Part shown: positions 1-64,000 of the stretch, piece by piece
Numbering within the stretch: the stretch's first letter is position 1
Layout: each line of letters begins with the position of its first letter
Source: Spirochaetia bacterium
GTDB taxonomy: Bacteria; Spirochaetota; Spirochaetia; WTKD01
Direction of reading: 5' to 3'
NCBI GenBank assembly: GCA_965243525.1
Contig: OZ251568.1
Coordinates: 466,119-530,118 of the forward strand
DNA: 64,000 bases
Program-made: the position numbers and the translations under genes
Notes under the pieces: model-generated
What the model saw: only the letters and a program-made list of their open reading frames with translations
What the model was told of the DNA's origin: nothing
Databases searched by the model: none

Positions 1-330
1 TCCCCCATATAATCATAGACAACTGATTCGATATTGTATTTCTTTTCAACAAGCCGCTCTTCTACGTTTTTTACCAAGGACACATCGCGAAGCATCTCGA
101 TATGTACAGCCAAGATTTCGTTTTCATGTTTTGAAACCCCACTGCGCAGCTGCACAAATTCAATTTCTTGGATGGCTGACTGCACTGCTAATTCTAATCG
201 ATGTATTTCTTGTGGAATCGTTTTCTCATCGATTGGATGACGAGGAATAGTTGGCACTGGATCATAGGGCAGTATATAAGCGGGTGCCTTATCAATACCA
301 TGTGAGACAGCTATTCCAGTGAGGATTTCC
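1..330 (-). CDS. ptsI: Phosphoenolpyruvate-protein phosphotransferase (PTS enzyme I), N-terminal fragment. Start codon at 330-328; the 3' part runs off the left edge of the window.
   Basis: Reverse-strand translation gives MEILTGIAVSHGIDKAPAYILPYDP...LAVQSAIQEIEFVQLRS...ILAVHIEMLRD, which resembles the EI N-terminal HPr-binding domain (MISGILASPGIA.GKA..L). The reading frame is open all the way to position 1. Confidence 0.5.
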
Positions 331-378
331 ATATCTGAGTGTATGGCATCTTTATGCACAACGTCAAATTAGGGTTAT

Positions 379-438
379 TTCTGTTTAGCAGATGACAAAA
401 TACTCTATACAGTTGAAAATTATCCGATAAGAAACTAT
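379..438 (+). repeat. Copy A of a 60-bp direct repeat. It differs from the copy at 1967-2026 by 1 mismatch.
   Basis: ttctgtttagcagaTGacaaaatactctatacagttgaaaattatccgataagaaactat was read directly. The second copy is identical except for G394 versus A1982. Confidence 0.85.
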
Positions 439-728
439 CCTTTATTCCACTCAATGTGCTAGCAACGATTTCTAGACTTCAGGGCATGCTTGATTAAATA
501 ATTATTGATTCTCCTTGATTACATCGAGAATAATGCCAAATACTTGACCCTTGGATCAATTGTTTTTAATGCTTTGACATGTTTCACCATGACATCCGTG
601 GCGTGTGGGGCAAGCTAATTTATCATGCGTATAGAATTTCCCTACGCTTAGATCTCCCAGTAGATGTCTGTGCACCCTCTCATACCCCATATCAACAAGA
701 TATAGGAATCCGAAGGTGAGATATTCGC

Positions 729-938
729 TTATTCGAGATAATTATGTTGTTGTTTGTCAAGTGCGTCTTTGACGGCACGTTCTATGGCTTCGAGTTGCTT
801 ACGTTCAGCCTCTTGAGCCTTCTCCTCTTCTGTTAAGAAGTACTTTCTTCGTCGATAGCTCCCGTAGATATGTAGCGCTATCCACACACAAACCAAAACA
901 CCCAGGGCCCGTATTATCGTATCAACAGAATCCATCAT
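729..938 (-). CDS. Hypothetical small protein (69 aa) with a single predicted TM helix and a charged coiled-coil tail.
   Basis: ORF with hydrophobic segment ALGVLVCVWIALHIYG followed by an EEEKAQEAERKQLEAIERA tail. No recognisable family. Confidence 0.3.
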   Translation of the reverse strand: MMDSVDTIIRALGVLVCVWIALHIYGSYRRRKYFLTEEEKAQEAERKQLEAIERAVKDALDKQQHNYLE

Positions 939-954
939 GTATATTCGCTCCTTG

Positions 955-990
955 TTATATATATATTACGCATATATTACGCATATTTTC
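955..990. repeat. Short tandem repeat (atatattacgc x2) embedded in an AT-rich stretch.
   Basis: tatatatattacgcatatattacgcatattttcc was read directly. Confidence 0.5.
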
Positions 991-1285
991 CTTTTTTTAT
1001 GTATACAATATACATAAATTTATTTATGCGCATACTGCTTATATACATAACAGATAACTCATGTGAATGGTTACACAATGTCGCAATTAAATCATGTAGT
1101 TGGTTGTTCTCCTGCTTCACTCGTTCATACTCCATAGCTCTGCGCTCCCGCTCTTCCTCAATCCTCTTGCTCTCCATCTGCGCCTCAGTCTCAGCACGCT
1201 TAAACCTGTACCAAGCAGCCACCCCCAAGCAACGCACGACACTCCAACGACATTGATTAGTACTATATAGTCTGTACGAAATCAC
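977..1285 (-). CDS. Hypothetical charged coiled-coil protein. The true start may be an internal Met.
   Basis: ORF rich in E/R/K (MESKRIEEERERRAMEYERVKQENNQLHDLIA). Its N-terminal part runs through the AT-rich repeat, so the start is uncertain. Confidence 0.25.
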   Translation of the reverse strand: MISYRLYSTNQCRWSVVRCLGVAAWYRFKRAETEAQMESKRIEEERERRAMEYERVKQENNQLHDLIATLCNHSHELSVMYISSMRINKFMYIVYIKKGKYA

Positions 1286-1966
1286 TTATTAAATACCCCT
1301 CATCGTTTGGGATAACTCTCTAAGGCTCTACGAGCCCCTCTCCTGCCTAAATTTTGACTGTGAATGAACGGCCATCCTGCCTGAGAATAGATATACCAAT
1401 ATCTTCCTTAAGAATAAACGAGAAGCACACTCTACAAGCTTCTGCATCATATCAAATATCATTACTTTAATTGCCTAGTGCAAAATCATCTCCCACAATG
1501 TAGTGTTTGCAGAATCAATGTAATTAGTACGAGATCCTGAGCGTCCCTATTTGATCCACGTATTACCGTTCTTATCGTTTCCAGAATGTAATTCTCGGTG
1601 CGCTAATCGGATGGCTGTAGTGCTCTGCGTTTTCGTGTATCAGCACGTCAATCGCAAGGTCAAGATTTCGATATTCCTAACACCTTTCTCTACTTCTGCA
1701 ATGTTAAAATCTTTGCTGCCATAGTTAAAATAGGGGCTTACCACGTCGCGGATAGCAGTGCAGATAGATGGATCCCACCGCCAATCCCAAGTGGACACGC
1801 TTCCACAGTTGTCTCAGAAACACCTCTTGTCATTAGGAACGTTGAATGATGCAGCAAACGCGTCGAGGGCCCTACCAACCTGTAGATCATTGTATTTCGA
1901 CCCAACACTGTATGGAATTAGTCCGTTGGGTAGATCGAAATGGCAAAGACATCTAAAATTACGAAG

Positions 1967-2026
1967 TTCTGTTTAGCAGATAACAAAATACTCTATACAG
2001 TTGAAAATTATCCGATAAGAAACTAT
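1967..2026 (+). repeat. Copy B of the 60-bp direct repeat. It ends exactly at the AT of the GerM-like start codon (2025-2027).
   Basis: ttctgtttagcagaTAacaaaatactctatacagttgaaaattatccgataagaaactat matches 379-438 in 59 of 60 positions. Confidence 0.85.
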
Positions 2027-2864
2027 GAAAAAGCACAAAAAACAGCGGTCTTCGGCCTGGATATTTTGGTCAATCATACTCGTGCTTGGCTTGGTCATGT
2101 TTTTTGTAAATAAAAATACAATTGATTCTGTACTTGAAAAAACACAACTCTTTGAGAAAATCAAAAATAGAAATAATGCTTCTCCTGTTGAGATAATTAT
2201 TGAAAAGCCACAGGATCCTGCAGTGGAATCTAATGCTCCACAGCCTTCCAACGAAAAAAATCAAACAACACCACCTCCTTCGGAAGCCTCTGAAACCGCT
2301 CCATCACAAAGCAACGAAATTGCTGCTTTGCCAGAAGAACAAGCGAATCTCAACGCGATTTCTCCGGAAAAAGATCCGCCTTCTGATGCTCCTGCAAGCG
2401 ATGACACAGGGCCCGGATCAGATGAATCAGATGAATCTTTCCGAACGATATCTTTATATTTTCTCAAACAAACAGGATCGACAATCCAATTAGAACGAAT
2501 AACTCGAAAGGTGCCTCAGACCCCTGCTCCACTTTCTGAAAACATCCGCTATCTTTTGAATGGCCCCACTGCATCTGAACAGCAAGCAGGCATTCTCAGC
2601 TTGATTCCCTCGCAAAGCAAACTGCTCTCTGCATGGGTGAAGGACAAAGTTGCCTATTTAAATTTCAACACCGCTTTTCGCTTTAATCAATATGGACGTG
2701 AAGGATCGGATGCGCAGCTTCGACAGATCGTTCATACCGCCATTCAATTTCCTACCGTTGATTCTGTGCAAATCCTTATTGAGGGGGAGGTGCTCGACTT
2801 TCTCTCTGGGGATGGCGTGCATATTGGAAACCCGCTCACCCTGGCAACAATCGCTAAAGAATAG
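2025..2864 (+). CDS. GerM (GerMN)-domain lipoprotein/secreted protein with an N-terminal signal/TM segment and a Pro/Ser/Glu-rich linker.
   Basis: N-terminal KKHKKQRSSAWIFWSIILVLGLVMFF (signal anchor), a low-complexity region of roughly 70-150 aa, and a C-terminal LYFLKQTGSTIQLERITRKVP...YLLNGPT...AYLNFNTAF...VDSVQILIEGEV typical of the GerMN domain. Confidence 0.6.
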   Translation: MKKHKKQRSSAWIFWSIILVLGLVMFFVNKNTIDSVLEKTQLFEKIKNRNNASPVEIIIEKPQDPAVESNAPQPSNEKNQTTPPPSEASETAPSQSNEIAALPEEQANLNAISPEKDPPSDAPASDDTGPGSDESDESFRTISLYFLKQTGSTIQLERITRKVPQTPAPLSENIRYLLNGPTASEQQAGILSLIPSQSKLLSAWVKDKVAYLNFNTAFRFNQYGREGSDAQLRQIVHTAIQFPTVDSVQILIEGEVLDFLSGDGVHIGNPLTLATIAKE

Positions 2865-3657
2865 ATTCATAGACCAGTGTTTCAATTGAAACACATGAAC
2901 CTGATTCACTATCAATCGCTGCAACAACACCATGGATCGTTGCAGTATTCTCACTGACCGTAAAGGGTAAGGGAATATTGGTAGTCATATTTTTCACACT
3001 CGTGTTTGCATTAAATCCAATAACACTTTCGCGGGGAATGCAGGCTCCTATGTCGGTGCAATATCCCGTCCCTTTTTGCTGGATGCGAGCATCGCGAGTC
3101 TGTGTGTGCGTATGGGTGCCAAAAACAAGGCTTGCCTTGCCATCGAAATACTGCGCAAAGGTCTGTTTCTCAGCCACATCCTCGGCGTGAAAATCAACAA
3201 TAACAATTGAACTATTGTCCCCTTGCTTTTTTATAGCTGCCTGCACCGCCTTAAAGGGGCAATCGATTGCATCCATGTGCTTTCTTCCCTGTGCGTTTAT
3301 GATCAATATATTTTTTTCGTTCACCTGCATAGAGCACCATCCCTTTCCTGGACATACCGATGGATAATTGATCGGTCGCAGGACTCGATCTTCCCTATTC
3401 AGAAGTTCATAAGCTTCGTCTTGTCGCCACACATGGTTGCCTGTCGTGATAACATCGACACCCACGTGGTGTAGTTCTTGAATAATCGAATAGGTAATCC
3501 CAAACCCCTCGCACGCATTCTCTGCGTTAGCAAGAATTAGGTTTGGACGATATTTTGAGCGGAGTGTTGCAAGAGAAGTAGTCACTGCTCGCATCCCTGG
3601 ATGGCCAATAATGTCACCAAGAACAAGAACAGTGAATAATTTAGCGGGCATATTCAA
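2854..3657 (-). CDS. ymdB: YmdB-family metallophosphoesterase (2',3'-cyclic-nucleotide phosphodiesterase, TIGR00282-like).
   Basis: LVLGDIIGHPG...LILANAENA..G.GIT...GVDVITTGNHVW...FHAE..AEKQ...GTHTHTQTRDARI are the characteristic YmdB motifs. The gene lies immediately downstream of rny, as in Bacillus. Confidence 0.75.
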   Translation of the reverse strand: MNMPAKLFTVLVLGDIIGHPGMRAVTTSLATLRSKYRPNLILANAENACEGFGITYSIIQELHHVGVDVITTGNHVWRQDEAYELLNREDRVLRPINYPSVCPGKGWCSMQVNEKNILIINAQGRKHMDAIDCPFKAVQAAIKKQGDNSSIVIVDFHAEDVAEKQTFAQYFDGKASLVFGTHTHTQTRDARIQQKGTGYCTDIGACIPRESVIGFNANTSVKNMTTNIPLPFTVSENTATIHGVVAAIDSESGSCVSIETLVYESIL

Positions 3658-5179
3658 TAATACGCGTTTCTCGAATCAACGTAATGCGAATTCTTCCTGA
3701 ATAGCTCAGCTCTTTTTCAATCCTCTTAGTGATATCGCGCGCTATCGTTCTCGTATCAACATCAGAAAGTGCCTCATGGTCAATGATCACCCGAAGTTCT
3801 CTTCCTGCTTGTATCGCATAGGCTTGTTTCACCCCTTCAAATTCCAAAGCAATTGATTCAAGTGCACGTAGTCGTTTGATGTATGCTTCCAGCGATTCTT
3901 TGCGAGCACCCGGGCGAGAAGCAGACAGCGTGTCTGCGATTTGTACAATGGCCGCTTCAATACAGATATATGGTACATCTCCATGGTGTGCCGCGATACA
4001 ATTCACCACCTTTTCAGATTCTTTCATCCGCTTTGCTAGTTCCACACCCAGTTCGACATGGCTTGCATCTGCATCTGAAAACAATGCTTTTCCAACATCG
4101 TGCAGCAGTCCACCGCGTTTTGCAATCACTACATCAGCGTGGAGTTCTGCAGCAAGCATTCCTGCGATATGCGCAACTTCAAGCGAATGGGTGAGCATGT
4201 TCTGCCCATAGCTCGTTCTAAAATGAAGCCTTCCAATTCCAGAAATACCTTCTTTGTTCATATTTTGAATTGAAAGGTCAAAGAGTGCTTTTTCTCCGAG
4301 TTCAAAAATATAATTTTGAATATCGACTTTTTGCTTTTCTACAATCTCTTCAATGCGCGTAGGATGAATTCTCCCGTCATTGATGAGGTATTCTAATGAT
4401 CGTCGTGCAACTTCACGTCGCACTGGATCGAAACAAGAAAGCGAAACAAATTCTGATCCGGCATCATCGATTATGATATCCACCCCAGTGAGGGTTTCAA
4501 GAGCACGAATATTTCGCCCCTCACGCCCGATGATCCGTCCCTTCATCTCTTGGTTCGGCAATTGCACCGAAACAGTCGTGTTTTCAACACTTACTTCAGA
4601 AGCAATTCGCTGCATCGATCCGACCAGCAACCGTTGTGCCAAACGCTGTGCATCCTGTGCTGCATCCTGCTCAACCTTGTTGATCAGCGATTGCGCATCT
4701 CGTTGTGCCTCTGTTTCAAGCGATTGAATAAGCATTGATTTTGCTTCTTCACTCGTGAGATCAGCAAGTTTTTCAACTTTCTTCCTCCACGATTCAATAT
4801 CCTGCTCTAGTTTTTTAGCGCCTTGATGTATTTTCCTCTCGCGAGAATCAAGTGCTGATTGTCTTCGTTGAAGTGACTGCGTTTGTGCCTCGCAAGAATC
4901 CTCACGATTTGAAAGACGTTTTTCTTGCCTTTTTAAATCGGAACGCATCTCACGAAATTCTTTTTCCTGCTCTAGACGCTCTTTTTGAAGAGCCTCTCGC
5001 GTCTTAAGAATTATTTCTTTTTTTTGTGCCTCAACTTCTTTAATTGCATCAAGCTTTAACCGTTCAGCTTTTTGTTCTTCAGATGTCAATTGAAATTTCG
5101 CATATAATAAGCGAAACAACCATCCAGCTACAATTCCCAAGAGAGGAAGTGCAATATAGACAATAACAATTATGTCCAT
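3641..5179 (-). CDS. rny: Ribonuclease Y.
   Basis: N-terminal TM helix, a long coiled coil (KAERLKLDAIKEVEAQKKEI...), KH domain (GREGRNIRALETLTGVDIIIDD) and HD domain (HSLEVAHIAGMLAAEL...LLHDVGKA). 512 aa. Confidence 0.9.
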   Translation of the reverse strand: MDIIVIVYIALPLLGIVAGWLFRLLYAKFQLTSEEQKAERLKLDAIKEVEAQKKEIILKTREALQKERLEQEKEFREMRSDLKRQEKRLSNREDSCEAQTQSLQRRQSALDSRERKIHQGAKKLEQDIESWRKKVEKLADLTSEEAKSMLIQSLETEAQRDAQSLINKVEQDAAQDAQRLAQRLLVGSMQRIASEVSVENTTVSVQLPNQEMKGRIIGREGRNIRALETLTGVDIIIDDAGSEFVSLSCFDPVRREVARRSLEYLINDGRIHPTRIEEIVEKQKVDIQNYIFELGEKALFDLSIQNMNKEGISGIGRLHFRTSYGQNMLTHSLEVAHIAGMLAAELHADVVIAKRGGLLHDVGKALFSDADASHVELGVELAKRMKESEKVVNCIAAHHGDVPYICIEAAIVQIADTLSASRPGARKESLEAYIKRLRALESIALEFEGVKQAYAIQAGRELRVIIDHEALSDVDTRTIARDITKRIEKELSYSGRIRITLIRETRIIEYAR

Positions 5180-5299
5180 TGTATTCCTCCACTACATATT
5201 TATCTGGACCCCTGCCAGACTGCCCATTATACCTAGCGACAGATATCCTTGTCAAATTGATTGCACAGATAGAATCATCCTTCTATAGTTGTAGCATAC

Positions 5300-6580
5300 A
5301 TGGCAGCGTATAGTGTCAAGAATATCGCTACGGGGAGAATTTTTGAGGATCGGTTCACCGACAAGGGATTTCTGCTGAGTGATCCAAAGTCTGCAGATGA
5401 TAGCCTGCTCCAAACGGTATATCCAAAGGATGCACGGATTGACACTTCAAAAAATACGTTTGAACGCTATGCAGGATTTATTCCCACCAATCGCCCCATT
5501 CCCCCCGGATCGCGATCAATTACCTACCATGCAACAACATTGGGTGAACATCTTGGATTAGAACAATTATACATCACCGTCAGTGGCTATGTGCCTCGAT
5601 TGGGGACTACCTACATGTCAGGAAGTTTTAAAGAATGTGAGGCCCTATCCGTCTTTGCACGCATGCCTCAGAATGCTCATGGGAAGACCCTTGTGATTGC
5701 TTCTGCTGGAAATACTGCACGCGCCTTCGCTCATATCGCTGAACTATGCGAACAACCAGTGCTTCTTGTTGTTGCAGAACAAAATGCATCAGCACTCTGG
5801 TGTCGCCATCCCGATCCTCGGTTTGTTCGAGTCTTGCATGTTGCTCATGGAGATTATTACGATGCGATTCACGCGGCAAATATCGTATGCAGCTTTGACG
5901 GTTTTATCCCAGAAGGTGGGGCAAAAAACATCGCACGGCGCGATGGCATGGGGACGACCATGCATGAGGCCATCTCCGTGATGGAAGCAATCCCCCAACA
6001 TTATTTTCAGGCAGTTGGAAGTGGTACCGGCGCAATAGCTGCCTGTGAGGCCGTGGAACGGAGAATTGAACGAGAATATCCGAATGCTCCGCTGTGCACC
6101 CTACACCTTTCACAAAATGCTCCCTTCACGTTGCTGGTTGACTCGTGGAACACCCGGACAAGATCCTTGGCAGAACTTTCTGACGATGATGGAAGAGCCC
6201 AAAGTGCAGTGATCCACGCGCCAGTCCTTGCAAATCGCAACCCAGTCTATGGCATTTCCGGTGGCGTTTTCGACGTTTTGCATAAGACAAATGGACATAT
6301 GTATGCGGTGACAAATGAGGAAACGAAACAGTCGCAGGCCGAATTCACCCATTGTGAAGGCTATGATATCGATCCTGCCGCCGCAGTAGCCTATGCAAGT
6401 CTTAAACAGGCAATTGCATTGGGGCGCATCCCCACTACCGATCTGTGCATGCTGAACATCACCGGGGCAGGATATGCAGGAATTTTTCAATCCTTCAACC
6501 CTCAACCACTTTCACCCAACTGGACAATCGATGTAGGACAGATGACTCATGACACCCTTGCATCCTTACTGCTAGAATAA
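5300..6580 (+). CDS. PLP-dependent threonine-synthase-fold enzyme, cysteate-synthase-like.
   Basis: A candidate PLP-lysine motif (MSGSFKECEA) is followed by TLVIASAGNTARAFA, the fold-type II PLP signature of the threonine synthase/cysteate synthase family. 426 aa. Confidence 0.55.
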   Translation: MAAYSVKNIATGRIFEDRFTDKGFLLSDPKSADDSLLQTVYPKDARIDTSKNTFERYAGFIPTNRPIPPGSRSITYHATTLGEHLGLEQLYITVSGYVPRLGTTYMSGSFKECEALSVFARMPQNAHGKTLVIASAGNTARAFAHIAELCEQPVLLVVAEQNASALWCRHPDPRFVRVLHVAHGDYYDAIHAANIVCSFDGFIPEGGAKNIARRDGMGTTMHEAISVMEAIPQHYFQAVGSGTGAIAACEAVERRIEREYPNAPLCTLHLSQNAPFTLLVDSWNTRTRSLAELSDDDGRAQSAVIHAPVLANRNPVYGISGGVFDVLHKTNGHMYAVTNEETKQSQAEFTHCEGYDIDPAAAVAYASLKQAIALGRIPTTDLCMLNITGAGYAGIFQSFNPQPLSPNWTIDVGQMTHDTLASLLLE

Positions 6581-6598
6581 CACAAGGAATTACAAGAC

Positions 6599-7873
6599 AT
6601 GGATATTTTTCAAAAATGCGATACAGATCAAGGAAATTTCGGAACTTTGCGCGCAGCAGGTGATCGATGTTTCACACGTCCCACACTTTCGCCGAAGCCT
6701 GGCAGAATCATGCAATCGGATGGAAAGCCCCTCATTATGTGGTCGGTGAACAATTATCTGGGACTCGCCAACCATCCAGAAGTTCAGAAAGTGGCTGAAG
6801 AGACGATACGCACTTATGGGGTGAGCGCTCCTATGGGATCGCGCATGATGAGCGGCACCACCGAGCACCACCTTGCCTTCGAGGAAGCGCTTGCTGAATT
6901 TTCTCAAAAAGAAGCTGCCTATTTGTTTAACTATGGATATATGGGCGTCCTAGGCATCGTGAGTGCCCTTGTTGGAAAAAAAGACATCGTTATTATGGAC
7001 AAGCTCGCACACGCATGCATCGTTGATGCTGCATTTTTGTCACAGGCAACCGTTCGCGTATTCAGACACAACAATCCAGACAGTCTTGAATCAATTCTTA
7101 AACGCCTCAACCACAGCGATGAAGGAGGAGTGATGATCATCACCGAAGGAGTCTATGGAATGACCGGCGATCTTGCTCCACTTCCTGATATCGTAGCGTT
7201 AAAAAATAAATACAAGGCGCGCCTCTTCATTGATGATGCACATGGCTGCGGCGTCATCGGTGAAAAAGGACGAGGAACCGCTGATCATTTTGGTGTTCAG
7301 GACGATATCGACATCTATTTCGGCACCTTTGCAAAATCTTTCGCCGGCATAGGTGGATTTGGCGCATCTTTCAAAAATGTCATCGAATGGATTGGTTATA
7401 ATGCGCGCACCCAGGTCTTCGCAAAAAGCCTTCCTATGATTTACGTGAAGACCATGCAAAAGATGTTGGAGCTCATCGAAAGCGGCGATGCGCTTCGCTC
7501 CCAACTCTGGAAAACAAGTAATGCCTTGAAAGAAGGGTTAAAAAACGCCGGGTATTTCATAGGCCCGGGGCATTCTCCCATATGCAGTGTTTTTCTTCCT
7601 CTGCACGGGAGTACCGTAGAAGAAATTGCAGGAAGAACGGTCTCTTTTTTGCGAAAAGCAGGCGTCTTCGTTTCGATAGTGGCCTATCCTGTTATTCCGA
7701 TGGGACTCTGTATGTTTCGACTCATCCCCACCGTTGAGCATCTTCCTGAAGATGTCGAAACAACTGTACAGCAGTTCATCGCTATGCGTGATGCCTTGAA
7801 ACTAGACATGTCTTTCAATGCGACTGATCTTGAAAAGATTCAACAACTCTATGGAAAAAATGTAGTGATTTGA
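6599..7873 (+). CDS. Alpha-oxoamine synthase (class II aminotransferase), serine-palmitoyltransferase/cysteate-acyltransferase-like.
   Basis: DIFQKC...PLIMWSVNNYLGLANHPEVQKVA, FIDDAHGCGVIGEKGRGTADHFGV and GTFAKSFAGIGGF (the PLP-Lys region) are alpha-oxoamine synthase motifs. The N-terminal extension is more SPT-like than KBL- or BioF-like. 424 aa. Confidence 0.7.
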   Translation: MDIFQKCDTDQGNFGTLRAAGDRCFTRPTLSPKPGRIMQSDGKPLIMWSVNNYLGLANHPEVQKVAEETIRTYGVSAPMGSRMMSGTTEHHLAFEEALAEFSQKEAAYLFNYGYMGVLGIVSALVGKKDIVIMDKLAHACIVDAAFLSQATVRVFRHNNPDSLESILKRLNHSDEGGVMIITEGVYGMTGDLAPLPDIVALKNKYKARLFIDDAHGCGVIGEKGRGTADHFGVQDDIDIYFGTFAKSFAGIGGFGASFKNVIEWIGYNARTQVFAKSLPMIYVKTMQKMLELIESGDALRSQLWKTSNALKEGLKNAGYFIGPGHSPICSVFLPLHGSTVEEIAGRTVSFLRKAGVFVSIVAYPVIPMGLCMFRLIPTVEHLPEDVETTVQQFIAMRDALKLDMSFNATDLEKIQQLYGKNVVI

Positions 7874-7897
7874 ACTGTTGTTCAGCAAGAAAATCGC

Positions 7898-9028
7898 CTA
7901 AAAGGGCAATTCCATTGTATTGTTCTTCCACTTCAGCGAACGAAATTTCATTCCATTGATCAACAGTCGGGGCAATGGTTTTCGACGACGCTTTGGTGTT
8001 AGCTGATAGGAGATGTTTTTCGTGATCGGCACCTTGTAGGCTTCGACAAATTCAATCAGAGTGCCATCCATATCCTCTATATAGGCAAAACGCCCAGAAG
8101 CCTCATTCATATCAAAAGATTCCTTGCTGTCGATAACAAATGGATAGCCAAAGGATTCGCAGGTTGTTTTCAATGCATCCATATTGGTGACGTCAAAACA
8201 GGCATGGATAAACCCCATATCTCCCCACAATCGCCCCTCATAGATTCGATTAGGCACCCGGTCCAGCACCTGCACCAATTCTATCGTGCTTTCTCGGAAA
8301 AAATGTTGTAATGGCCCGGCTGCCTTGTTTCGGAGTAGCACACGGCGGAGTTCATTTTTGCCCCCGAAAAGCGATTGCATATCCTCAAAGTTTCCGACTT
8401 CATCATAGACAATATCCGTATATCCTAAAATATCTCGATACAATATCAAAGACGCATCTATATCTGAGACCCCAATCACAACCCCCATGACTCCCCCAGT
8501 CTTGGTCCTTCCAATTGTGTTCTCACCGGGAGGATAATATTTTGGATCAGAAAACCACGACGTGCCTGTTTGAATGTTAAAGGTGTTGCCGTTAAAATCA
8601 GCCATATAAAAATGTTGATTACCTGATGGGTCTAGCAACGGTTCAGTGTGCACATATAAATCAGCAGCATAGTAGGCATCAAAACAAGGTAATACCTGGG
8701 GAGATCGAATAACCACTGCAAAAATACCAAGATCGCCGATTTTCGACATCTCAATGGATTGCTCACTGTATCGACTTTTGTATTGCCAGATTTCCAGACC
8801 GCCGCCACCTGCCATATTCATCATAAACGCAGCATGCCGCAGGTGAATTTCGCCACCGGTATAGGGAATCATCAATTCCGCAACGTCTTCATCTTGAAAA
8901 ACCATGGTGTTAAACCCAAAAAACCGTCCATACCATTGCAGAGCAGGAGCAAGCGTACTGACACCGACGCCTACTTGCTGGATGCCTCCGATACTATATT
9001 CATCGTTATTTGTTTTGTTATTTGCCAT
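7898..9028 (-). CDS. Two-domain VOC (glyoxalase/bleomycin-resistance/dioxygenase) superfamily protein.
   Basis: 376 aa. The tandem beta-alpha-beta-beta-beta-like halves (GIQQVGVGVSTL...; GVMGVVIGVSDIDASLILYRDILGY) resemble VOC modules. Function unknown. Confidence 0.4.
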   Translation of the reverse strand: MANNKTNNDEYSIGGIQQVGVGVSTLAPALQWYGRFFGFNTMVFQDEDVAELMIPYTGGEIHLRHAAFMMNMAGGGGLEIWQYKSRYSEQSIEMSKIGDLGIFAVVIRSPQVLPCFDAYYAADLYVHTEPLLDPSGNQHFYMADFNGNTFNIQTGTSWFSDPKYYPPGENTIGRTKTGGVMGVVIGVSDIDASLILYRDILGYTDIVYDEVGNFEDMQSLFGGKNELRRVLLRNKAAGPLQHFFRESTIELVQVLDRVPNRIYEGRLWGDMGFIHACFDVTNMDALKTTCESFGYPFVIDSKESFDMNEASGRFAYIEDMDGTLIEFVEAYKVPITKNISYQLTPKRRRKPLPRLLINGMKFRSLKWKNNTMELPF

Positions 9029-9077
9029 ATTCTAGTCCTGTGATTGCATACCTCTCACTAGCACAGATAGCCTCGCA

Positions 9078-9701
9078 CTATACAGGGATCCTGTCAAGAA
9101 TAAAGATCAGTCCAAACACGAGCACCCAGACAATACAAAATAGCGATGAGAATGGATGCACCGTGAATGTGTTCTGGTCTGTGTGTTCAGCATGCAATAT
9201 GTCATAGGCATCTGTACTGAGTTTTTTGCCAATGTTTTTTATCGTAGTTATGCGGATTGCTTTATGTTTTTTTATGAGCATCTCAAAATAAACAAAGACC
9301 TGAAGTAGTGTTGTTCCAAATGTTCCCGGAAGCCTGAGCGATGGATGGATGCTTGATAGGGAAAAAAAGACCATTGCAACAAAGGTTTGTCCACGAAGCA
9401 GCCCTTGGGTGATGGCGCCGAGGGTAACTGGAAAGGAAAAAATATAGAACAGAACCGTTCCGTTGGGAATAAACACATGACTGATCAAGACTGCAATGAG
9501 CAGCATCACGAAATACCAAATGCGGATGCGTTTTTTTTGCATAGTCGCACAGAGCAAGAATACACCGATGCATACAAACCTATAGACAATTGATTCTATT
9601 GATACAAATGCAATGAATGTGATGATGCCAGCACAGAGTTGTATGAAGGCTTGACGAGCAAGAACATGCTGATTCTTCTGATATATCCATGCAATCATCA
9701 A
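9078..9701 (-). CDS. Polytopic membrane protein of unknown function. It overlaps the upstream gene by 4 nt.
   Basis: 207 aa with 5-6 hydrophobic helices. It is translationally coupled (ATGA overlap) with 9698-10243. Confidence 0.4.
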   Translation of the reverse strand: MMIAWIYQKNQHVLARQAFIQLCAGIITFIAFVSIESIVYRFVCIGVFLLCATMQKKRIRIWYFVMLLIAVLISHVFIPNGTVLFYIFSFPVTLGAITQGLLRGQTFVAMVFFSLSSIHPSLRLPGTFGTTLLQVFVYFEMLIKKHKAIRITTIKNIGKKLSTDAYDILHAEHTDQNTFTVHPFSSLFCIVWVLVFGLIFILDRIPV

Positions 9702-10243
9702 TGAGCCATTTGTGCCGCAAAATAATATTCACGAATCCACGAAAAATTCTGATGCTGGCGTGCAACAAGATATCCTACTCCCAATCCTCCTATTGTTCCG
9801 GTGACAACAAAAGGAAATAGTAAAAATCGCCCTCCCTCACCGTAAATCAACAGAATTGCCAGCAACATTTGAGTGATATTGCTTGCCAGACTTCCAAGAA
9901 GGCTCATTCCGATATACGAAATTTTGTCACGTACAACTGCCTTCCGCACCGAGATCATAATCAACAGGCTTGCAATATTTCCGCCAACAGAAAACAAAAA
10001 CACATAGGATAGCAAGGTTCCATGTATAATTGCTTGTCCAAAAACTTTCAGGAACAGAAGCATAAAGAGATCTCGTTTTTTCATGAATGTGATGACCAAG
10101 AGAATTGGGATGTTGGCGATGCCGAGTCGAAAAAATGGATAGGGCTTTGGGATGAGGTATTCTATACCAGCAAGAAAGAGCGCTGCCGCCCCGAGTATTG
10201 CCAAGAGTTTTTGTTCATTGCTCAGAACACTAGCTGTTTGCAT
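9698..10243 (-). CDS. Gx-transporter / heptaprenyl-diphosphate-synthase-component-I-like membrane protein (pfam07456-like).
   Basis: 181 aa, about 5 TM helices, with the pattern LAILGAAALFLAGIEYLIP...GIANIPILLV...SLLGSLASNITQMLLAILLIYGEG, reminiscent of the Hpre_diP_synt_I / Gx transporter family. Confidence 0.4.
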   Translation of the reverse strand: MQTASVLSNEQKLLAILGAAALFLAGIEYLIPKPYPFFRLGIANIPILLVITFMKKRDLFMLLFLKVFGQAIIHGTLLSYVFLFSVGGNIASLLIMISVRKAVVRDKISYIGMSLLGSLASNITQMLLAILLIYGEGGRFLLFPFVVTGTIGGLGVGYLVARQHQNFSWIREYYFAAQMAH

Positions 10244-11414
10244 ATGCTAGCGGTATCGTGATGGTAATGGTTGTTCCTTTGTCGACTTCACTTGAAATAG
10301 CAATCTTTCCCCTATGTGCGATGATCACCTTCTGCACGCTAACCATCCCCAACCCATGGCCTCCATGGAACTTTGTAAAAAACGGATCGAAAACCTTCTT
10401 TATGTCTTCTTCTTCCATACCTACCCCAAAATCCTCAACCACGATATTCCAGACATTGTCGTCAATAGTGCTAGATACGTGGATTTCCTTCCCCTCTGCT
10501 GATGCCTTTATTGCATTATCGATGACATTGAAGAGCATTCGTTCAACACGCATAAGATCAATAAAGGCAACTGCCTCGCCATCCGTTTTGTAGCGCAAGG
10601 TGATTTTCTGTTCATCGCATTGCATGCGCCATCGCTCAACAAGATTCATGAACAAGGAATTGATTGATACTGAAGAAACTTCCAATGTTTCATTTCCAGA
10701 AACAAGATCAAGAAGATCTTCAATAAATGACTCCAGGCGCCTGCATTGTTCTTTCAACCGATCTGAAATAGTCAGCACAAATCGCTCATCACCAGCGCGA
10801 TTCCGGAGCAAATGCTCAAGCAACTGCAGGCTTGACACCGAACTACGGAGATCATGCACGACCAAAGAAGACAGTTTTCCCAATTGAGTAAAACACTCTG
10901 TTCGCAGCATTGTCTCTTGTTGTTCTTTGAGCTTGTTGTGCGCATTCTTCAACGCGGTGTTTTGAAGCTGCAAATTTTGGGTGAGCTCGCTGGTATTTCG
11001 TACGACGATCTTTGTAAGTGAACGCAGAAAAACGCCTGCAACTTGGCTATTTTCGTTGAGAATTTTTCGGATGTTCAAGCCGTCAATAACAAAAACATCA
11101 ATTTCCATAGTGGAAACAATCGTAGCACTTCGCGGAATTTGTTCAATAACACCTATTTCACCGAGAATGGAACCAGCTTCATAGGATCCCAGATAGATCG
11201 CATCAGGTGTTTCATAACTTTTCCAGATCGATACTTTTCCACTAAAAATAACATAGAGCTCATTTTCAATTGATCCTTCCTTACAAACAATATCATTTTT
11301 TTGATATGTCCTAAGAGAACCAATAGCTGCAATGCGCTCTATGTCTTCGGCAGGAAGGCTTTTAAATAAATCAGTTTCCTGAAGTTTTGTAACAATTGAC
11401 GCGTGATCATCCAT
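10230..11414 (-). CDS. Cytoplasmic sensor histidine kinase with an N-terminal cyclic-nucleotide-binding (CAP-family) domain.
   Basis: cNMP-binding beta-barrel pattern (LFKSLPAEDIERIAAIG...GSILGEIGVIEQIPRSATIVS), H-box VVHDLRSSV, N-box/G1 VEDFGVGM, G2 GGHGLGM. No transmembrane segments and no adjacent response regulator. Confidence 0.75.
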   Translation of the reverse strand: MDDHASIVTKLQETDLFKSLPAEDIERIAAIGSLRTYQKNDIVCKEGSIENELYVIFSGKVSIWKSYETPDAIYLGSYEAGSILGEIGVIEQIPRSATIVSTMEIDVFVIDGLNIRKILNENSQVAGVFLRSLTKIVVRNTSELTQNLQLQNTALKNAHNKLKEQQETMLRTECFTQLGKLSSLVVHDLRSSVSSLQLLEHLLRNRAGDERFVLTISDRLKEQCRRLESFIEDLLDLVSGNETLEVSSVSINSLFMNLVERWRMQCDEQKITLRYKTDGEAVAFIDLMRVERMLFNVIDNAIKASAEGKEIHVSSTIDDNVWNIVVEDFGVGMEEEDIKKVFDPFFTKFHGGHGLGMVSVQKVIIAHRGKIAISSEVDKGTTITITIPLAYANS

Positions 11415-11445
11415 AGTGACTACGTATCATATATAGTACTGATTT

Positions 11446-12150
11446 CTACCAATTGTCAATCATGTCATCAGGATCACGCTGCAACACATCTACATTGGTC
11501 ACGACCCGCAAATCATCAAAATAGATGTAGTAACGCCCATAGGTTTCGAGCAATGAAGATTCGATTTGTAACCCTATGATCTCAAGGCCAGCATTAAAAT
11601 CATCGCCGACTCCTAGCGTAGTGTATCCTTGAATATTTGGAGGAACCGCTGCGGTGAGCTGTTTCCATCCAAGAAATTGCAGTTTTCCAAAACTCAGTAT
11701 ACTGATCTCTCCGAATTGATTTCGTACGAACAGTTTTAACTCATACGGTGTGTTTCTTCCTGCAACCCAGATTGAAAAGGAATGTGCAATTCCTGGCACA
11801 GGAATCGGTCGTGCAGGTAGTATCGCTAATGTTGAATAGGTGCGTCGAAAAAAGTCAGTTCGAACACCCAAGACAAAATCGTCCACCGCCCCCTGTGGGG
11901 CAAGAGCAGTCTCAAGAACCTGAGCATCCTTTGCATCTGGAGAGCCACGTAGTGATCGGTGCTGGATAACGCCATCGTCGATGGAAACCTCAGTTGTCCA
12001 AAATCCAGCATCTTCAAACTTATCAAGTGAAATTTCTTGAAGATTGGGATCAAATGTACCCTGGTCTATTAAAGCAGGATCGATGTCAAGCTGTCCAAAT
12101 GCAGCCAATGCACCAAAAAGTATCAATATAGTTGTCGTTATTACTCTCAT
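11446..12150 (-). CDS. Secreted protein, paralogue of 12160-12903. Candidate FlaA-family (flagellar filament outer-layer/sheath) protein.
   Basis: Signal peptide MRVITTTILILFGALAAFGQ. Shared paralogue motifs are FSIWVAGRNTPYELKLFV...LGWKQLTAAVPPNIQ...YYIYFDDLRVV. The pattern ([IV]S.WV.G.N...L..V ... GW[RK]QL ... Y[FI]YFDDL) matches my recollection of FlaA (pfam04620), not verified. Confidence 0.45.
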   Translation of the reverse strand: MRVITTTILILFGALAAFGQLDIDPALIDQGTFDPNLQEISLDKFEDAGFWTTEVSIDDGVIQHRSLRGSPDAKDAQVLETALAPQGAVDDFVLGVRTDFFRRTYSTLAILPARPIPVPGIAHSFSIWVAGRNTPYELKLFVRNQFGEISILSFGKLQFLGWKQLTAAVPPNIQGYTTLGVGDDFNAGLEIIGLQIESSLLETYGRYYIYFDDLRVVTNVDVLQRDPDDMIDNW

Positions 12151-12159
12151 AAATGCTCC

Positions 12160-12903
12160 CTAATTTGTGTCCTCTGCACCAGTGGATTGATCACTTGCCT
12201 CTTCCCATCGATTCTGTCGAATTTCCGGAACAGTGAGTTCTCCACCATCAACAACGCGTGTATTTGTTCGCGAAAGTGCTTGCAAATCATCAAAATACAC
12301 AAAAAATCCATTCACTGGTTCTCGTGGTTCGGTCCACAACACAATTTTGTCTAAGTAAAGCCGAGCAAAATTAAACTCATATGGATCAACCCGCGGAATG
12401 CTCGTTGGAATCGTTGCAGTTAACTGTCTCCATCCATGATAATTCATTCGGCCCATGGGTACTTGATGAACCATTCCACGATAATCACGTACATGGATCT
12501 CCAATGTAAAATCATAATTTGATCCCCATACCCACATAGAAACACCAATTGTATCTCCAGGCAGGTCAATTGGGCGCTTTTCATAACTACCATCAGAAAG
12601 TCTTTCTATAGGAAGAATTTCTAGATAGTTATATCCTCTCTGTTCAAAAGCAGCTTCTACACCAAGTACACGAAGATCTGCATTTTCAGTATTGTACCCA
12701 TATAATGCGGTTGGCCATGCATTGATGTATGAAACGCGGGGATACTCATCGGCAATCCGCCTGCTCCCGGTGACAACCCATTCGGTTGCAGGGTCAAAAT
12801 TATCAAATGTATCGAGTAACTTCGATGTATAACGTAATACATCTTCAGCCCCTAGGCTTCCCAATGAAAGTATGAGTATGAATGCTATAATAAAACGGCT
12901 CAT
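12160..12903 (-). CDS. Secreted protein, paralogue of 11446-12150. Candidate FlaA-family sheath protein.
   Basis: Signal peptide MSRFIIAFILILSLGSLGA. Motifs VSMWVWGSNYDFTLEIHV...HGWRQLTATIPTSIP...FFVYFDDLQAL align with the neighbouring paralogue. Confidence 0.45.
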   Translation of the reverse strand: MSRFIIAFILILSLGSLGAEDVLRYTSKLLDTFDNFDPATEWVVTGSRRIADEYPRVSYINAWPTALYGYNTENADLRVLGVEAAFEQRGYNYLEILPIERLSDGSYEKRPIDLPGDTIGVSMWVWGSNYDFTLEIHVRDYRGMVHQVPMGRMNYHGWRQLTATIPTSIPRVDPYEFNFARLYLDKIVLWTEPREPVNGFFVYFDDLQALSRTNTRVVDGGELTVPEIRQNRWEEASDQSTGAEDTN

Positions 12904-12948
12904 ATTTGCTCCTCTGTCGCGAGTAAACTTTGACTACAAAGTCTCACC

Positions 12949-13914
12949 CTAGTATCGGTGAAATACTGCAGGAACATAAACCCTGTCTTTTGTTTTATCA
13001 CGAGTTACGCTATAAGAAATAATATCTTCTAATCGAAATCCAATACTCATAGTCGCTCCCAAATACTCCGCACCGTCTACAAAGAAACTCTCAATGCAAA
13101 TTTCTCCATTGAGTCCAGAAATACTTTCATACACAGTGCCTATATGCGAACCAAGGAAAAAAAGAAAATAGTCCGCATCTCTGTGTTTCCCTATATCTTC
13201 GACAACTCGTGTGATGATCGTCTCCTCATCAAAATAGACAAGTTCTCGTACAGCAACAGCAGCATCGTTGAGCAATCCGTCTGACAGAACTGCATATTCC
13301 TCTGTGGTGAGTGTCCCCCTTGCGTGGAATATCACAACCTCTTTTTCTTCAGAAGAATCTGTTTGTTCGTCTTCGCGAAGAATGTAATCCACCATTTCTT
13401 GAAGCGCATTGCGCCTGTCCAGGATGAGTGTTTGTCGTAGCAATTTGTTTTCTTGATCCACGGGCTCAGATGACAAGGTTGCAGACTCATCGGGCATCGT
13501 TGCATCAGAATCATCTTGTGGAAATGCTCCCAATGGACTATCTGATTCACGAGCAAGACGAATGTGCACGTATTGCGCTTGATTGCGCGGTTGGAATCGT
13601 TTTAATTCGGCGTCAATCTGCAATTGATATGAAGGAAAAAACAATACTTCTTTGCTATGATGGAGGGCCATTTTTTGGAAAGGATGGAGCAGATTGGATG
13701 CGGAGCGCAGCAACAACCCGCGGAGGGCGAACTGGGGAGCATCTGGATCATCACCTTGCAGATCAGCGAGAATTCTTTTTGTCTCTTGTTTGATATTTCC
13801 TGGATAACTAGCCGCGAGATAAGTATCATAAACGATAATCGTGTTTCCACAAGCGGTAATTCCAAGAAGGATGATACCGAGCAATAATAACTGGTTTTTC
13901 ATTCTAAACATCAC
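12949..13914 (-). CDS. Lipoprotein of unknown function.
   Basis: Lipobox LLGITAC-G after an N-terminal hydrophobic segment. 321 aa, no recognisable catalytic motif. Confidence 0.45.
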   Translation of the reverse strand: MMFRMKNQLLLLGIILLGITACGNTIIVYDTYLAASYPGNIKQETKRILADLQGDDPDAPQFALRGLLLRSASNLLHPFQKMALHHSKEVLFFPSYQLQIDAELKRFQPRNQAQYVHIRLARESDSPLGAFPQDDSDATMPDESATLSSEPVDQENKLLRQTLILDRRNALQEMVDYILREDEQTDSSEEKEVVIFHARGTLTTEEYAVLSDGLLNDAAVAVRELVYFDEETIITRVVEDIGKHRDADYFLFFLGSHIGTVYESISGLNGEICIESFFVDGAEYLGATMSIGFRLEDIISYSVTRDKTKDRVYVPAVFHRY

Positions 13915-13921
13915 TCAACAG

Positions 13922-14728
13922 TCATGAAAATAGGGTGGTGATCGTAGTAAACGTCCCCAATTTGTGAAATCCATAGATACATCCAACAAACACAACCGTA
14001 AAAAGTCCAAACAATATATATTGATATTGATAAAACAGCATGGTAATAAACACCACAAATACCCCATAGGTAATAAGAAGCAGGACTTGATGTATGAATT
14101 TCTTATATCTAAACATCTGAAGGGTTGTGCGGATCGTTTGTATCACCGGTGACTCAGATCTAGCAGCTGTTGATTCCCGAAAAAAACTCCAGCGACTTGG
14201 CACGCCACTAGATAAAGATCGGTTATTTTTTGATTTAATTGCAATGCATTCGAGGATAATTATAGTAATGAACGGTATTGCGATCGAAAAAAACGGTGCT
14301 ATCGCACCAACATACACAGCTCGCTCAAGGTTTTGCATGAATAACAATCGCCCAATATTGTATATGACTAAAAACAAAAACTGCAAATAGAGAAATTGTT
14401 TTATTTTTGCAGGATCTGTTTGAGAACGAAAAGGCGTCAAAACTCGCATGACCCAAGCAGTTGCAAGATAGGTGGTGAGCAGCGGTGCGGCTATTTCACG
14501 TACGAACACCACTATAACGTGAGTTATTCCCATGGTGTTCAGGGGAAGGTAGAGCGCAATAAAAAAAGGAACAAGAAGAGTCAGCGGCAGAACATGACAG
14601 ATATAACATAACGTGCGAATCGAAAACGTCTTCCATGTTTTTTCTTGATCAATTACCACGAGATAACTCAGCACAAATGGGCCAACTGTTAACAAAAGCA
14701 CATGCATAAAACTATCCTGCAGTATCAT
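13922..14728 (-). CDS. Polytopic integral membrane protein of unknown function.
   Basis: 268 aa with 7 or more hydrophobic helices. It is the first gene of the co-directional minus-strand array 14728->7898. Confidence 0.45.
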   Translation of the reverse strand: MILQDSFMHVLLLTVGPFVLSYLVVIDQEKTWKTFSIRTLCYICHVLPLTLLVPFFIALYLPLNTMGITHVIVVFVREIAAPLLTTYLATAWVMRVLTPFRSQTDPAKIKQFLYLQFLFLVIYNIGRLLFMQNLERAVYVGAIAPFFSIAIPFITIIILECIAIKSKNNRSLSSGVPSRWSFFRESTAARSESPVIQTIRTTLQMFRYKKFIHQVLLLITYGVFVVFITMLFYQYQYILFGLFTVVFVGCIYGFHKLGTFTTITTLFS

Positions 14729-14753
14729 AGCAAGTTGTGATAGTTATTCCTAG

Positions 14754-14782
14754 TTGCATGTTAGCTTGTTTCACCATATACT
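14754..14782 (+). promoter_or_regulatory. Sigma-70-type promoter for infC-rpmI-rplT: TTGCAT, 17-nt spacer, TATACT.
   Basis: -35 TTGCAT at 14754-14759 and -10 TATACT at 14777-14782, spacer exactly 17 nt, about 30 nt upstream of the infC start. Confidence 0.4.
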
Positions 14783-14812
14783 TCATATGTATGAAATATA
14801 CGGGAACAATTT

Positions 14813-15367
14813 GTGGCAGATACAAAATTACGTATTAACAATCGTATCCGCGTAGCGGAAGTTCGTCTCATTGATGAAAACGGAAATCAGATGGGAATAG
14901 TAAGTACTGCAGCTGCCTTGAAACGGGCTGAAGAAAGCTCTTTGGATCTGGTGGAAGTCGCCCCTCGGGCTAAACCTCCTGTTTGCAAGATCCTTGATTA
15001 TGGGAAGTATCAATTCGATACGAACAAGCGACTGCGTGGGATGAAAAAAAGCACGAAGACTTCAAAGCTCAAAGAAGTGCGTATGCAGCCTAAAATCAGC
15101 ATCCATGATTTGACGTTTAAGACAAAGGCAGTGCAGACATTTTTATCTGAAGGAAGTAAGGTAAAGGTCAGTATTCGCTTTCGTGGTAGAGAATTTGCCC
15201 ATACTGAATTAGGAAAGGAAGTATTGGAAAGAACACTTGAAATTCTTACAATTCCTGTTAAAATTGAGAAAGCACCGGCGATGGAAGGACGTATGATGAC
15301 CATGCTTCTTGCTCCTGGGGTTAAGAAAGTGAAAAGAGAACAAGAAGATGCCAAAGATAAAGACTAG
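14813..15367 (+). CDS. infC: Translation initiation factor IF-3. The apparent start is GTG.
   Basis: [29 protein letters not shown]...[23 protein letters not shown]...[14 protein letters not shown] has strong IF-3 identity. A non-AUG start is typical for infC autoregulation. Confidence 0.9.
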
Positions 15368-15545
15368 ACGAAGTGCTGCAAAGCGATTTTCATTTACAGC
15401 AAATAAAAAAGTTAAATACAAAAAGCAAGGACTCAGGCATATTCTTACAAAGAAAAGTACAAAGCGAAAGCGATCTCTGCGACATAGCGGTATTTTGAGT
15501 CCTGCTGAATCACAACGAATGCAAAGGATGCTTCCAAACGGATAG
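15348..15545 (+). CDS. rpmI: 50S ribosomal protein L35.
   Basis: [39 protein letters not shown]. Confidence 0.9.
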
Positions 15546-15549
15546 AATT

Positions 15550-15897
15550 ATGGCACGATCAGTTAACGGACCAAGTAGAAAAAATAAAAGAAAAAAAATA
15601 CATAAAATTACAAAGGGATTTCGCGGACGTCCTGGAAATCTATATCGAGCAGCGAAAGACGCGGCTCGTCGTTCATTGGTGTATGCATACCGTGATCGAC
15701 GACAAAGAAAGCGCTTTTTTCGCCGTATTTGGATTCAACGTATCTCGGCAGCTTGCCGTGAAAACGGACTTCGATACTCTGAGTTCATTGCCTTACTCAC
15801 ACAAAAGGAAATTCACCTAAACAGAAAGACACTTGCGCATATTGCAGCAACGGATCCTTCATTGTTTGGTGAACTCGTAAAAAAAGTACAAGAATAA
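15550..15897 (+). CDS. rplT: 50S ribosomal protein L20.
   Basis: MARSVNGPSRKNKRKKIHKITKGFRGRPGNLYRAAKDAARRSLVYAYRDRRQRKR.FRRIWI.RI.AA.R.NGL.YS.FI..L. Confidence 0.9.
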   Translation: MARSVNGPSRKNKRKKIHKITKGFRGRPGNLYRAAKDAARRSLVYAYRDRRQRKRFFRRIWIQRISAACRENGLRYSEFIALLTQKEIHLNRKTLAHIAATDPSLFGELVKKVQE

Positions 15898-15928
15898 CAT
15901 TCTTGCTGCATCATTAAAGGGGAGATTA

Positions 15929-16834
15929 ATGGATGTACAAAAACTAACTATATTAAATAAAAAAATTATTGAGGCGATTGATTGTATTTCTCGACTACGA
16001 AGAGAAAATGATCAATTGCACAAGGAAAATCGACAGCTCACCGAACAGAACGATCTAAAAAGTGCAACGATTGAAGAATTACACGGGGAACTCGATTCAT
16101 ATGGCGAAAACTTCGGTGAGATTGAGCAGACGCTCAATCAATCACTTGAGGCTCTTGTCAAATTGGAAAATGCATTGGAACCAACTAATTCTGAAAATGC
16201 TAACTCTGATGTGGAACCAGAACTTGAAAATTCAGCTAGCGAAGCTTTGGAGAGTACAGAATTCTCCACCGAAAACGAAGATTCTGCTCAAAGCGACCAC
16301 ACACAGAAAACAGATCAAGAAAATTCCGATGTGAAAGACAATGACCTGGCAGCAGCTGTCATCGATGCTGCACCAGCGCATGATGAACCAAATACGATTG
16401 TTAATGGTTCGTTTCATACTGAAACTGAAGAGGCTCCGAAGCAGGTGGATACATCAACCGATGATTTTCTTGATGCGTATACTCCTTCGTCCAATGCAGC
16501 AAACAGCTCTGATCAAACTGATGTTGCTACTCCTGTTGCAATGGCAGCACCTAGCGGTGTGCAGAACAACAACGAATTCATCGATATGATTAATAACAAA
16601 TCAAACGCTACGAAAGAGGAATCACTTTCTCCTGAAAAAATCGCACAAGCAAAAGAATTCCCTTCTGAATCCCACCTTCCACTTCAAGAACAAGAGATAA
16701 AGCCACAAACGACTTCATTGTGGGATGTCACATTTAACAATGCTGCCCCTGTGAACAGTGAGTCTAGTGCAAAAAGAGAAACAGATAGACAGGATTCTTT
16801 TTCACTGTTTGATTTTCCGAGTTCGTCTCAGTAA
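15929..16834 (+). CDS. ZapB-like coiled-coil cell-division protein with a long acidic low-complexity C-terminal extension.
   Basis: N-terminal MDVQKLTILNKKIIEAIDCISRLRRENDQLHKENRQLTEQ resembles the ZapB coiled coil. About 230 aa of D/E/S/N-rich disordered tail follow. The gene sits directly upstream of zapA. Confidence 0.45.
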   Translation: MDVQKLTILNKKIIEAIDCISRLRRENDQLHKENRQLTEQNDLKSATIEELHGELDSYGENFGEIEQTLNQSLEALVKLENALEPTNSENANSDVEPELENSASEALESTEFSTENEDSAQSDHTQKTDQENSDVKDNDLAAAVIDAAPAHDEPNTIVNGSFHTETEEAPKQVDTSTDDFLDAYTPSSNAANSSDQTDVATPVAMAAPSGVQNNNEFIDMINNKSNATKEESLSPEKIAQAKEFPSESHLPLQEQEIKPQTTSLWDVTFNNAAPVNSESSAKRETDRQDSFSLFDFPSSSQ

Positions 16835-16839
16835 AAAAT

Positions 16840-17118
16840 ATGCGCATTGAACACCTAGGCCTATCCTTTGAAATCAATGCCGATATATCTGCTGAACAAC
16901 TTGAGGTTCTCCAAGAGCGGGTAACGCGTGTTCTTGCCAGTGTTCAGAAAGAGAATACTGGTGCGAGCACCGCGTTGCAGCAGGCGATTTTGGGACTCTA
17001 TCACCTGGCAAATGCCTGTGTTGAGTTAGAAGAACAGCACACAACGACTGTTTCACAGCTTACACAAGCTGCAAAAATCACCGACGCAATGCTGCTAAAA
17101 ATTTCTGATATTGTCTAA
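16840..17118 (+). CDS. zapA: Cell division protein ZapA.
   Basis: 92 aa: I..LGLSFEINADISAEQLEVLQERVTRVLASVQKE...LQQAILGLYHLANACVELEEQ, the ZapA fold pattern, in the conserved position after the infC-rplT cluster. Confidence 0.55.
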   Translation: MRIEHLGLSFEINADISAEQLEVLQERVTRVLASVQKENTGASTALQQAILGLYHLANACVELEEQHTTTVSQLTQAAKITDAMLLKISDIV

Positions 17119-17193
17119 TTAGGATTACAATAACAAGCCACACCTAAACCATAGAAACAACTGTTCTTCTATGGTCTATACCTCCTCCAATAG

Positions 17194-17222
17194 ATAAAGT
17201 TTAGCTACCTGGAAACCGAATA
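17194..17222 (+). promoter_or_regulatory. Sigma-28 (FliA)-type promoter upstream of flaB1.
   Basis: TAAAg-N15/16-aCCGAaTAT at 17194-17222, versus consensus TAAA-N15-GCCGATAA, about 120 nt upstream of the flaB1 ATG. Confidence 0.4.
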
Positions 17223-17344
17223 TGAGAGCAGGGAGAAGTATTATTGTCTACTTCCTCTAATCAAAGCTTCGGTGTTTGAAGAAATGACATTAGTGTTTTT
17301 TAGCATGGATGCTAATTTTTTGAAAAAATATTCAAGGAGGATGT

Positions 17345-18202
17345 ATGATCATCAATCATAATCTTAGTGCAATGTTTGCACAAAGGTATAGCGGCATCAA
17401 TGATGCAAATTTAACAAGGAACATTGAGCGGTTGTCTTCTGGACTACGTATTACCCGCGCTGCCGACGATGCGTCAGGGCTTGCTGTCTCTGAAAAGATG
17501 CGTGCACAGATACGGGGTCTGTATGCCGCATCAAGAAATGCGTCAGATGGCATTGCGTTTATACAAACAGCTGAAGGGCATCTGCAGGGAACCACTGAGG
17601 CCTTGCAACGAATTCGCGAGCTTTCTATTCAAGCAGCAAATGGCATCTATTCAGCTGAGGATCGCATGCAAATACAAGTTGAGATTTCTCAACTGGTGGA
17701 TGAAGTCGACAGAATTGCTTCTCAAGCACAGTACAATGGAATGAATATTCTTACTGGACGATTTGCCCGTGATGTAGGAACCAATGTGGTTACTGCCAGT
17801 ATGTGGTTTCATATTGGGGCAAATATGGATCAACGGGAACAAGCCTATATTGGAACGATGTCTTCTGCTGCGTTAGGGCTTCGATTTCCAAATAATGATT
17901 TTGTTTCACTTTCTACCCCTGATGGCGCCAACAGAACCATCGGAGTAGTTGATCGAGCCTTAATGATTGTGAATAAGCAACGAGCTGATCTCGGTGCCTA
18001 TCAGAATAGGCTTGAATTAACGGTGCGAGGAACAGATCTCAGCGCTGAGAACCTGCAGGCAGCTGAATCACGTATTCGAGATCTTGATTTTGCTGCAGGA
18101 GTGAGGGAATTCACGAAGAATCAAATTTTGATGCAGTCAAGCACTGCTATGTTGGCTCAGGCAAACCTGAAGAGTCAATCGGTACTCGGTTTGCTCCAAT
18201 AA
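17345..18202 (+). CDS. flaB: Flagellar filament core flagellin FlaB (copy 1).
   Basis: [59 protein letters not shown] is the canonical spirochete FlaB N-terminus. The C-terminus [27 protein letters not shown] is also conserved. RBS AAGGAGGA. Confidence 0.9.
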
Positions 18203-18256
18203 CGGAGCTGGTGAATACCACGGATCTTTGACATCAACCTCCTTGATGGCCATTGG

Positions 18257-18284
18257 AGGGCAGTTTTAGTTCTGAAATTGCCCT
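18257..18284 (+). terminator. Hairpin between flaB1 and flaB2. Weak terminator/attenuator candidate.
   Basis: aGGGCAgtttt-agttctg-aaatTGCCCt has a stem of about 10 bp with 1 mismatch, followed by ctgtcatggtttt. The U-tract is poor. Confidence 0.3.
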
Positions 18285-18342
18285 CTGTCATGGTTTTAAG
18301 GCGCGTACTTTCTACCATGGTAGTCATTGTGAAGGAGGTCAT

Positions 18343-19182
18343 ATGATAATTAATCATAATGCGAGTGCAGCATTTGCTAGCAGAGAATTACGTTTTCACG
18401 GAGCAAGGAATGCACAAAGTATTGAACGCTTAAGTTCAGGGTTACGTATTAACAGCGCCGGAGACGACGCGTCTGGACTTGCGCTTGCTGAAAAGCTTCA
18501 AACGCAAATTCGAGGGTTACGGCAGGCAGATAGAAATATCCAAAGTGCTATTTCCTTCATTCAGACAACAGAATCGTATCTACAAGGAACTCAAGATTCA
18601 TTACAACGTATTCGTGAGCTTGCTGTTCAATCAGCAAACGGAATCTATTCGTTAGGTGACCGTGCTCAAATTCAAGTTGAGGTATCAATGCTTGTTGATG
18701 AAATCAGTAGGATAGCATCTCAGGCAGAGTTCAACCGATTGAACATGCTTACCGGAAGGTTTGCTCCTGGTGCCCTAGAAATCATGCAGTTTCATATTGG
18801 GGCAAACGAAAACCAAAATGTTCAAGTGCATATCGGTAATATGTCAGCTGAAGGGCTTGGCTTGCGCGGTGAGGCAAACAATACCTCTATTTCAACTGTG
18901 GCGACTGCCAATGAAACAATTGGAATCGTGGATAATGCTCTTGATACTGTCGTCAAGCAACGGGCTGATCTCGGTGCATATCAAAACAGATTTGAGATTG
19001 CACAAAAGAGTATTGCTGTTGCGGCAGAAAACATGCAGGCTGCTGAATCGTATATTCGCGATGTTGATATGGTTGAAGAACTCTCTGAATATGTAAAAAA
19101 TCAGATGCTCACCCAAACAACAACGGCGATGCTCGCACAAGCAAATACACAACCTGAAATTGTGCTGCAATTGTTGGGTTAG
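18343..19182 (+). CDS. flaB: Flagellar filament core flagellin FlaB (copy 2).
   Basis: [59 protein letters not shown]. The start was chosen at the ATG preceded by GAAGGAGG rather than the upstream ORF-track ATG at 18253. Confidence 0.9.
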
Positions 19183-19207
19183 GAGATTTCTGGACGATAT
19201 CTCTTTG

Positions 19208-19240
19208 GTGGCAGAGTCGCGCTTCTGTCACTCTTTTTTC
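19208..19240 (+). terminator. Rho-independent terminator after flaB2.
   Basis: gtgGcagaGTCGCGCTtctgTcac forms an 8-bp stem with one G.U pair, followed by tcttttttc. It lies 26 nt after the flaB2 stop. Confidence 0.55.
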
Positions 19241-19269
19241 AGCTTTATGCTGTTAGTTGGCAAAATACC

Positions 19270-19608
19270 ATGATTGATATACACAGTATATTTACAGACT
19301 TATTACACACCTCCCCCAGTTGGAATCGCCGTGAGACCCCCATGCCTCCTCGCGCGCTTCCTGATCCAGGTACTACGTTTACCAAACCCGCTCAGTTACA
19401 AACAGCGATCAAGGATTTGCAAAGCCTTGTGAATGTCTATGACAAAAACCTACGTTTTCATCTGAGCGAAGGCCTTGACCGAGTTATTGTTAAAGTAGTA
19501 AACAATACTACCGAGGAGATAATTAAGGAGATTCCGTCTGAGCTCGTGCAGCAGATGCTTTTGCGTGTGCGAGAAGCATTAGGCGCAATCATTGATTATC
19601 GCGTGTAA
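19270..19608 (+). CDS. flaG: Flagellar protein FlaG.
   Basis: 112 aa, at the position immediately upstream of fliD. The C-terminal pattern ...IKEIPSELVQQMLLRVREALGAIID is FlaG-like. Confidence 0.55.
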   Translation: MIDIHSIFTDLLHTSPSWNRRETPMPPRALPDPGTTFTKPAQLQTAIKDLQSLVNVYDKNLRFHLSEGLDRVIVKVVNNTTEEIIKEIPSELVQQMLLRVREALGAIIDYRV

Positions 19609-19617
19609 CGGAGCACT

Positions 19618-21369
19618 ATGGCCGACATTTTTATTCCTTCTGTTTCTTCAGGAGGAGCAACGGATTCAAACAAACAGATTGAACGTATCATGGAAGTGGA
19701 GCGAATTCCGCTGCAGCGTATGGAAGATGACCGGACACAGCTGCGTACTGAACAGGATACCTGGTCTTCAGTAAAACGAAATCTTTCTTCCTTGCTTGAG
19801 AGCTCTCGCTCAATGTATCAGTTTAACAATCCCTTTTCTGCACGAATCATAGAATCGAGCAATGAGCGCGTTGTTGTTGGAAGAAGTCTCAACAACAGCC
19901 TCCTTGGAACCTATGAAGTCACCGTAGAACAAAAGGCAACTGCTGATCGGTTTGCATCGGATCCCATCGATTCAGATTACGCGGTGTCATCAGGCAATTA
20001 TGGATTTTCTGTTGGTTCAGCGGATATCGAAATCGCATTTGATGGGGGAAGCTTGGAAGAACTTGCTCAGACAATTACCATTAATGGGCAAGGAAAGCTG
20101 ACCGCATCATTGATTCAAGTTACCGATTCACAGTCGGTATTCTTGATTGCATCTCGCGAAACAGGAAAGACAAACACATTGGCATTCCATGGTAGTACAA
20201 AAAAACTCGCCACAGAGATCGGCATTCTGGGCGCAGCACAAACAGAGCCACTTCTTTTTTCTGAATCTTTTGTAACGGCAATTGATGAGCCAGAGTTTCA
20301 GTTAGGACCAGGAGAACAGGCATCCTTTTTTGTGAAAAATAACGTCCACGCTCTTCATATTAAATCCGACGATGCTCTCACAGCAACCATTTCTGGATCG
20401 CAAGAAAATTCTCGTACAGAGCAAGGTAGCACAATCGCCATTGATCGTGATGCCATCGATATGTCAAAAGTGGTTATTGAAAACACTTCGGATGCACCAA
20501 CCACTGTCCAGATCAGCGCATTTTCTCCGTCTCGCCCTACCCCACAGAATCCGATTACACAAGCACAAAACGCAATTGTAACGATTGAAGGAATTACCGT
20601 TGAACGACCAACCAATGATTTTGATGAAATCCTTCCAGGGGTAAGCTTGGAGGTTCGTTCACCAAGCGATACTCCAGTTGAGCTCATTGTAAGCCCTGAT
20701 ATCGAATTGGCAAAACAGGAAGTTATCCGATTGGTTGGGAACTACAATGTGACATTACAACAGGTCAACATCCTCACTCGTGATGATCCAACGGTTGTTG
20801 ATGATATCGCTTTTGCAACTGAAGAAGAACGTAACGCTGCATTGGAAGAACTAGGCACACTTCGGGGGGACACCCTGCTCACGCGGTTGCGATCGCGACT
20901 AGTGAGTGCAGTATCAAACATGATCCGTGTAGGGGGTTCGGTCTCTTTTTTGAGTGAAATTGGAATTTCAACAAATCAACACTCCGTGGGAACGCTGAAC
21001 TCAACTTCTTTGAATGGCTATCTTGAAATCAATGAATCATCGCTTGATGCGGCATTGTCCAATTCTTTTGAACATGTTTCAAAATTATTTGGAAACGACA
21101 GTGATGGAAATCAAATTATTGATAATGGATTTGCGTTTAGTGTTTCAGAAGCAATTGAGCAATACACGCAGAGTGGCGGCATTATCGATGTGCGAACACA
21201 GCGAATCTCAAATCAAATACGCGAAGCTGATACCCAAATAGAACGATATTCTGATAAACTAGAAGACAAGGAAGCTGAGTTACGACGTCAATTTGCGGTG
21301 ATGGAGCAGCAAGTGCAATCATTACAGGACAACACCCGAGCATTAGATGGGTTTCTCAGGCGAGAATGA
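19618..21369 (+). CDS. fliD: Flagellar filament capping protein FliD (hook-associated protein 2).
   Basis: N-terminal SSGGATDSNKQIERIMEVERIPLQRMEDDRTQLRTEQDTWSSVKRNLSSLLESSRSMYQ and C-terminal ...RISNQIREADTQIERYSDKLEDKEAELRRQFAVMEQQVQSLQ are the FliD N- and C-terminal coiled coils. 583 aa. Confidence 0.85.
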   Translation: MADIFIPSVSSGGATDSNKQIERIMEVERIPLQRMEDDRTQLRTEQDTWSSVKRNLSSLLESSRSMYQFNNPFSARIIESSNERVVVGRSLNNSLLGTYEVTVEQKATADRFASDPIDSDYAVSSGNYGFSVGSADIEIAFDGGSLEELAQTITINGQGKLTASLIQVTDSQSVFLIASRETGKTNTLAFHGSTKKLATEIGILGAAQTEPLLFSESFVTAIDEPEFQLGPGEQASFFVKNNVHALHIKSDDALTATISGSQENSRTEQGSTIAIDRDAIDMSKVVIENTSDAPTTVQISAFSPSRPTPQNPITQAQNAIVTIEGITVERPTNDFDEILPGVSLEVRSPSDTPVELIVSPDIELAKQEVIRLVGNYNVTLQQVNILTRDDPTVVDDIAFATEEERNAALEELGTLRGDTLLTRLRSRLVSAVSNMIRVGGSVSFLSEIGISTNQHSVGTLNSTSLNGYLEINESSLDAALSNSFEHVSKLFGNDSDGNQIIDNGFAFSVSEAIEQYTQSGGIIDVRTQRISNQIREADTQIERYSDKLEDKEAELRRQFAVMEQQVQSLQDNTRALDGFLRRE

Positions 21370-21404
21370 TTATAATTCAATAGAATGGATACGCCACAAC
21401 AAAT

Positions 21405-22229
21405 ATGACATTAATAATTGATGAAACACCGGTTACGTTTACACTTGAAAATGAAAAAACCATAGATGAAGTTGTTCAGGCCATTAATGGACACGTTAAA
21501 CAATATTATTCCTATGTAAAATCAATAGAGATCGATGGAGAACATTATAGCACCGACACACAGGCGGCCCCTGCTCTTGATGCAATCGACACCTTGCAGG
21601 TATACACTGCACATATACACGAACTCTATCTTGCAAAGCTGGAACTCCTCCACGAGGTGCTCCACGAATGCATTCAGAACAATGATGGAAATACCTTGAC
21701 CCGACTCGGCATCGACGTAGAAGAAATTCAATCGATTGCCATAACGGTATTACCTCAAGAAGATACTGATGCAATTTGTGCAGAACTCACCAAGAGCGGA
21801 AATTCGCAGATTCAAGATTCTCTGTTGAAAAAAATAGAATATCGCATCCAATGCCTCCGTGATCCTTTGACATCGTGCAAAAAAACATTAAAAATCCTCA
21901 CGCAAGTGTTTGAGCAGATGCAAGATAACCCCACCCAATTGCAGACAGGTGATACCCAACCGGTTATAGCCCACTTGATTACGTTTAGCGAGTTGCTGCA
22001 AGATATTATCCGGTCCTACCTTCTGTGCACTCATCGATTTCTTTCGCTTCCTGCAATTGATTTCGCTCCGTTGCAAAATCAACTCAATGAATTAAAACAG
22101 ACCCTAACCGAAGAAACACTTGATACTGTTATGCTTGCAGATCTCATTGAATATGAATTAATTCCTATAGGAAGGGAATGGATTGAAAAAACTACCAAGA
22201 ATCTCACTGCAATAGATTCTGCTTCATGA
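21405..22229 (+). CDS. Hypothetical protein occupying the post-fliD position where fliS is usually found. It is not FliS-like.
   Basis: 274 aa, acidic, no TM segment and no recognisable motifs. It ends with a 4-nt overlap into tsaE. Confidence 0.35.
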   Translation: MTLIIDETPVTFTLENEKTIDEVVQAINGHVKQYYSYVKSIEIDGEHYSTDTQAAPALDAIDTLQVYTAHIHELYLAKLELLHEVLHECIQNNDGNTLTRLGIDVEEIQSIAITVLPQEDTDAICAELTKSGNSQIQDSLLKKIEYRIQCLRDPLTSCKKTLKILTQVFEQMQDNPTQLQTGDTQPVIAHLITFSELLQDIIRSYLLCTHRFLSLPAIDFAPLQNQLNELKQTLTEETLDTVMLADLIEYELIPIGREWIEKTTKNLTAIDSAS

Positions 22230-22672
22230 CCACTCAGGAATTTGTTTCCACCTCAGAAGAAGACACCCACGCAATCGCTGCCAATATCACAAAAACATGC
22301 GGTCCAGACACCGTTTTCCTCCTTGAAGGAGCCTTAGGAAGTGGGAAGACTGCCTTTTTTCGCGGGATCGCAAAGCACTGCGGCGTGCAAGGCGGTATTC
22401 AGAGTCCAAGTTTTCAAGTTGTGCAAGAATATCCATCTGCACACCCTCCCCTCGTACACATCGATGCATACCGGTTGCAGAACAAATCCTCAGATCATGC
22501 CAGCATCCAAGATATCAAGGAATACCTGGTGCGATATCCACAAGCAGTGATCGCTGTTGAATGGGCTTCTTACCTGGTGAATCACATATCATTTGATGAA
22601 TTTCACTGTATCAGGTGTACGTTTGTCTATAAGGATGAAGAAAGCCGGATCATCACCATCGAAACACCATGA
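22226..22672 (+). CDS. tsaE: tRNA threonylcarbamoyladenosine biosynthesis ATPase TsaE.
   Basis: Walker A LEGALGSGKTAFFRGIAK and HIDAYRL are typical TsaE/YjeE motifs. Confidence 0.8.
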   Translation: MTTQEFVSTSEEDTHAIAANITKTCGPDTVFLLEGALGSGKTAFFRGIAKHCGVQGGIQSPSFQVVQEYPSAHPPLVHIDAYRLQNKSSDHASIQDIKEYLVRYPQAVIAVEWASYLVNHISFDEFHCIRCTFVYKDEESRIITIETP

Positions 22673-23382
22673 ATATCCGCTTGCTCTCAATAGACACCTC
22701 AACCTCCACTGCTTCTTTTTGCATCGCAGAACATTCAGATGCAAGCACAGAGTGCATTGCCCAGTCTGAATTTCCTCATACTCTCCACCACGAAAAAGTA
22801 TTGTTCTCAGCATTCAACGATCTGTGTGAATCGATTGCTATCTCGCCTAAGGAAATTGACGCAATTGTATGGGGGTCAGGCCCGGGAAGTTTTACTGGGT
22901 TGAGAATCAGTCTTGCATTTGCAAAAGCATATTCTGTAACGATGCAAATTCCCATTATCGGCGCCTCGCTGTTCAACTACGTTTCCAACACTGCTGCTAT
23001 TACTGCGATGCTTGCACCATGCACCAGAAAGACATATTTCTTTTCGCTACGTACAAAAGATGTGCTCATACAGCCGCTCGATACATATTCAAAAGAAGAG
23101 ATTCTTGCGCTGCTTCAAAAAAATTGTTCTGCGCATTCTTCGCTTGCACTGATTGGCGCTGTAGATAACGATGATATTTATACCCATTGTGAAGGAATCG
23201 TAGCAAGGCTCGACCACGTTCCAATCGCATCCAACCTCTGTCCTGAAGGGATAAAAAAATATCAAAACAAAGATTTTCTCTCGTTAGATACGATTCCCTC
23301 CTATGGACAAGATCCGCAAACAGACCTCAAAGGGGTGAAAAATCGCCCCCAGTTTGACTCGAATGCTAAAATCGATTCTTGA
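22669..23382 (+). CDS. tsaB: tRNA t6A biosynthesis protein TsaB (YeaZ).
   Basis: LSIDTSTSTASFCI...IDAIVWGSGPGSFTGLRISLAFAKA is the inactive Kae1/TsaD-paralogue signature. Confidence 0.8.
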   Translation: MNIRLLSIDTSTSTASFCIAEHSDASTECIAQSEFPHTLHHEKVLFSAFNDLCESIAISPKEIDAIVWGSGPGSFTGLRISLAFAKAYSVTMQIPIIGASLFNYVSNTAAITAMLAPCTRKTYFFSLRTKDVLIQPLDTYSKEEILALLQKNCSAHSSLALIGAVDNDDIYTHCEGIVARLDHVPIASNLCPEGIKKYQNKDFLSLDTIPSYGQDPQTDLKGVKNRPQFDSNAKIDS

Positions 23383-23455
23383 TAATGCGGGGATGGATAC
23401 TAAGAAATACCTTTGCAGCAACAATAGAAAGAAAAAGCATCTTAAAAGGATCTGT

Positions 23456-23713
23456 CTATTCTTTATCTTGCGACATTGGAGTGAAGTTAATATCATCTAA
23501 GACAGTTTTCTGCTTTTCAGCAGATGTATCCGCCTGTGCTGCTGCAATATTTTGGGATAAGACCTCTTTAAAGACCTCTTCACGATAGATATCAACTGAT
23601 CTTGGGGCTTCGATACCAATGCTTACTTGTTCACCTCGAACCTCAAGAACAATAACTCTAATATCATTCCCAATACGTATCGATTGATCTTTTCTCCTGC
23701 TAAGTACGAGCAT
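23456..23713 (-). CDS. csrA: Carbon storage regulator CsrA.
   Basis: MLVLSRRKDQSIRIGNDIRVIVLEVRGEQVSIGIEAPRSVDIYREEVF. Confidence 0.9.
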   Translation of the reverse strand: MLVLSRRKDQSIRIGNDIRVIVLEVRGEQVSIGIEAPRSVDIYREEVFKEVLSQNIAAAQADTSAEKQKTVLDDINFTPMSQDKE

Positions 23714-24152
23714 GGGAGACCTGCGTCTCTACTCTGTCTTTTAGGAAATAATGCTTGGTGTTCCAGTTTCCCAACGCAATCGATTGGCGCCCAAGCTTTG
23801 TTTCTTTGTTAATCAATATTGGCCCAAGCAGATTGCAACTAATCTCTTCCTTGCTTTCTGGAATCGTGATTATTGAAAACACGAGCAATTTTTCAACATC
23901 GGTGCATTGAATATCTTCAAGATCAGTGTCGTTAACCTCAAGCTCATACGTAGGGTATATGAGATAGGGATTGATAACGAAAAAAGAAATATTAATATCA
24001 TCCAGGCTCTGTAAGATATAGAAATGGGGGACATCAGAATCGATTAATGAAAAACTTCGGAGATGTTCGAATCCTATAATACCAAGGGGAAACTCTATGC
24101 ACTGGTCTTGTGCAACTTCAATAGTACCGTATTGTTTTGTTTGAATTGTCAT
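23700..24152 (-). CDS. fliW: Flagellar assembly factor FliW.
   Basis: 150 aa: MTIQTKQYGTIEVAQDQCIEFPLGIIGFEHLRSF.LID...PHFYILQS is the FliW N-terminal pattern. It lies immediately upstream of csrA and overlaps it. Confidence 0.8.
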   Translation of the reverse strand: MTIQTKQYGTIEVAQDQCIEFPLGIIGFEHLRSFSLIDSDVPHFYILQSLDDINISFFVINPYLIYPTYELEVNDTDLEDIQCTDVEKLLVFSIITIPESKEEISCNLLGPILINKETKLGRQSIALGNWNTKHYFLKDRVETQVSHART

Positions 24153-24154
24153 TA

Positions 24155-25396
24155 TTACCTCAAATAATCTAAAAGACTTGTTTGTAACACCTTTGCAGAA
24201 ACCGACAAAGCGGCTTCGTGCGAATACTTTAACATGTTCAGTTCTGTGACTGCCTGCGCATAATCAACACCAACTGCTTGTGAATCGAGTTCGTTCATGC
24301 GCAAGGCATCAGTTGATAATTGTTTATACACAAGGTCAAGACGTTCATCTAACGATCCGTGATGCGCAACTGTTTGAACCAGCGTATTTAATGATTCATC
24401 AAGATTCGCAATCACGCGTGTTCCGATATCAGTTGCATTATTGCTCATCAAGGCATCTTGAAACATGACCAAGATGTCAAATATTGATCCCTTTGAATAG
24501 AGCGCATTTGGATGGTGGTTATAGGGAGCTCTTGCTCCAGTAATGAGGCCAATATCTTGTAATACCGCCCCCTCCCCTATATCTTCCATCCATAATTGTT
24601 GTGGGGTGGTTGTTTCGAGGGTGATTCCTCCATCCACCTCATTCAAGTTTGCACGCACCGGTATAGGTGCATTGTTTATTTTTTGAATAATAGCAGGAAG
24701 CGTATCTCCCTGACTCAATTCGATGATTTCACCCTGAATTGAAATGGATGAACTTTGCGTGATAGTATAGTTTTCTGCGTTTGTAGTGGATATTATCTTG
24801 TCGTTTTTTCCCCAAAAAATTTCACTGCCTATGGCATTGCGGGTGACATAGCTGTTCTCTTGGATTTCAATCGCTTGCAATGAGATATTTCCAATATATT
24901 CAACACCAATAATCTGCGATCCCTGTCCTGCAATATTGCTCCCGAACATGCCACGAAATGGCATTTGATCAGTCTTTGTTCCTGAAAAAAGATAGTTTCC
25001 ATCGCCATCCTTTTTGTTTGCCGTATCAATTAATTCTTTTAGGTGTTGATTGATCTGCTCTATTGCAGCTTCACGGTCTTCTTCGGTATAGACGCCATTT
25101 GAAAAACGCACAGCAAGCTCCCGGGTATTCTGCAACAAAGTGATACTGTGTCGAATGTATCCCTCTGCAAGCTGTGTTTGTCCCTTTACTGCTTCGACGT
25201 TTCGTGAAAAACGTTCTATACGTATCTGAATCGATTGATAACGTACCGCATGAGACGCTGCCAACGGCTCATCTCGCAAATTGGTAATCCTATTTTGACT
25301 GGCAATTTGCTTTTCGGCAGTAAGTAATGCACGTTCTCGTTTTCTCATGTAAAACTGTGCATCATCGTTTGCTAAATTTGTGCTAACACGGTCCAT
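24155..25396 (-). CDS. flgL: Flagellar hook-associated protein 3 FlgL.
   Basis: N-terminal MDRVSTNLANDDAQFYMRKRERALLTAEKQIASQNRI (flagellin_N-like) and conserved C-terminal LQTSLLDYLR. 413 aa. Confidence 0.75.
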   Translation of the reverse strand: MDRVSTNLANDDAQFYMRKRERALLTAEKQIASQNRITNLRDEPLAASHAVRYQSIQIRIERFSRNVEAVKGQTQLAEGYIRHSITLLQNTRELAVRFSNGVYTEEDREAAIEQINQHLKELIDTANKKDGDGNYLFSGTKTDQMPFRGMFGSNIAGQGSQIIGVEYIGNISLQAIEIQENSYVTRNAIGSEIFWGKNDKIISTTNAENYTITQSSSISIQGEIIELSQGDTLPAIIQKINNAPIPVRANLNEVDGGITLETTTPQQLWMEDIGEGAVLQDIGLITGARAPYNHHPNALYSKGSIFDILVMFQDALMSNNATDIGTRVIANLDESLNTLVQTVAHHGSLDERLDLVYKQLSTDALRMNELDSQAVGVDYAQAVTELNMLKYSHEAALSVSAKVLQTSLLDYLR

Positions 25397-25399
25397 ATA

Positions 25400-27274
25400 T
25401 TACCCCATTCTATTGATGATTGTGTCTATCAATTCATCATAATTTGTAATAAATCGCGCGAGTGCTTGATACCCTTGTTGAAACTTCAACATCTCCGCAA
25501 TCTCCTCATCAAGATTGACGCCACTGATTGATTGGCGAGTATCTTCCATGTTTTTTTGTATCGCCTCACGTGTTGCAAAACTAATCGCTGATTCCTCCCC
25601 CAGCAATCCTATCTGTGCAGTAACATCTGCAAAATAATCATCAAAATTACGTGCGTTGTTGCCCAATATAACTGATTTGGTGCGAATACCGGCAACCTCT
25701 AATGCAACACTGCCATCGCCTCGCGATTGATCACCGTTTGCTTGCACCGTTCCGGCAGCAATACTCGCGACATCTGCACGTATTATCTCACTAATCTCCA
25801 CCCATGCAGCAGGATTATCCAATGGAGCAACCTGTGTTCGTGCATTTTCTCTCAAAACAAGATTTGCATCCGCCTGATCCCAACGATAGGTGCCTGCATC
25901 ACCACTTTGATTGAGAATTCCTGCATATCCTACCAAAAACTGACCAGAGTCGCTGATGTGTCGAATGACGAAATCAGGGTTTTCAATCAGAGCTGATGGC
26001 CTTCCGCGCAGTTCAAGCCTCCCCATTCTATCGATGCGTGCAATGATGTCCGCCTCGCTGTGGTTGATACGTTTCACCACATCCTCAACAGTATCTGTCT
26101 CTGCATAGGGAATACTCACCAATCCCCGCGCACCCTCAAACACCATTTCTCCTGCAATCCCCAATTGTTCAACTGGATCAAGACTATTGTCACCAACAAT
26201 CTGAAACAATCGTGTCTGATCAAAAATTCCATCCCCATTGCTGTCATAATTTCCTTGCGCATTGAGTACCGATTGGTATACCGAAAAGAAATCGAGGCCA
26301 GTTCGTCCATTTAATCCAAACCCATCATTGTGCACCTCGTTCACCAATGCCATCAATGTCAATGTGCTATCGTTCAAAGACTGCATCTCTCTGCGCAAAT
26401 CACCGTCGCGAAGCACCAGCAGCGATTCCAGGCTTCCTCCAAACAGTGTTACCTGTTCTTCGCTATCCTTCCAATACACATCACTGAATCCTCCATTATC
26501 TGGGTTGCCAACAACTTCAAATTCCTTGAAGATACTCCCCTGTACGATGCGAATTCCCCCCATATAGACACTGAACTCATCCTCATCCTTGTTCTTCACT
26601 TCGATGGCAACGAGCTTTGAAAGGTTCTGAACTGCCAAATCCCGTTTGTCATAGAGATCGTTTGGAAGATCCCCTTCTGCTTCAACTTGCACAATTTCTT
26701 TGTTCAATATTGCAATTTCGCGCATATACTCATTTGCCTGCTGCACCCTTCCCTGGATGTCGTCTTCAAGAACATAACGAATATCATTGAGCCCCTTTGC
26801 TCGAGTATGAATAGCATCAGTGAGCGCCAAACCGCGTTGTAGCACCGCATGACGTGCGGAGAGTTGCTCCGGGTATATGGAAAGCTCCTGCCATGCAGCC
26901 CAAAATTTATCCAAAACCGTTCGAACAGATTGATCACTTGGTTCGTTATAGAGCTGTTCTAACTGCAACAGATAATTGCTTCTCGTTTCCCAATACGATT
27001 TTTCACTTTGATTGCTGATAATACGCGCTTCAAGCAATTCATCGCGGATTCTTCTCACCAGCGTGGACTCAACCCCCTGACCAATTTGCCCTGGTCGCTC
27101 GGCACGGTTGAGGTGTGGCTTATACAAAGGATGAAAAGCAGTAACCTCGACTCGCTGTCGTGAATACCCCTCAGTAGACATATTTGCAATATTATGTCCC
27201 ACCGTTCCCATACGCTGCGTATGCACAAACAAGCCGCGTTTTGCCATCTCTATGCCAGAAAAAGAATTATTCAT
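25400..27274 (-). CDS. flgK: Flagellar hook-associated protein 1 FlgK.
   Basis: MNNSFSGIEMAKRGLFVHTQRMGTVGHNIANMSTEGYSRQRV at the N-terminus and a rod/hook-type C-terminus LIDTIINRMG. 624 aa. Confidence 0.85.
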   Translation of the reverse strand: MNNSFSGIEMAKRGLFVHTQRMGTVGHNIANMSTEGYSRQRVEVTAFHPLYKPHLNRAERPGQIGQGVESTLVRRIRDELLEARIISNQSEKSYWETRSNYLLQLEQLYNEPSDQSVRTVLDKFWAAWQELSIYPEQLSARHAVLQRGLALTDAIHTRAKGLNDIRYVLEDDIQGRVQQANEYMREIAILNKEIVQVEAEGDLPNDLYDKRDLAVQNLSKLVAIEVKNKDEDEFSVYMGGIRIVQGSIFKEFEVVGNPDNGGFSDVYWKDSEEQVTLFGGSLESLLVLRDGDLRREMQSLNDSTLTLMALVNEVHNDGFGLNGRTGLDFFSVYQSVLNAQGNYDSNGDGIFDQTRLFQIVGDNSLDPVEQLGIAGEMVFEGARGLVSIPYAETDTVEDVVKRINHSEADIIARIDRMGRLELRGRPSALIENPDFVIRHISDSGQFLVGYAGILNQSGDAGTYRWDQADANLVLRENARTQVAPLDNPAAWVEISEIIRADVASIAAGTVQANGDQSRGDGSVALEVAGIRTKSVILGNNARNFDDYFADVTAQIGLLGEESAISFATREAIQKNMEDTRQSISGVNLDEEIAEMLKFQQGYQALARFITNYDELIDTIINRMG

Positions 27275-27780
27275 TAGGTACTCCAGTCACACAGCAACCC
27301 TGCGTGTACATGATCATCTTTGTTGCCATTTCTGGTGTATTGATAATCGTGGCTTTTCGGAAAAAACTCATCAAGCAATTCTCTCTTCCTGCTCTCGCAT
27401 TCCTGCAAATAGCGTACGAGGATGTTTAGCTGTGAACGAAACTGCAAGGTGGATATCTTCAAAGTTCGATACAACACATCAAGTTCTTCCCACAATTGCA
27501 TATCAATAGAGGATTGCAGATCTTTAAAATCGCCTATTTCATCGAGGCCATATTCTCTGCGTATGCTTCTATAGATAGAATCGCGCTTGTCTTCTATCGA
27601 TGATATCCGTTCAGCCACTATCATAATCGACTGAATACGCTGCTCAAGGGTATCACTGCTCAGTTCATGAACATCTTTCTGCACTGCATGCATCATGTGT
27701 GTGAGTTCATTAATAATAGTACATTCATTTGAGATAATGTCTTTATATATTCTGAACTGTGTGTCATCTTTCCTATCCAT
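27274..27780 (-). CDS. flgN: FlgN-like flagellar export chaperone.
   Basis: 168-aa helical protein, first gene of the flgK operon, with a 1-nt overlap with the flgK start. Weak FlgN-like heptad pattern. Confidence 0.45.
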   Translation of the reverse strand: MDRKDDTQFRIYKDIISNECTIINELTHMMHAVQKDVHELSSDTLEQRIQSIMIVAERISSIEDKRDSIYRSIRREYGLDEIGDFKDLQSSIDMQLWEELDVLYRTLKISTLQFRSQLNILVRYLQECESRKRELLDEFFPKSHDYQYTRNGNKDDHVHAGLLCDWST

Positions 27781-27799
27781 AGAAAACTCTCCATTTGCA

Positions 27800-27826
27800 A
27801 TATCGGTACCCCAAAAATAATTGTTA
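27800..27826 (-). promoter_or_regulatory. Sigma-28 promoter for flgN-flgK-flgL-fliW-csrA.
   Basis: On the minus strand: TAAC-N15(aattatttttggggt)-ACCGATAT. The -10 lies 19 nt upstream of the flgN ATG, with SD GGAGAG in between. It overlaps an 8-bp inverted repeat ccaaaaat...atttttgg. Confidence 0.45.
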
Positions 27827-27863
27827 GCTAATTTTTGGAAGATATTGTATTTTTAGTGGCTCC

Positions 27864-29525
27864 TTGATAGGCTTCTGTGTGATAAAAAAATCTTGGTCTG
27901 GGTTGCTCTGCTGTATATTTTTTCTCCCTCTCGTACTAGATGCAGAGACAAACAACGAATATGATCAAGCAGCCGCAGAGATAGTTTCTGGGTTGAGCGA
28001 TCAAGAAATAATTGCACAAACGCTGATGGTTGGCTGGGTGGGTATCGATCCCAGTGATGAACTCCTCCAATGGTTGGAAACCCATTCAATTGGTGGCATC
28101 AAGGTGTTTGGGTGGAATGGTACTGATGCTGCACGCCTCAAAAAATCCCTCGCAAGGATGCAGAACATCGCCCAAGAACGTATCCCAGGCCTTCCCCTAT
28201 TAGTTGCAACCGACCAAGAGGGTGGCCTCGTTCGCCATATCAAGGATAATACCGTTGTAACGCCCGGAAATTTTGCAGTAGGGGCTACGAATATGGCGCA
28301 TGAGGCCTATCTCACGGGATATTATATCAATAAAGAACTTGCCGATATTGGCATCACGATGAATTTTTCGCCAACAGTTGATGTATTGGTTGAAAAAAAC
28401 AGCATCATCATTGGTTCACGCGCCTTTTCATCTGATCATGAGACAACCGCTCTCTTGGGAACCGCATATATGAGTGGCAGCCTTGATGCAGGGGTAATTC
28501 CAACAGCAAAGCATTTTCCAGGACATGGAAACACATCGGTTGACAGCCATGGTGCATTACCCATTATTCAAGATGACTATGCCACCCTTTGGAAGCGGGA
28601 TTTTTATCCCTATCGTATGATGATTCCTTCTGGGCTGCCCGCCATACTCATCGGCCATTTGAATTTTCCAAATATCACCCAAAATGACATCCCAAGTTCG
28701 CTTTCCTCCTTCTTCATAAAAGATGTTCTTCGACAGGAACTCAATTTCGATGGCCTGGTCATAACCGACGATTTGTATATGGGGGCAATCTATACCCATG
28801 CGAGAAAGAACGATTGGAGCACCGGCACACTGGTCTTAGAGGCAATTCGAGTGGGCAACGACATGATTTTGTTGTCGCGCACCCCATCTCTTCGTGGAGA
28901 GATTATGCGCACTTTGATGGATGCCTATGCTGAAGATCCCACAATGCGTGAACGCTTTCGAGAGGCCGCTCACCGGGTGATCAAAACAAAATTACTCCAT
29001 GCACGTATTATAGCTCAAGCCAAGGACGTCCCCAATACGACGACCGCACAGCACCATGCTGATCCTCGCACATTCTTTTTTCAAAATGCCCTGCGAAGCG
29101 TTACCGTCATTCGCAAATCCGAGACAAGACCTACGATAAACCCGCATGCAGATATGCTTGTCGTGAGCAATGATTTTGATTTCATTCGTGCAGCCCGAGT
29201 AAAGCTCCCAAATACACGCATTATTTCTTATCGGTCAGACACCGAACTGTCTCTGGTAAAGCAACAAATCGACCGGTATAGCCGGGAGGATACTATTATC
29301 GTATTGTCTGTGATCAACGATGCCTCTTATGCCTTGCTCAACCAGTTAACATCGTACAAGGATCGTCTATACGTCGTCGCAGCATTGAATCCATACCGCC
29401 TTGTGCAGACACAATGGGTGGAAAATGCAATTGCAGTATATGGATGGGGTTTTGAAAGTTATCTTGGGGGCCTTTCAGTGCTGATCGGCGAAATTCCGGC
29501 ATACGGAAGGCTCCCCATCGATTAG
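27864..29525 (+). CDS. nagZ: Secreted glycoside hydrolase family 3 beta-N-acetylhexosaminidase (NagZ-like) with a C-terminal extension.
   Basis: Signal peptide, LLVATDQEGGLVRH, and KHFPGHGNTSVDSH (the NagZ-type His/Asp dyad loop), GLVITDDLYMGA. 553 aa. Confidence 0.75.
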   Translation: MIGFCVIKKSWSGLLCCIFFLPLVLDAETNNEYDQAAAEIVSGLSDQEIIAQTLMVGWVGIDPSDELLQWLETHSIGGIKVFGWNGTDAARLKKSLARMQNIAQERIPGLPLLVATDQEGGLVRHIKDNTVVTPGNFAVGATNMAHEAYLTGYYINKELADIGITMNFSPTVDVLVEKNSIIIGSRAFSSDHETTALLGTAYMSGSLDAGVIPTAKHFPGHGNTSVDSHGALPIIQDDYATLWKRDFYPYRMMIPSGLPAILIGHLNFPNITQNDIPSSLSSFFIKDVLRQELNFDGLVITDDLYMGAIYTHARKNDWSTGTLVLEAIRVGNDMILLSRTPSLRGEIMRTLMDAYAEDPTMRERFREAAHRVIKTKLLHARIIAQAKDVPNTTTAQHHADPRTFFFQNALRSVTVIRKSETRPTINPHADMLVVSNDFDFIRAARVKLPNTRIISYRSDTELSLVKQQIDRYSREDTIIVLSVINDASYALLNQLTSYKDRLYVVAALNPYRLVQTQWVENAIAVYGWGFESYLGGLSVLIGEIPAYGRLPID

Positions 29526-29531
29526 AATTTC

Positions 29532-30002
29532 CTATAGGAACAACACATTGTGCAAAAAGACGTGCGCTATTCCGGCTATCATTGCAATAAGACCTATATA
29601 CTTTGAATATCCAAGCAGTCGATGTTCCTGTTGCACCGTATTTGAAGAACCAGAAAATGTGCTAATGCGCAATATGCATACAACAGCGATAACACCCAAA
29701 CTTACAGCAGGTATGAGATCACCAAAGAAATATGATTTTCCATTTGTCGGTGCTATTATCTTTGCAATAGCAGTTAGGGCCGTTAATCCCGTGATAATAA
29801 TCAAATTCCACCGGTTGTGGAAAAGATTGGTTTGAAGAATCTTTGTTTTTTCTTGGTCAGCTTCCTGATTGGGATCGTTCTGATCCTGTTTTGTATACAG
29901 AAAATAGCCAAGTAATATATTTAATGCACATGCAAGAAAATACGCTGAATACATAGTGACTCCTTTGTTCTGTAGCGTACTAAAGATAATATACTCGGTC
30001 AA
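29532..30002 (-). CDS. Small integral membrane protein of unknown function.
   Basis: 156 aa with 4 hydrophobic helices. Confidence 0.4.
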   Translation of the reverse strand: MTEYIIFSTLQNKGVTMYSAYFLACALNILLGYFLYTKQDQNDPNQEADQEKTKILQTNLFHNRWNLIIITGLTALTAIAKIIAPTNGKSYFFGDLIPAVSLGVIAVVCILRISTFSGSSNTVQQEHRLLGYSKYIGLIAMIAGIAHVFLHNVLFL

Positions 30003-30093
30003 CTCAATACTGTGTATCTTTTTTATTTTATATAAATCTGGATCGAACAGTGGAGTTATTGGTTATGGGTAATACTGCACTCCACGTGACGTC

Positions 30094-31749
30094 TTATGGT
30101 TGGCTCAGATACTGTGCAGTGATTTCAGGAATACGCACTGCGAACCGCGACGAGGGCGGAAATTCGTTTTTTTGAAAAAAATATTGACCGACTCCAAGGT
30201 GCACCAACGCAGCTCCAACGGTTTGCGAAAACAGATCTCCACTGAGGGTCGCAAATCCAGCAATGATGCCTGCTAGCACATCGCCACTGCCTGCACAGGC
30301 AAGGCTCGGACACATCCCATCAACAATTGCTATCGCTTCTTTGTATACGATATGCGTAACATGTCCCTTCAACAACACGATTGCATCGTAGATCTCAGAA
30401 AGGCGCTTGGCAGATGGTATCGGAGCAGTCAAAATGGCATCGGTATCCACCGCAAGCAAGCGAGCACATTCCTTTGGATGGGGTGTCATAATAGTTGGCG
30501 CCGGCCTGTTTCGTATTGCGGCAATGTGGTCTTTGCAATAGATGAAGGCATCAGCGTCAAGGATCACCCCTCCGGACTGATCTATAACTCTTGCAAAAAA
30601 TGCATCTCGTCCCCTTCCCCACCCCGGCCCTATCACGATTGATGCATAGCTCTGTGAACTATCTTCAGAAATGAGGAGTGCCGGATGCTGTGCAATAATT
30701 GCTTGTTGCCAATCAGCAACGGGTTGTTCTTCCTTTCTATTTTTAGTTTCGGGTCCAAATGAAAATCTATCGCTATGCATATGCACCGAACCTGCATAGG
30801 ATGCCAGAGCCGCACTCGCACATAGCTGCGCTGCTCCGGGCATCCTTGGACTTCCTGCACAAACCAACACAGAACCACGTGTGTTTTTATGACTTGATTG
30901 TGGAGGAAGGGTGATTAACCTGCCTAGGTCTTCTAGGTTGAAACGCTGCACTGATGGATCTTTCGGTGGGTGCATTCCATCTTGAGCAGCGGGCTTGGAT
31001 AGATTGGAATTTTCACCATCCTGCGGATTCTCAAGTCGCTGTGCAGCTATATTAGGGATGCATGCTCCATCACGAAGAGGAAAATCAGTTTGGTGAGAAA
31101 GAAAGGGAACCCAGATTGTGGCGATCTTTCCACAATGCCTGCGTACATGGGGTTGATAGAGCAAGACTTTGTTTATACCGATGCAAAGGGTAAGATCTGC
31201 ACGAAAAATTTTTGCCTCTTGATTTACAGATTCCCATGCTCCGGTGGGGATATCGATGGCGATTTTAAACGCATCACTATCGTTGACAGCAGAAATAACC
31301 TGATGATAGATGCCGCCGAGTGGCCGATTTGCCCCTAATCCAATGCAACAATCGATGATACAAGCAGCACGATCAACTAATGCCTGCACCGATTCCAGAG
31401 AAGCCACATCCGATCCAAGGACATGAACATCCTCCATTGACTGGCGCAATCGAGCGTTGAGGCTGTTTTTTGGAGCCTCGGTCATATACAGAAGATCACA
31501 GCGGATGCCACAAGCTCTCAATAGCCGGGCAAGTGACAATCCATCACTGCCGTTGTTTCCATTTCCAATAAGAAAGGCTATGCGCCTGTCATTCGCTCTG
31601 AAAGATTGAATGATGTCGTGATGCAGGAGATATGCAAACAAACCACGCGCCACGTGTTCGACTAATTGCTCTTCGCTGTAGATTCCTTGGTCAAGGATCT
31701 GAGCATCGATGGCTTGCATCTGTTCTGTTGTGACAAGAATTTCACTCAT
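30094..31749 (-). CDS. nnr: Bifunctional NAD(P)H-hydrate repair enzyme Nnr (epimerase + ADP-dependent dehydratase).
   Basis: YjeF-N (RIAFLIGNGNNGSDGLSLARLLR) and a C-terminal carbohydrate-kinase-like domain (LLISEDSSQSYASIVIGPGWGRG...GSGDVLAGIIAG). Confidence 0.85.
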   Translation of the reverse strand: MSEILVTTEQMQAIDAQILDQGIYSEEQLVEHVARGLFAYLLHHDIIQSFRANDRRIAFLIGNGNNGSDGLSLARLLRACGIRCDLLYMTEAPKNSLNARLRQSMEDVHVLGSDVASLESVQALVDRAACIIDCCIGLGANRPLGGIYHQVISAVNDSDAFKIAIDIPTGAWESVNQEAKIFRADLTLCIGINKVLLYQPHVRRHCGKIATIWVPFLSHQTDFPLRDGACIPNIAAQRLENPQDGENSNLSKPAAQDGMHPPKDPSVQRFNLEDLGRLITLPPQSSHKNTRGSVLVCAGSPRMPGAAQLCASAALASYAGSVHMHSDRFSFGPETKNRKEEQPVADWQQAIIAQHPALLISEDSSQSYASIVIGPGWGRGRDAFFARVIDQSGGVILDADAFIYCKDHIAAIRNRPAPTIMTPHPKECARLLAVDTDAILTAPIPSAKRLSEIYDAIVLLKGHVTHIVYKEAIAIVDGMCPSLACAGSGDVLAGIIAGFATLSGDLFSQTVGAALVHLGVGQYFFQKNEFPPSSRFAVRIPEITAQYLSQP

Positions 31750-31754
31750 AGCGG

Positions 31755-32960
31755 TTATTCTTCTTCAATTCCATTTGAAACGTCCCACAAAACGACCTCT
31801 GCTTGAGCTTCACGAATCAACAGGGTGAGTATGTCATCTGTTGCAGTAATCGATGTATGCAGACCAAGGATTTCGCCAATTGGTTCTTGGTGGCGGAGCA
31901 AGACTTTTCCTGTCTGGTTCATACTGATGATTTCGACTTCCTTGCTATCAAGATATCGTATGAAATAAAGATGATTAGATCGAGAAACCCCAACAAACTC
32001 CGCAAGTCCATATCGATCATTCTCTATATCCGCATCGATTTCCTGAGTATACTGTTGCGTCTCTAACGACAATGTATAGATTGAAGAATCAAGGTATTCA
32101 ATTGCATGTATTGCTTGGTTATCCGTGCTTAGTTTTTGTTGATAATAATGGATATGCACGTAGAGCATGTCTCCAGAAAAACGAGGAACAATCAAAGAAA
32201 GTTGGGGGATAATGTTTTCAACAAAGGGAACCGGCAACTCGTTAAGAGGAATCCACACCTCGTAGAGCAGTGAAAAGTTATTTGAATATACGAACACCCG
32301 CTTTTCATCCAGAAAATTAGCAACTACCACGATACCATTGTTTTCGATTGCAAATACAGATTCAATAACGGGAAAGGGCGTTCCTCCCAGCCCCTCTTGG
32401 CCAATGCTCTGCAGAATTTCTCCCTCCGATGAAAAAAGGCGCAATTGATAGGCAAGGCGTACCCCTGTGTTGGGATCAATGTCAATACGATGCGAGGGAA
32501 TTTGTTCTACAACAACAAGCGTAGCATCGCTGAGAACTGTTATCTTTCCAAACAAGGCACTTGAATAGGGCACTGCAAAGGTTGTCGTCTTTTTCGCTGT
32601 ATCAACCTCCTGCAATGAGACCGGATGTAATACCTTGTCGGGGTTGTAATATAATTGCAGCAAATCACCATACGAACTAAGCACCAGAATTTTTGCAGTT
32701 TGTGCATTACTTATATACACAAAGCCATTTGCAAAATGCACGGAAAACTGTTCAGGTATGCCGGGTGCTGCGTCCACATAGAGTTCAAGCTCCTTTTCTT
32801 GTTTGCCATAATTGAGAAAAAACAAAGAGCTAGATGTGATTATTTCAGAAGAAGCAGCGTTACATCCATAGAAGAACAGAAAAAACAGTCCCAGAATTCC
32901 CCATCGAAGCACATTAGCGCGTAATGGAGTTGGTGTTTTGTTGCTACTTCGTTTTATCAT
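31755..32960 (-). CDS. Lipoprotein of unknown function (beta-rich).
   Basis: Signal/lipobox LGLFFLFFYGC-N. 401 aa with no identifiable family motif. Confidence 0.45.
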   Translation of the reverse strand: MIKRSSNKTPTPLRANVLRWGILGLFFLFFYGCNAASSEIITSSSLFFLNYGKQEKELELYVDAAPGIPEQFSVHFANGFVYISNAQTAKILVLSSYGDLLQLYYNPDKVLHPVSLQEVDTAKKTTTFAVPYSSALFGKITVLSDATLVVVEQIPSHRIDIDPNTGVRLAYQLRLFSSEGEILQSIGQEGLGGTPFPVIESVFAIENNGIVVVANFLDEKRVFVYSNNFSLLYEVWIPLNELPVPFVENIIPQLSLIVPRFSGDMLYVHIHYYQQKLSTDNQAIHAIEYLDSSIYTLSLETQQYTQEIDADIENDRYGLAEFVGVSRSNHLYFIRYLDSKEVEIISMNQTGKVLLRHQEPIGEILGLHTSITATDDILTLLIREAQAEVVLWDVSNGIEEE

Positions 32961-32970
32961 GTTCTATAAT
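32941..32970 (+). promoter_or_regulatory. Candidate sigma-70 promoter for leuA-cimA.
   Basis: TTGCTA, 18-nt spacer, TATAAT (32965-32970), 35 nt upstream of the leuA ATG. Confidence 0.3.
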
Positions 32971-33005
32971 ATCGTAGTCTACACTTAGATAGCAAAGGAG
33001 CAGTT

Positions 33006-34508
33006 ATGGATATAGTTCAAATATTTGATACGACATTACGAGATGGCGAACAGTCACCTGGGGCTTCTATGAGCCTAAGTCAAAAGCTAGAGATTGCTCT
33101 TCAGCTAGAGAAACTTGGTGTGGATTGTATCGAGGCGGGATTTCCAATTTCATCGCCTCATCAATTCGATGCATGCAAAAAGATATCTGAGACGGTAAAG
33201 AATTCAACCATTGCAGTGCTTGCTCGGTCTACGCACAAGGATCTTGATGCAGCTGCTGAATCGATACGAGATGCGGCCCGTCCGCGCATTCATACCTTTA
33301 TCAGCACATCACCGATTCATATGAAGTATAAATTAAAGATGGACCCCGAAACGGTTCTGGAACGTATCAAGGATTCAGTGCAATATGCACGAAATCTTGT
33401 TCCTGAGGTGGAGTTTTCTCCTGAAGATGCAACCAGAACTGAGTTTGATTTTCTCTGCAAGGCAGTTGAAATAGCGGTACGGGCTGGTGCTACAATCATC
33501 AACATTCCCGACACCGTTGGGTATACCATTTCAACTGAATATCACAATATTATCACCCTGTTGAAGGAACGCATTCCTGGAATGGAGAATGTTATTCTCT
33601 CTACGCATTGTCACAACGACCTTGGGCTTGCGGTTTCAAATTCATTGGCAGCAGTGCAAGCAGGAGCTCGTCAGATCGAGGTGACAATTAACGGTATCGG
33701 TGAACGAGCCGGGAATACTGCCTTGGAAGAGGTTGTTATGGCACTCTATGTTCGACGAGATGTTCTCAACGTAGAGACTAATATCCAAACAAAATATCTC
33801 TATCCCACTTCTCGACTGCTCTCGCACATAGTGGGCTTTCCCATTGCACGCAATAAGGCAGTGGTTGGAGAAAACGCATTTGCACACGAGGCCGGTATTC
33901 ATCAAGATGGCATGCTCAAAAATCGCGAAACTTATGAGATTATGACTCCAGAAGTCGTTGGAAGAAGCGAGAGCAAAATTGTTTTAGGACGGCATTCCGG
34001 CAAGCATGGACTCAAACATCGGCTGAAGCAACTTGAAATCTCAGTTCCTGAGGAAAATTTTGAAAAACTGTATGAGAATTTTACGGATTTAGCTGACAAG
34101 AAAAAAGAAATATTTGATGAAGACCTCTATTCGTTGATTAGCACGAGTATTGGTTCAGATGCGAACATCTATGAGTTGACTGAATTGAATGTCGTAACAG
34201 AAACCGGAAAAAACGCAACCGCATCGGTGACTGTCAAATCCGCTGAAGAAGTGCTCAAGGGATCTGCAACTGGAGATGGCCCGGTCGCTGCAATATTTGT
34301 TGCTATTGAAAAGGCTATGGGGATCAGCCCAAAACTTGTTGAATTCGATGTGCAGGCAATTACCCCTGGAAAGCAATCTATAGGTGAGGCGTCGGTTATT
34401 ATCACGCATAACAACAAAAAAAGTGCGGGAAGAGGTTCATCGACGGACATTGTTGAGGCAAGTGCGATTGCCTATCTCAATGCAATTAGCCATAGCATGC
34501 TATTGTAA
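33006..34508 (+). CDS. leuA: 2-isopropylmalate synthase.
   Basis: IFDTTLRDGEQSPGASMS...CIEAGFPISSP...HCHNDLGLAVSNSLAAVQAGARQIEVTINGIGERAGNTALEEVVMAL plus a C-terminal LeuA-dimer regulatory domain. 500 aa. Confidence 0.85.
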   Translation: MDIVQIFDTTLRDGEQSPGASMSLSQKLEIALQLEKLGVDCIEAGFPISSPHQFDACKKISETVKNSTIAVLARSTHKDLDAAAESIRDAARPRIHTFISTSPIHMKYKLKMDPETVLERIKDSVQYARNLVPEVEFSPEDATRTEFDFLCKAVEIAVRAGATIINIPDTVGYTISTEYHNIITLLKERIPGMENVILSTHCHNDLGLAVSNSLAAVQAGARQIEVTINGIGERAGNTALEEVVMALYVRRDVLNVETNIQTKYLYPTSRLLSHIVGFPIARNKAVVGENAFAHEAGIHQDGMLKNRETYEIMTPEVVGRSESKIVLGRHSGKHGLKHRLKQLEISVPEENFEKLYENFTDLADKKKEIFDEDLYSLISTSIGSDANIYELTELNVVTETGKNATASVTVKSAEEVLKGSATGDGPVAAIFVAIEKAMGISPKLVEFDVQAITPGKQSIGEASVIITHNNKKSAGRGSSTDIVEASAIAYLNAISHSMLL

Positions 34509-34543
34509 CCAAGGCATTTGCGTTTCAAAACAGTACTGATAGA

Positions 34544-36136
34544 TTGAAAGTATACGAAAAGGACAGTATGAAAAAAATAGCTATATACGACACAACACTG
34601 CGCGACGGATGCCAGGGAGTTGATATAAATTTTTCTTTGGAAGACAAGATCGATATTGCAAAAGAGCTCGATGCGATGCGTATCGATTATATCGAGGGGG
34701 GATTTCCCTTTTCAAATCCAAAAGATAATGCATTCTTCACCCGGGCTGCCTCGATGCATTGGGAACATGCCCGCATTGCATCCTTCGGCAGCACAAGAAA
34801 ACCAGATGCTCGAGCAGAGGATGATGCACAGATTCGCTCCATTCTAGATACGCAAACACCGGTAACGACCATTGTCGGAAAGAGCTGGACCGCCCATGTG
34901 CTTGAGGTCTTGCGAACAACCCTCGATGAAAATTTGCGAATGATTGAAGATTCTGTACGCTTCTTGAAAAGCGAAGGCAGAGAAGTAATTTTTGACGCTG
35001 AGCATTTTTTTGAAGGCTTCTTAAACGATCCAGACTATGCGGTAAAGGTTCTTCGCGTTGCATCAGATGCTGGTGCCGATGTGGTGGTGGTCTGTGACAC
35101 CAATGGCGGCATGCTTTCGCATATGGTGCAGGAAATTCTTGCGCAAGTGCCTAGCGATGCATTATCTGTGCTTGGCGGTCATTTTCATAACGATGCGGGA
35201 ACCGCAGAAGCAAACAGCATTGAAGCTGTATTCGCCGGAGCCCGGCATATTCAAGGAACTATCAATGGATGGGGAGAACGGTGTGGAAACGCTGACCTAT
35301 GCACTTTGATTCCAAGCTTCACCTTGAAGACAGAATTTCAACCCGCTTCTGGCAAATATCTGAACAAACTAACCAGTCTATCGCGGTTTGCCGCTGAAAA
35401 AGCAAATATCATTCACAACAAGCGACTTCCCTATGTCGGTGAGGCAGCCTTCAGCCATAAGGCAGGGCAACATGCAGATGTCATCATCAAATCCGCACAC
35501 CGCATGGAACATATCGATGCATCAATCGTTGGGAATGAACGCCATGTCATCTTGTCAGAACTTGCAGGCAAATCAACAATCATTGCTCGTCTCGAACAAT
35601 ACGGCAACTTTGATAAACAATCCCCTGAGGTAAACGAGTTGATCGAATTATTGGTGCAAAAAGAATCAGAGGGATTTTCATATGAAGCTGCTGAGGCATC
35701 CTTTGAATTGTTGATTATGAAGACCTTGAAAACCTATACTCCACTCCATCAACTACGAAACTACCACATTGAGCTGTTCAAAACCGCAGAAAGCGATAGC
35801 ACGACTGTTGCACGAATGTACCTTAATGTTGAAAATCATGAGGTGATGGGAGCCGGGGTGGGCATTGGCCCGGTTGAAACACTCGATAAGACCATTCGCC
35901 ATGCCCTGGTTCCGCAATATCCATTCCTTGAAAAGATTGCATTGACCGATTATCGAGTGCGTGTCATCGACGGCGAGCACTCCACACAGGCAAAGGTGCG
36001 GGTTTTCATAACTGCGAGTGACCACAAACAATCGTGGAACACCATTGGCGTGCATCAAAATGTCGTCGAGGCATCGTATATGGCATTGATGGATTCCTAT
36101 AATTACTATTTCAACGTGTATAAGAAAGATCTATAG
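34544..36136 (+). CDS. cimA: (R)-citramalate synthase CimA-like (2-isopropylmalate synthase paralogue, TIGR00977-type).
   Basis: IYDTTLRDGCQGVDINFS...IEGGFPFSNP...HFHNDAGTAEANSIEAVFAGARHIQGTINGWGERCGNADL. Length 530 aa, and the HxH/GWGERCGN pattern is typical of citramalate synthases such as those of Leptospira and Methanococcus. Confidence 0.7.
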   Translation: MKVYEKDSMKKIAIYDTTLRDGCQGVDINFSLEDKIDIAKELDAMRIDYIEGGFPFSNPKDNAFFTRAASMHWEHARIASFGSTRKPDARAEDDAQIRSILDTQTPVTTIVGKSWTAHVLEVLRTTLDENLRMIEDSVRFLKSEGREVIFDAEHFFEGFLNDPDYAVKVLRVASDAGADVVVVCDTNGGMLSHMVQEILAQVPSDALSVLGGHFHNDAGTAEANSIEAVFAGARHIQGTINGWGERCGNADLCTLIPSFTLKTEFQPASGKYLNKLTSLSRFAAEKANIIHNKRLPYVGEAAFSHKAGQHADVIIKSAHRMEHIDASIVGNERHVILSELAGKSTIIARLEQYGNFDKQSPEVNELIELLVQKESEGFSYEAAEASFELLIMKTLKTYTPLHQLRNYHIELFKTAESDSTTVARMYLNVENHEVMGAGVGIGPVETLDKTIRHALVPQYPFLEKIALTDYRVRVIDGEHSTQAKVRVFITASDHKQSWNTIGVHQNVVEASYMALMDSYNYYFNVYKKDL

Positions 36137-36215
36137 TATCCGCAAATAATATCTCGATTGATAATTTCTGAGGCTCTGCAAACGAGTTAGGTTCAACACC
36201 ATATCTGACAGAGCA

Positions 36216-39200
36216 TCAATCCTTGTGGACTATCTGTGTTTGGATTATACCAGATTGCAGGTATGCAATCGCCTCGACAGCAGCTTGGAGCCCTTTCACG
36301 GTGGTGATATAGGGAATGTTGTAGCGCAATGCTTCTTTTCTAATATAGGTGTCTTCGTGTTCCTTCATAGGAATGGGTAGGTTTACGACAAGTTGAATCC
36401 GATTGTGGTGCATATAGTTAACAACATTTGGACGCCCTTCATCGGCAGATTGCATGATATCAACGAGGATTCCCTTTTCTAAAAGTGTTTGTGCAAGCGT
36501 GCGTCCGGTTGCTATCTCAAATCCCATAGCGTGCAGTTTCAGCACCGAAGGAATCACCTCTGAAAATCGATCCTCTCCAATTGAAAGAAAGGCACGCCCC
36601 GTCTTGGGCAGGTTCATTCCTGCAGAAATACTTGCCTTTGCAAAGGCTTCGCCGAACGATTCCCCAATCCCTATCGACTCCCCTGTTGATCGCATTTCCG
36701 GACCAAGCCGGGGATCCATCCAATCGAAGCGCGAAAAACTAAACACCGCTTCTTTGACTGCAGAGGCAAATCGAGCATGTCCCACCCCTATTCCATCATG
36801 TTCTATATACGATGTGTCAGCCAAGGATTTTCCTAGCCATACTTCTGTTGCAAGTTCCACCAGAGGAACGCCGGTCACAATCGAAACAAAGGGAACGGTT
36901 CGCGATGCGCGAGGGTTGACCTCTATAACATAGATATCTTGTTCCTTGATTGCAAACTGAATATTGCAACAACCCTTAATGGACAATGCGCGAGTAAGCG
37001 AAACACAGGTTTCCACTATGCGCTGCTCCATCGCACTGTCGAGATCGTGTGGAGGCATAGAACAGGCTGAATCGCCCGAATGGACACCGGCTTCTTCTAT
37101 GTGGTGCAAAATGCCGGCAATATAGACATTATATCCATCTGAAATGATATCCACGTCCAATTCATCTGCAAGATCCAAATATCGCTCCACCAACAACGGC
37201 GATTGTGATGAAATTTTCACTCCATCTTTGATGTATGTTTGCAATTCATGTTCGGTATACACGATACGCATGGCTCTGCCCCCAAGCACAAAGGATGGAC
37301 GCAACAAGATCGGATATCCTATCCTCCGGGCACAGGAGACAAGTTCTGCATAACTTGTGACTGTTTCGTTTTCAGGCTGCCGCAACTGCAATTCCTGCAA
37401 CACTGTTCTAAACCCCGCCCGGTCCTCGCTTCGTTGTATGTCCTCAATGGTCGTTCCCAAAACCCTAATTCCCATGGCTTGAATAAGTGGTGCCATATTC
37501 AAGGCAGCCTGCCCCCCTAGTTGCACCACGACTCCCTTGCATGGTTCGTGCAAAAGTATTTCTCGAATTGCTTCAAAATCTATCGCCTCGATATACAATC
37601 TATCTGCGATGTTAAAATCAGTAGAAACGGTTTCAGGGTTGTTGTTTATGAGAATGCTCGGTACATTGCGTTCTTTGAGCGCAAGCACAGCAAGTGAACA
37701 ACTCGTATCAAATTCAAGCCCCTGTCCAATCCGATTTGGCCCACTCCCAATAATCACCACTGCTCCAGGATCTAGTGGATCACTCTCGTTTAACTCACCG
37801 AAAGCACTGTAATAATAAGGGGTTTGTGCGGGAAATTCACCGGCACAGGTGTCAACAACATGGTATCCAACCTGTATTCCGTGAGATTTTCGTGCATCAA
37901 AAACCGATGCTTCATCACCATCAATGTGCTGCGCAATACAACGGTCCGATAATCCAGATTTTTTGGCGTGTAACAGTGTTTTTTGTGTTAATTCTTGATT
38001 GCCGAGCATGGCCAGAAAAACAGCTTGCTCGCTGATTGCATGCAAAAACCAAGGATGAACACCGCTGAGTTTTGCAAGTTCATCGTGAATTGAATGGCCG
38101 AGTCGATGTGAAAGGGTATACAATGCATGAATATACAACGGATGTCGTCGCTGAATTTTTGAGAACAATTCCTCATAATCATCTGATAAAAGAGTCAGTC
38201 CATCGTATCCGGTATCGGTTGAACGAATCGCCTTGTTCAAAGCAGCGATGAATGTTCGCGCAATTCCCAATGATTCACCAACTGATTTCATTTCAGTGGA
38301 AAGACAGAATGCATCTCCTGAGAACTTGTCTACTTCAAAACGAGGAACTTTCACCGCACAATAATCGAGGGCTGGTTCAAAGCATGCATAGGTTTTTTGT
38401 GTGATTTCGTTTTGAATCTCGTCCAAGCTATACCCAATGGCAATACGCGCTGCGATGCGTGCAATGGGAAATCCAGTTGCCTTACTTGCCAATGCGCTTG
38501 AACGCGAGACGCGCGGATTCATCTCGATCACCACCATACGTGAATTATCTTCATTGAAGGCAAATTGAACATTTGAGCCACCACAATCAACCCCTACTGC
38601 ACGTAAGACCTCTATTGAAGCAGTTCGCATTGCCTGATACTCATCATCCGAAAGGGTCTGTGCTGGAGCAACGGTAATGCTGTCCCCCGTGTGCACCCCC
38701 ATCGGATCTACGTTTTCTATGGAGCAGACCACAACGGCATTGTCTTTGCTGTCTCGAATGACTTCCATCTCGTATTCCCGCCATCCAATGAGAGATTCTT
38801 CAATAAGCAAGCTCTGGTTTGGAGAGGCACGAAATGCTTCTGCAACGTATCGCCTGAATTCAGAACCTTCCCGAACGATGCGCCCACCGAGTCCACCAAG
38901 GGTGAAGCTGGGGCGAATAATCATCGGAAAGCCAATCTCTGCTGCAGCATCGTTTGCTTCTTGAACCGAACGAACATAATGCGCATGCGGTACATCGAAG
39001 CCATTGTTTATCATAAGTTCCTTGAATGCACCCCTGTCCTCTGCGAGACGAATCGCTTGCGGATCTGCACCAATGAGTTCTATTCCATGCTTCTCAAGAA
39101 TTCCCGCATCGTGGAGTGCAATGGATACATTCAAAGCAGTTTGCCCGCCCATGGTTGCAAGCAAGGCATCTGGTTTTTCCTTGATGAGGATGTCTTCAAG

Positions 39201-39419
39201 ATAGTCAGGATTCAGTGGCTCAGTGTATACACGCGCTGGCAGCAAACCGCTCGTCATAAACGAAGCCGGGTTTGGATTCACCACCACCACATCATAGCCT
39301 TCCTCATGCAATACCTGCACTGCTTGTGAACCCGAATAGTCGAATTCACAGGCCTGACCAATAACGATGGGGCCAGATCCGATAATCATAATTTTGTGTA
39401 TATCAGTTCGTTTGGGCAT
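36216..39419 (-). CDS. carB: Carbamoyl-phosphate synthase large subunit.
   Basis: MPKRTDIHKIMIIGSGPIVIGQACEFDYSGSQA..., two ATP-grasp modules and an MGS-like C-terminus. 1067 aa. Confidence 0.95.
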   Translation of the reverse strand: MPKRTDIHKIMIIGSGPIVIGQACEFDYSGSQAVQVLHEEGYDVVVVNPNPASFMTSGLLPARVYTEPLNPDYLEDILIKEKPDALLATMGGQTALNVSIALHDAGILEKHGIELIGADPQAIRLAEDRGAFKELMINNGFDVPHAHYVRSVQEANDAAAEIGFPMIIRPSFTLGGLGGRIVREGSEFRRYVAEAFRASPNQSLLIEESLIGWREYEMEVIRDSKDNAVVVCSIENVDPMGVHTGDSITVAPAQTLSDDEYQAMRTASIEVLRAVGVDCGGSNVQFAFNEDNSRMVVIEMNPRVSRSSALASKATGFPIARIAARIAIGYSLDEIQNEITQKTYACFEPALDYCAVKVPRFEVDKFSGDAFCLSTEMKSVGESLGIARTFIAALNKAIRSTDTGYDGLTLLSDDYEELFSKIQRRHPLYIHALYTLSHRLGHSIHDELAKLSGVHPWFLHAISEQAVFLAMLGNQELTQKTLLHAKKSGLSDRCIAQHIDGDEASVFDARKSHGIQVGYHVVDTCAGEFPAQTPYYYSAFGELNESDPLDPGAVVIIGSGPNRIGQGLEFDTSCSLAVLALKERNVPSILINNNPETVSTDFNIADRLYIEAIDFEAIREILLHEPCKGVVVQLGGQAALNMAPLIQAMGIRVLGTTIEDIQRSEDRAGFRTVLQELQLRQPENETVTSYAELVSCARRIGYPILLRPSFVLGGRAMRIVYTEHELQTYIKDGVKISSQSPLLVERYLDLADELDVDIISDGYNVYIAGILHHIEEAGVHSGDSACSMPPHDLDSAMEQRIVETCVSLTRALSIKGCCNIQFAIKEQDIYVIEVNPRASRTVPFVSIVTGVPLVELATEVWLGKSLADTSYIEHDGIGVGHARFASAVKEAVFSFSRFDWMDPRLGPEMRSTGESIGIGESFGEAFAKASISAGMNLPKTGRAFLSIGEDRFSEVIPSVLKLHAMGFEIATGRTLAQTLLEKGILVDIMQSADEGRPNVVNYMHHNRIQLVVNLPIPMKEHEDTYIRKEALRYNIPYITTVKGLQAAVEAIAYLQSGIIQTQIVHKD

Positions 39420-39421
39420 AT

Positions 39422-40696
39422 CTAATCCTGTAATCGCTGCTTAAAATACGAAAAAATCCAATGGCCATCATGAGGACCTGGGCCGGCTTCCGGGTGAAAC
39501 TGCACAGAATAGATCTGCTTTGTTTCAGAATAAATCCCCTCCAATGTTCCATCGCTTGTATTTCTAAACCACGGAAACACCGATGCAGGAAGCGTTGTCT
39601 CGTCCACGGCAAATCCATGGTTCTCGCTGACAACATGCACCCGTTTCGTGATTTCGTCCCGTACTGCGTGATTCGCTCCATGGTGTCCAAAAGGAAGTTT
39701 ATACGTCTGAGCACCAAGTGCATGCGCGATGAGTTGATGTCCAAGGCAGATTCCAAACAGAGTGGTTTTCCCCACAAGTGATGTCAGCACAGTTATTACA
39801 TGATCAAGACTTGACGGATCCCCGGGCCCATTGCTCACCAATACCGCATCCGGTGATTCTTTCAGGATGGCATCCACAGTGACAGAACAGGGCAACACAA
39901 TGCAGTCATATTCCGAGAATGCCGCAAGGATATTTTGCTTTATGCCACAGTCTAGCAAGACGATTTTTTTCTTTTGAATATCTGTATGCACGCTATTTGT
40001 CGATTTTTTTGCTATCTCCGGTGGATCCAGCATAGGAACCGTTTTAGCATTCCCATCCGGCTGTCCACGCCCATCTTGCGGTTCAGAAGCTATTCTATGC
40101 TTGTTGCCGCGAGATTGATTTGACGAAAATTCCCTGCGTTGCTTTACTCCGCTGTCTTCTGCGATAGCATTGCCCTCGATGTGATTAGATTGCTGTATTT
40201 GTTGCATGATTTCAGGCATAGAGGCCTTGATTTCTTCAGGAGTTCCCAGAACAACCATTGCTTGTTGAGCACCATGGTCGCGTATATGCCGCGTTAACCC
40301 ACGCGTATCAACATGTGCGATCAAGGGTTTTTTATACTTTTCTAAAAAAGATACCAAGGACATGCGATTGTCTGGAAGCGTTCCAAGGTATAATTCATGA
40401 ACGATGAGCGCAGAAGGAGTGACAATTGAATCTTCTATCGCTGTCAGGCATTGATTCCATCCAAGATCAACTCCATAATTACCCACATGCGCAGTTGTAA
40501 GCAGTACCATTTGTTGTGCGTAGGAAGGATCGGTGAGTATTTCAACATATCCAGTCATCGCCGTGTTAAAAATCAATTCCGCACAGACTGCATTGTCTGC
40601 ACTGAGCTCCGCCACATGCGGTGGATAAAACCCGAACGCATCCCCTGCAAACAGAGTTCCATCTTCAAGAATTATTGCCGCTGTCTTTGATTCCAC
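39422..40696 (-). CDS. carA: Carbamoyl-phosphate synthase small subunit (glutamine amidotransferase) with a low-complexity internal insertion of about 55 aa.
   Basis: N-terminal ILEDGTLFAGDAFG..., GATase motifs LFGICLGHQL and SVQFHPE. An extra Q/N/R/G-rich segment lies between the two domains. 424 aa. Confidence 0.9.
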   Translation of the reverse strand: MESKTAAIILEDGTLFAGDAFGFYPPHVAELSADNAVCAELIFNTAMTGYVEILTDPSYAQQMVLLTTAHVGNYGVDLGWNQCLTAIEDSIVTPSALIVHELYLGTLPDNRMSLVSFLEKYKKPLIAHVDTRGLTRHIRDHGAQQAMVVLGTPEEIKASMPEIMQQIQQSNHIEGNAIAEDSGVKQRREFSSNQSRGNKHRIASEPQDGRGQPDGNAKTVPMLDPPEIAKKSTNSVHTDIQKKKIVLLDCGIKQNILAAFSEYDCIVLPCSVTVDAILKESPDAVLVSNGPGDPSSLDHVITVLTSLVGKTTLFGICLGHQLIAHALGAQTYKLPFGHHGANHAVRDEITKRVHVVSENHGFAVDETTLPASVFPWFRNTSDGTLEGIYSETKQIYSVQFHPEAGPGPHDGHWIFSYFKQRLQD

Positions 40697-40875
40697 AATC
40701 AGAACTCCTTATCCCTGGAATACTCACCATATATCTCAGTATTATCTCTCATAGTGTATACACTAGACATTGGGTATACAAGAATGATATCGATTGCAGG
40801 GGAGATCTTTTATGTTACGTAATCTTTGGGTATGTGTTGGGATATTGCTATTTGGTTTTGCCTAGAAAAGACGTA

Positions 40876-40947
40876 TAGCCCGTAGGGGAGTCGAACCCCT
40901 GTTACAGGACTGAGAACCCTGTGTCCTAACCACTAGACGAACGGGCC
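40876..40947 (-). tRNA. tRNA-Glu (anticodon CUC).
   Basis: Cloverleaf by hand-fold: acceptor GGCCCGT/ACGGGCT (G1.U72), D-stem GTCT/GGAC, anticodon stem CAGGG/TCCTG with loop TTCTCAG, T-arm AGGGG-TTCGACT-CCCCT, discriminator A. No encoded CCA. Confidence 0.7.
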
Positions 40948-40950
40948 ATG

Positions 40951-41021
40951 CTTCCCAGGGAGGATTCGAACCCCCACAAACAGAACCAGAACCTGTTGTG
41001 CTACCATTACACCACCGGGAA
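40951..41021 (-). tRNA. tRNA-Gln (anticodon CUG).
   Basis: Acceptor TTCCCGG/CTGGGAA (U1:A72 as in E. coli tRNA-Gln), anticodon stem ACAGG/TCTGT with loop TTCTGGT, T-arm GGGGG-TTCGAAT-CCTCC, discriminator G. It lies 3 nt from tRNA-Glu. Confidence 0.7.
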
Positions 41022-41024
41022 TTA

Positions 41025-41552
41025 TTAGGTATATTCTACAAAGTACTCAACCGCATAGTCTAGGAGTTTTTCTTTAAATGGAAGAAATCCCAGAGCAATG
41101 ACTGCAAAAACATCGGTAACAACCCCGCCGGTATTCTGCAACAACTCACAGGCTGCTCGCGTTGTTCCCCCGGTTGCCAATACATCATCGATAACTAGGA
41201 TATTGCCATCTTTAGGGACATCATCCTTGTGTACCTCCATCGTTGCACGACCGTATTCTAGTTCATACTCGGTGGTCGCAACATTGCGAGGAAGCTTTCC
41301 TCCCTTTCGCAAGAGGAGCATTGGAATGTTCAAGCTATGTGCCAAGGGGGCTGCAAACAAAAATCCACGCGCTTCAACCGGGGCAATCGCCTTAAAGTCT
41401 CTGTTTTTATAGAGTGCTACGAGTTTATCAATGCAATACGAAAATGCAGATGCATTGAGCAGCAAACTGCTGATGTCATAATAAAGCATGCCTTTCTTTG
41501 GAAAATCAGGTATTTTTTCTATCGCTGAGTCGATAATGCTGTCCCACTTCAC
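41025..41552 (-). CDS. apt: Adenine phosphoribosyltransferase.
   Basis: PRPP-binding motif ILVIDDVLATGGTT and KGMLYYDISSLLLNASAF. 175 aa. Confidence 0.85.
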   Translation of the reverse strand: MKWDSIIDSAIEKIPDFPKKGMLYYDISSLLLNASAFSYCIDKLVALYKNRDFKAIAPVEARGFLFAAPLAHSLNIPMLLLRKGGKLPRNVATTEYELEYGRATMEVHKDDVPKDGNILVIDDVLATGGTTRAACELLQNTGGVVTDVFAVIALGFLPFKEKLLDYAVEYFVEYT

Positions 41553-41587
41553 AGTGCATCATACGCAAGAGTTCTCAGTGATGTCAA

Positions 41588-42571
41588 TCAATGCGCAAGA
41601 GGTGGAAAAAATTTGAAGCGCTCGTCGCGGGTGAACACAGCATCTTCAACCGATAAAAACCGTTCATCCTTGAGATAATGATATCCAATCCCGGCAATCA
41701 TAGCCGCATTATCAGTGCAATGTTGCATCGGCGGCGTGAATACTCCCTGTATCATCGAGCGAAGATATTCATTCGCCGCAACTCCCCCACAAAACACAAC
41801 CGGCATGTTCGCATATTCTTTGCGTAATCGTTGCAAAAGAATTTGTAAGGCACGACCAATCGCATGCTGAAACGATGCTGCGACATCTTCCCCACTATAG
41901 CTAGGCACCTTTGAAAATGTTTTTTGTTGGTGTATAACCGCTGTTTTGATTCCCGAAAACGTAAACGTATACGCATGATCCTGCACAAGGGGAAGGGGAA
42001 AGGCAAAGGCATGGGGATCACCTCGTTTTGCATACTGCTCCAGAGCAGCACCCCCTGGAAATCCCAAGCCGAGATATTGTGCGACCTTGTCAAAGGCCTC
42101 TCCACACGAATCATTGATACTCGTGCCCAGAATTTTGCATTCCAAGGGATCAGTGCATATCCCAACAACGCTATGTCCCCCAGAAAGCAGTATAATTCCA
42201 TAGGGATAGGAGACATCCATGCTTAATTGGATTGCATACATATGCGCGAGAATATGGTTCACCCCGACGATGGGGCATTCTCGCAACAGTGCAAGCGTTT
42301 TTGCAAAAACATTGCCAACAACCAAGGATCCACTCAACCCTGGCCCCTGCGTAACCGCCAACGCATCATAGCCTCCCTTTTGCGCAATAGACTCATACAA
42401 CACCCCAATATTCTTGATATGCTCACGGGAGGCAAGCTCCGGAACAACCCCCGCATACATCTCATGCGTTCTGGTTTGTGAACTGGTAATTTCATTTATT
42501 ATTTGCTTGCCATCGGCAACAAGTGCAACCGATGTTTCATCACAAGAGCTTTCAATCCCAAGAATTCTCAC
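41588..42571 (-). CDS. tsaD: tRNA N6-adenosine threonylcarbamoyltransferase TsaD.
   Basis: MRILGIESSCDETSVALV...GVNHILAHMYA...ILLSGGHS...VFCGGVAAN. Confidence 0.9.
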   Translation of the reverse strand: MRILGIESSCDETSVALVADGKQIINEITSSQTRTHEMYAGVVPELASREHIKNIGVLYESIAQKGGYDALAVTQGPGLSGSLVVGNVFAKTLALLRECPIVGVNHILAHMYAIQLSMDVSYPYGIILLSGGHSVVGICTDPLECKILGTSINDSCGEAFDKVAQYLGLGFPGGAALEQYAKRGDPHAFAFPLPLVQDHAYTFTFSGIKTAVIHQQKTFSKVPSYSGEDVAASFQHAIGRALQILLQRLRKEYANMPVVFCGGVAANEYLRSMIQGVFTPPMQHCTDNAAMIAGIGYHYLKDERFLSVEDAVFTRDERFKFFPPLAH

Positions 42572-43554
42572 TCTGTATGATAGTATTCCATCGATACAAA
42601 TTGAAAGCCCGCATCAATGGCCCTTGGTATCGCTTCACGTAAAACTTGTGCAAGTACAGGAACAGTTACATGTCCGATCATGATGCTTTTCCCATATCTT
42701 CTTGCATAGTCCAAGCCTCGCTCAAATGCAGCGCGCATCGCATCTTCACTGCGCTCATGATCGAGAAAGACATCACGAACACTCACCATCTCAGCAACAT
42801 CTAATTCATGCGCAATATACTCCACCTTGCTATCCTTTGTCGTGCGAGAATCAAGAAATTGAAGACCATGTTGATCAACGACGCGCAGTATATGACCTAT
42901 TGTGAGCGGATCCGCCGTTACGCGTGAGCCCATATGGTTGTTGATCCCTATTGCATGCGGAACCGAATCCAAATTATAGGCTATCAGTTCTGCAATCCGT
43001 TGTTCAGAATTGCCAACATAGATGGCTCCCTCCCCTGGAGAGGCCTCGCCAAAGGGCTCTAGAGGCAGGTGCAAAAAAACCGTATGCTGTTGAGAAAAAA
43101 CATGGACAGCAACATCCCTGCTCTGTGCCAAATTGGGAAGCACCGCAATGGTCACTGGAATTCCCAAGGAAAGAAATGGGCGCACCTGATCAAGGCTCGC
43201 ACCAGCATCGTCTAATACAATAAATAGTTTTCCAGCAGGTTCTATTGGTTCATCTGATTTGCTTGATTCACGCGTTGCCCTCTTGGTCCCTGCCTCTGCA
43301 TCTGGGGCAATTGATGCAATTACATCTGCACTCCCCGATTGGGTATCAGATGCCTCATTTGGTTGAGGTTGCGATGTCTCGAGATCAGACTGAGCAGCTT
43401 GCGCATCCCCGCCTGGAGCATCGACAAACGATGAATAAGCAAGTTCTTCTCTGTGATCGCGGGGAAAGAAGAACTCCATACCTACAAGAACAATAAAGAG
43501 GATGAGAACAATTCCAAAAACCCCCAACTGTGTAGCGCGTTTTTTCTTGTGCAT
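42568..43554 (-). CDS. Divergent polysaccharide deacetylase (YibQ/DUF610, pfam04748) with an N-terminal membrane anchor.
   Basis: TM segment QLGVFGIVLILFIVLVG, a low-complexity linker, then LFIVLDDAGASLDQVRPFLSLGIPVTIAVLPN...INNHMGSRVTAD...IMIGHVT. Confidence 0.6.
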   Translation of the reverse strand: MHKKKRATQLGVFGIVLILFIVLVGMEFFFPRDHREELAYSSFVDAPGGDAQAAQSDLETSQPQPNEASDTQSGSADVIASIAPDAEAGTKRATRESSKSDEPIEPAGKLFIVLDDAGASLDQVRPFLSLGIPVTIAVLPNLAQSRDVAVHVFSQQHTVFLHLPLEPFGEASPGEGAIYVGNSEQRIAELIAYNLDSVPHAIGINNHMGSRVTADPLTIGHILRVVDQHGLQFLDSRTTKDSKVEYIAHELDVAEMVSVRDVFLDHERSEDAMRAAFERGLDYARRYGKSIMIGHVTVPVLAQVLREAIPRAIDAGFQFVSMEYYHTE

Positions 43555-43583
43555 CCTCTATATATCGGAAAAACAACGGGAAA

Positions 43584-44423
43584 TTATTCAACAAACCCCC
43601 ACTCTATTGCCTTGAGTTTCATCTTCACACAAGCGTTTCGAATGACTTTTCGCACATAGGTTTCTTTTAATTCCAAGCGTTCAGCGACCAAACGTACTGA
43701 GACTTTCTTATTTTCTGCAAAGAATCGTTCATAAATCACATTGTATTCTTCATCCGTCAATATTTTCATCAATTTTTTTTCAATATCAAGTTTTTCCTTC
43801 ACCAACAACAAAGATTCTGAAGAATCACGAGAAGAAAACAACTCAGGTGAAAAAGTTTCGTTTTTTGACTGAATAACTTGAGGAGTGAATTCTGGTTTTT
43901 TCACATCACCTTCATCGTCCAACTGCGCCACATAAGATCGAACGTCAGCAGGAGCAAGTTCTTCTTTTTTTGAAGACACGCGGAGTTCCTTTACCTTTCG
44001 AAAAGGAAGACGAATCAATGAATGATTTCTATCGAGATATCGTTGAATATAATGTCTGATCCACCAGACTGCATAAGTAGAAAATCGATTATCTTTCTCT
44101 GTTCTGAACTTATCAGCCGCATGGATGAGTCCCACATTTCCCTCTTGAATCAGATCATCCAACGCAACATTGTTTTCAGTTTTGTACTGTCTCGCTATCT
44201 TCACAACCAATCGTGCGTGTGCATGCACCAATTCGTTACGTCCATCAAGCGAGCCATTATTTGACGCCTGAGCAAATGCCCGTTCCTCATCTTGGGACAA
44301 AAATCCATAATGTGCTATATCCCGAAGATAAATACTCGTAGTGAGCTGAGCTCTACTGTTTTTTTTGTTTGCTTCTTTTACCATATCATACCACCAGAGT
44401 GATCTATGCAAAAAACATACCAA
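43584..44423 (-). CDS. fliA: Flagellar sigma factor sigma-28 (FliA/WhiG).
   Basis: Region 2 RLVVKIARQY...LDDLIQEGNVGLIHAADKF..EKDNRFSTYAVWWIRHYIQRYL. C-terminal region 4 HTH LKETYVRKVIRNACVKMK. 279 aa. Confidence 0.8.
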   Translation of the reverse strand: MVCFLHRSLWWYDMVKEANKKNSRAQLTTSIYLRDIAHYGFLSQDEERAFAQASNNGSLDGRNELVHAHARLVVKIARQYKTENNVALDDLIQEGNVGLIHAADKFRTEKDNRFSTYAVWWIRHYIQRYLDRNHSLIRLPFRKVKELRVSSKKEELAPADVRSYVAQLDDEGDVKKPEFTPQVIQSKNETFSPELFSSRDSSESLLLVKEKLDIEKKLMKILTDEEYNVIYERFFAENKKVSVRLVAERLELKETYVRKVIRNACVKMKLKAIEWGFVE

Positions 44424-44611
44424 TCACTACATAGATGAAAGAAACTCGCAAATCAGCTTATAATAGGTAGATAGAAATAAGTTAAAATCTATTTTATTAC
44501 AAGTAGATTTATCTTTTTAAAAAAAGAGTATACTTTTATATAATACATCTAATATATTATCAATTATAATATAAAATATATTATTGGGGTATTGTAAAAA
44601 GAAATGAAATA
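44424..44611. promoter_or_regulatory. AT-rich (about 20% GC) inverted-repeat-rich intergenic island upstream of fliA.
   Basis: aaatcta-N-tagattt IR, the near-palindrome ataatataaaatatattat, and poly-A/T runs. The surrounding window is about 45% GC. Confidence 0.3.
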
Positions 44612-44929
44612 TTAGGTTCCCGGATAGCCGTTTTGTTCATACTGCTGTATGATCATTTCTGCAAATCCGAATGTTTCAACCCTTGCGAGGATCTGTGAAT
44701 ATTCAGTATCCATCATGTCTTGGAACACTTCTTCCGCAAATCCACCATACAAAAAATTGTCTTGAGGATTGAGGGTGCTACGCATGCTCTTGAGCAATTG
44801 TTTCACAAATAATGATTCAAATTCGCTGGCTACATCGTGGAGCTTTTTTGTATTGTAGTTGAGCTGATCGCTGAGGACATCAGCACGTTGATTGTTGAAT
44901 GTTTCAATTCCTAATTGTTCAATAGTCAT
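44612..44929 (-). CDS. flgJ: Flagellar rod-binding protein (FlgJ N-terminal-domain-only).
   Basis: FESLFVKQLLKSMRSTL...FLYGGFAEEVFQDMMDTEYSQILA is the Rod_binding motif. 105 aa with no muramidase domain. Confidence 0.55.
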   Translation of the reverse strand: MTIEQLGIETFNNQRADVLSDQLNYNTKKLHDVASEFESLFVKQLLKSMRSTLNPQDNFLYGGFAEEVFQDMMDTEYSQILARVETFGFAEMIIQQYEQNGYPGT

Positions 44930-44934
44930 TTATA

Positions 44935-45729
44935 TTACCGCTTCAAGTTGTTTGCTATTCCAAGCATGGTGTCTGATGTTTGAATTGCTTTTGAATTCAT
45001 CTCGTATGCTCGTTGGGCGACAATCATATTCACCATTTCTTCAACCGGCTGCACATTTGACATTTCAAGAAAGCGGTGGATCAATTCTCCATGACCTTGT
45101 CGACCAGGCAATCCAGGAATTGCAGCTCCTGATCCGGGCGTTTCCAAAAACAAATTCTGTCCCAACGCACTCAGACCTGCAGGGTTTACAAAACGGTATA
45201 GCTCAAACTGTCCAACCTCAAGAGGATCATCAACTCCTGGGATTTTCACCGTCACTAGGCCATCCTGTGAAACAGTGATAGTCTCACGAATAAAATTTTC
45301 CGGCATAACAAGCTCAGGCAGGACACGATAGCCATCAGATGTCACAAACTGTCCATTTGAATCGATCTTGAACGCACCATCGCGAGTATATCCATATGAT
45401 CCATCATAGCGAAGCACGCGAAAGAATCCCTCTCCCTCAACTGCAATATCTGAGACATTTCCAGTTGCCTGCAGGGAGCCCTGCAAGAAGAGTTTTTGTG
45501 TCGCTGCAACACGAACACCATGACCAACTTGCTCTCCCACTGGCACCAAGGTTTTCTCCGTGGCAGGCGTTCCTGCGGTGCGTATGGTTTGATAGAGCAG
45601 ATCCTCAAAATCAGCTCGATTCTTTTTGAATCCCGAAGTGTTTACGTTAGAAAGATTGTTTGCAATCGTATCGATGTTAAACTGTTGCCCAACCATCCCC
45701 GTTGCTGCTGTCCACAAAGATCGTACCAT
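44935..45729 (-). CDS. flgG: Flagellar basal-body rod protein FlgG.
   Basis: MVRSLWTAATGMVGQQFNIDTIANNLSNVNTSGFKK.R..F and C-terminal ...VAQRAYEMNSKAIQTSDTML. 264 aa. Confidence 0.85.
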   Translation of the reverse strand: MVRSLWTAATGMVGQQFNIDTIANNLSNVNTSGFKKNRADFEDLLYQTIRTAGTPATEKTLVPVGEQVGHGVRVAATQKLFLQGSLQATGNVSDIAVEGEGFFRVLRYDGSYGYTRDGAFKIDSNGQFVTSDGYRVLPELVMPENFIRETITVSQDGLVTVKIPGVDDPLEVGQFELYRFVNPAGLSALGQNLFLETPGSGAAIPGLPGRQGHGELIHRFLEMSNVQPVEEMVNMIVAQRAYEMNSKAIQTSDTMLGIANNLKR

Positions 45730-45739
45730 TTAATAACTC

Positions 45740-46603
45740 CTATACACGAAGGACATCTCGCAAGAGCTGTCCGGTGCTCTCATCCTCTGTCTGAATAACT
45801 TTTTGATTCGCTTCGTAATTTCTGTTTACTTCGATGAGTCGAACCATCTCAACCACTGGTTGCACATTTGCAGTCTCAAGAAATCCCTGCAAGACCTTTG
45901 GGCGCTTGTCGGGAGCTGCTATGATCGCTGGACCTGATTCTTCGGTGGTATGCCACATGCTTGATCCTTGCTTCCGCAAATAGCGCTCATCGACAAAATC
46001 AACGATTTTCAACCGGTCAAGAAAAACGCGTTCTTCCCAACGGTTTTTGTTGATATCAACAAGGCGGTGTGGATCTTCCTGCAAGGCTTGGTTGATGAAT
46101 ACCTTGCCATCTTCATCGATAACAAAATTGTTCTTTTTGAGATAAAGCGGTCCATCTTCTCCCAAAACAGGAAACCCTTCCTTGGTAACAAGATAGCCAT
46201 TGGGATCAAGAATAAAACTTCCATTGCGGGTATACCGCTCACCATAGGGTGTATCGATTGCAAAAAAACCAGTACCAAATAAAGCCACATCAAATGGCCC
46301 CTCGGTGTTTTTGAGCGATCCCTGTTCAAAGATAGTAAAAACCTCGTTTTGTTCAACTCCTGTTCCCACCGTTCCCACAACTGGTGAGGTATCAAAGGAT
46401 CCAACATGCCGTTGACGAAGAAAAAACGTTCTCAGCCCATCATCATCAGTACGTCGCATCAACAATTCCGGAAAAGCCTTAAAAACCGAGACATCTCGCT
46501 TATAAGCAGCGGTGTCTACGTTGGCCAGATTATTCGACAAGGCATCCATCCGGTGTTGCAGTGCAACCATCCCACTTCCTGCTGTATACAAACCTCGAAT
46601 CAT
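45740..46603 (-). CDS. flgF: Flagellar basal-body rod protein FlgF/FlgG-family.
   Basis: MIRGLYTAGSGMVALQHRMDALSNNLANVDTAAYKRD and C-terminal ...VNRNYEANQKVIQTEDE. 287 aa. Confidence 0.75.
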   Translation of the reverse strand: MIRGLYTAGSGMVALQHRMDALSNNLANVDTAAYKRDVSVFKAFPELLMRRTDDDGLRTFFLRQRHVGSFDTSPVVGTVGTGVEQNEVFTIFEQGSLKNTEGPFDVALFGTGFFAIDTPYGERYTRNGSFILDPNGYLVTKEGFPVLGEDGPLYLKKNNFVIDEDGKVFINQALQEDPHRLVDINKNRWEERVFLDRLKIVDFVDERYLRKQGSSMWHTTEESGPAIIAAPDKRPKVLQGFLETANVQPVVEMVRLIEVNRNYEANQKVIQTEDESTGQLLRDVLRV

Positions 46604-46611
46604 ACACCTTT

Positions 46612-46638
46612 GTATCGGCGAAAGACCAGGCGACTTAA
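46612..46638 (-). promoter_or_regulatory. Sigma-28-like promoter abutting the flgF start.
   Basis: On the minus strand: TTAA-N15(gtcgcctggtctttc)-GCCGATAC, a 7/8 match to the GCCGATAA -10. The -10 ends only 8 nt before the flgF ATG, implying a near-leaderless transcript. Confidence 0.3.
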
Positions 46639-46685
46639 GGTAATGCTCTGATTGTTCGATTAGGCAAACTTTGCTAGCCTAGGAT

Positions 46686-46991
46686 ATGCGAAAGACAACG
46701 CTCCGCTACGCCGGATATATTGGTATCGTGCTTCTTGCAACACTCATTTGGGAATTGACCGAACGAGTGTTTGCACTGTTGGCATTGTCTTTTTCACTCT
46801 CCATTGGCCCTTTTGGGGTTGATATACATGTCCTCGCAATATCAGTCTATTGTAATTTTGGATCACTCATCGGCATCATTATCGTGTATTTCATTGCAAA
46901 ACGTCACAAGAAAAAATCGACCCCCCAGCGTAGCACTCGTCAGGGATCTTCAGCACAGACAAGACATGCAGATGCTCCAATTAAAAAATAA
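46686..46991 (+). CDS. Small membrane protein (2 TM helices plus a basic tail). It overlaps the maf start.
   Basis: LRYAGYIGIVLLATLIWELT... and VLAISVYCNFGSLIGIIIVYFIA helices followed by KRHKKKSTPQRSTRQGSS. Confidence 0.3.
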   Translation: MRKTTLRYAGYIGIVLLATLIWELTERVFALLALSFSLSIGPFGVDIHVLAISVYCNFGSLIGIIIVYFIAKRHKKKSTPQRSTRQGSSAQTRHADAPIKK

Positions 46992-47568
46992 ACTCACCCT
47001 GGTTTCAGCCTCTCCAGCGCGTAAACAGATATTGCAGCAACTTGGCCTAAATCCGGTTATCTTGCCGAGTTCTGTCGTTGAACACTCAGACGCAACAGAG
47101 CATGAAGACTATGTTTCACAGATTGCCTTACAGAAGCTTCAATCAGTCCTGCCACAACTCAAAACCCCCTATGCCCTGAGTGCAGATACCATCGTTTGTG
47201 TAGATTCCTTGCGCCTTGGAAAACCGCGTGATGCTGCAGATGCAAAAGAGATGATCACATGCCTGCAGGGGCGCATGCATAGAATTTATAGTGGTATTTG
47301 TTTTTATGCAGTGCAGAACAAGACTATCTTGCAGGCAGTTGATTCTGCAGAACTACGTTTTTCTCGTCTTAGAACAGCAGAAATTGACAGATACATCGCT
47401 CAAAATTCTTGGCAAGGTGCGGCGGGCGCATATAAACTCCAAGACGACGCTCTGGTATTGATAGAATCCCTCCATGGAGCACCAAGCACGGTCCTTGGCT
47501 TGCCTGTTCACACATTAGCAGCTATACTAGACAGGTACATACGTACAAACAAAATCTCACACTTGTGA
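46966..47568 (+). CDS. maf: Maf-like nucleoside-triphosphate pyrophosphatase.
   Basis: LTLVSASPARKQILQQLGL...LSADTIVCVDSLRLGKPRDAADAKEMI..LQGRMHRIYSGICF. The start was placed at the internal ATG (46966) rather than the long ORF-track start 46771, to give a canonical Maf N-terminus. Confidence 0.7.
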   Translation: MQMLQLKNKLTLVSASPARKQILQQLGLNPVILPSSVVEHSDATEHEDYVSQIALQKLQSVLPQLKTPYALSADTIVCVDSLRLGKPRDAADAKEMITCLQGRMHRIYSGICFYAVQNKTILQAVDSAELRFSRLRTAEIDRYIAQNSWQGAAGAYKLQDDALVLIESLHGAPSTVLGLPVHTLAAILDRYIRTNKISHL

Positions 47569-47587
47569 TATCAACTGGAGGATAACA

Positions 47588-48496
47588 TTGGCTGTTGTTT
47601 CAATGCAAAGCTTATTAGAAGCCGGTGCACATTTTGGCCATCAAGCAAAGCGATGGCACCCCGCTATGAAACCATACATCTTCACTGAAAGAAATGGTAT
47701 TCATATTATCAATTTACAGAAGACCATACCGCTCATTCGTGATGCGTTTTCTGCGGTACGATCTGTCGTACTTGAACGTAAACAGGTTCTGTTTGTAGGA
47801 ACAAAAAAGCAAGCACAGACCGCCATGGAGCGAGAGGCTACAAAATGTAGTATGCTCTACGTCAACCACCGCTGGCTCGGTGGTATGCTTACCAATTTTT
47901 CTACAATAAAACAATCAATCCATAGACTAAAAAAATATGAAAAACTTGAGGTCGATGGAACGCTTGAGTCATTAAGCAGCAAGGAATTATCGCGTATTTC
48001 AAAAAAGCGACAGATTCTTGAACGAAACCTTGGCGGCATCAAGGAAATGCGCGAATTACCCGGGATTGTCTATATCGTTGATCCTGATCGTGAATCAATA
48101 GCCGTGTCAGAAGCACGAAAATTGAAAATTCCTATTGTTGCGATTACCGATACCAACTGTGATCCGCGACTCATTGATTATCCTTTGCCAGGAAACGATG
48201 ATGCTATTCGCTCGATTTCTTTGTTCACGCAAATTATTTCGCAGGCAGTCATCGATGCAGACAATGAAATGGGTCTTGAGGTCATCGAAACATTGCAAGA
48301 TGAAAACGTAGACTACGATACTATTCAAGACAAAGATAGCGAACGCTATATCGATGAATACTACGAAGAAGAAGCCTTGTTCGATAAGGATACATCTGGC
48401 ACCGAATCCGGTGAAACACCAAACGATTCGAAAGAGCCAGAAATTGGATCAGAGGAACGACAGTATATAGATGAAACAGGAGATGAAAACCAATAA
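47588..48496 (+). CDS. rpsB: 30S ribosomal protein S2 with an acidic C-terminal extension of about 50 aa.
   Basis: VSMQSLLEAGAHFGHQAKRWHPAMKPYIF..RNGIHIINLQKT...LFVGTKKQAQ... Tail DENVDYDTIQDKDSERYIDEYYEEEALFDKD... Confidence 0.9.
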   Translation: MAVVSMQSLLEAGAHFGHQAKRWHPAMKPYIFTERNGIHIINLQKTIPLIRDAFSAVRSVVLERKQVLFVGTKKQAQTAMEREATKCSMLYVNHRWLGGMLTNFSTIKQSIHRLKKYEKLEVDGTLESLSSKELSRISKKRQILERNLGGIKEMRELPGIVYIVDPDRESIAVSEARKLKIPIVAITDTNCDPRLIDYPLPGNDDAIRSISLFTQIISQAVIDADNEMGLEVIETLQDENVDYDTIQDKDSERYIDEYYEEEALFDKDTSGTESGETPNDSKEPEIGSEERQYIDETGDENQ

Positions 48497-49335
48497 TGGG
48501 TATCACAAGTTCTGACATAAAAACATTACGAGAAATGACGAACGCAGGGATGATGGACTGCAAAAAAGCCCTGGTTGATGCCAATGGCGATCTGCAAGAG
48601 GCACAAAAACTGCTAAAGGAACGAGGCATCATTGCTGCTTCAAAACGAAGTGGAAGATCAACAAACGAGGGACGCATCGCATGCACAAAAACCGATGCTG
48701 CTGCTGCCATTTTGGAACTTGGTTGTGAAACTGATTTTGTTGCTCGCAACGAGACCTTCGTGCAACTTGCACAGAAGTTGGCAGAAAAACTCCTCGATGC
48801 ATCAGTCGGTGAGACTGAGCTTCAGCAGATTATCTTGGAAACTTCAAGCACTATCAAGGAGAACATCCAAATACACAGAAAACAGATCGTTGCTATCCAA
48901 GAAGATGAATATGTTTCCACCTATCTGCATGGTGAAACCGCAAATGCAGGAGCATTGATCAAGTTACGCGTTGGTGATGCATCGAAGCGTTCTGACGTTT
49001 TAATACAGACGCTTGCCCACGATATTGCATTGCATGCAACCGCTTTTCAACCTCCTTTCTTGTCTCCAAAAACCGTTCCAGAATCCTATCTCACCGAGCA
49101 AAAAGAGATCATCACTGTGCAAATCAAAAACATGGGAAAGCCTGAGGCAGTTGCTCAAAAAATTGCAGAAGGAAAGCTCGGTAAGCATTTCAAAGAAGTC
49201 TGCTTAACTGAGCAAGCCTTTGTAAAGAACGATAAGATAAGCGTCGCTCAGCATATCGCTGAGGTGTCAAAGCAATTAGGGGCATCCATAACCTTGGAGA
49301 CCGCTATTGTGTACAAGGTGGGAACAATGCTATGA
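48496..49335 (+). CDS. tsf: Elongation factor Ts.
   Basis: ITSSDIKTLREMTNAGMMDCKKALVDANGDLQEAQKLLKERG. Confidence 0.9.
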   Translation: MGITSSDIKTLREMTNAGMMDCKKALVDANGDLQEAQKLLKERGIIAASKRSGRSTNEGRIACTKTDAAAAILELGCETDFVARNETFVQLAQKLAEKLLDASVGETELQQIILETSSTIKENIQIHRKQIVAIQEDEYVSTYLHGETANAGALIKLRVGDASKRSDVLIQTLAHDIALHATAFQPPFLSPKTVPESYLTEQKEIITVQIKNMGKPEAVAQKIAEGKLGKHFKEVCLTEQAFVKNDKISVAQHIAEVSKQLGASITLETAIVYKVGTML

Positions 49336-49883
49336 GTGTTATTGCCGATGTAAAGCAGAAAATGCAAAAATCTGTTCAAAAATTGGAAGATCTGTATAAG
49401 AAATTGAGGAGTAGCGGTGCTTCAACTGCGCTCCTTGATGATATCAAGGTCAATTGCTATGGATCTAGCATGCCTTTGAATCAACTTGCACGTTTGAGCA
49501 TACCAGAAGCAAATACCATTGTCGTTCAACCATGGGATAAGGAAAACCTTGTCCCTATAGAAAAGGCAATTCAGCAATCCTCGTTGTCCTTGAATCCCAA
49601 CAATGATGGCAAGGTTATTCGGATTTTCATTCCTCCACTCAGCAACGAACGTAGAAAGGAACTGGTGAAAGAAGCAAAAGGACTCGCTGAAGAAGCACGC
49701 ATTGCAGTTCGAAACATCAGGCGTTCATCTATCGATGTTGTGGACACCCAGAAAAAAGACTCCGAAATCAGTGAAGACGAACAAAAGAAACTCCATACTA
49801 CCATCCAGGAACAAACCGATGCCTTCATCACCAAGGTGAACACGGTGTATGAACAGAAAGAAAAAGAGATCCTAGAAATATAG
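49332..49883 (+). CDS. frr: Ribosome recycling factor.
   Basis: KMQKSVQKLEDLYKKLRSSGASTALLDDIKVNCYGSSMPLNQLARLSIPEANTIVVQPWD. Confidence 0.9.
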   Translation: MSVIADVKQKMQKSVQKLEDLYKKLRSSGASTALLDDIKVNCYGSSMPLNQLARLSIPEANTIVVQPWDKENLVPIEKAIQQSSLSLNPNNDGKVIRIFIPPLSNERRKELVKEAKGLAEEARIAVRNIRRSSIDVVDTQKKDSEISEDEQKKLHTTIQEQTDAFITKVNTVYEQKEKEILEI

Positions 49884-50572
49884 TGCCTGACCAAAAACAT
49901 CTCCCACAACATGTAGGGATTATCATGGATGGAAATGGTCGATGGGCAATAGCGAAAAAACTTTCTCGTCTCAAGGGGCATTCCAAGGGAGTGCAAACAG
50001 CAAAGGATATCTGCCTTGCTGCAATCCAAGCAGGAATCAAGCATCTCACCTTGTATACATTCTCAACAGAGAACTGGAATCGATCTCCTGAGGAGGTTGA
50101 ACACTTAATGGAACTCCTTGCTTGGCGATTACGTAGCGAGTATACCTTTTTTCAGGAAAACAAGATTCGTGTTTCACATATTGGGAACAAGGAGCAACTC
50201 CCCAAAAAAGTGCAACGTGAAATTGACTACGTGACCAAAGAAAGTCGTGCAAACAATGCCATCCATGTCCAACTCGCTGTTAATTACGGCGGTCAAGATG
50301 AAATTGTACGTGCAGTGAACCTTTTGCTATCCCAAAACCACACAAAGATAACCACCGATCTCATTGAACAGGCGCTTGATAGCACGCACCTCCCTCCCGT
50401 TGATTTGATCATACGCACCGGTAATCAATACCGCATCAGCAATTTTCTGCTCTGGCACGCAGCCTATGCTGAACTATATTTTTCTGAGAAACTATGGCCG
50501 GACTGGACAGAACAAGATTTTCTTGATGCACTTAAGACGTATGCACAGCGAACTAGGACGTTTGGATTTTAG
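49883..50572 (+). CDS. uppS: Undecaprenyl diphosphate synthase.
   Basis: HVGIIMDGNGRWA and TLYTFSTENWNRSPEEV, DLIIRTGNQYRISNFLLWHAAYAELYF. Confidence 0.9.
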   Translation: MPDQKHLPQHVGIIMDGNGRWAIAKKLSRLKGHSKGVQTAKDICLAAIQAGIKHLTLYTFSTENWNRSPEEVEHLMELLAWRLRSEYTFFQENKIRVSHIGNKEQLPKKVQREIDYVTKESRANNAIHVQLAVNYGGQDEIVRAVNLLLSQNHTKITTDLIEQALDSTHLPPVDLIIRTGNQYRISNFLLWHAAYAELYFSEKLWPDWTEQDFLDALKTYAQRTRTFGF

Positions 50573-50575
50573 ATT

Positions 50576-51424
50576 ATGAGATTTAATGTAAAGCGATATC
50601 TGACTTTTTTTATTGGATTGCCCATAATTCTTTGCGTGTTGATATTTGAAGCATTGCATGGGGTGTTTATCGGGATGGTCCTCGTCACCACTGTTATTGC
50701 AGGATTCGAGGTGAAGTCCTTCTTTACGCGCAATACCACTGTGAAATTCATAAAGAGTGTTGAACTTGTCGTCTTGTCGTCCTGTTTTCCTGTTCTTGCC
50801 ACGCTGAACATATTCATAGATTTTCAACAACACACTTATTTGCTCATTCTTACGGGAATGTTCATGTACCTCTGTGTACGTTCCATCCTCAATTTTCGAG
50901 ACTCTCCAAGCACTACCACACTCTATTCACTGGCAAGTCGCCTCTTGGTTTTGATATATCCAGGACTTTTCTCGTATTTCTTGATTGCCTTGACAACCAT
51001 TCCAAATGCAGGTGCACAACTGACGGTCTTCGTGCTCGCAGTCTATGGTGGCGATGGATTAGCCTATCTTATTGGAAAACTAAGCAAACGTTACACCAAA
51101 AATACTGCTCCCTTTATTTCAGTAAGTCCCCGAAAAACCATTGCTGGTTTCATTGCAGCTATTGTTGGAGGAATGATTGTCTATAGCATTGCCCCATTGA
51201 TTGTGCCAAACCAACTCTCTTTTTCTTCACTGTCAGGGTTACTCATAGGCGCGATTATTGGGTTTGGCGGCATCATCGGAGATCTCACAGAATCCTATCT
51301 CAAACGTATCGCAAAAAAGAAAAATTCCGGAGACCTGATCCCAGGAAGAGGTGGCATGCTCGACTCCTATGATTCTGTCAGTTTTGCTGCTCCGATTGCA
51401 TATTTCATCTTTACCATATTGTGA
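50576..51424 (+). CDS. cdsA: Phosphatidate cytidylyltransferase.
   Basis: Multi-TM protein with the C-terminal signature ISPRKTIAGFIAAIVGG...DLIPGRGGMLDSYDS. Confidence 0.8.
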   Translation: MRFNVKRYLTFFIGLPIILCVLIFEALHGVFIGMVLVTTVIAGFEVKSFFTRNTTVKFIKSVELVVLSSCFPVLATLNIFIDFQQHTYLLILTGMFMYLCVRSILNFRDSPSTTTLYSLASRLLVLIYPGLFSYFLIALTTIPNAGAQLTVFVLAVYGGDGLAYLIGKLSKRYTKNTAPFISVSPRKTIAGFIAAIVGGMIVYSIAPLIVPNQLSFSSLSGLLIGAIIGFGGIIGDLTESYLKRIAKKKNSGDLIPGRGGMLDSYDSVSFAAPIAYFIFTIL

Positions 51425-51436
51425 TAGACTAAGCAT

Positions 51437-52765
51437 ATGCTAAATATAGTAATTGGATTAATTGGTCTCGGCATCATAATCACTATTCATGAATTCGGAC
51501 ATTATATTTTTGCGCGCATATGCGGCGTAGAAGTTGAGGTGTTTTCAATTGGATTTGGACCAAAACTGATTTCCTGGCAGCTCGCAGGCACTGAGTTTCG
51601 CATTTCACTCATTCCCCTTGGGGGATATTGCCGAATGAAGGGAAGCAAGGAGTTTGCACAAGCCCTAGCAGAAAAAAAAGAATACCTTGAGACAGAAAAG
51701 GGAGCCTTCTACTGTGCACCATGGGGAAAACGCATCTGCATTCTGCTTGCTGGACCCTTTCTCAACATTGTCACTGCAATCTTACTCTATGCAGGGCTCT
51801 ATGCCATTGGGTATCCCATCGACACAGTACCAAACAAGATAATCATCGCAGATGATCACAATTCTAATCTCTCGCCTACCCCGGCTGCCCAAGCAGGACT
51901 TCAAACCGGAGATATCCTTATTACTCTGGACGGAACAACGATCAATTCTTTCTATGATATTCAAAACATTGTAACGTATTCCGCTGAAAAGGAATTAAGC
52001 TATACCGCACAGCGGGGAACTGATAGGATAACCGGCGTACTCACCCCTCAAACGATACAAGGCAGTGGACGAATAGGCGTGTACCCTTGGATTGAGCCCA
52101 TCGTAACCAATATCGACACCACTGGACCTGCTGCAATCGCAGGCCTGGAGGAAGGGGACAGGATCACCTCCGCAAACGGTGTTCCGGTGAATCATAGTCT
52201 TGACCTTTCAAACGTGATCGCTGCTATTGGGGGAACCCTCCCCCTACAAATAATGCGCAATGCACAAACCTATACTTTTGATATCCCTCTCGATTCTGAG
52301 AAGAACCTGGGGTTTGAGCTCCCCACTATTGTTGATACACGGAAATCTGAAAACATCTTGGTTGCTGGCCTCGATGCACTACGTACAACCATATCCTTCA
52401 TTGGACTGACCTTTCGTGGTATTGGTATGCTCTTTACTGGATCTCCACTGGAAGAAGTTATCTCAGGGCCAGGGCAGTTGATTTTTAGTATCGGGAGTAT
52501 TTCAACTAATGCAGGAGGAGGGTTTAGCTTTAGTCGCTTTGTGGAACTGATTGCAATTATCAGCATTGCAATTGCAATTATGAATCTCTTGCCGATTCCT
52601 GTCACCGATGGCGGGCAATTGCTCATTCCCATCATCGAGGCAATTCGTACAAAACCGCTGTCTTTACGGTTTCAGCAACGCTATCAAATGCTGGGTGTGG
52701 CTCTGATTTTCTTCATTCTTATCATAGCGCTCTGGCAAGATATTAGTTTTTTTAGGGGGCTATAA
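51437..52765 (+). CDS. rseP: RIP site-2 metalloprotease RseP.
   Basis: HEFGHYIFAR zinc motif, a PDZ domain (GLQTGDILITLDGTTI; GLEEGDRITSANG), and C-terminal LNLLPIPVTDGGQL. Confidence 0.85.
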   Translation: MLNIVIGLIGLGIIITIHEFGHYIFARICGVEVEVFSIGFGPKLISWQLAGTEFRISLIPLGGYCRMKGSKEFAQALAEKKEYLETEKGAFYCAPWGKRICILLAGPFLNIVTAILLYAGLYAIGYPIDTVPNKIIIADDHNSNLSPTPAAQAGLQTGDILITLDGTTINSFYDIQNIVTYSAEKELSYTAQRGTDRITGVLTPQTIQGSGRIGVYPWIEPIVTNIDTTGPAAIAGLEEGDRITSANGVPVNHSLDLSNVIAAIGGTLPLQIMRNAQTYTFDIPLDSEKNLGFELPTIVDTRKSENILVAGLDALRTTISFIGLTFRGIGMLFTGSPLEEVISGPGQLIFSIGSISTNAGGGFSFSRFVELIAIISIAIAIMNLLPIPVTDGGQLLIPIIEAIRTKPLSLRFQQRYQMLGVALIFFILIIALWQDISFFRGL

Positions 52766-52766
52766 T

Positions 52767-54674
52767 ATGTGTATGCGAATACTTTGGTATGCAGCGATCA
52801 TCACATCATGTTGCGCCTTGTTTGCACAGTTTACCACGGCGCATAGTGGAAAAATAAAGACAATCATCTCAAATGACACCATCACTGTAACAACCGGCGT
52901 CGATGGCATCGTAAAGATAACCGATGACAAGTTTCGCTCAGCTCGCGAATTATACGTTTCTGCAAATGCACTCGGAGATGTCGCCTTCCACCCCACTGAT
53001 CCCCTCATCGCGATAGAAACCCTAGGAACATCACAACAGCAAGTGATTGTCGTGTATAACACACAATCAAACACAAAACTCTATGAATTCAAAGCGCAAG
53101 ATGCTGAAACAATCAGCTATTTTTCGTTTTCACCTCAGGGACGATACCTTGTCATCGCGGGAAATGTCGGCGGAATACAGAGACTCCAAGCACGTTCCGG
53201 CATACCGATAAAGGAATACAAATCACCCTTATTCGCAGACTATTTTTTCATTGGGAAGAGCACAAAAAACATCCTCACCTATACCGCCGATACGGGAATA
53301 CTTGCCTATTATAATTTTCGTAATGGTTCCCAGGTGCAGACTTTTCAATCACAAAAGGGATTGCAATCTCTCACTGCTCTATCAACACGCTATCTATTGG
53401 GTATTCGTGAAGACAGAACCCTCCACCTGCTTGATTTATCAAATGGGATAAGCACCGAGCTTTATCGCTCTTCACAGAAGATACAAGCTTTTAGCATTGA
53501 TCTTCAAAACAACACCGTGTATATGATCGAACAACGAAACAATGCTCCCATGCTCACCGTATTATCTCTATCAAATACCCGGCAACCTCGCAGTTCCGTT
53601 ATTCCCTTTGATCCAACGGCAATCCACATCGACGCTAAACAGATCATCTATATCGCTGAATCAACAGGAAAAATCCATCAAGTTGACCCTGTTTCGCACC
53701 GTTTTTCTCTTCTCCTTGATCATCATCATATTCCCATTGAACGCTTTTCGTTTTCACAAAACAATGAACTTACGGCCCTCTGCAAGAACAACCTCATTTC
53801 AGTGCGATTTCGTTTAGAGGACAACACCATACGCCCGATGCAACTACGCTACACCACCGCTTCTCCAAACGACATCTATTTTTCACCAGATACTGCGTAT
53901 TCCTCCGCACTTAGTTCATATCCAGATTTCTTTACCCTCCCTTCCCTACCTATTGATGCGGCTGTACAAACGATTGAACAACTTGCGGTCTATTCTGATT
54001 TTTTCTTGTACCGGACGCAATCCGACGATATAATTCTTCAAGATCGTCAAAAGAACGAAGCAAGAGTGCAACTTTCCGTTCCTGGTGTAAATGATGTCAC
54101 GTATATTCCTGATAAAACATTGATTATCATTGCACAACCTGCAATCGGGATGTTTAACACTTCCTTGCTTGCCATTCACAGTGTCACGCAAGAAACGATC
54201 CCACTTAAGAGTAACCAATTCCTGACCTTTGATGTGCATTACAGCGAAAAAAACAACTTGCTTTACAGCCTTGGACTAGAACGTTCAGAAGACAACACAA
54301 TCCACACTTCTGTTGAAATACACGATGGAAATGCACTCCAATTTTACTGGAAGGGTGTAGAAGTCGATGAAGAGCATCTGGGAGCTTTTCTGGTCGAGAT
54401 CGACGATGTGGTAACAGTGGCTGGAATAGAAAATGCCAAAACGACCTGGTTTGACGAAACGACAATTTCACCCGAACTTTCAACAAAACTACGATATTAC
54501 AGCTCTGCCCGGGCCTCACAAGATTTAATCAGTGTATTACGAAAAGATGGAAGCATCACCGTTATGGACAAGGGTCATTCTGAACAGCTCATCACACTCT
54601 ATTGTAACAGCAAGGCATCCCGATGGGAGTTATGGTCCCAGCAAACGCGTTGGCATTATCCTTTTGGGCGATGA
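52767..54674 (+). CDS. Secreted beta-propeller-like protein of unknown function.
   Basis: Signal peptide AAIITSCCALFAQ. 635 aa with repeated beta-strand-rich segments of about 40-50 aa. It occupies the slot after rseP that holds bamA in many diderms. Confidence 0.4.
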   Translation: MCMRILWYAAIITSCCALFAQFTTAHSGKIKTIISNDTITVTTGVDGIVKITDDKFRSARELYVSANALGDVAFHPTDPLIAIETLGTSQQQVIVVYNTQSNTKLYEFKAQDAETISYFSFSPQGRYLVIAGNVGGIQRLQARSGIPIKEYKSPLFADYFFIGKSTKNILTYTADTGILAYYNFRNGSQVQTFQSQKGLQSLTALSTRYLLGIREDRTLHLLDLSNGISTELYRSSQKIQAFSIDLQNNTVYMIEQRNNAPMLTVLSLSNTRQPRSSVIPFDPTAIHIDAKQIIYIAESTGKIHQVDPVSHRFSLLLDHHHIPIERFSFSQNNELTALCKNNLISVRFRLEDNTIRPMQLRYTTASPNDIYFSPDTAYSSALSSYPDFFTLPSLPIDAAVQTIEQLAVYSDFFLYRTQSDDIILQDRQKNEARVQLSVPGVNDVTYIPDKTLIIIAQPAIGMFNTSLLAIHSVTQETIPLKSNQFLTFDVHYSEKNNLLYSLGLERSEDNTIHTSVEIHDGNALQFYWKGVEVDEEHLGAFLVEIDDVVTVAGIENAKTTWFDETTISPELSTKLRYYSSARASQDLISVLRKDGSITVMDKGHSEQLITLYCNSKASRWELWSQQTRWHYPFGR

Positions 54675-54710
54675 TCTGAGTGATCTGCCCATCGAAAGAC
54701 TCGGTCCTGT

Positions 54711-56063
54711 TTATACTGGAGAACTTGCCGTATGTGAAAACTCCGGCATATAGGATTCAAATGCTGTATACTGTGGGATAAACACAACTTGCAAGGAACC
54801 AACCGGACCGTTTCGCTGTTTTGCAACGATTAATTCGGTTTTAATTGCTTGAATCTGCGCTTCTGAATTCGTCGCTTCGCGTTCACGATGTAAGAAAATC
54901 ACTACATCAGCATCCTGTTCAATCGATCCTGATTCACGAATATTTGCCAAGACAGGCCGCTTTCCTTCGCTATCACGGGTCAGCTGTGATAATGCAATAA
55001 TAGGGATGTCAATCTCACGCGCTAATGCCTTCAAAGATCTAGACAGCTCAGCAATCTGTTCATATCGCGGAAGATCAATCTGCTCAGTGCCAATCAGCGA
55101 GATATAGTCGATGATTGCCATTTCTATACCGTGTTTACGTTTCATACGGCGTACTTGTGCACGAATATCAAGGAGTTTCATCCCTGGTTCATCAGCAATC
55201 CAGAGCGGTGCAGGATAAATTGTCTGTGCTGCGGTCTGTATCTGCTGCAATTCACGAAGGCTTAATCGGCCAGATCGAATCTTTTGTCCACTGACCCGAG
55301 ATTCCATCGACAATAGTCGTTGAATCAATGCATCACCTGACATCTCTAAGGAAAAAAATCCTATTGGGTGTTGATTTCGCACCGCCGTATGCATCGTAAT
55401 CGAAAGTGCCAAGGCGGTTTTTCCAACCGATGGCCTTGCTCCTATAACGATAAACTCAGCGTTCTGAAAGCCTCCCAACATGGTATCCATATCCTCAAAT
55501 CCAGAGGGAATTCCGGTAATGTTGGACTCTCCCCCCTCGTTCCGTCGCCCTTCGATTCTATTGTAGATATTGAAAACATCGTTTTGGATGCTCCGATAGC
55601 TCACTGCATATTTTCGTTCAGCAATATCAAAGACTTTTCGTTCTGCTTCTTCAAGAATACCGCTAGTCTCGTTGTGCTCGACATAGGATTCTTCAATTAT
55701 TTCTGTAGATATTTTTATCAAACGCCTACGCAAACTATGTTCACGAACAATTTCTGCATATTCCACAACATTAGCGCTCGATGGAACCGCTTCAGATAAA
55801 GAAAACAGGAAGGGCATCCCTCCAATTGCCTCTAGTTGATCAAGCTGTTTTAAGCGCTCGGCAAGGGTTACATAATCAATATTTGTTCGAGTTTTATCAA
55901 GATGGCATATTGCATCGTAGATATAGGCATGTTTTTTGCGATAGAAATCTTCGACCTGAAGCAGGGTAACAACTTCATCAATGGATTCTGGGTCGATGAG
56001 AATCGCTCCCAAGGTGGCAATTTCAGCTTCGTCATTATGTGGCTGTACACGAGACTGACTCAT
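54711..56063 (-). CDS. dnaB: Replicative DNA helicase DnaB.
   Basis: PHNDEAEIATLGAILIDPE..., Walker A GARPSVGKTALAL, and RecA-fold motifs IIALSQLTRDSE. Confidence 0.9.
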   Translation of the reverse strand: MSQSRVQPHNDEAEIATLGAILIDPESIDEVVTLLQVEDFYRKKHAYIYDAICHLDKTRTNIDYVTLAERLKQLDQLEAIGGMPFLFSLSEAVPSSANVVEYAEIVREHSLRRRLIKISTEIIEESYVEHNETSGILEEAERKVFDIAERKYAVSYRSIQNDVFNIYNRIEGRRNEGGESNITGIPSGFEDMDTMLGGFQNAEFIVIGARPSVGKTALALSITMHTAVRNQHPIGFFSLEMSGDALIQRLLSMESRVSGQKIRSGRLSLRELQQIQTAAQTIYPAPLWIADEPGMKLLDIRAQVRRMKRKHGIEMAIIDYISLIGTEQIDLPRYEQIAELSRSLKALAREIDIPIIALSQLTRDSEGKRPVLANIRESGSIEQDADVVIFLHREREATNSEAQIQAIKTELIVAKQRNGPVGSLQVVFIPQYTAFESYMPEFSHTASSPV

Positions 56064-56078
56064 CTAAAAAATAAATAC

Positions 56079-57104
56079 TTAGGCTGAGGGATCATTCTCA
56101 GGAGTTTCTGCATCCCTTGATTCCTCTGTCTGTGCTGTCGTCTCTTGCTCAGCAGCGGCGTTCTCCACTTCTGAAACCTGCTCAGAAATCACAGCTACCT
56201 CTTCTTCCGCAGTTGCCGTTTCTTGCTCAGCGGCGGTGTTCTCCACTTCTGAAACCTGCTCAGAAATCTCAGCTGTCTCTTCTTCCACAGTTGCCGTTTC
56301 TTGCTCAGCGACGGTGTTCTCTACCTCTGAAACCGGTTCAGAAATCTCAGCTGCCTCTTCTTCCACAGTTGCCGTTTCTTGCTCAGCGGCGGCGCTTTCT
56401 ACTTCTGCAGTCTGTTCAGAAATCTCAGCTGCCTCTTCTTCCACAGTTGCCGTTTCTTGCTCAGCGGCGGCGCTTTCTACTTCTGCAGTCTGTTCAGAAA
56501 TCTCAGCTGCCTCTTCTTCCGCAGTTGCCGTTTCTTGCTCAGCGGCGGTGTTCTCCACTTCTGTGGTCTGTTCAGAAATCTCAGCTGCTGCTGCTTCCGC
56601 AGCTACTGTCTCTGCATCCAATAATTCAACTGTTTCACGAGCATGTTCATCAGAGACAGGAAGAACTTCTACTGGGATAGTAACCGAAATATCTGCATAA
56701 AGATTGATTTTTGCTGAATACGTTCCCACTTGTCGAATGGAATACTGCTCAAGGTGAATGTTTTTTCTATCAACTTGAATATTTTCAGCTTCCAATGCTT
56801 GGAGAACATTGGCACTGGTTATTGAACCAAACAATTTTCCTGTCTCAGCAGCGCGCACATAAGCCCGAAACAAGGTGCCATTCAATCGCTCTTGAATCGA
56901 CTGCATCGCAACTACTTTTTCTTTTTTACGTTGCTCAATGGCGGAAGTGCGGCTAGCCATCATAGAACGAGTAGTGTTGTTATACGGCAAAGCAAACCGC
57001 TGTGGGAGAAGATAATTACGAGCATATCCGCTTTTAACGGTATGCACATCGCCTTCCTCGCCAAGATTTGGTACGTCCTGTATCAGGATAATTTTTACAC
57101 TCAT
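56079..57104 (-). CDS. rplI: 50S ribosomal protein L9 with an acidic tandem-repeat C-terminal extension of about 190 aa.
   Basis: MSVKIILIQDVPNLGEEGDVHTVKSGYARNYLLP...LGSITSANVLQALEAENIQVDRKNI is the L9 core (about 150 aa). It is followed by 26-aa repeats (EISEQTAEVESAAAEQETATVEEEAA) x about 6. Confidence 0.8.
   Translation of the reverse strand: MSVKIILIQDVPNLGEEGDVHTVKSGYARNYLLPQRFALPYNNTTRSMMASRTSAIEQRKKEKVVAMQSIQERLNGTLFRAYVRAAETGKLFGSITSANVLQALEAENIQVDRKNIHLEQYSIRQVGTYSAKINLYADISVTIPVEVLPVSDEHARETVELLDAETVAAEAAAAEISEQTTEVENTAAEQETATAEEEAAEISEQTAEVESAAAEQETATVEEEAAEISEQTAEVESAAAEQETATVEEEAAEISEPVSEVENTVAEQETATVEEETAEISEQVSEVENTAAEQETATAEEEVAVISEQVSEVENAAAEQETTAQTEESRDAETPENDPSA
56140..56615. 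repeat. Tandem 78-bp repeat, about 6 copies, two of which are identical. It is the coding part of the rplI tail.
   Basis: The motif cttgctcag recurs at 56145, 56223, 56301, 56379, 56457 and 56535. Units 56379-56456 and 56457-56534 appear identical. Confidence 0.85.
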
Positions 57105-57997
57105 CGGTCTTCTCCTCGTTCCGGTATTCTAATCCAAAGTTTTGCAATCCCTAACACACACATTCCAACAATAACCACCATCCCTATATAGGGAAAAATG
57201 GAAGCAATCACTATAGCAGTCATAATAGCATTAATTCGTCGTTCTGACAATCTTCGATACATCAAATAAGAAACTCCCAATCCCATTCCCTGCAAAAAAT
57301 AAAGGATAAACAATATCCCTACTATATTTGCAGCAACGACAAAGAGCGTCGTTTGTTCAATGACCATCAACCCATCAAGTACTAGTATGAGAAAGGCTCC
57401 AATCCCAAGCCAAATACATTGTGGTGGAAGTGATATAACCTCTAGCCTTCTCAACAAAACATGACGTTTTCCCTGTCGTTTGTTATATGAACCGTGGGCT
57501 ACAGCAATACCAAGCCAATTAATCAAAAAAATAGTGCTTCCAAACAGCGATGCAAGCGAAAGAATATAGGTTTGAATAACATCATTCGATACACTAAGTC
57601 GCATGAAATCTTCAAACATAGTTCTGATAAAATCTGCAAAGACTTGACTTTGTGTGCTCAAGACTCCTACAAAAATACCTGCAACAAGCGAAGCCAGTCC
57701 GGTGTATAACAATTTTTGAGTGAGTGTGGCCTGCATAGTATTGTGGATATAGATCACACTCGAGCCAACAACAAGAATCGCAGAGCTAAAAATAGCGTTG
57801 AACAGTATTATCTGCATATCCAAGGATTGGTTAAACACATTCTGAAAAATCAAGTATTGGCCAATGGTCACCACGAAAAGGGCTAAAAAACCCCATTGCA
57901 ATTGGAGACTAAACTGTCTTTTGTTCTTTGACTCGTAGAGCAATAGCTGCAAGGGAAATAGATAGAGAAAAACAGCTATCCGTGAATAAAACAGCAA
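57101..57997 (-). CDS. Polytopic membrane protein, DUF2232/YybS-like.
   Basis: 298 aa with about 8 TM helices. It sits between rpsR and rplI, as yybS does in Firmicutes. Confidence 0.4.
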   Translation of the reverse strand: MLFYSRIAVFLYLFPLQLLLYESKNKRQFSLQLQWGFLALFVVTIGQYLIFQNVFNQSLDMQIILFNAIFSSAILVVGSSVIYIHNTMQATLTQKLLYTGLASLVAGIFVGVLSTQSQVFADFIRTMFEDFMRLSVSNDVIQTYILSLASLFGSTIFLINWLGIAVAHGSYNKRQGKRHVLLRRLEVISLPPQCIWLGIGAFLILVLDGLMVIEQTTLFVVAANIVGILFILYFLQGMGLGVSYLMYRRLSERRINAIMTAIVIASIFPYIGMVVIVGMCVLGIAKLWIRIPERGEDR

Positions 57998-58056
57998 TAT
58001 GCTTGCAAGAATAAGCAGCGGGGTTCTGTACTTGTGTATGAATTCCCGAACAATAA

Positions 58057-58572
58057 CTATTTATCCTTAAACGGAAGCAGCGCAAGCACCCGAGCTCGTT
58101 TTATCTCTCGTACGACTTTTCTTTGCATTTTTGCAGGAATGCCAGTTATACGTCGCGGCAATATCTTTCCTTGCTCGGTAGTAAAGTTCTTCAAGATATC
58201 TGGTTTTTTATAATCGATTTTTAAAGATCGAAAATCAATCCGGTCACGGTATCGAGAGCCATAGCGCCCATGCCCACGATAGTCTGATCGTCGAGATCCT
58301 TGCGCATTGCGTGGTCGTGAATCTCGTGATTCAGATCGCGGTTCTCGCGGCCCTCGTGATTCAGTCCTCTGTTCTCGCGATTCGGGTCGTGATTCAGATC
58401 GTGGTTCTCGTGATTCAGGACGTGACTCAGTCCTCTGTTCTCGTGACTCAGGTCGTGACTCTCGTGACTCGGGACGTGATTCAGTCCTCTGTCCTCGCGA
58501 TTCAGGTCGTGCCACATCTTTCTTTTCTTCTGTTGTAGGTGTAGTTATATCTTTTTGATTTTCTTCTGCCAT
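58057..58572 (-). CDS. rpsR: 30S ribosomal protein S18 with an Arg/Glu/Ser-rich repeat N-terminal extension of about 100 aa.
   Basis: C-terminal core [50 protein letters not shown]-terminal [10 protein letters not shown](S/P)R(P/S)ESREQ repeats. Confidence 0.75.
58300..58500. repeat. Tandem repeat with a period of about 54 bp (about 3 copies) encoding the ESRPESRE repeats of the rpsR N-terminal extension.
   Basis: The units gattcag[at]cctctgt[tc]ctcg[ct]ga[ct]tc[ag]ggtcgtga... recur. Confidence 0.55.
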
Positions 58573-58587
58573 ACTGTATCCTATATT

Positions 58588-59016
58588 TTAAAATGGAATA
58601 TCATCGTTAAACGATGCATCGGTTTCCGTTGTTGCATTGGAAGAAGCAGAGGTGTATTCAGGAGCAGAATCAAAATCTGCATCCCCTCCACGATTGCCGC
58701 CCAATAATTGCACTTGGTCAGCAACAACGTGCACCTTGCTTCGCGTTTCACCTTCTCGTTCCCAACGATCCTGTCGTAGAGTTCCTTGAAGTGTAACCGT
58801 TTTTCCCTTCAACAAGCTTTTCTGCAATACTTCCCCATATCGACCAAACATTGTTACGTCAAAAAAGCTCACCTCATCTGTCCACTCATCTCCGCTTTTT
58901 TTACGTCTATTAACCGCAATTGAAAACGTACATATCGCCAAGCCGCTGCCGGTATATCGTATTTCAGCGTTTCTTACGAGGCGACCTCCTAAAACAACTG
59001 TGTTTATGTCAGCCAT
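58588..59016 (-). CDS. ssb: Single-stranded DNA-binding protein.
   Basis: OB-fold N-terminus MADINTVVLGGRLVRNAEIRYTGSGLAICTFSIAVNRR, a Gly-rich linker, and the acidic tip DDIPF. Confidence 0.85.
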   Translation of the reverse strand: MADINTVVLGGRLVRNAEIRYTGSGLAICTFSIAVNRRKKSGDEWTDEVSFFDVTMFGRYGEVLQKSLLKGKTVTLQGTLRQDRWEREGETRSKVHVVADQVQLLGGNRGGDADFDSAPEYTSASSNATTETDASFNDDIPF

Positions 59017-59309
59017 GGTTCTTCATTTTTTATTACCATCATGCGGAGCAATTTCGTATAATGTTTCAATTTACTACGAACTTTATGTGCATTCTCTGCT
59101 GCAGCAACGCTTCGATAGAGAAAGTAATTCCCTTGTTTTTCTTTGTTGATAGGATACGCAAGACTACGTAGTCCCATATGTTCTTCGCCAATAATCTTTA
59201 TATCCAACTCTTTTAGGGTATCACGTACCTCATCACGTCCTGTTTGAAATTTGTTCGAGTCGGCATAAAACAAACAGATTATTTCATATTGTGCATCTTT
59301 TCCATTCAT
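59004..59309 (-). CDS. rpsF: 30S ribosomal protein S6.
   Basis: YEIICLFYADSN...LKELDIKIIGEEHMGLRSLAYPINKEKQGNYFLYRS. 101 aa, upstream of ssb-rpsR. Confidence 0.75.
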   Translation of the reverse strand: MNGKDAQYEIICLFYADSNKFQTGRDEVRDTLKELDIKIIGEEHMGLRSLAYPINKEKQGNYFLYRSVAAAENAHKVRSKLKHYTKLLRMMVIKNEEPWLT

Positions 59310-59335
59310 AAAAATTAATATATCCTATTAGGTAG

Positions 59336-59362
59336 AGTATACACTGTACGATACTCTGTCAA
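59336..59362 (-). promoter_or_regulatory. Sigma-70-type promoter for rpsF-ssb-rpsR.
   Basis: On the minus strand: TTGACA-15 nt-TATACT. It overlaps the 7-bp inverted repeat agagtat...atactct. Confidence 0.35.
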
Positions 59363-59370
59363 TAGATGTC

Positions 59371-59823
59371 ATGGAGCTACACTTTAAAGACAAGGCCTAC
59401 ATCGTATATAAGAACATCAAGTTATTGCAAAATGCAGTAAAGCTCAATCTTATTCAAGATGCAGCCATACGCAAAAAAATTAACTATGACCTTTCATTCA
59501 TCAATGTTGTCATAACCAATTTACATACATTTATTGCCAACAATGCATTATTTGTAGAACGAAATACCTATGCCCTATTGCTACACCATGTTGTTGTTAG
59601 TTTCATTTCACTGCTGCAGTATTTTCTTGATTCTTTTGCCCGTGATACTGCGAAAGAACCCGAGGTATTAAAACTAAAAATTACCGCTATACTCAAACAG
59701 CAGTCAAAATTTCAAGATTATCTCGAAAACATTCAAACAGAACATTCCCAGGATGAAAAAGTACAATTTGGAGCAAGTGAACCAGAACTTCAAATGCTCA
59801 TCCAAGATTTTTCTATAGATTGA
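59371..59823 (+). CDS. Hypothetical protein (150 aa).
   Basis: ORF only; no motif recognised. Lies upstream of pyk. Confidence 0.3.
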   Translation: MELHFKDKAYIVYKNIKLLQNAVKLNLIQDAAIRKKINYDLSFINVVITNLHTFIANNALFVERNTYALLLHHVVVSFISLLQYFLDSFARDTAKEPEVLKLKITAILKQQSKFQDYLENIQTEHSQDEKVQFGASEPELQMLIQDFSID

Positions 59824-59916
59824 TATCTTTCCCATTATTTTACAAAATGTGTATAATCAGAGAGTTAACTATTAATTTGTAGGTGTATATCAACAAGTTC
59901 ATGGGTAAAGGAGTCT

Positions 59917-61698
59917 ATGAAAAAGAGAAAAACAAAAATTGTATGTACTATCGGCCCAGCATGTGAAGAGCCGGCAGTTATAAAACGATTGCTTGAAGCA
60001 GGCATGAACGTAGCCCGATTTAATTTCAGTCACGGCACGCATGCGGAACAAAAAAACAGAATTGAAACTGTCCTTTCAGCCAGCAAAGAAACGGGCATCC
60101 CTGTCGCAACCCTTCTTGATACAAAGGGCCCACAGCTGCGAACAGGTGCAACCTTGAACAATGAAAAAATCATATTAAAAGAAGGGAATACGTTCACCCT
60201 GACCACCGACAACAGTCCAGGAACAAATGATTTTGTGTCTATTAACCACGGACTCTTGCCACAAGAGGTGTCAAAGGGGATAAAAATACTGATCGCCGAC
60301 GGACTTCTCGAACTTGAAGTGCTTGAGACTTCCAAGAAAACGATTACATGTCAAGTTTTGACTGGCGGCTCCTTTGGATCTAACAAGAATGTAAATGTCT
60401 TGGGAGCAAAAATATCTCTGCCACCGGTTACAGAGGATGATAAAAAAGATATCGCCTTCGGTGCATCGATGAACATGGATTTTATAGCCGCTTCGTTTAT
60501 CCAAACTGCAGATGATGTTCGCATGGTTCGACATGAATTGGAAAAAAACAATTCCCACATGGGAATTATCGCAAAGATCGAAACCCATGAGGCTCTTGAA
60601 AACATCCATTCTATTGTGTTGACATCGAAGGGTATCATGGTGGCGCGAGGAGACCTTGGTGTGCAGTTAAAAACCGAAGAAGTCCCGCTCGCACAAAAAA
60701 ACATCATTCGGGTCTGCAATCAATACGGAAGTGCAGTCATCACGGCAACACAGATGCTTGAATCCATGATTACCAATCCTCGCCCAACTCGTGCTGAGGC
60801 GACTGATGTCGCAAATGCCATCTTTGATGGGACCGATGCAATTATGCTTTCTGCAGAGACAGCCAGTGGAAAATATCCCGTTGAAGCGGTGCAGACGATG
60901 CATAAGATTGCCCTTAATGTCGAGCATTCCCGCGAATACAAAGAACAAAGCAAGCGTTATTTTCTGCTCCACAAGGACGTGAACAATGTTGGTTCAGCGG
61001 TCGCAAAATCAACATGCATGTTGGCATCAGATACCAATTCAAGTGTTATCATTTCTCCAAGCCTTCGTGGAAATAGTCCTCGCATGCTTTCTCAATTTCG
61101 CCCACCGCAGGTAATCGTCGCTACGACCACGAACGAATCTATCTATCGCCATCTCCTGATCTATTGGGGAGTCTATCCCTATCTTCTTTCAACCAAAACA
61201 GCAGATATTGAACATATTATTGACGAATCAATCGATATATCGATACGAAACAACCTTGTAACCAGACACGATTTTGTAACCATAACTGCAGGGCTCCCCC
61301 TCGGCAGCCCCACCATGCTCAACACGACACAAGTACGCTTTGTAGGAACAATCTTGCAACGGGGATCGCAGGGATATGGAAGTAGAACTGAAGGAACTGT
61401 CTACACGGTTCGCGATATCGCTGAAGCACGCCAATACATCAAGGATAAGAAAAACATCATTCTTGTTTGCAAGACATTCGATCCAGAAGATTTTTCACTA
61501 TTACGTCATGCGCGGGGCATTATCTGCTCCTCCTATCTTCGTAGTATGGATGATTTGGTTTATAAAAACCCTCACATTGTCGTTATTGCTGATATTCACA
61601 GCAAATCGATAAACCTAAAGGATGGACAATATGTTGGATTATCAGGAACAGAAAAAATTGTATACGAGACAACCTCTAAAGACAATGAATTATTCTAA
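59917..61698 (+). CDS. pyk: Pyruvate kinase with an extra C-terminal (PEP-utilizer-like) domain.
   Basis: KTKIVCTIGPACEEP...MNVARFNFSHGTHAEQ...IAKIETHEALEN...MVARGDLGV. 593 aa versus about 470 for the minimal enzyme. RBS AAAGGAG. Confidence 0.9.
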   Translation: MKKRKTKIVCTIGPACEEPAVIKRLLEAGMNVARFNFSHGTHAEQKNRIETVLSASKETGIPVATLLDTKGPQLRTGATLNNEKIILKEGNTFTLTTDNSPGTNDFVSINHGLLPQEVSKGIKILIADGLLELEVLETSKKTITCQVLTGGSFGSNKNVNVLGAKISLPPVTEDDKKDIAFGASMNMDFIAASFIQTADDVRMVRHELEKNNSHMGIIAKIETHEALENIHSIVLTSKGIMVARGDLGVQLKTEEVPLAQKNIIRVCNQYGSAVITATQMLESMITNPRPTRAEATDVANAIFDGTDAIMLSAETASGKYPVEAVQTMHKIALNVEHSREYKEQSKRYFLLHKDVNNVGSAVAKSTCMLASDTNSSVIISPSLRGNSPRMLSQFRPPQVIVATTTNESIYRHLLIYWGVYPYLLSTKTADIEHIIDESIDISIRNNLVTRHDFVTITAGLPLGSPTMLNTTQVRFVGTILQRGSQGYGSRTEGTVYTVRDIAEARQYIKDKKNIILVCKTFDPEDFSLLRHARGIICSSYLRSMDDLVYKNPHIVVIADIHSKSINLKDGQYVGLSGTEKIVYETTSKDNELF

Positions 61699-63184
61699 CG
61701 AATTACAGCTACTTTTTTCTATCAGTCAAATGCTTGATCGCAATCCCGATATAAGCACGGTTATTCTTCCAATTTTGCAAACTATCTGTGAGTATTTCAA
61801 AAGCCCTCGGGGCATGATTGCAATCCTTAACAAGGCGAAGAACGAAATTCAAATTGAAGAAGCCTATGGATTGACAGACGCCGAAAAGGAACGAGCAAGA
61901 TATCATCTAGGAGAAGGAATCATAGGAAAGGTAATCTCCACTGGAATTCCTCGCTTGATTCCATCCATCTCAGAGGATCCTGATTTCTTAAACAGAACAG
62001 ATTCTCGCACAATTGATTCCGAAGAATTGGCATTTCTCTGTGTTCCCATAAAAATCGAGGGAGATTCAATCGGTGCAGTCGCCATTGATGAATATGCGCA
62101 AAACACAGAGATTCTTGAAGTGCACCTTCGCCAACTGGCGGTCGTATCCTCCTTGATTACACAGGCAATTCGACTGCGCCAGCGCATCACCGAAGATCAC
62201 GAACAACTCTTGCAAGAAAACAAACGCCTTCGCGCTGAAATGCACAATCGTTATCAGATATCACAGATAATTGGAAACGCAGCCTCGATGAATCCGGTAT
62301 TTGAATCGGTCGCCGTTGCGTGCAGGAGCAATGTCCCAGTATATCTTATCGGTGAATCAGGGACTGGCAAGGATTATATTGCGCGCATCATTCACTATAA
62401 TAGTGACCGTTCAGAGCATTCATTCATCCATGTGCACACCCATAACATCAGCGAACAGGAACTTGAAAACCGCCTATTTGGTTCTCCTCAAAATGCCGGG
62501 CTATTACAGGATGCAAATCTTGGAACGCTCTATCTTGACGAAATTTCCACTATTCCTGTTGCGTTGCAGGAAAAGCTGCTGAACATTTTTCAGTATGAAT
62601 CCTTCATTGACCCAACAACCCATGAAACAATTCCCATCAACGTTCGAATCATCGCAAGCGATACTATCTCAGATCAAGCAAACAGCAGAAATTTCGTATG
62701 CATGCCACAGCTGCAAACCTATCTTTCTTCTGTGCAGATTCACATTCCACCATTACGAAAAAGAAAAAGCGATATCCCACTTCTTGCAAACCATTTTCTA
62801 ACTCGGCTTTATGAGCAATACTATATCCCCATACGCCGCATCAGCAGCACTGCGATTGATCTCTTGGTAAGTTATCACTGGCCAGGGAACGTGCGAGAAC
62901 TTGCTGATACCCTAGAACTTGCAAGCCTCAACAATACCGAGGGAGTCATCCACCCACATCACCTCCCTCCAACATTGCAAACAGCAGAATCTACAAAAAC
63001 AGGATTCACTGGATCATTGCAGGAACTCGTCAACAATTATGAAACAAGTATCATTCAAGATGCCTTGAAGGTATCCCGGGGATCAATCAGATTGACTGCA
63101 AAATTGTTAAAAGTAAGCGATCGCATCCTTCGATTACGTATCTCAAAGCATCGCATCAATATCAAACAGTTTAAGCTTCATTAA
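61685..63184 (+). CDS. bEBP-like transcriptional regulator (GAF-AAA+-HTH) with a degenerate GAFTGA loop.
   Basis: GAF-like N-terminal domain, Walker A GESGTGKDYIARIIHYNS, Walker B/R-finger LGTLYLDEIS...GNVRELADTL, and C-terminal HTH LLKVSDRILRLRI. Between Walker A and B the sequence is LFGSPQNAGLLQDA rather than GAFTGA. The start was set at the ATG at 61685; the ORF track gives 61622, which overlaps pyk. Confidence 0.7.
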   Translation: MNYSNELQLLFSISQMLDRNPDISTVILPILQTICEYFKSPRGMIAILNKAKNEIQIEEAYGLTDAEKERARYHLGEGIIGKVISTGIPRLIPSISEDPDFLNRTDSRTIDSEELAFLCVPIKIEGDSIGAVAIDEYAQNTEILEVHLRQLAVVSSLITQAIRLRQRITEDHEQLLQENKRLRAEMHNRYQISQIIGNAASMNPVFESVAVACRSNVPVYLIGESGTGKDYIARIIHYNSDRSEHSFIHVHTHNISEQELENRLFGSPQNAGLLQDANLGTLYLDEISTIPVALQEKLLNIFQYESFIDPTTHETIPINVRIIASDTISDQANSRNFVCMPQLQTYLSSVQIHIPPLRKRKSDIPLLANHFLTRLYEQYYIPIRRISSTAIDLLVSYHWPGNVRELADTLELASLNNTEGVIHPHHLPPTLQTAESTKTGFTGSLQELVNNYETSIIQDALKVSRGSIRLTAKLLKVSDRILRLRISKHRINIKQFKLH

Positions 63185-63222
63185 TTTTGAGCATCGCTGT
63201 CTTAAACTACTAACAACTTGAA

Positions 63223-64000
63223 CTAACGCTGTGGTGCAAACTGCAAGGATTGCAGTTGAGGAGTGAGCGCAGCATAGAGTCGTGAGATTTGTTCCTCTAG
63301 ATGTTTTTCAGGAAAACTCGTTGCATTGCGGTGGTGCTCTTGCGCTAAAGTATTTTGATTTGTGACCAATCCGTATACATCACCACCCAGATAGGCTAGT
63401 TTCGCAAGACCCAACAATGCGGTCTCTGAAAAAGCTGACTGCTTGAGCTCTCTATTAATAAGCAAGGCATCCAGGGGCGCAACTTGCCCATAATATGATT
63501 GTTCTCCAGAAATATGCACCTTTCTCAGCGACAATGCAGTTCTTTCCTCCAAAATATCAAGTCTATACCGGAAGACAAGACGTTCTGCACAGTGTTTCAA
63601 AATGCGATACTCCATGGCATTGGAATCATTTTTGCATTGCTCTTTGTAGATCACTTCTATCGTTTCAAAAAGATAAGCGGATAATTCTCGATAATCAGTC
63701 TGTTTGATTTCTTTTTGCATCGCAATCACAAATCCATCAACAGATTTCGGAAGGAAAATTGCAGCGGTGAATATTCCTTTCCCAATATAGGGTAGTATCG
63801 TAAATCCTGTGAGATTCTTGCTCTGGGTCCCATCGAGAATACAGTTGCACACAGCGCGTGTTCCGGTACGGATAATTACGTCTCCTATGATATATTGACC
63901 ACTACCAAGGATATCCATCAAATAATCAGTGCCGCCACAAAATATCGGTATCTCAGCAGGAAGATGGGTTCTTGCCGCCATATCAGGGTGCACTTGTCCA
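63223..64000 (-). CDS. Hypothetical protein. The frame is open to the window edge, so it may be 5'-truncated.
   Basis: 256+ aa ORF with no recognised motif. Confidence 0.3.
   Translation of the reverse strand, partial: GQVHPDMAARTHLPAEIPIFCGGTDYLMDILGSGQYIIGDVIIRTGTRAVCNCILDGTQSKNLTGFTILPYIGKGIFTAAIFLPKSVDGFVIAMQKEIKQTDYRELSAYLFETIEVIYKEQCKNDSNAMEYRILKHCAERLVFRYRLDILEERTALSLRKVHISGEQSYYGQVAPLDALLINRELKQSAFSETALLGLAKLAYLGGDVYGLVTNQNTLAQEHHRNATSFPEKHLEEQISRLYAALTPQLQSLQFAPQR

Follow-up and report, generated by a model that had tools for sequence, protein, structure and literature searches.

The ribosomal proteins bL9 and bS18 encoded in a 64,000-nucleotide stretch of DNA from a Spirochaetia bacterium (the whole 64-kb stretch is referred to here as the window) carry long, low-complexity termini that contain tandem repeats. 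A whole group of related spirochaetes has charged tails on these two proteins, so that they are no oddity of one genome, and the tails in the window are extreme examples of a tail type that is normal in that group.

L9 is a 341-aa protein encoded by rplI (56079..57104, reverse strand), which starts behind a GAGGAGA ribosome-binding site and overlaps the stop codon of the upstream DUF2232 gene in the sequence ATGA. Its bL9 core (aa 1-148; 56661..57104, reverse strand) comprises the N domain, the connecting helix and the C domain, and belongs to the family by its Pfam and NCBIfam matches to PF01281 (aa 3-45, 65.7 bits), PF03948 (aa 67-148, 73.9 bits) and TIGR00158 (aa 3-148, 114.5 bits against a cut-off of 58.6). 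The bL9 chains in the PDB match it with E-values down to about 2e-22, and AlphaFold2 models the core with a helix at residues 43-75 and a pLDDT of about 83-92 for aa 51-150 and about 49-57 for aa 1-40. The core is followed by a 193-aa acidic tail in the same open reading frame. Among the best 150 matches from 1.84 billion representative proteins, this L9 is the longest, the runner-up measuring 298 aa. The ORFs as read predict about 36 kDa for L9 and about 20 kDa for S18.

The L9 tail, which contains EISEQTAEVESAAAEQETATVEEEAA, begins with a non-repeat stretch (aa 149-174, VSDEHARETVELLDAETVAAEAAAA; 56583..56660, reverse strand) that aligns with the tail start of the closest relative found (P0171/L081) and shares only 29-39 of 78 bases with the repeat units. 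Five full tandem units of 78 bp, each encoding 26 aa, follow (aa 175-304; 56193..56582, reverse strand), and then a sixth, decayed unit (56115..56192, reverse strand) of which about 54 nt, or about 18 codons, are recognisable before the sequence diverges (VISEQVSEVENAAAEQETTAQTEESR); 55-60 of its 78 bases agree with the other units. The C-terminal end (DAETPENDPSA) and the stop codon occupy 56079..56114 (reverse strand), the last 19 or so residues of the tail being unique. TRF detects the array at 56139-56602 with a period of 78 bp, 5.9 copies, 91% matches, no indels and a score of 676, and the reading frame is unbroken through these 464 bp. There is no difference between units 2 and 3 (100% identity), the longest exact self-match being 107 bp; the units overall are 87-92% alike. 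With the decayed sixth unit counted alongside the five full ones, there are five distinct variants with private substitutions. A 22-mer from the unit occurs five times at exact 78-bp spacing, against an expectation of zero. An earlier note on this DNA had described an L9 core with a long, acidic, repeat-encoded tail, which is borne out; it had also read the tail as about 190 aa of 26-aa repeats from some six units, two of them identical, and here the repeats and the identical pair stand, but the repeats span only about 148 of the 193 residues and the units number five plus a decayed one.

In composition the tail is strongly acidic, with 59 E, 4 D, 2 R and no K, giving a net charge of -61. Only three Glu codons of the unit (4, 8 and 10) are variable, all by changes between GAA and GAG, and amino-acid changes are confined to T/A/V/S/N/Q/P positions; the array has only 15 variable sites, and its Glu codons may be conserved simply because so young an array has had little time to diverge. 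AlphaFold2 builds the tail as two isolated long helices separated by a very low-confidence gap and without tertiary packing (pTM 0.39). Residues 265-330 form a helix at fairly high confidence (pLDDT 76-92), so disorder of the L9 tail is not established. AlphaFold2 tends to build helices from Ala/Glu-rich low-complexity sequence. Across the whole window, all TRF rows scoring above 52 fall in rplI or rpsR, and an entropy scan of 63 ORFs flags only the two products of these genes as low-complexity (L9 aa 163-329, S18 aa 21-89). The rplI unit occurs nowhere else in the 64 kb, which dismisses the idea of a repeat module common to other genes. Several reverse-strand ORFs also lie within the arrays (56117-56680, 56236-56700, 58221-58517 and others); these were treated as by-products of stop-free repeats, the rplI and rpsR frames running on directly from conserved cores and agreeing in composition with the tails of relatives.

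S18 is a 171-aa protein encoded by rpsR (58057..58572, reverse strand), which has an AGGA ribosome-binding site 8 nt upstream of its ATG, and consists of a long N-terminal extension and a bS18 core devoid of cysteine. The N-terminus, MAEE, resembles the MAEE and MSDE starts of relatives. It is followed by a degenerate xESR repeat region (aa 21-86; 58315..58512, reverse strand) with 11 ESR triplets and a 54-bp higher-order unit present about 2.3 times, in which TRF finds degenerate arrays (58323-58511) whose periods run from 12 to 66 bp, at 72-90% matches. An R/G/Y/S-rich segment (aa 87-108; 58249..58314, reverse strand), which aligns with the R/G-rich segment of L081 and other relatives, adjoins the core (aa 109-171; 58057..58248, reverse strand). 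The core is assigned to the family by PF01084 (aa 117-166, 77.9 bits) and TIGR00165 (aa 115-170, 78.3 bits against a cut-off of 38.75). The motif IDYK lies at residue 119 here and at about residue 21 in E. coli S18, which puts the extension at about 98 aa; the earlier estimate of about 100 aa of repeats was close in length, although only aa 21-86 or so are repetitive. The extension has a net charge of +5, which is nearly neutral, and contains 14 SR dipeptides, and aa 1-110 are modelled by AlphaFold2 as coil with a pLDDT below 50.

The S18 core had been taken for a canonical one, which it is not in full. It has none of the cysteines found in most relatives and so falls outside the Cys-containing (C+) type: at least three Cys are present in the S18 of 67 of 74 relatives, and the motifs KVCxFC and TGTCAKHQR of those proteins align with RIDFRSLK and TGIPAKMQR here. 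No Cys-containing copy of rpsR was seen within the 64-kb window. In the group, Cys-less S18 goes together with R/D/G/S-rich extensions of 63-133 aa, whereas the Cys-containing proteins have a median of 34 aa.

The two genes lie in a tight, translationally coupled operon of the order rpsF-ssb-rpsR-DUF2232-rplI-dnaB, and the position of bL9 upstream of dnaB in this rpsF-ssb-rpsR-rplI cluster is conserved, the same order recurring in L081 and 76 related loci. The gene between rpsR and rplI (57101..57997, reverse strand) encodes a 298-aa multi-pass membrane protein, which by its position and its orthologues is probably a divergent positional orthologue of DUF2232 (YybS-like). Pfam gives no PF09991 match for the window protein even at E <= 10. 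In 74 of 76 related loci an ORF of 300-365 aa is found at this place, and tblastn matches the window protein to 20 positional orthologues (E-values 6e-4 to 2.5e-7). Seven of eight orthologues tested reach the PF09991 gathering score of 27.8 (29.6-44.8 bits), and that of L081 has a weak match. This gene, the Cys-less S18 and the group-wide nature of the tails were all absent from the earlier note.

Appendages on core proteins had also been described as a consistent pattern across the window, which overstates the case. S6 and SSB of the same operon have no unusual tails. S2 (ORF 47588-48496) does have an acidic C-terminal tail beyond its Pfam S2 core (aa 9-223), as claimed, but it is 79 aa long rather than about 50 (aa 224-302; 48257..48496, forward strand) and free of repeats. 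The ORF at 15929-16834, called ZapB-like with a D/E/S-rich tail, matches ZapB only below threshold (aa 1-54) and then continues in a D/E/S/N/T-rich stretch without repeats; it combines a coiled coil with a disordered region rather than adding a tail to a conserved core. The window contains no rRNA gene.

Similar tails in other spirochaete genomes, for which the earlier note had proposed a search, are indeed present on both proteins. In 77 related species the L9 tail has a median length of 66 aa (range 10-114); it is A/E/K-rich with a basic near half and an acidic far half, and net negative in 73 of 76. A tail of at least 29 aa is found in 75 of the 77, and two genomes, L034 and L064, have almost none, which together with the fast turnover of tail length and sequence indicates that a long L9 tail is dispensable in the group. 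The S18 N-region spans 11 to 167 aa (median 35). The density of TRF arrays is 2.68 per kb for the L9 tails and 0.75 per kb for the S18 extensions, about 64 and 18 times that of the remaining 685 kb of those loci (0.042 per kb), and 41 of the 77 species have one in the L9 tail. Independent arrays include an 18-bp unit repeated 16 times in L9 of L001, a 24-bp unit repeated 5.6 times in L9 of L032 and a 24-bp unit repeated 5.5 times in S18 of L080; in L001, a metagenome-assembled genome (MAG), 1-nt indels in the array truncate the L9 ORF. Over 72 species the lengths of L9 tail and S18 extension are uncorrelated (Spearman rho 0.06, p 0.64), and L9 negative charge against the S18 count of K+R gives rho 0.19 (p 0.11).

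L081 is syntenic with the window at 58-63% identity and encodes a 228-aa L9 whose 80-aa acidic tail lacks repeats, as well as a 105-aa, Cys-less S18 without ESR repeats, so that both expansions arose after the split from this relative. Since then the L9 tail has grown from about 80 to 193 aa by amplification of the 78-bp unit, and over the same interval the S18 N-terminus has grown from about 42 to about 108 aa via xESR motifs. The identical pair of units and the lack of repeats in L081 demonstrate recent tandem duplication. The L9 array is young, with its one identical pair and units 87-92% alike, and the S18 array is more decayed. DnaB of the window is 58% identical to that of L081 and 50-53% identical to those of six uncultured Spirochaetaceae/Spirochaetales MAGs. 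The exact L9 and S18 proteins were found on a single contig only, the 22-mer from the rplI unit had no match in metagenome contigs, a scan with a clade-specific L9 alignment returned only relatives at 45% identity or less, and neither a second genome of the species nor a relative above about 60% identity was found.

In the Sphaerochaeta-like spirochaetes as a whole, the termini of L9 and S18 are almost certainly hot spots of low-complexity growth, and those of the window were lengthened recently by in-frame tandem duplication, either through replication slippage or through unequal recombination. The uninterrupted ORFs joined to cores that score far above family thresholds argue that the extensions are real and translated, and the ribosome-binding sites and translational coupling, which fit a tight operon, support translation of both genes; the added sequence is predicted to be non-globular. 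Selection would keep the composition of the tails rather than their sequence, and tail length would be weakly constrained, so that copy number is expected to drift. The L9 tail would place a strong polyanion on the C-terminal domain and may, as a flexible electrostatic spacer, weaken or tune both the contacts of this domain with rRNA and those from one ribosome to the next. In S18, the extension is surmised to form a disordered, charge-balanced, Arg-rich arm that departs from the 30S platform where mRNA exits, a site lined by bS18 (PMC6133939), and that could weakly contact mRNA leaders or rRNA. The origin by tandem duplication and its group-wide context are close to certain, the spacer function of the L9 tail is put forward tentatively, and the explanation as a whole, with origin, context and function taken jointly, is about evenly balanced between being right and wrong.

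That the tails are functionless is a possible, if doubtful, reading: runaway slippage would be neutral, solvent-facing termini would tolerate any hydrophilic low-complexity sequence, and a small effective population in a 1.79-Mb genome would let the extensions grow. It shares its origin with the spacer proposal and differs from it only on whether composition is under selection. The tails of different species have no sequence in common and range from 10 to 114 aa, arrays arise often and independently, L081 does well with much shorter versions, the lengths of the two extensions are uncorrelated, and the exact proteins lie on a contig of only 1,792,209 bp, all as neutral growth would have it. Slippage alone, however, hardly yields tails that are net negative in 73 of 76 cases with a steady basic-near, acidic-far layout; tails of at least 29 aa are retained in 75 of 77 species, and Glu codons of the unit change only synonymously. 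Another, improbable reading would make length variation itself the object of selection, with copy number varying within populations to adjust ribosome behaviour as at a contingency-type locus. The adjacent identical pair is a substrate for frequent gain and loss, copy changes of a unit whose length is a multiple of three stay in frame, and the density of hot spots across species is high, but units that are 87-92% identical rather than near-perfect imply lower slippage rates. We know of no phenotype tied to the length of a ribosomal-protein tail, which also counts against such a locus.

An artefact of assembly or sequencing, whether an expanded or collapsed array or a mis-joined ORF, is very improbable. 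Repeat-linked errors do occur in the MAGs of relatives, as in the 18-bp array of L001, and the count of the one unit type that is present in two identical copies could be off; yet the private substitutions of the other units are nothing an assembler can invent, the longest exact self-match of 107 bp is within ordinary paired-read reach, the frame is intact over 464 bp, the repeats of S18 are degenerate enough to escape mis-assembly, and tails are found group-wide. It is just as far-fetched that the polyanionic L9 tail and the Arg-rich arm of S18 co-expanded as an electrostatic pair bridging 50S and 30S near the platform. Both are expanded in this genome, and in the M. smegmatis ribosome bL9 is described as lying near bS6, uS11 and the site where mRNA exits (PMC6133939). 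Co-expansion is nevertheless rejected on the uncorrelated lengths over 72 species, L9 negative charge against S18 K+R gives rho 0.19 (p 0.11), and the S18 extension is near neutral (+5).

The electrostatic spacer proposed for the L9 tail bears on bL9 itself, which the literature credits with mediating ribosome-to-ribosome contacts within polysomes and with influencing frame maintenance (PMC9534751, PMC10931766). When ribosomes are lined up in a polysome, the C-terminal domain of L9 on the leading one reaches into the elongation-factor site of the ribosome behind it. A whole group with a polyanion on this domain is a natural experiment on the role of bL9, the window being its most extreme case. 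It is conceivable, though rather unlikely, that the L9 tail is a group-conserved module setting the distance or contact between neighbouring ribosomes, by repelling the L9 C domain or competing with its binding to the factor site of the next ribosome, with a length tuned per lineage and possibly per strain by repeat gain and loss. The 193-aa tail with its charge of -61 would then be the extreme setting, and on the side of the mRNA exit the expanded Arg/Glu/Ser extension of the Cys-less S18 would have evolved as a parallel adaptation. In practical terms, the 3' end of rplI and the 5' end of rpsR are repeat hot spots in spirochaete genomes, and thus candidate strain markers, and sites where MAG assemblies break reading frames, as in L001. 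Otherwise this is the expected kind of low-complexity growth at solvent-exposed termini.

Lineage-specific extensions of more than 20 aa relative to E. coli are common on bacterial ribosomal proteins, with 11 in Mycoplasma pneumoniae; they are scattered across bacteria, mostly predicted to be disordered, solvent-exposed and largely of unknown function (Xue et al. 2022, PMC9534751). Those of the window are likewise terminal additions of low complexity, with S18 modelled as coil and L9 possibly forming long single helices, but are far longer (193 aa in L9, about 98 aa in S18) and visibly built from tandem repeats. Searches of the literature found no paper on acidic L9 tails in spirochaetes and no direct precedent among studies of S18 low-complexity extensions or spirochaete ribosome structures. 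The zinc-independent bS18 paralogue of mycobacteria (PDB 9e16, 'S18 C-') has, like the window S18, lost the Cys upstream of and in the core while keeping the IKRAR core, but the Cys-less gene of the window sits in the main rpsF-ssb-rpsR operon. Organellar bS18 (chloroplast bS18c, 137 aa; mitochondrial bS18m, 237-261 aa) also has large N-terminal additions and supplies the only S18 chains of known structure that are similarly long; these additions are partly structured and fit remodelled ribosomes, and no sequence similarity to the window S18 was detected. Chloroplast bL9c carries its extra length at the N-terminus, unlike the C-terminal acidic tail of the window.

The S18 extension had been called RS-like, and in composition it does resemble the RS domains of eukaryotic SR proteins, with its 14 SR dipeptides, Arg alternating with Ser/Glu and predicted disorder. 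It is not a member of that class, as PF01084 is the only domain found, there is no RRM, Glu takes the place of phospho-Ser, and the protein is bacterial and ribosomal; the likeness does not amount to homology. Among the closest counterparts are the bL9 proteins of Sphaerochaeta and related spirochaetes (190-260 aa, with tails of 60-70 aa in cultivable Sphaerochaeta), which share 42-54% identity in the core and an A/E-rich, net-negative C-terminal tail, and whose operon likewise has DUF2232 between rpsR and rplI. Compared with these, the window tail is longer (193 aa against a maximum of 114) and more acidic (-61 against a minimum of -32), it contains no Lys and no A/E/K-rich near segment, and its 78-bp unit is the longest seen.

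L9 (bL9) and S18 (bS18) of the window carry long repeat-encoded charged extensions, as the earlier note had described, and arrays detected by tandem-repeat finding (TRF) lie in frame with bL9 and bS18 cores. The observation as a whole is confirmed, and the interpretation then placed on it is partly supported. Both proteins are encoded in a tight operon of six genes on the minus strand (54711-59309) that runs from rpsF to dnaB, as judged by ORF calls, Pfam and NCBIfam. rpsF (59004-59309; S6, 101 aa) and ssb (58588-59016; SSB, 142 aa) encode unremarkable proteins and are followed by rpsR (58057-58572; S18, 171 aa), a membrane-protein gene (57101-57997), rplI (56079-57104; L9, 341 aa) and lastly dnaB (54711-56063). 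An AGGA site lies 8 nt upstream of the rpsR ATG, while rplI, with GAGGAGA as its ribosome-binding site, starts in an ATGA overlapping the stop of the membrane-protein gene. Among related spirochaetes, 74 of 76 loci have a gene for a membrane protein of about 300-365 aa between rpsR and rplI, and seven of the eight copies tested reach the threshold for DUF2232 (PF09991, YybS-like); the window copy is too divergent and has no Pfam match. The same rpsR-yybS...rplI arrangement is found in Bacillus. Adjoining dnaB, on the plus strand (52767-54674), is the gene of a large protein of 620-635 aa with a signal-peptide-like N-terminus and faint beta-propeller/WD40 Pfam matches only, which is kept in L081, the contig of the closest relative (8166-10034, minus strand).

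Residues 1-148 of L9 form a complete bL9 (TIGR00158, 114.5 bits; both Pfam domains matched) and the remaining 193 of 341 residues constitute the C-terminal tail. In register, the tail opens with a linker of 26 aa outside the repeat (aa 149-174), continues with five complete units of 26 aa each (aa 175-304) and a sixth that decays past about 18 codons, and closes with 11 unique residues. The underlying array (56139-56602; TRF score 676) comprises 5.9 copies of a 78-bp period at 91% matches and without indels, in agreement with the six or so repeats, two of them identical, reported earlier: units 2 and 3 have the same DNA sequence. A 22-mer of the unit occurs five times at an exact 78-bp spacing, where none is expected. 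With 59 Glu, 42 Ala, 24 Thr, 2 Arg and no Lys, the tail has a net charge of -61 as against +4 for the core. The AlphaFold2 model (pTM 0.39) consists of the known core followed by isolated long helices at aa 152-216 and 265-330, which are separated by a stretch of very low confidence and lack tertiary contacts. This makes the tail non-globular, and on this model it may be either disordered or partly helical.

The S18 core occupies approximately aa 109-171 of 171 (PF01084 at aa 117-166), with some 98 residues ahead of the point corresponding to the start of E. coli S18. Eleven ESR triplets are arranged as degenerate xESR motifs at aa 21-86 with a higher-order unit of 54 bp. DNA matches within the rpsR arrays reach only 72-90%, and the array looks more decayed than that of rplI. 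The extension contains 25 Arg, 19 Glu, 17 Ser and 10 Pro with a net charge of +5, and AlphaFold2 renders aa 1-110 as coil with a pLDDT below 50. The core, previously called canonical, contains no Cys, in contrast to the KVCxFC and TGTCAKHQR of most relatives. Besides the window (58057-58248, minus strand), a Cys-less operon S18 is present in L081 (4718-5035) and in the loci L041, L055, L062, L066, L072 and L076.

The exact L9 and S18 sequences of the window each occur once among 5.8 billion protein clusters, in both cases on a contig of 1,792,209 bp. The next-best L9 matches, at about 54% identity, are proteins of 190-260 aa from Sphaerochaeta and its spirochaete relatives, and hence all tailed. 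Extensions were measured in 80 loci of different species retrieved by L9-core alignment, and a check for similar tails in other spirochaetes, as the earlier note had advised, found them to be widespread: across 77 species the L9 tail has a median length of 66 aa (range 10-114). It is net negative in 73 of 76 (median -10, minimum -32), rich in A/E/K and more acidic in its far half than in its near half. Ahead of the reference point, S18 has a median of 35 residues (range 11-167) in these species and 108 in the window. The six loci nearest by DnaB identity (50-53%), all MAGs, are exactly those named above with a Cys-less S18; Cys-less proteins in this group all carry R/D/G/S-rich extensions of 63-133 aa, and Cys-containing ones have a median of 34 aa in this phylogeny-uncorrected comparison.

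An exhaustive HMMER search of full-length window L9 against 1.84 billion representative proteins showed it to be, at 341 aa, the longest among the best 150 matches (runner-up 298 aa), and also found a closer relative, P0171 (228 aa). The JGI metagenome contig carrying P0171, L081, is syntenic with the window across more than 10 genes and its housekeeping proteins share 58-63% identity with those of the window. Its L9 tail of 80 aa is acidic and free of repeats, with the first 25 or so residues aligning with the window linker, and in its S18 (105 aa) an N-region of about 42 aa is rich in R and G. As L081 contains neither the L9 repeats nor any ESR motifs, both expansions postdate its split from the window lineage.

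TRF was run over 718 kb of related loci and arrays scoring at least 50 were merged, which gave 47 arrays in L9 tails (2.4% of bases), 11 in S18 extensions and 29 in the other 685 kb, or 2.68, 0.75 and 0.042 per kb, respectively. An L9-tail array is present in 41 of 77 species, and the L9 and S18 arrays of different species are mutually independent. Examples are 24 bp x 5.6 (L032) and 15 bp x 4.8 (L054) in L9 tails and 24 bp x 5.5 (L080) and 18 bp x 3.9 (L026) in S18; the 78-bp array of the window has the longest unit and the top score. In a Sphaerochaeta MAG (L001, 5533-5824) an 18-bp x 16 rplI-tail array encodes repeated AKVAEE, and 1-base indels break the frame and cut the ORF short. These are probably assembly or sequencing errors within the repeat, so that the true tail would extend about 100 aa beyond the called one.

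The tails arose by in-frame tandem duplication at a group-wide hot spot, those of the window being recent in its own lineage, and the net-negative composition of L9 has been retained. Neutral slippage alone is a serious alternative explanation of the length of the tails and, in part, of their composition. Glu codons vary at three positions of the five full rplI units, exclusively by exchange of GAA and GAG, and all amino-acid changes fall at T/A/V/S/N/Q/P positions. An assembly artefact is unlikely except as regards the copy count at the single identical pair: the longest exact self-match in the array is 107 bp, and the remaining units match pairwise at 68-72 of 78 bases, each with private substitutions. 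The array could possibly also be a copy-number-variable, 'tunable' locus; a search of metagenome contigs and a scan with a clade-specific L9 alignment yielded no further genome or contig from the window species.

Published in-cell work places the L9 C-domain either flat on the ribosome surface or, in polysomes, extending into the elongation-factor site of the ribosome behind (PMC9534751), and bS18 lines the mRNA exit site (PMC6133939). Most plausibly, a polyanion of -61 on the L9 C-domain would serve as a spacer, both electrostatic and entropic, by which contacts with rRNA and the neighbouring ribosome are tuned, while the S18 arm may be a flexible, Arg-rich and charge-balanced appendage near incoming mRNA leaders. 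Electrostatic pairing of the two extensions with co-expansion was also considered and is unsupported, the two lengths being uncorrelated (rho 0.06, 72 species).

Low-complexity appendages had further been proposed as a consistent pattern across the window. S2 (47588-48496, plus strand, TTG as listed start) does have an acidic tail, although it measures 79 aa rather than about 50 aa, the Pfam core ending at aa 223. The 301-aa product of the ORF at 15929-16834 (plus strand), described as ZapB-like, likewise has its acidic region, with a short N-terminal coiled coil followed by about 215 aa rich in D/E/S/N/T, but the ZapB match at aa 1-54 is sub-threshold (23.8 bits, cut-off 31.5). Both tails are repeat-free, S6 and SSB are ordinary, all TRF rows scoring above 52 in the 64-kb window fall in rplI or rpsR, and an entropy scan of 63 window ORFs flagged only these two genes; the window-wide pattern is therefore weaker than claimed. 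In some relatives (L074, L066, L072, L055) S6 itself ends in a long repeat-built tail rich in A/E/P, such as the 223-aa protein of L074 (2461-3132; 45-bp unit x 4.7, 98% identity) and that of L066 (2596-3180; EEPAA x ~7), whereas the 101-aa window S6 is tail-free. In L070 the S6 frame continues into SSB sequence with an apparent tail of 154 aa, which is either a genuine fusion or the result of a frameshift or missing stop in the MAG.

The group-wide acidic L9 tail and its repeat hot spot appear not to have been described in the searchable literature, and form a tidy if unsurprising comparative result. Extensions of bacterial ribosomal proteins are common and mostly predicted to be disordered (PMC9534751), and L9 and S18 of the window are an extreme case of such lineage-specific low-complexity extensions. 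The longest bacterial chains in the PDB are 192 aa for bL9 and 98 aa for bS18, and the only bS18 chains there of a length comparable to the window S18 are organellar (137-261 aa).
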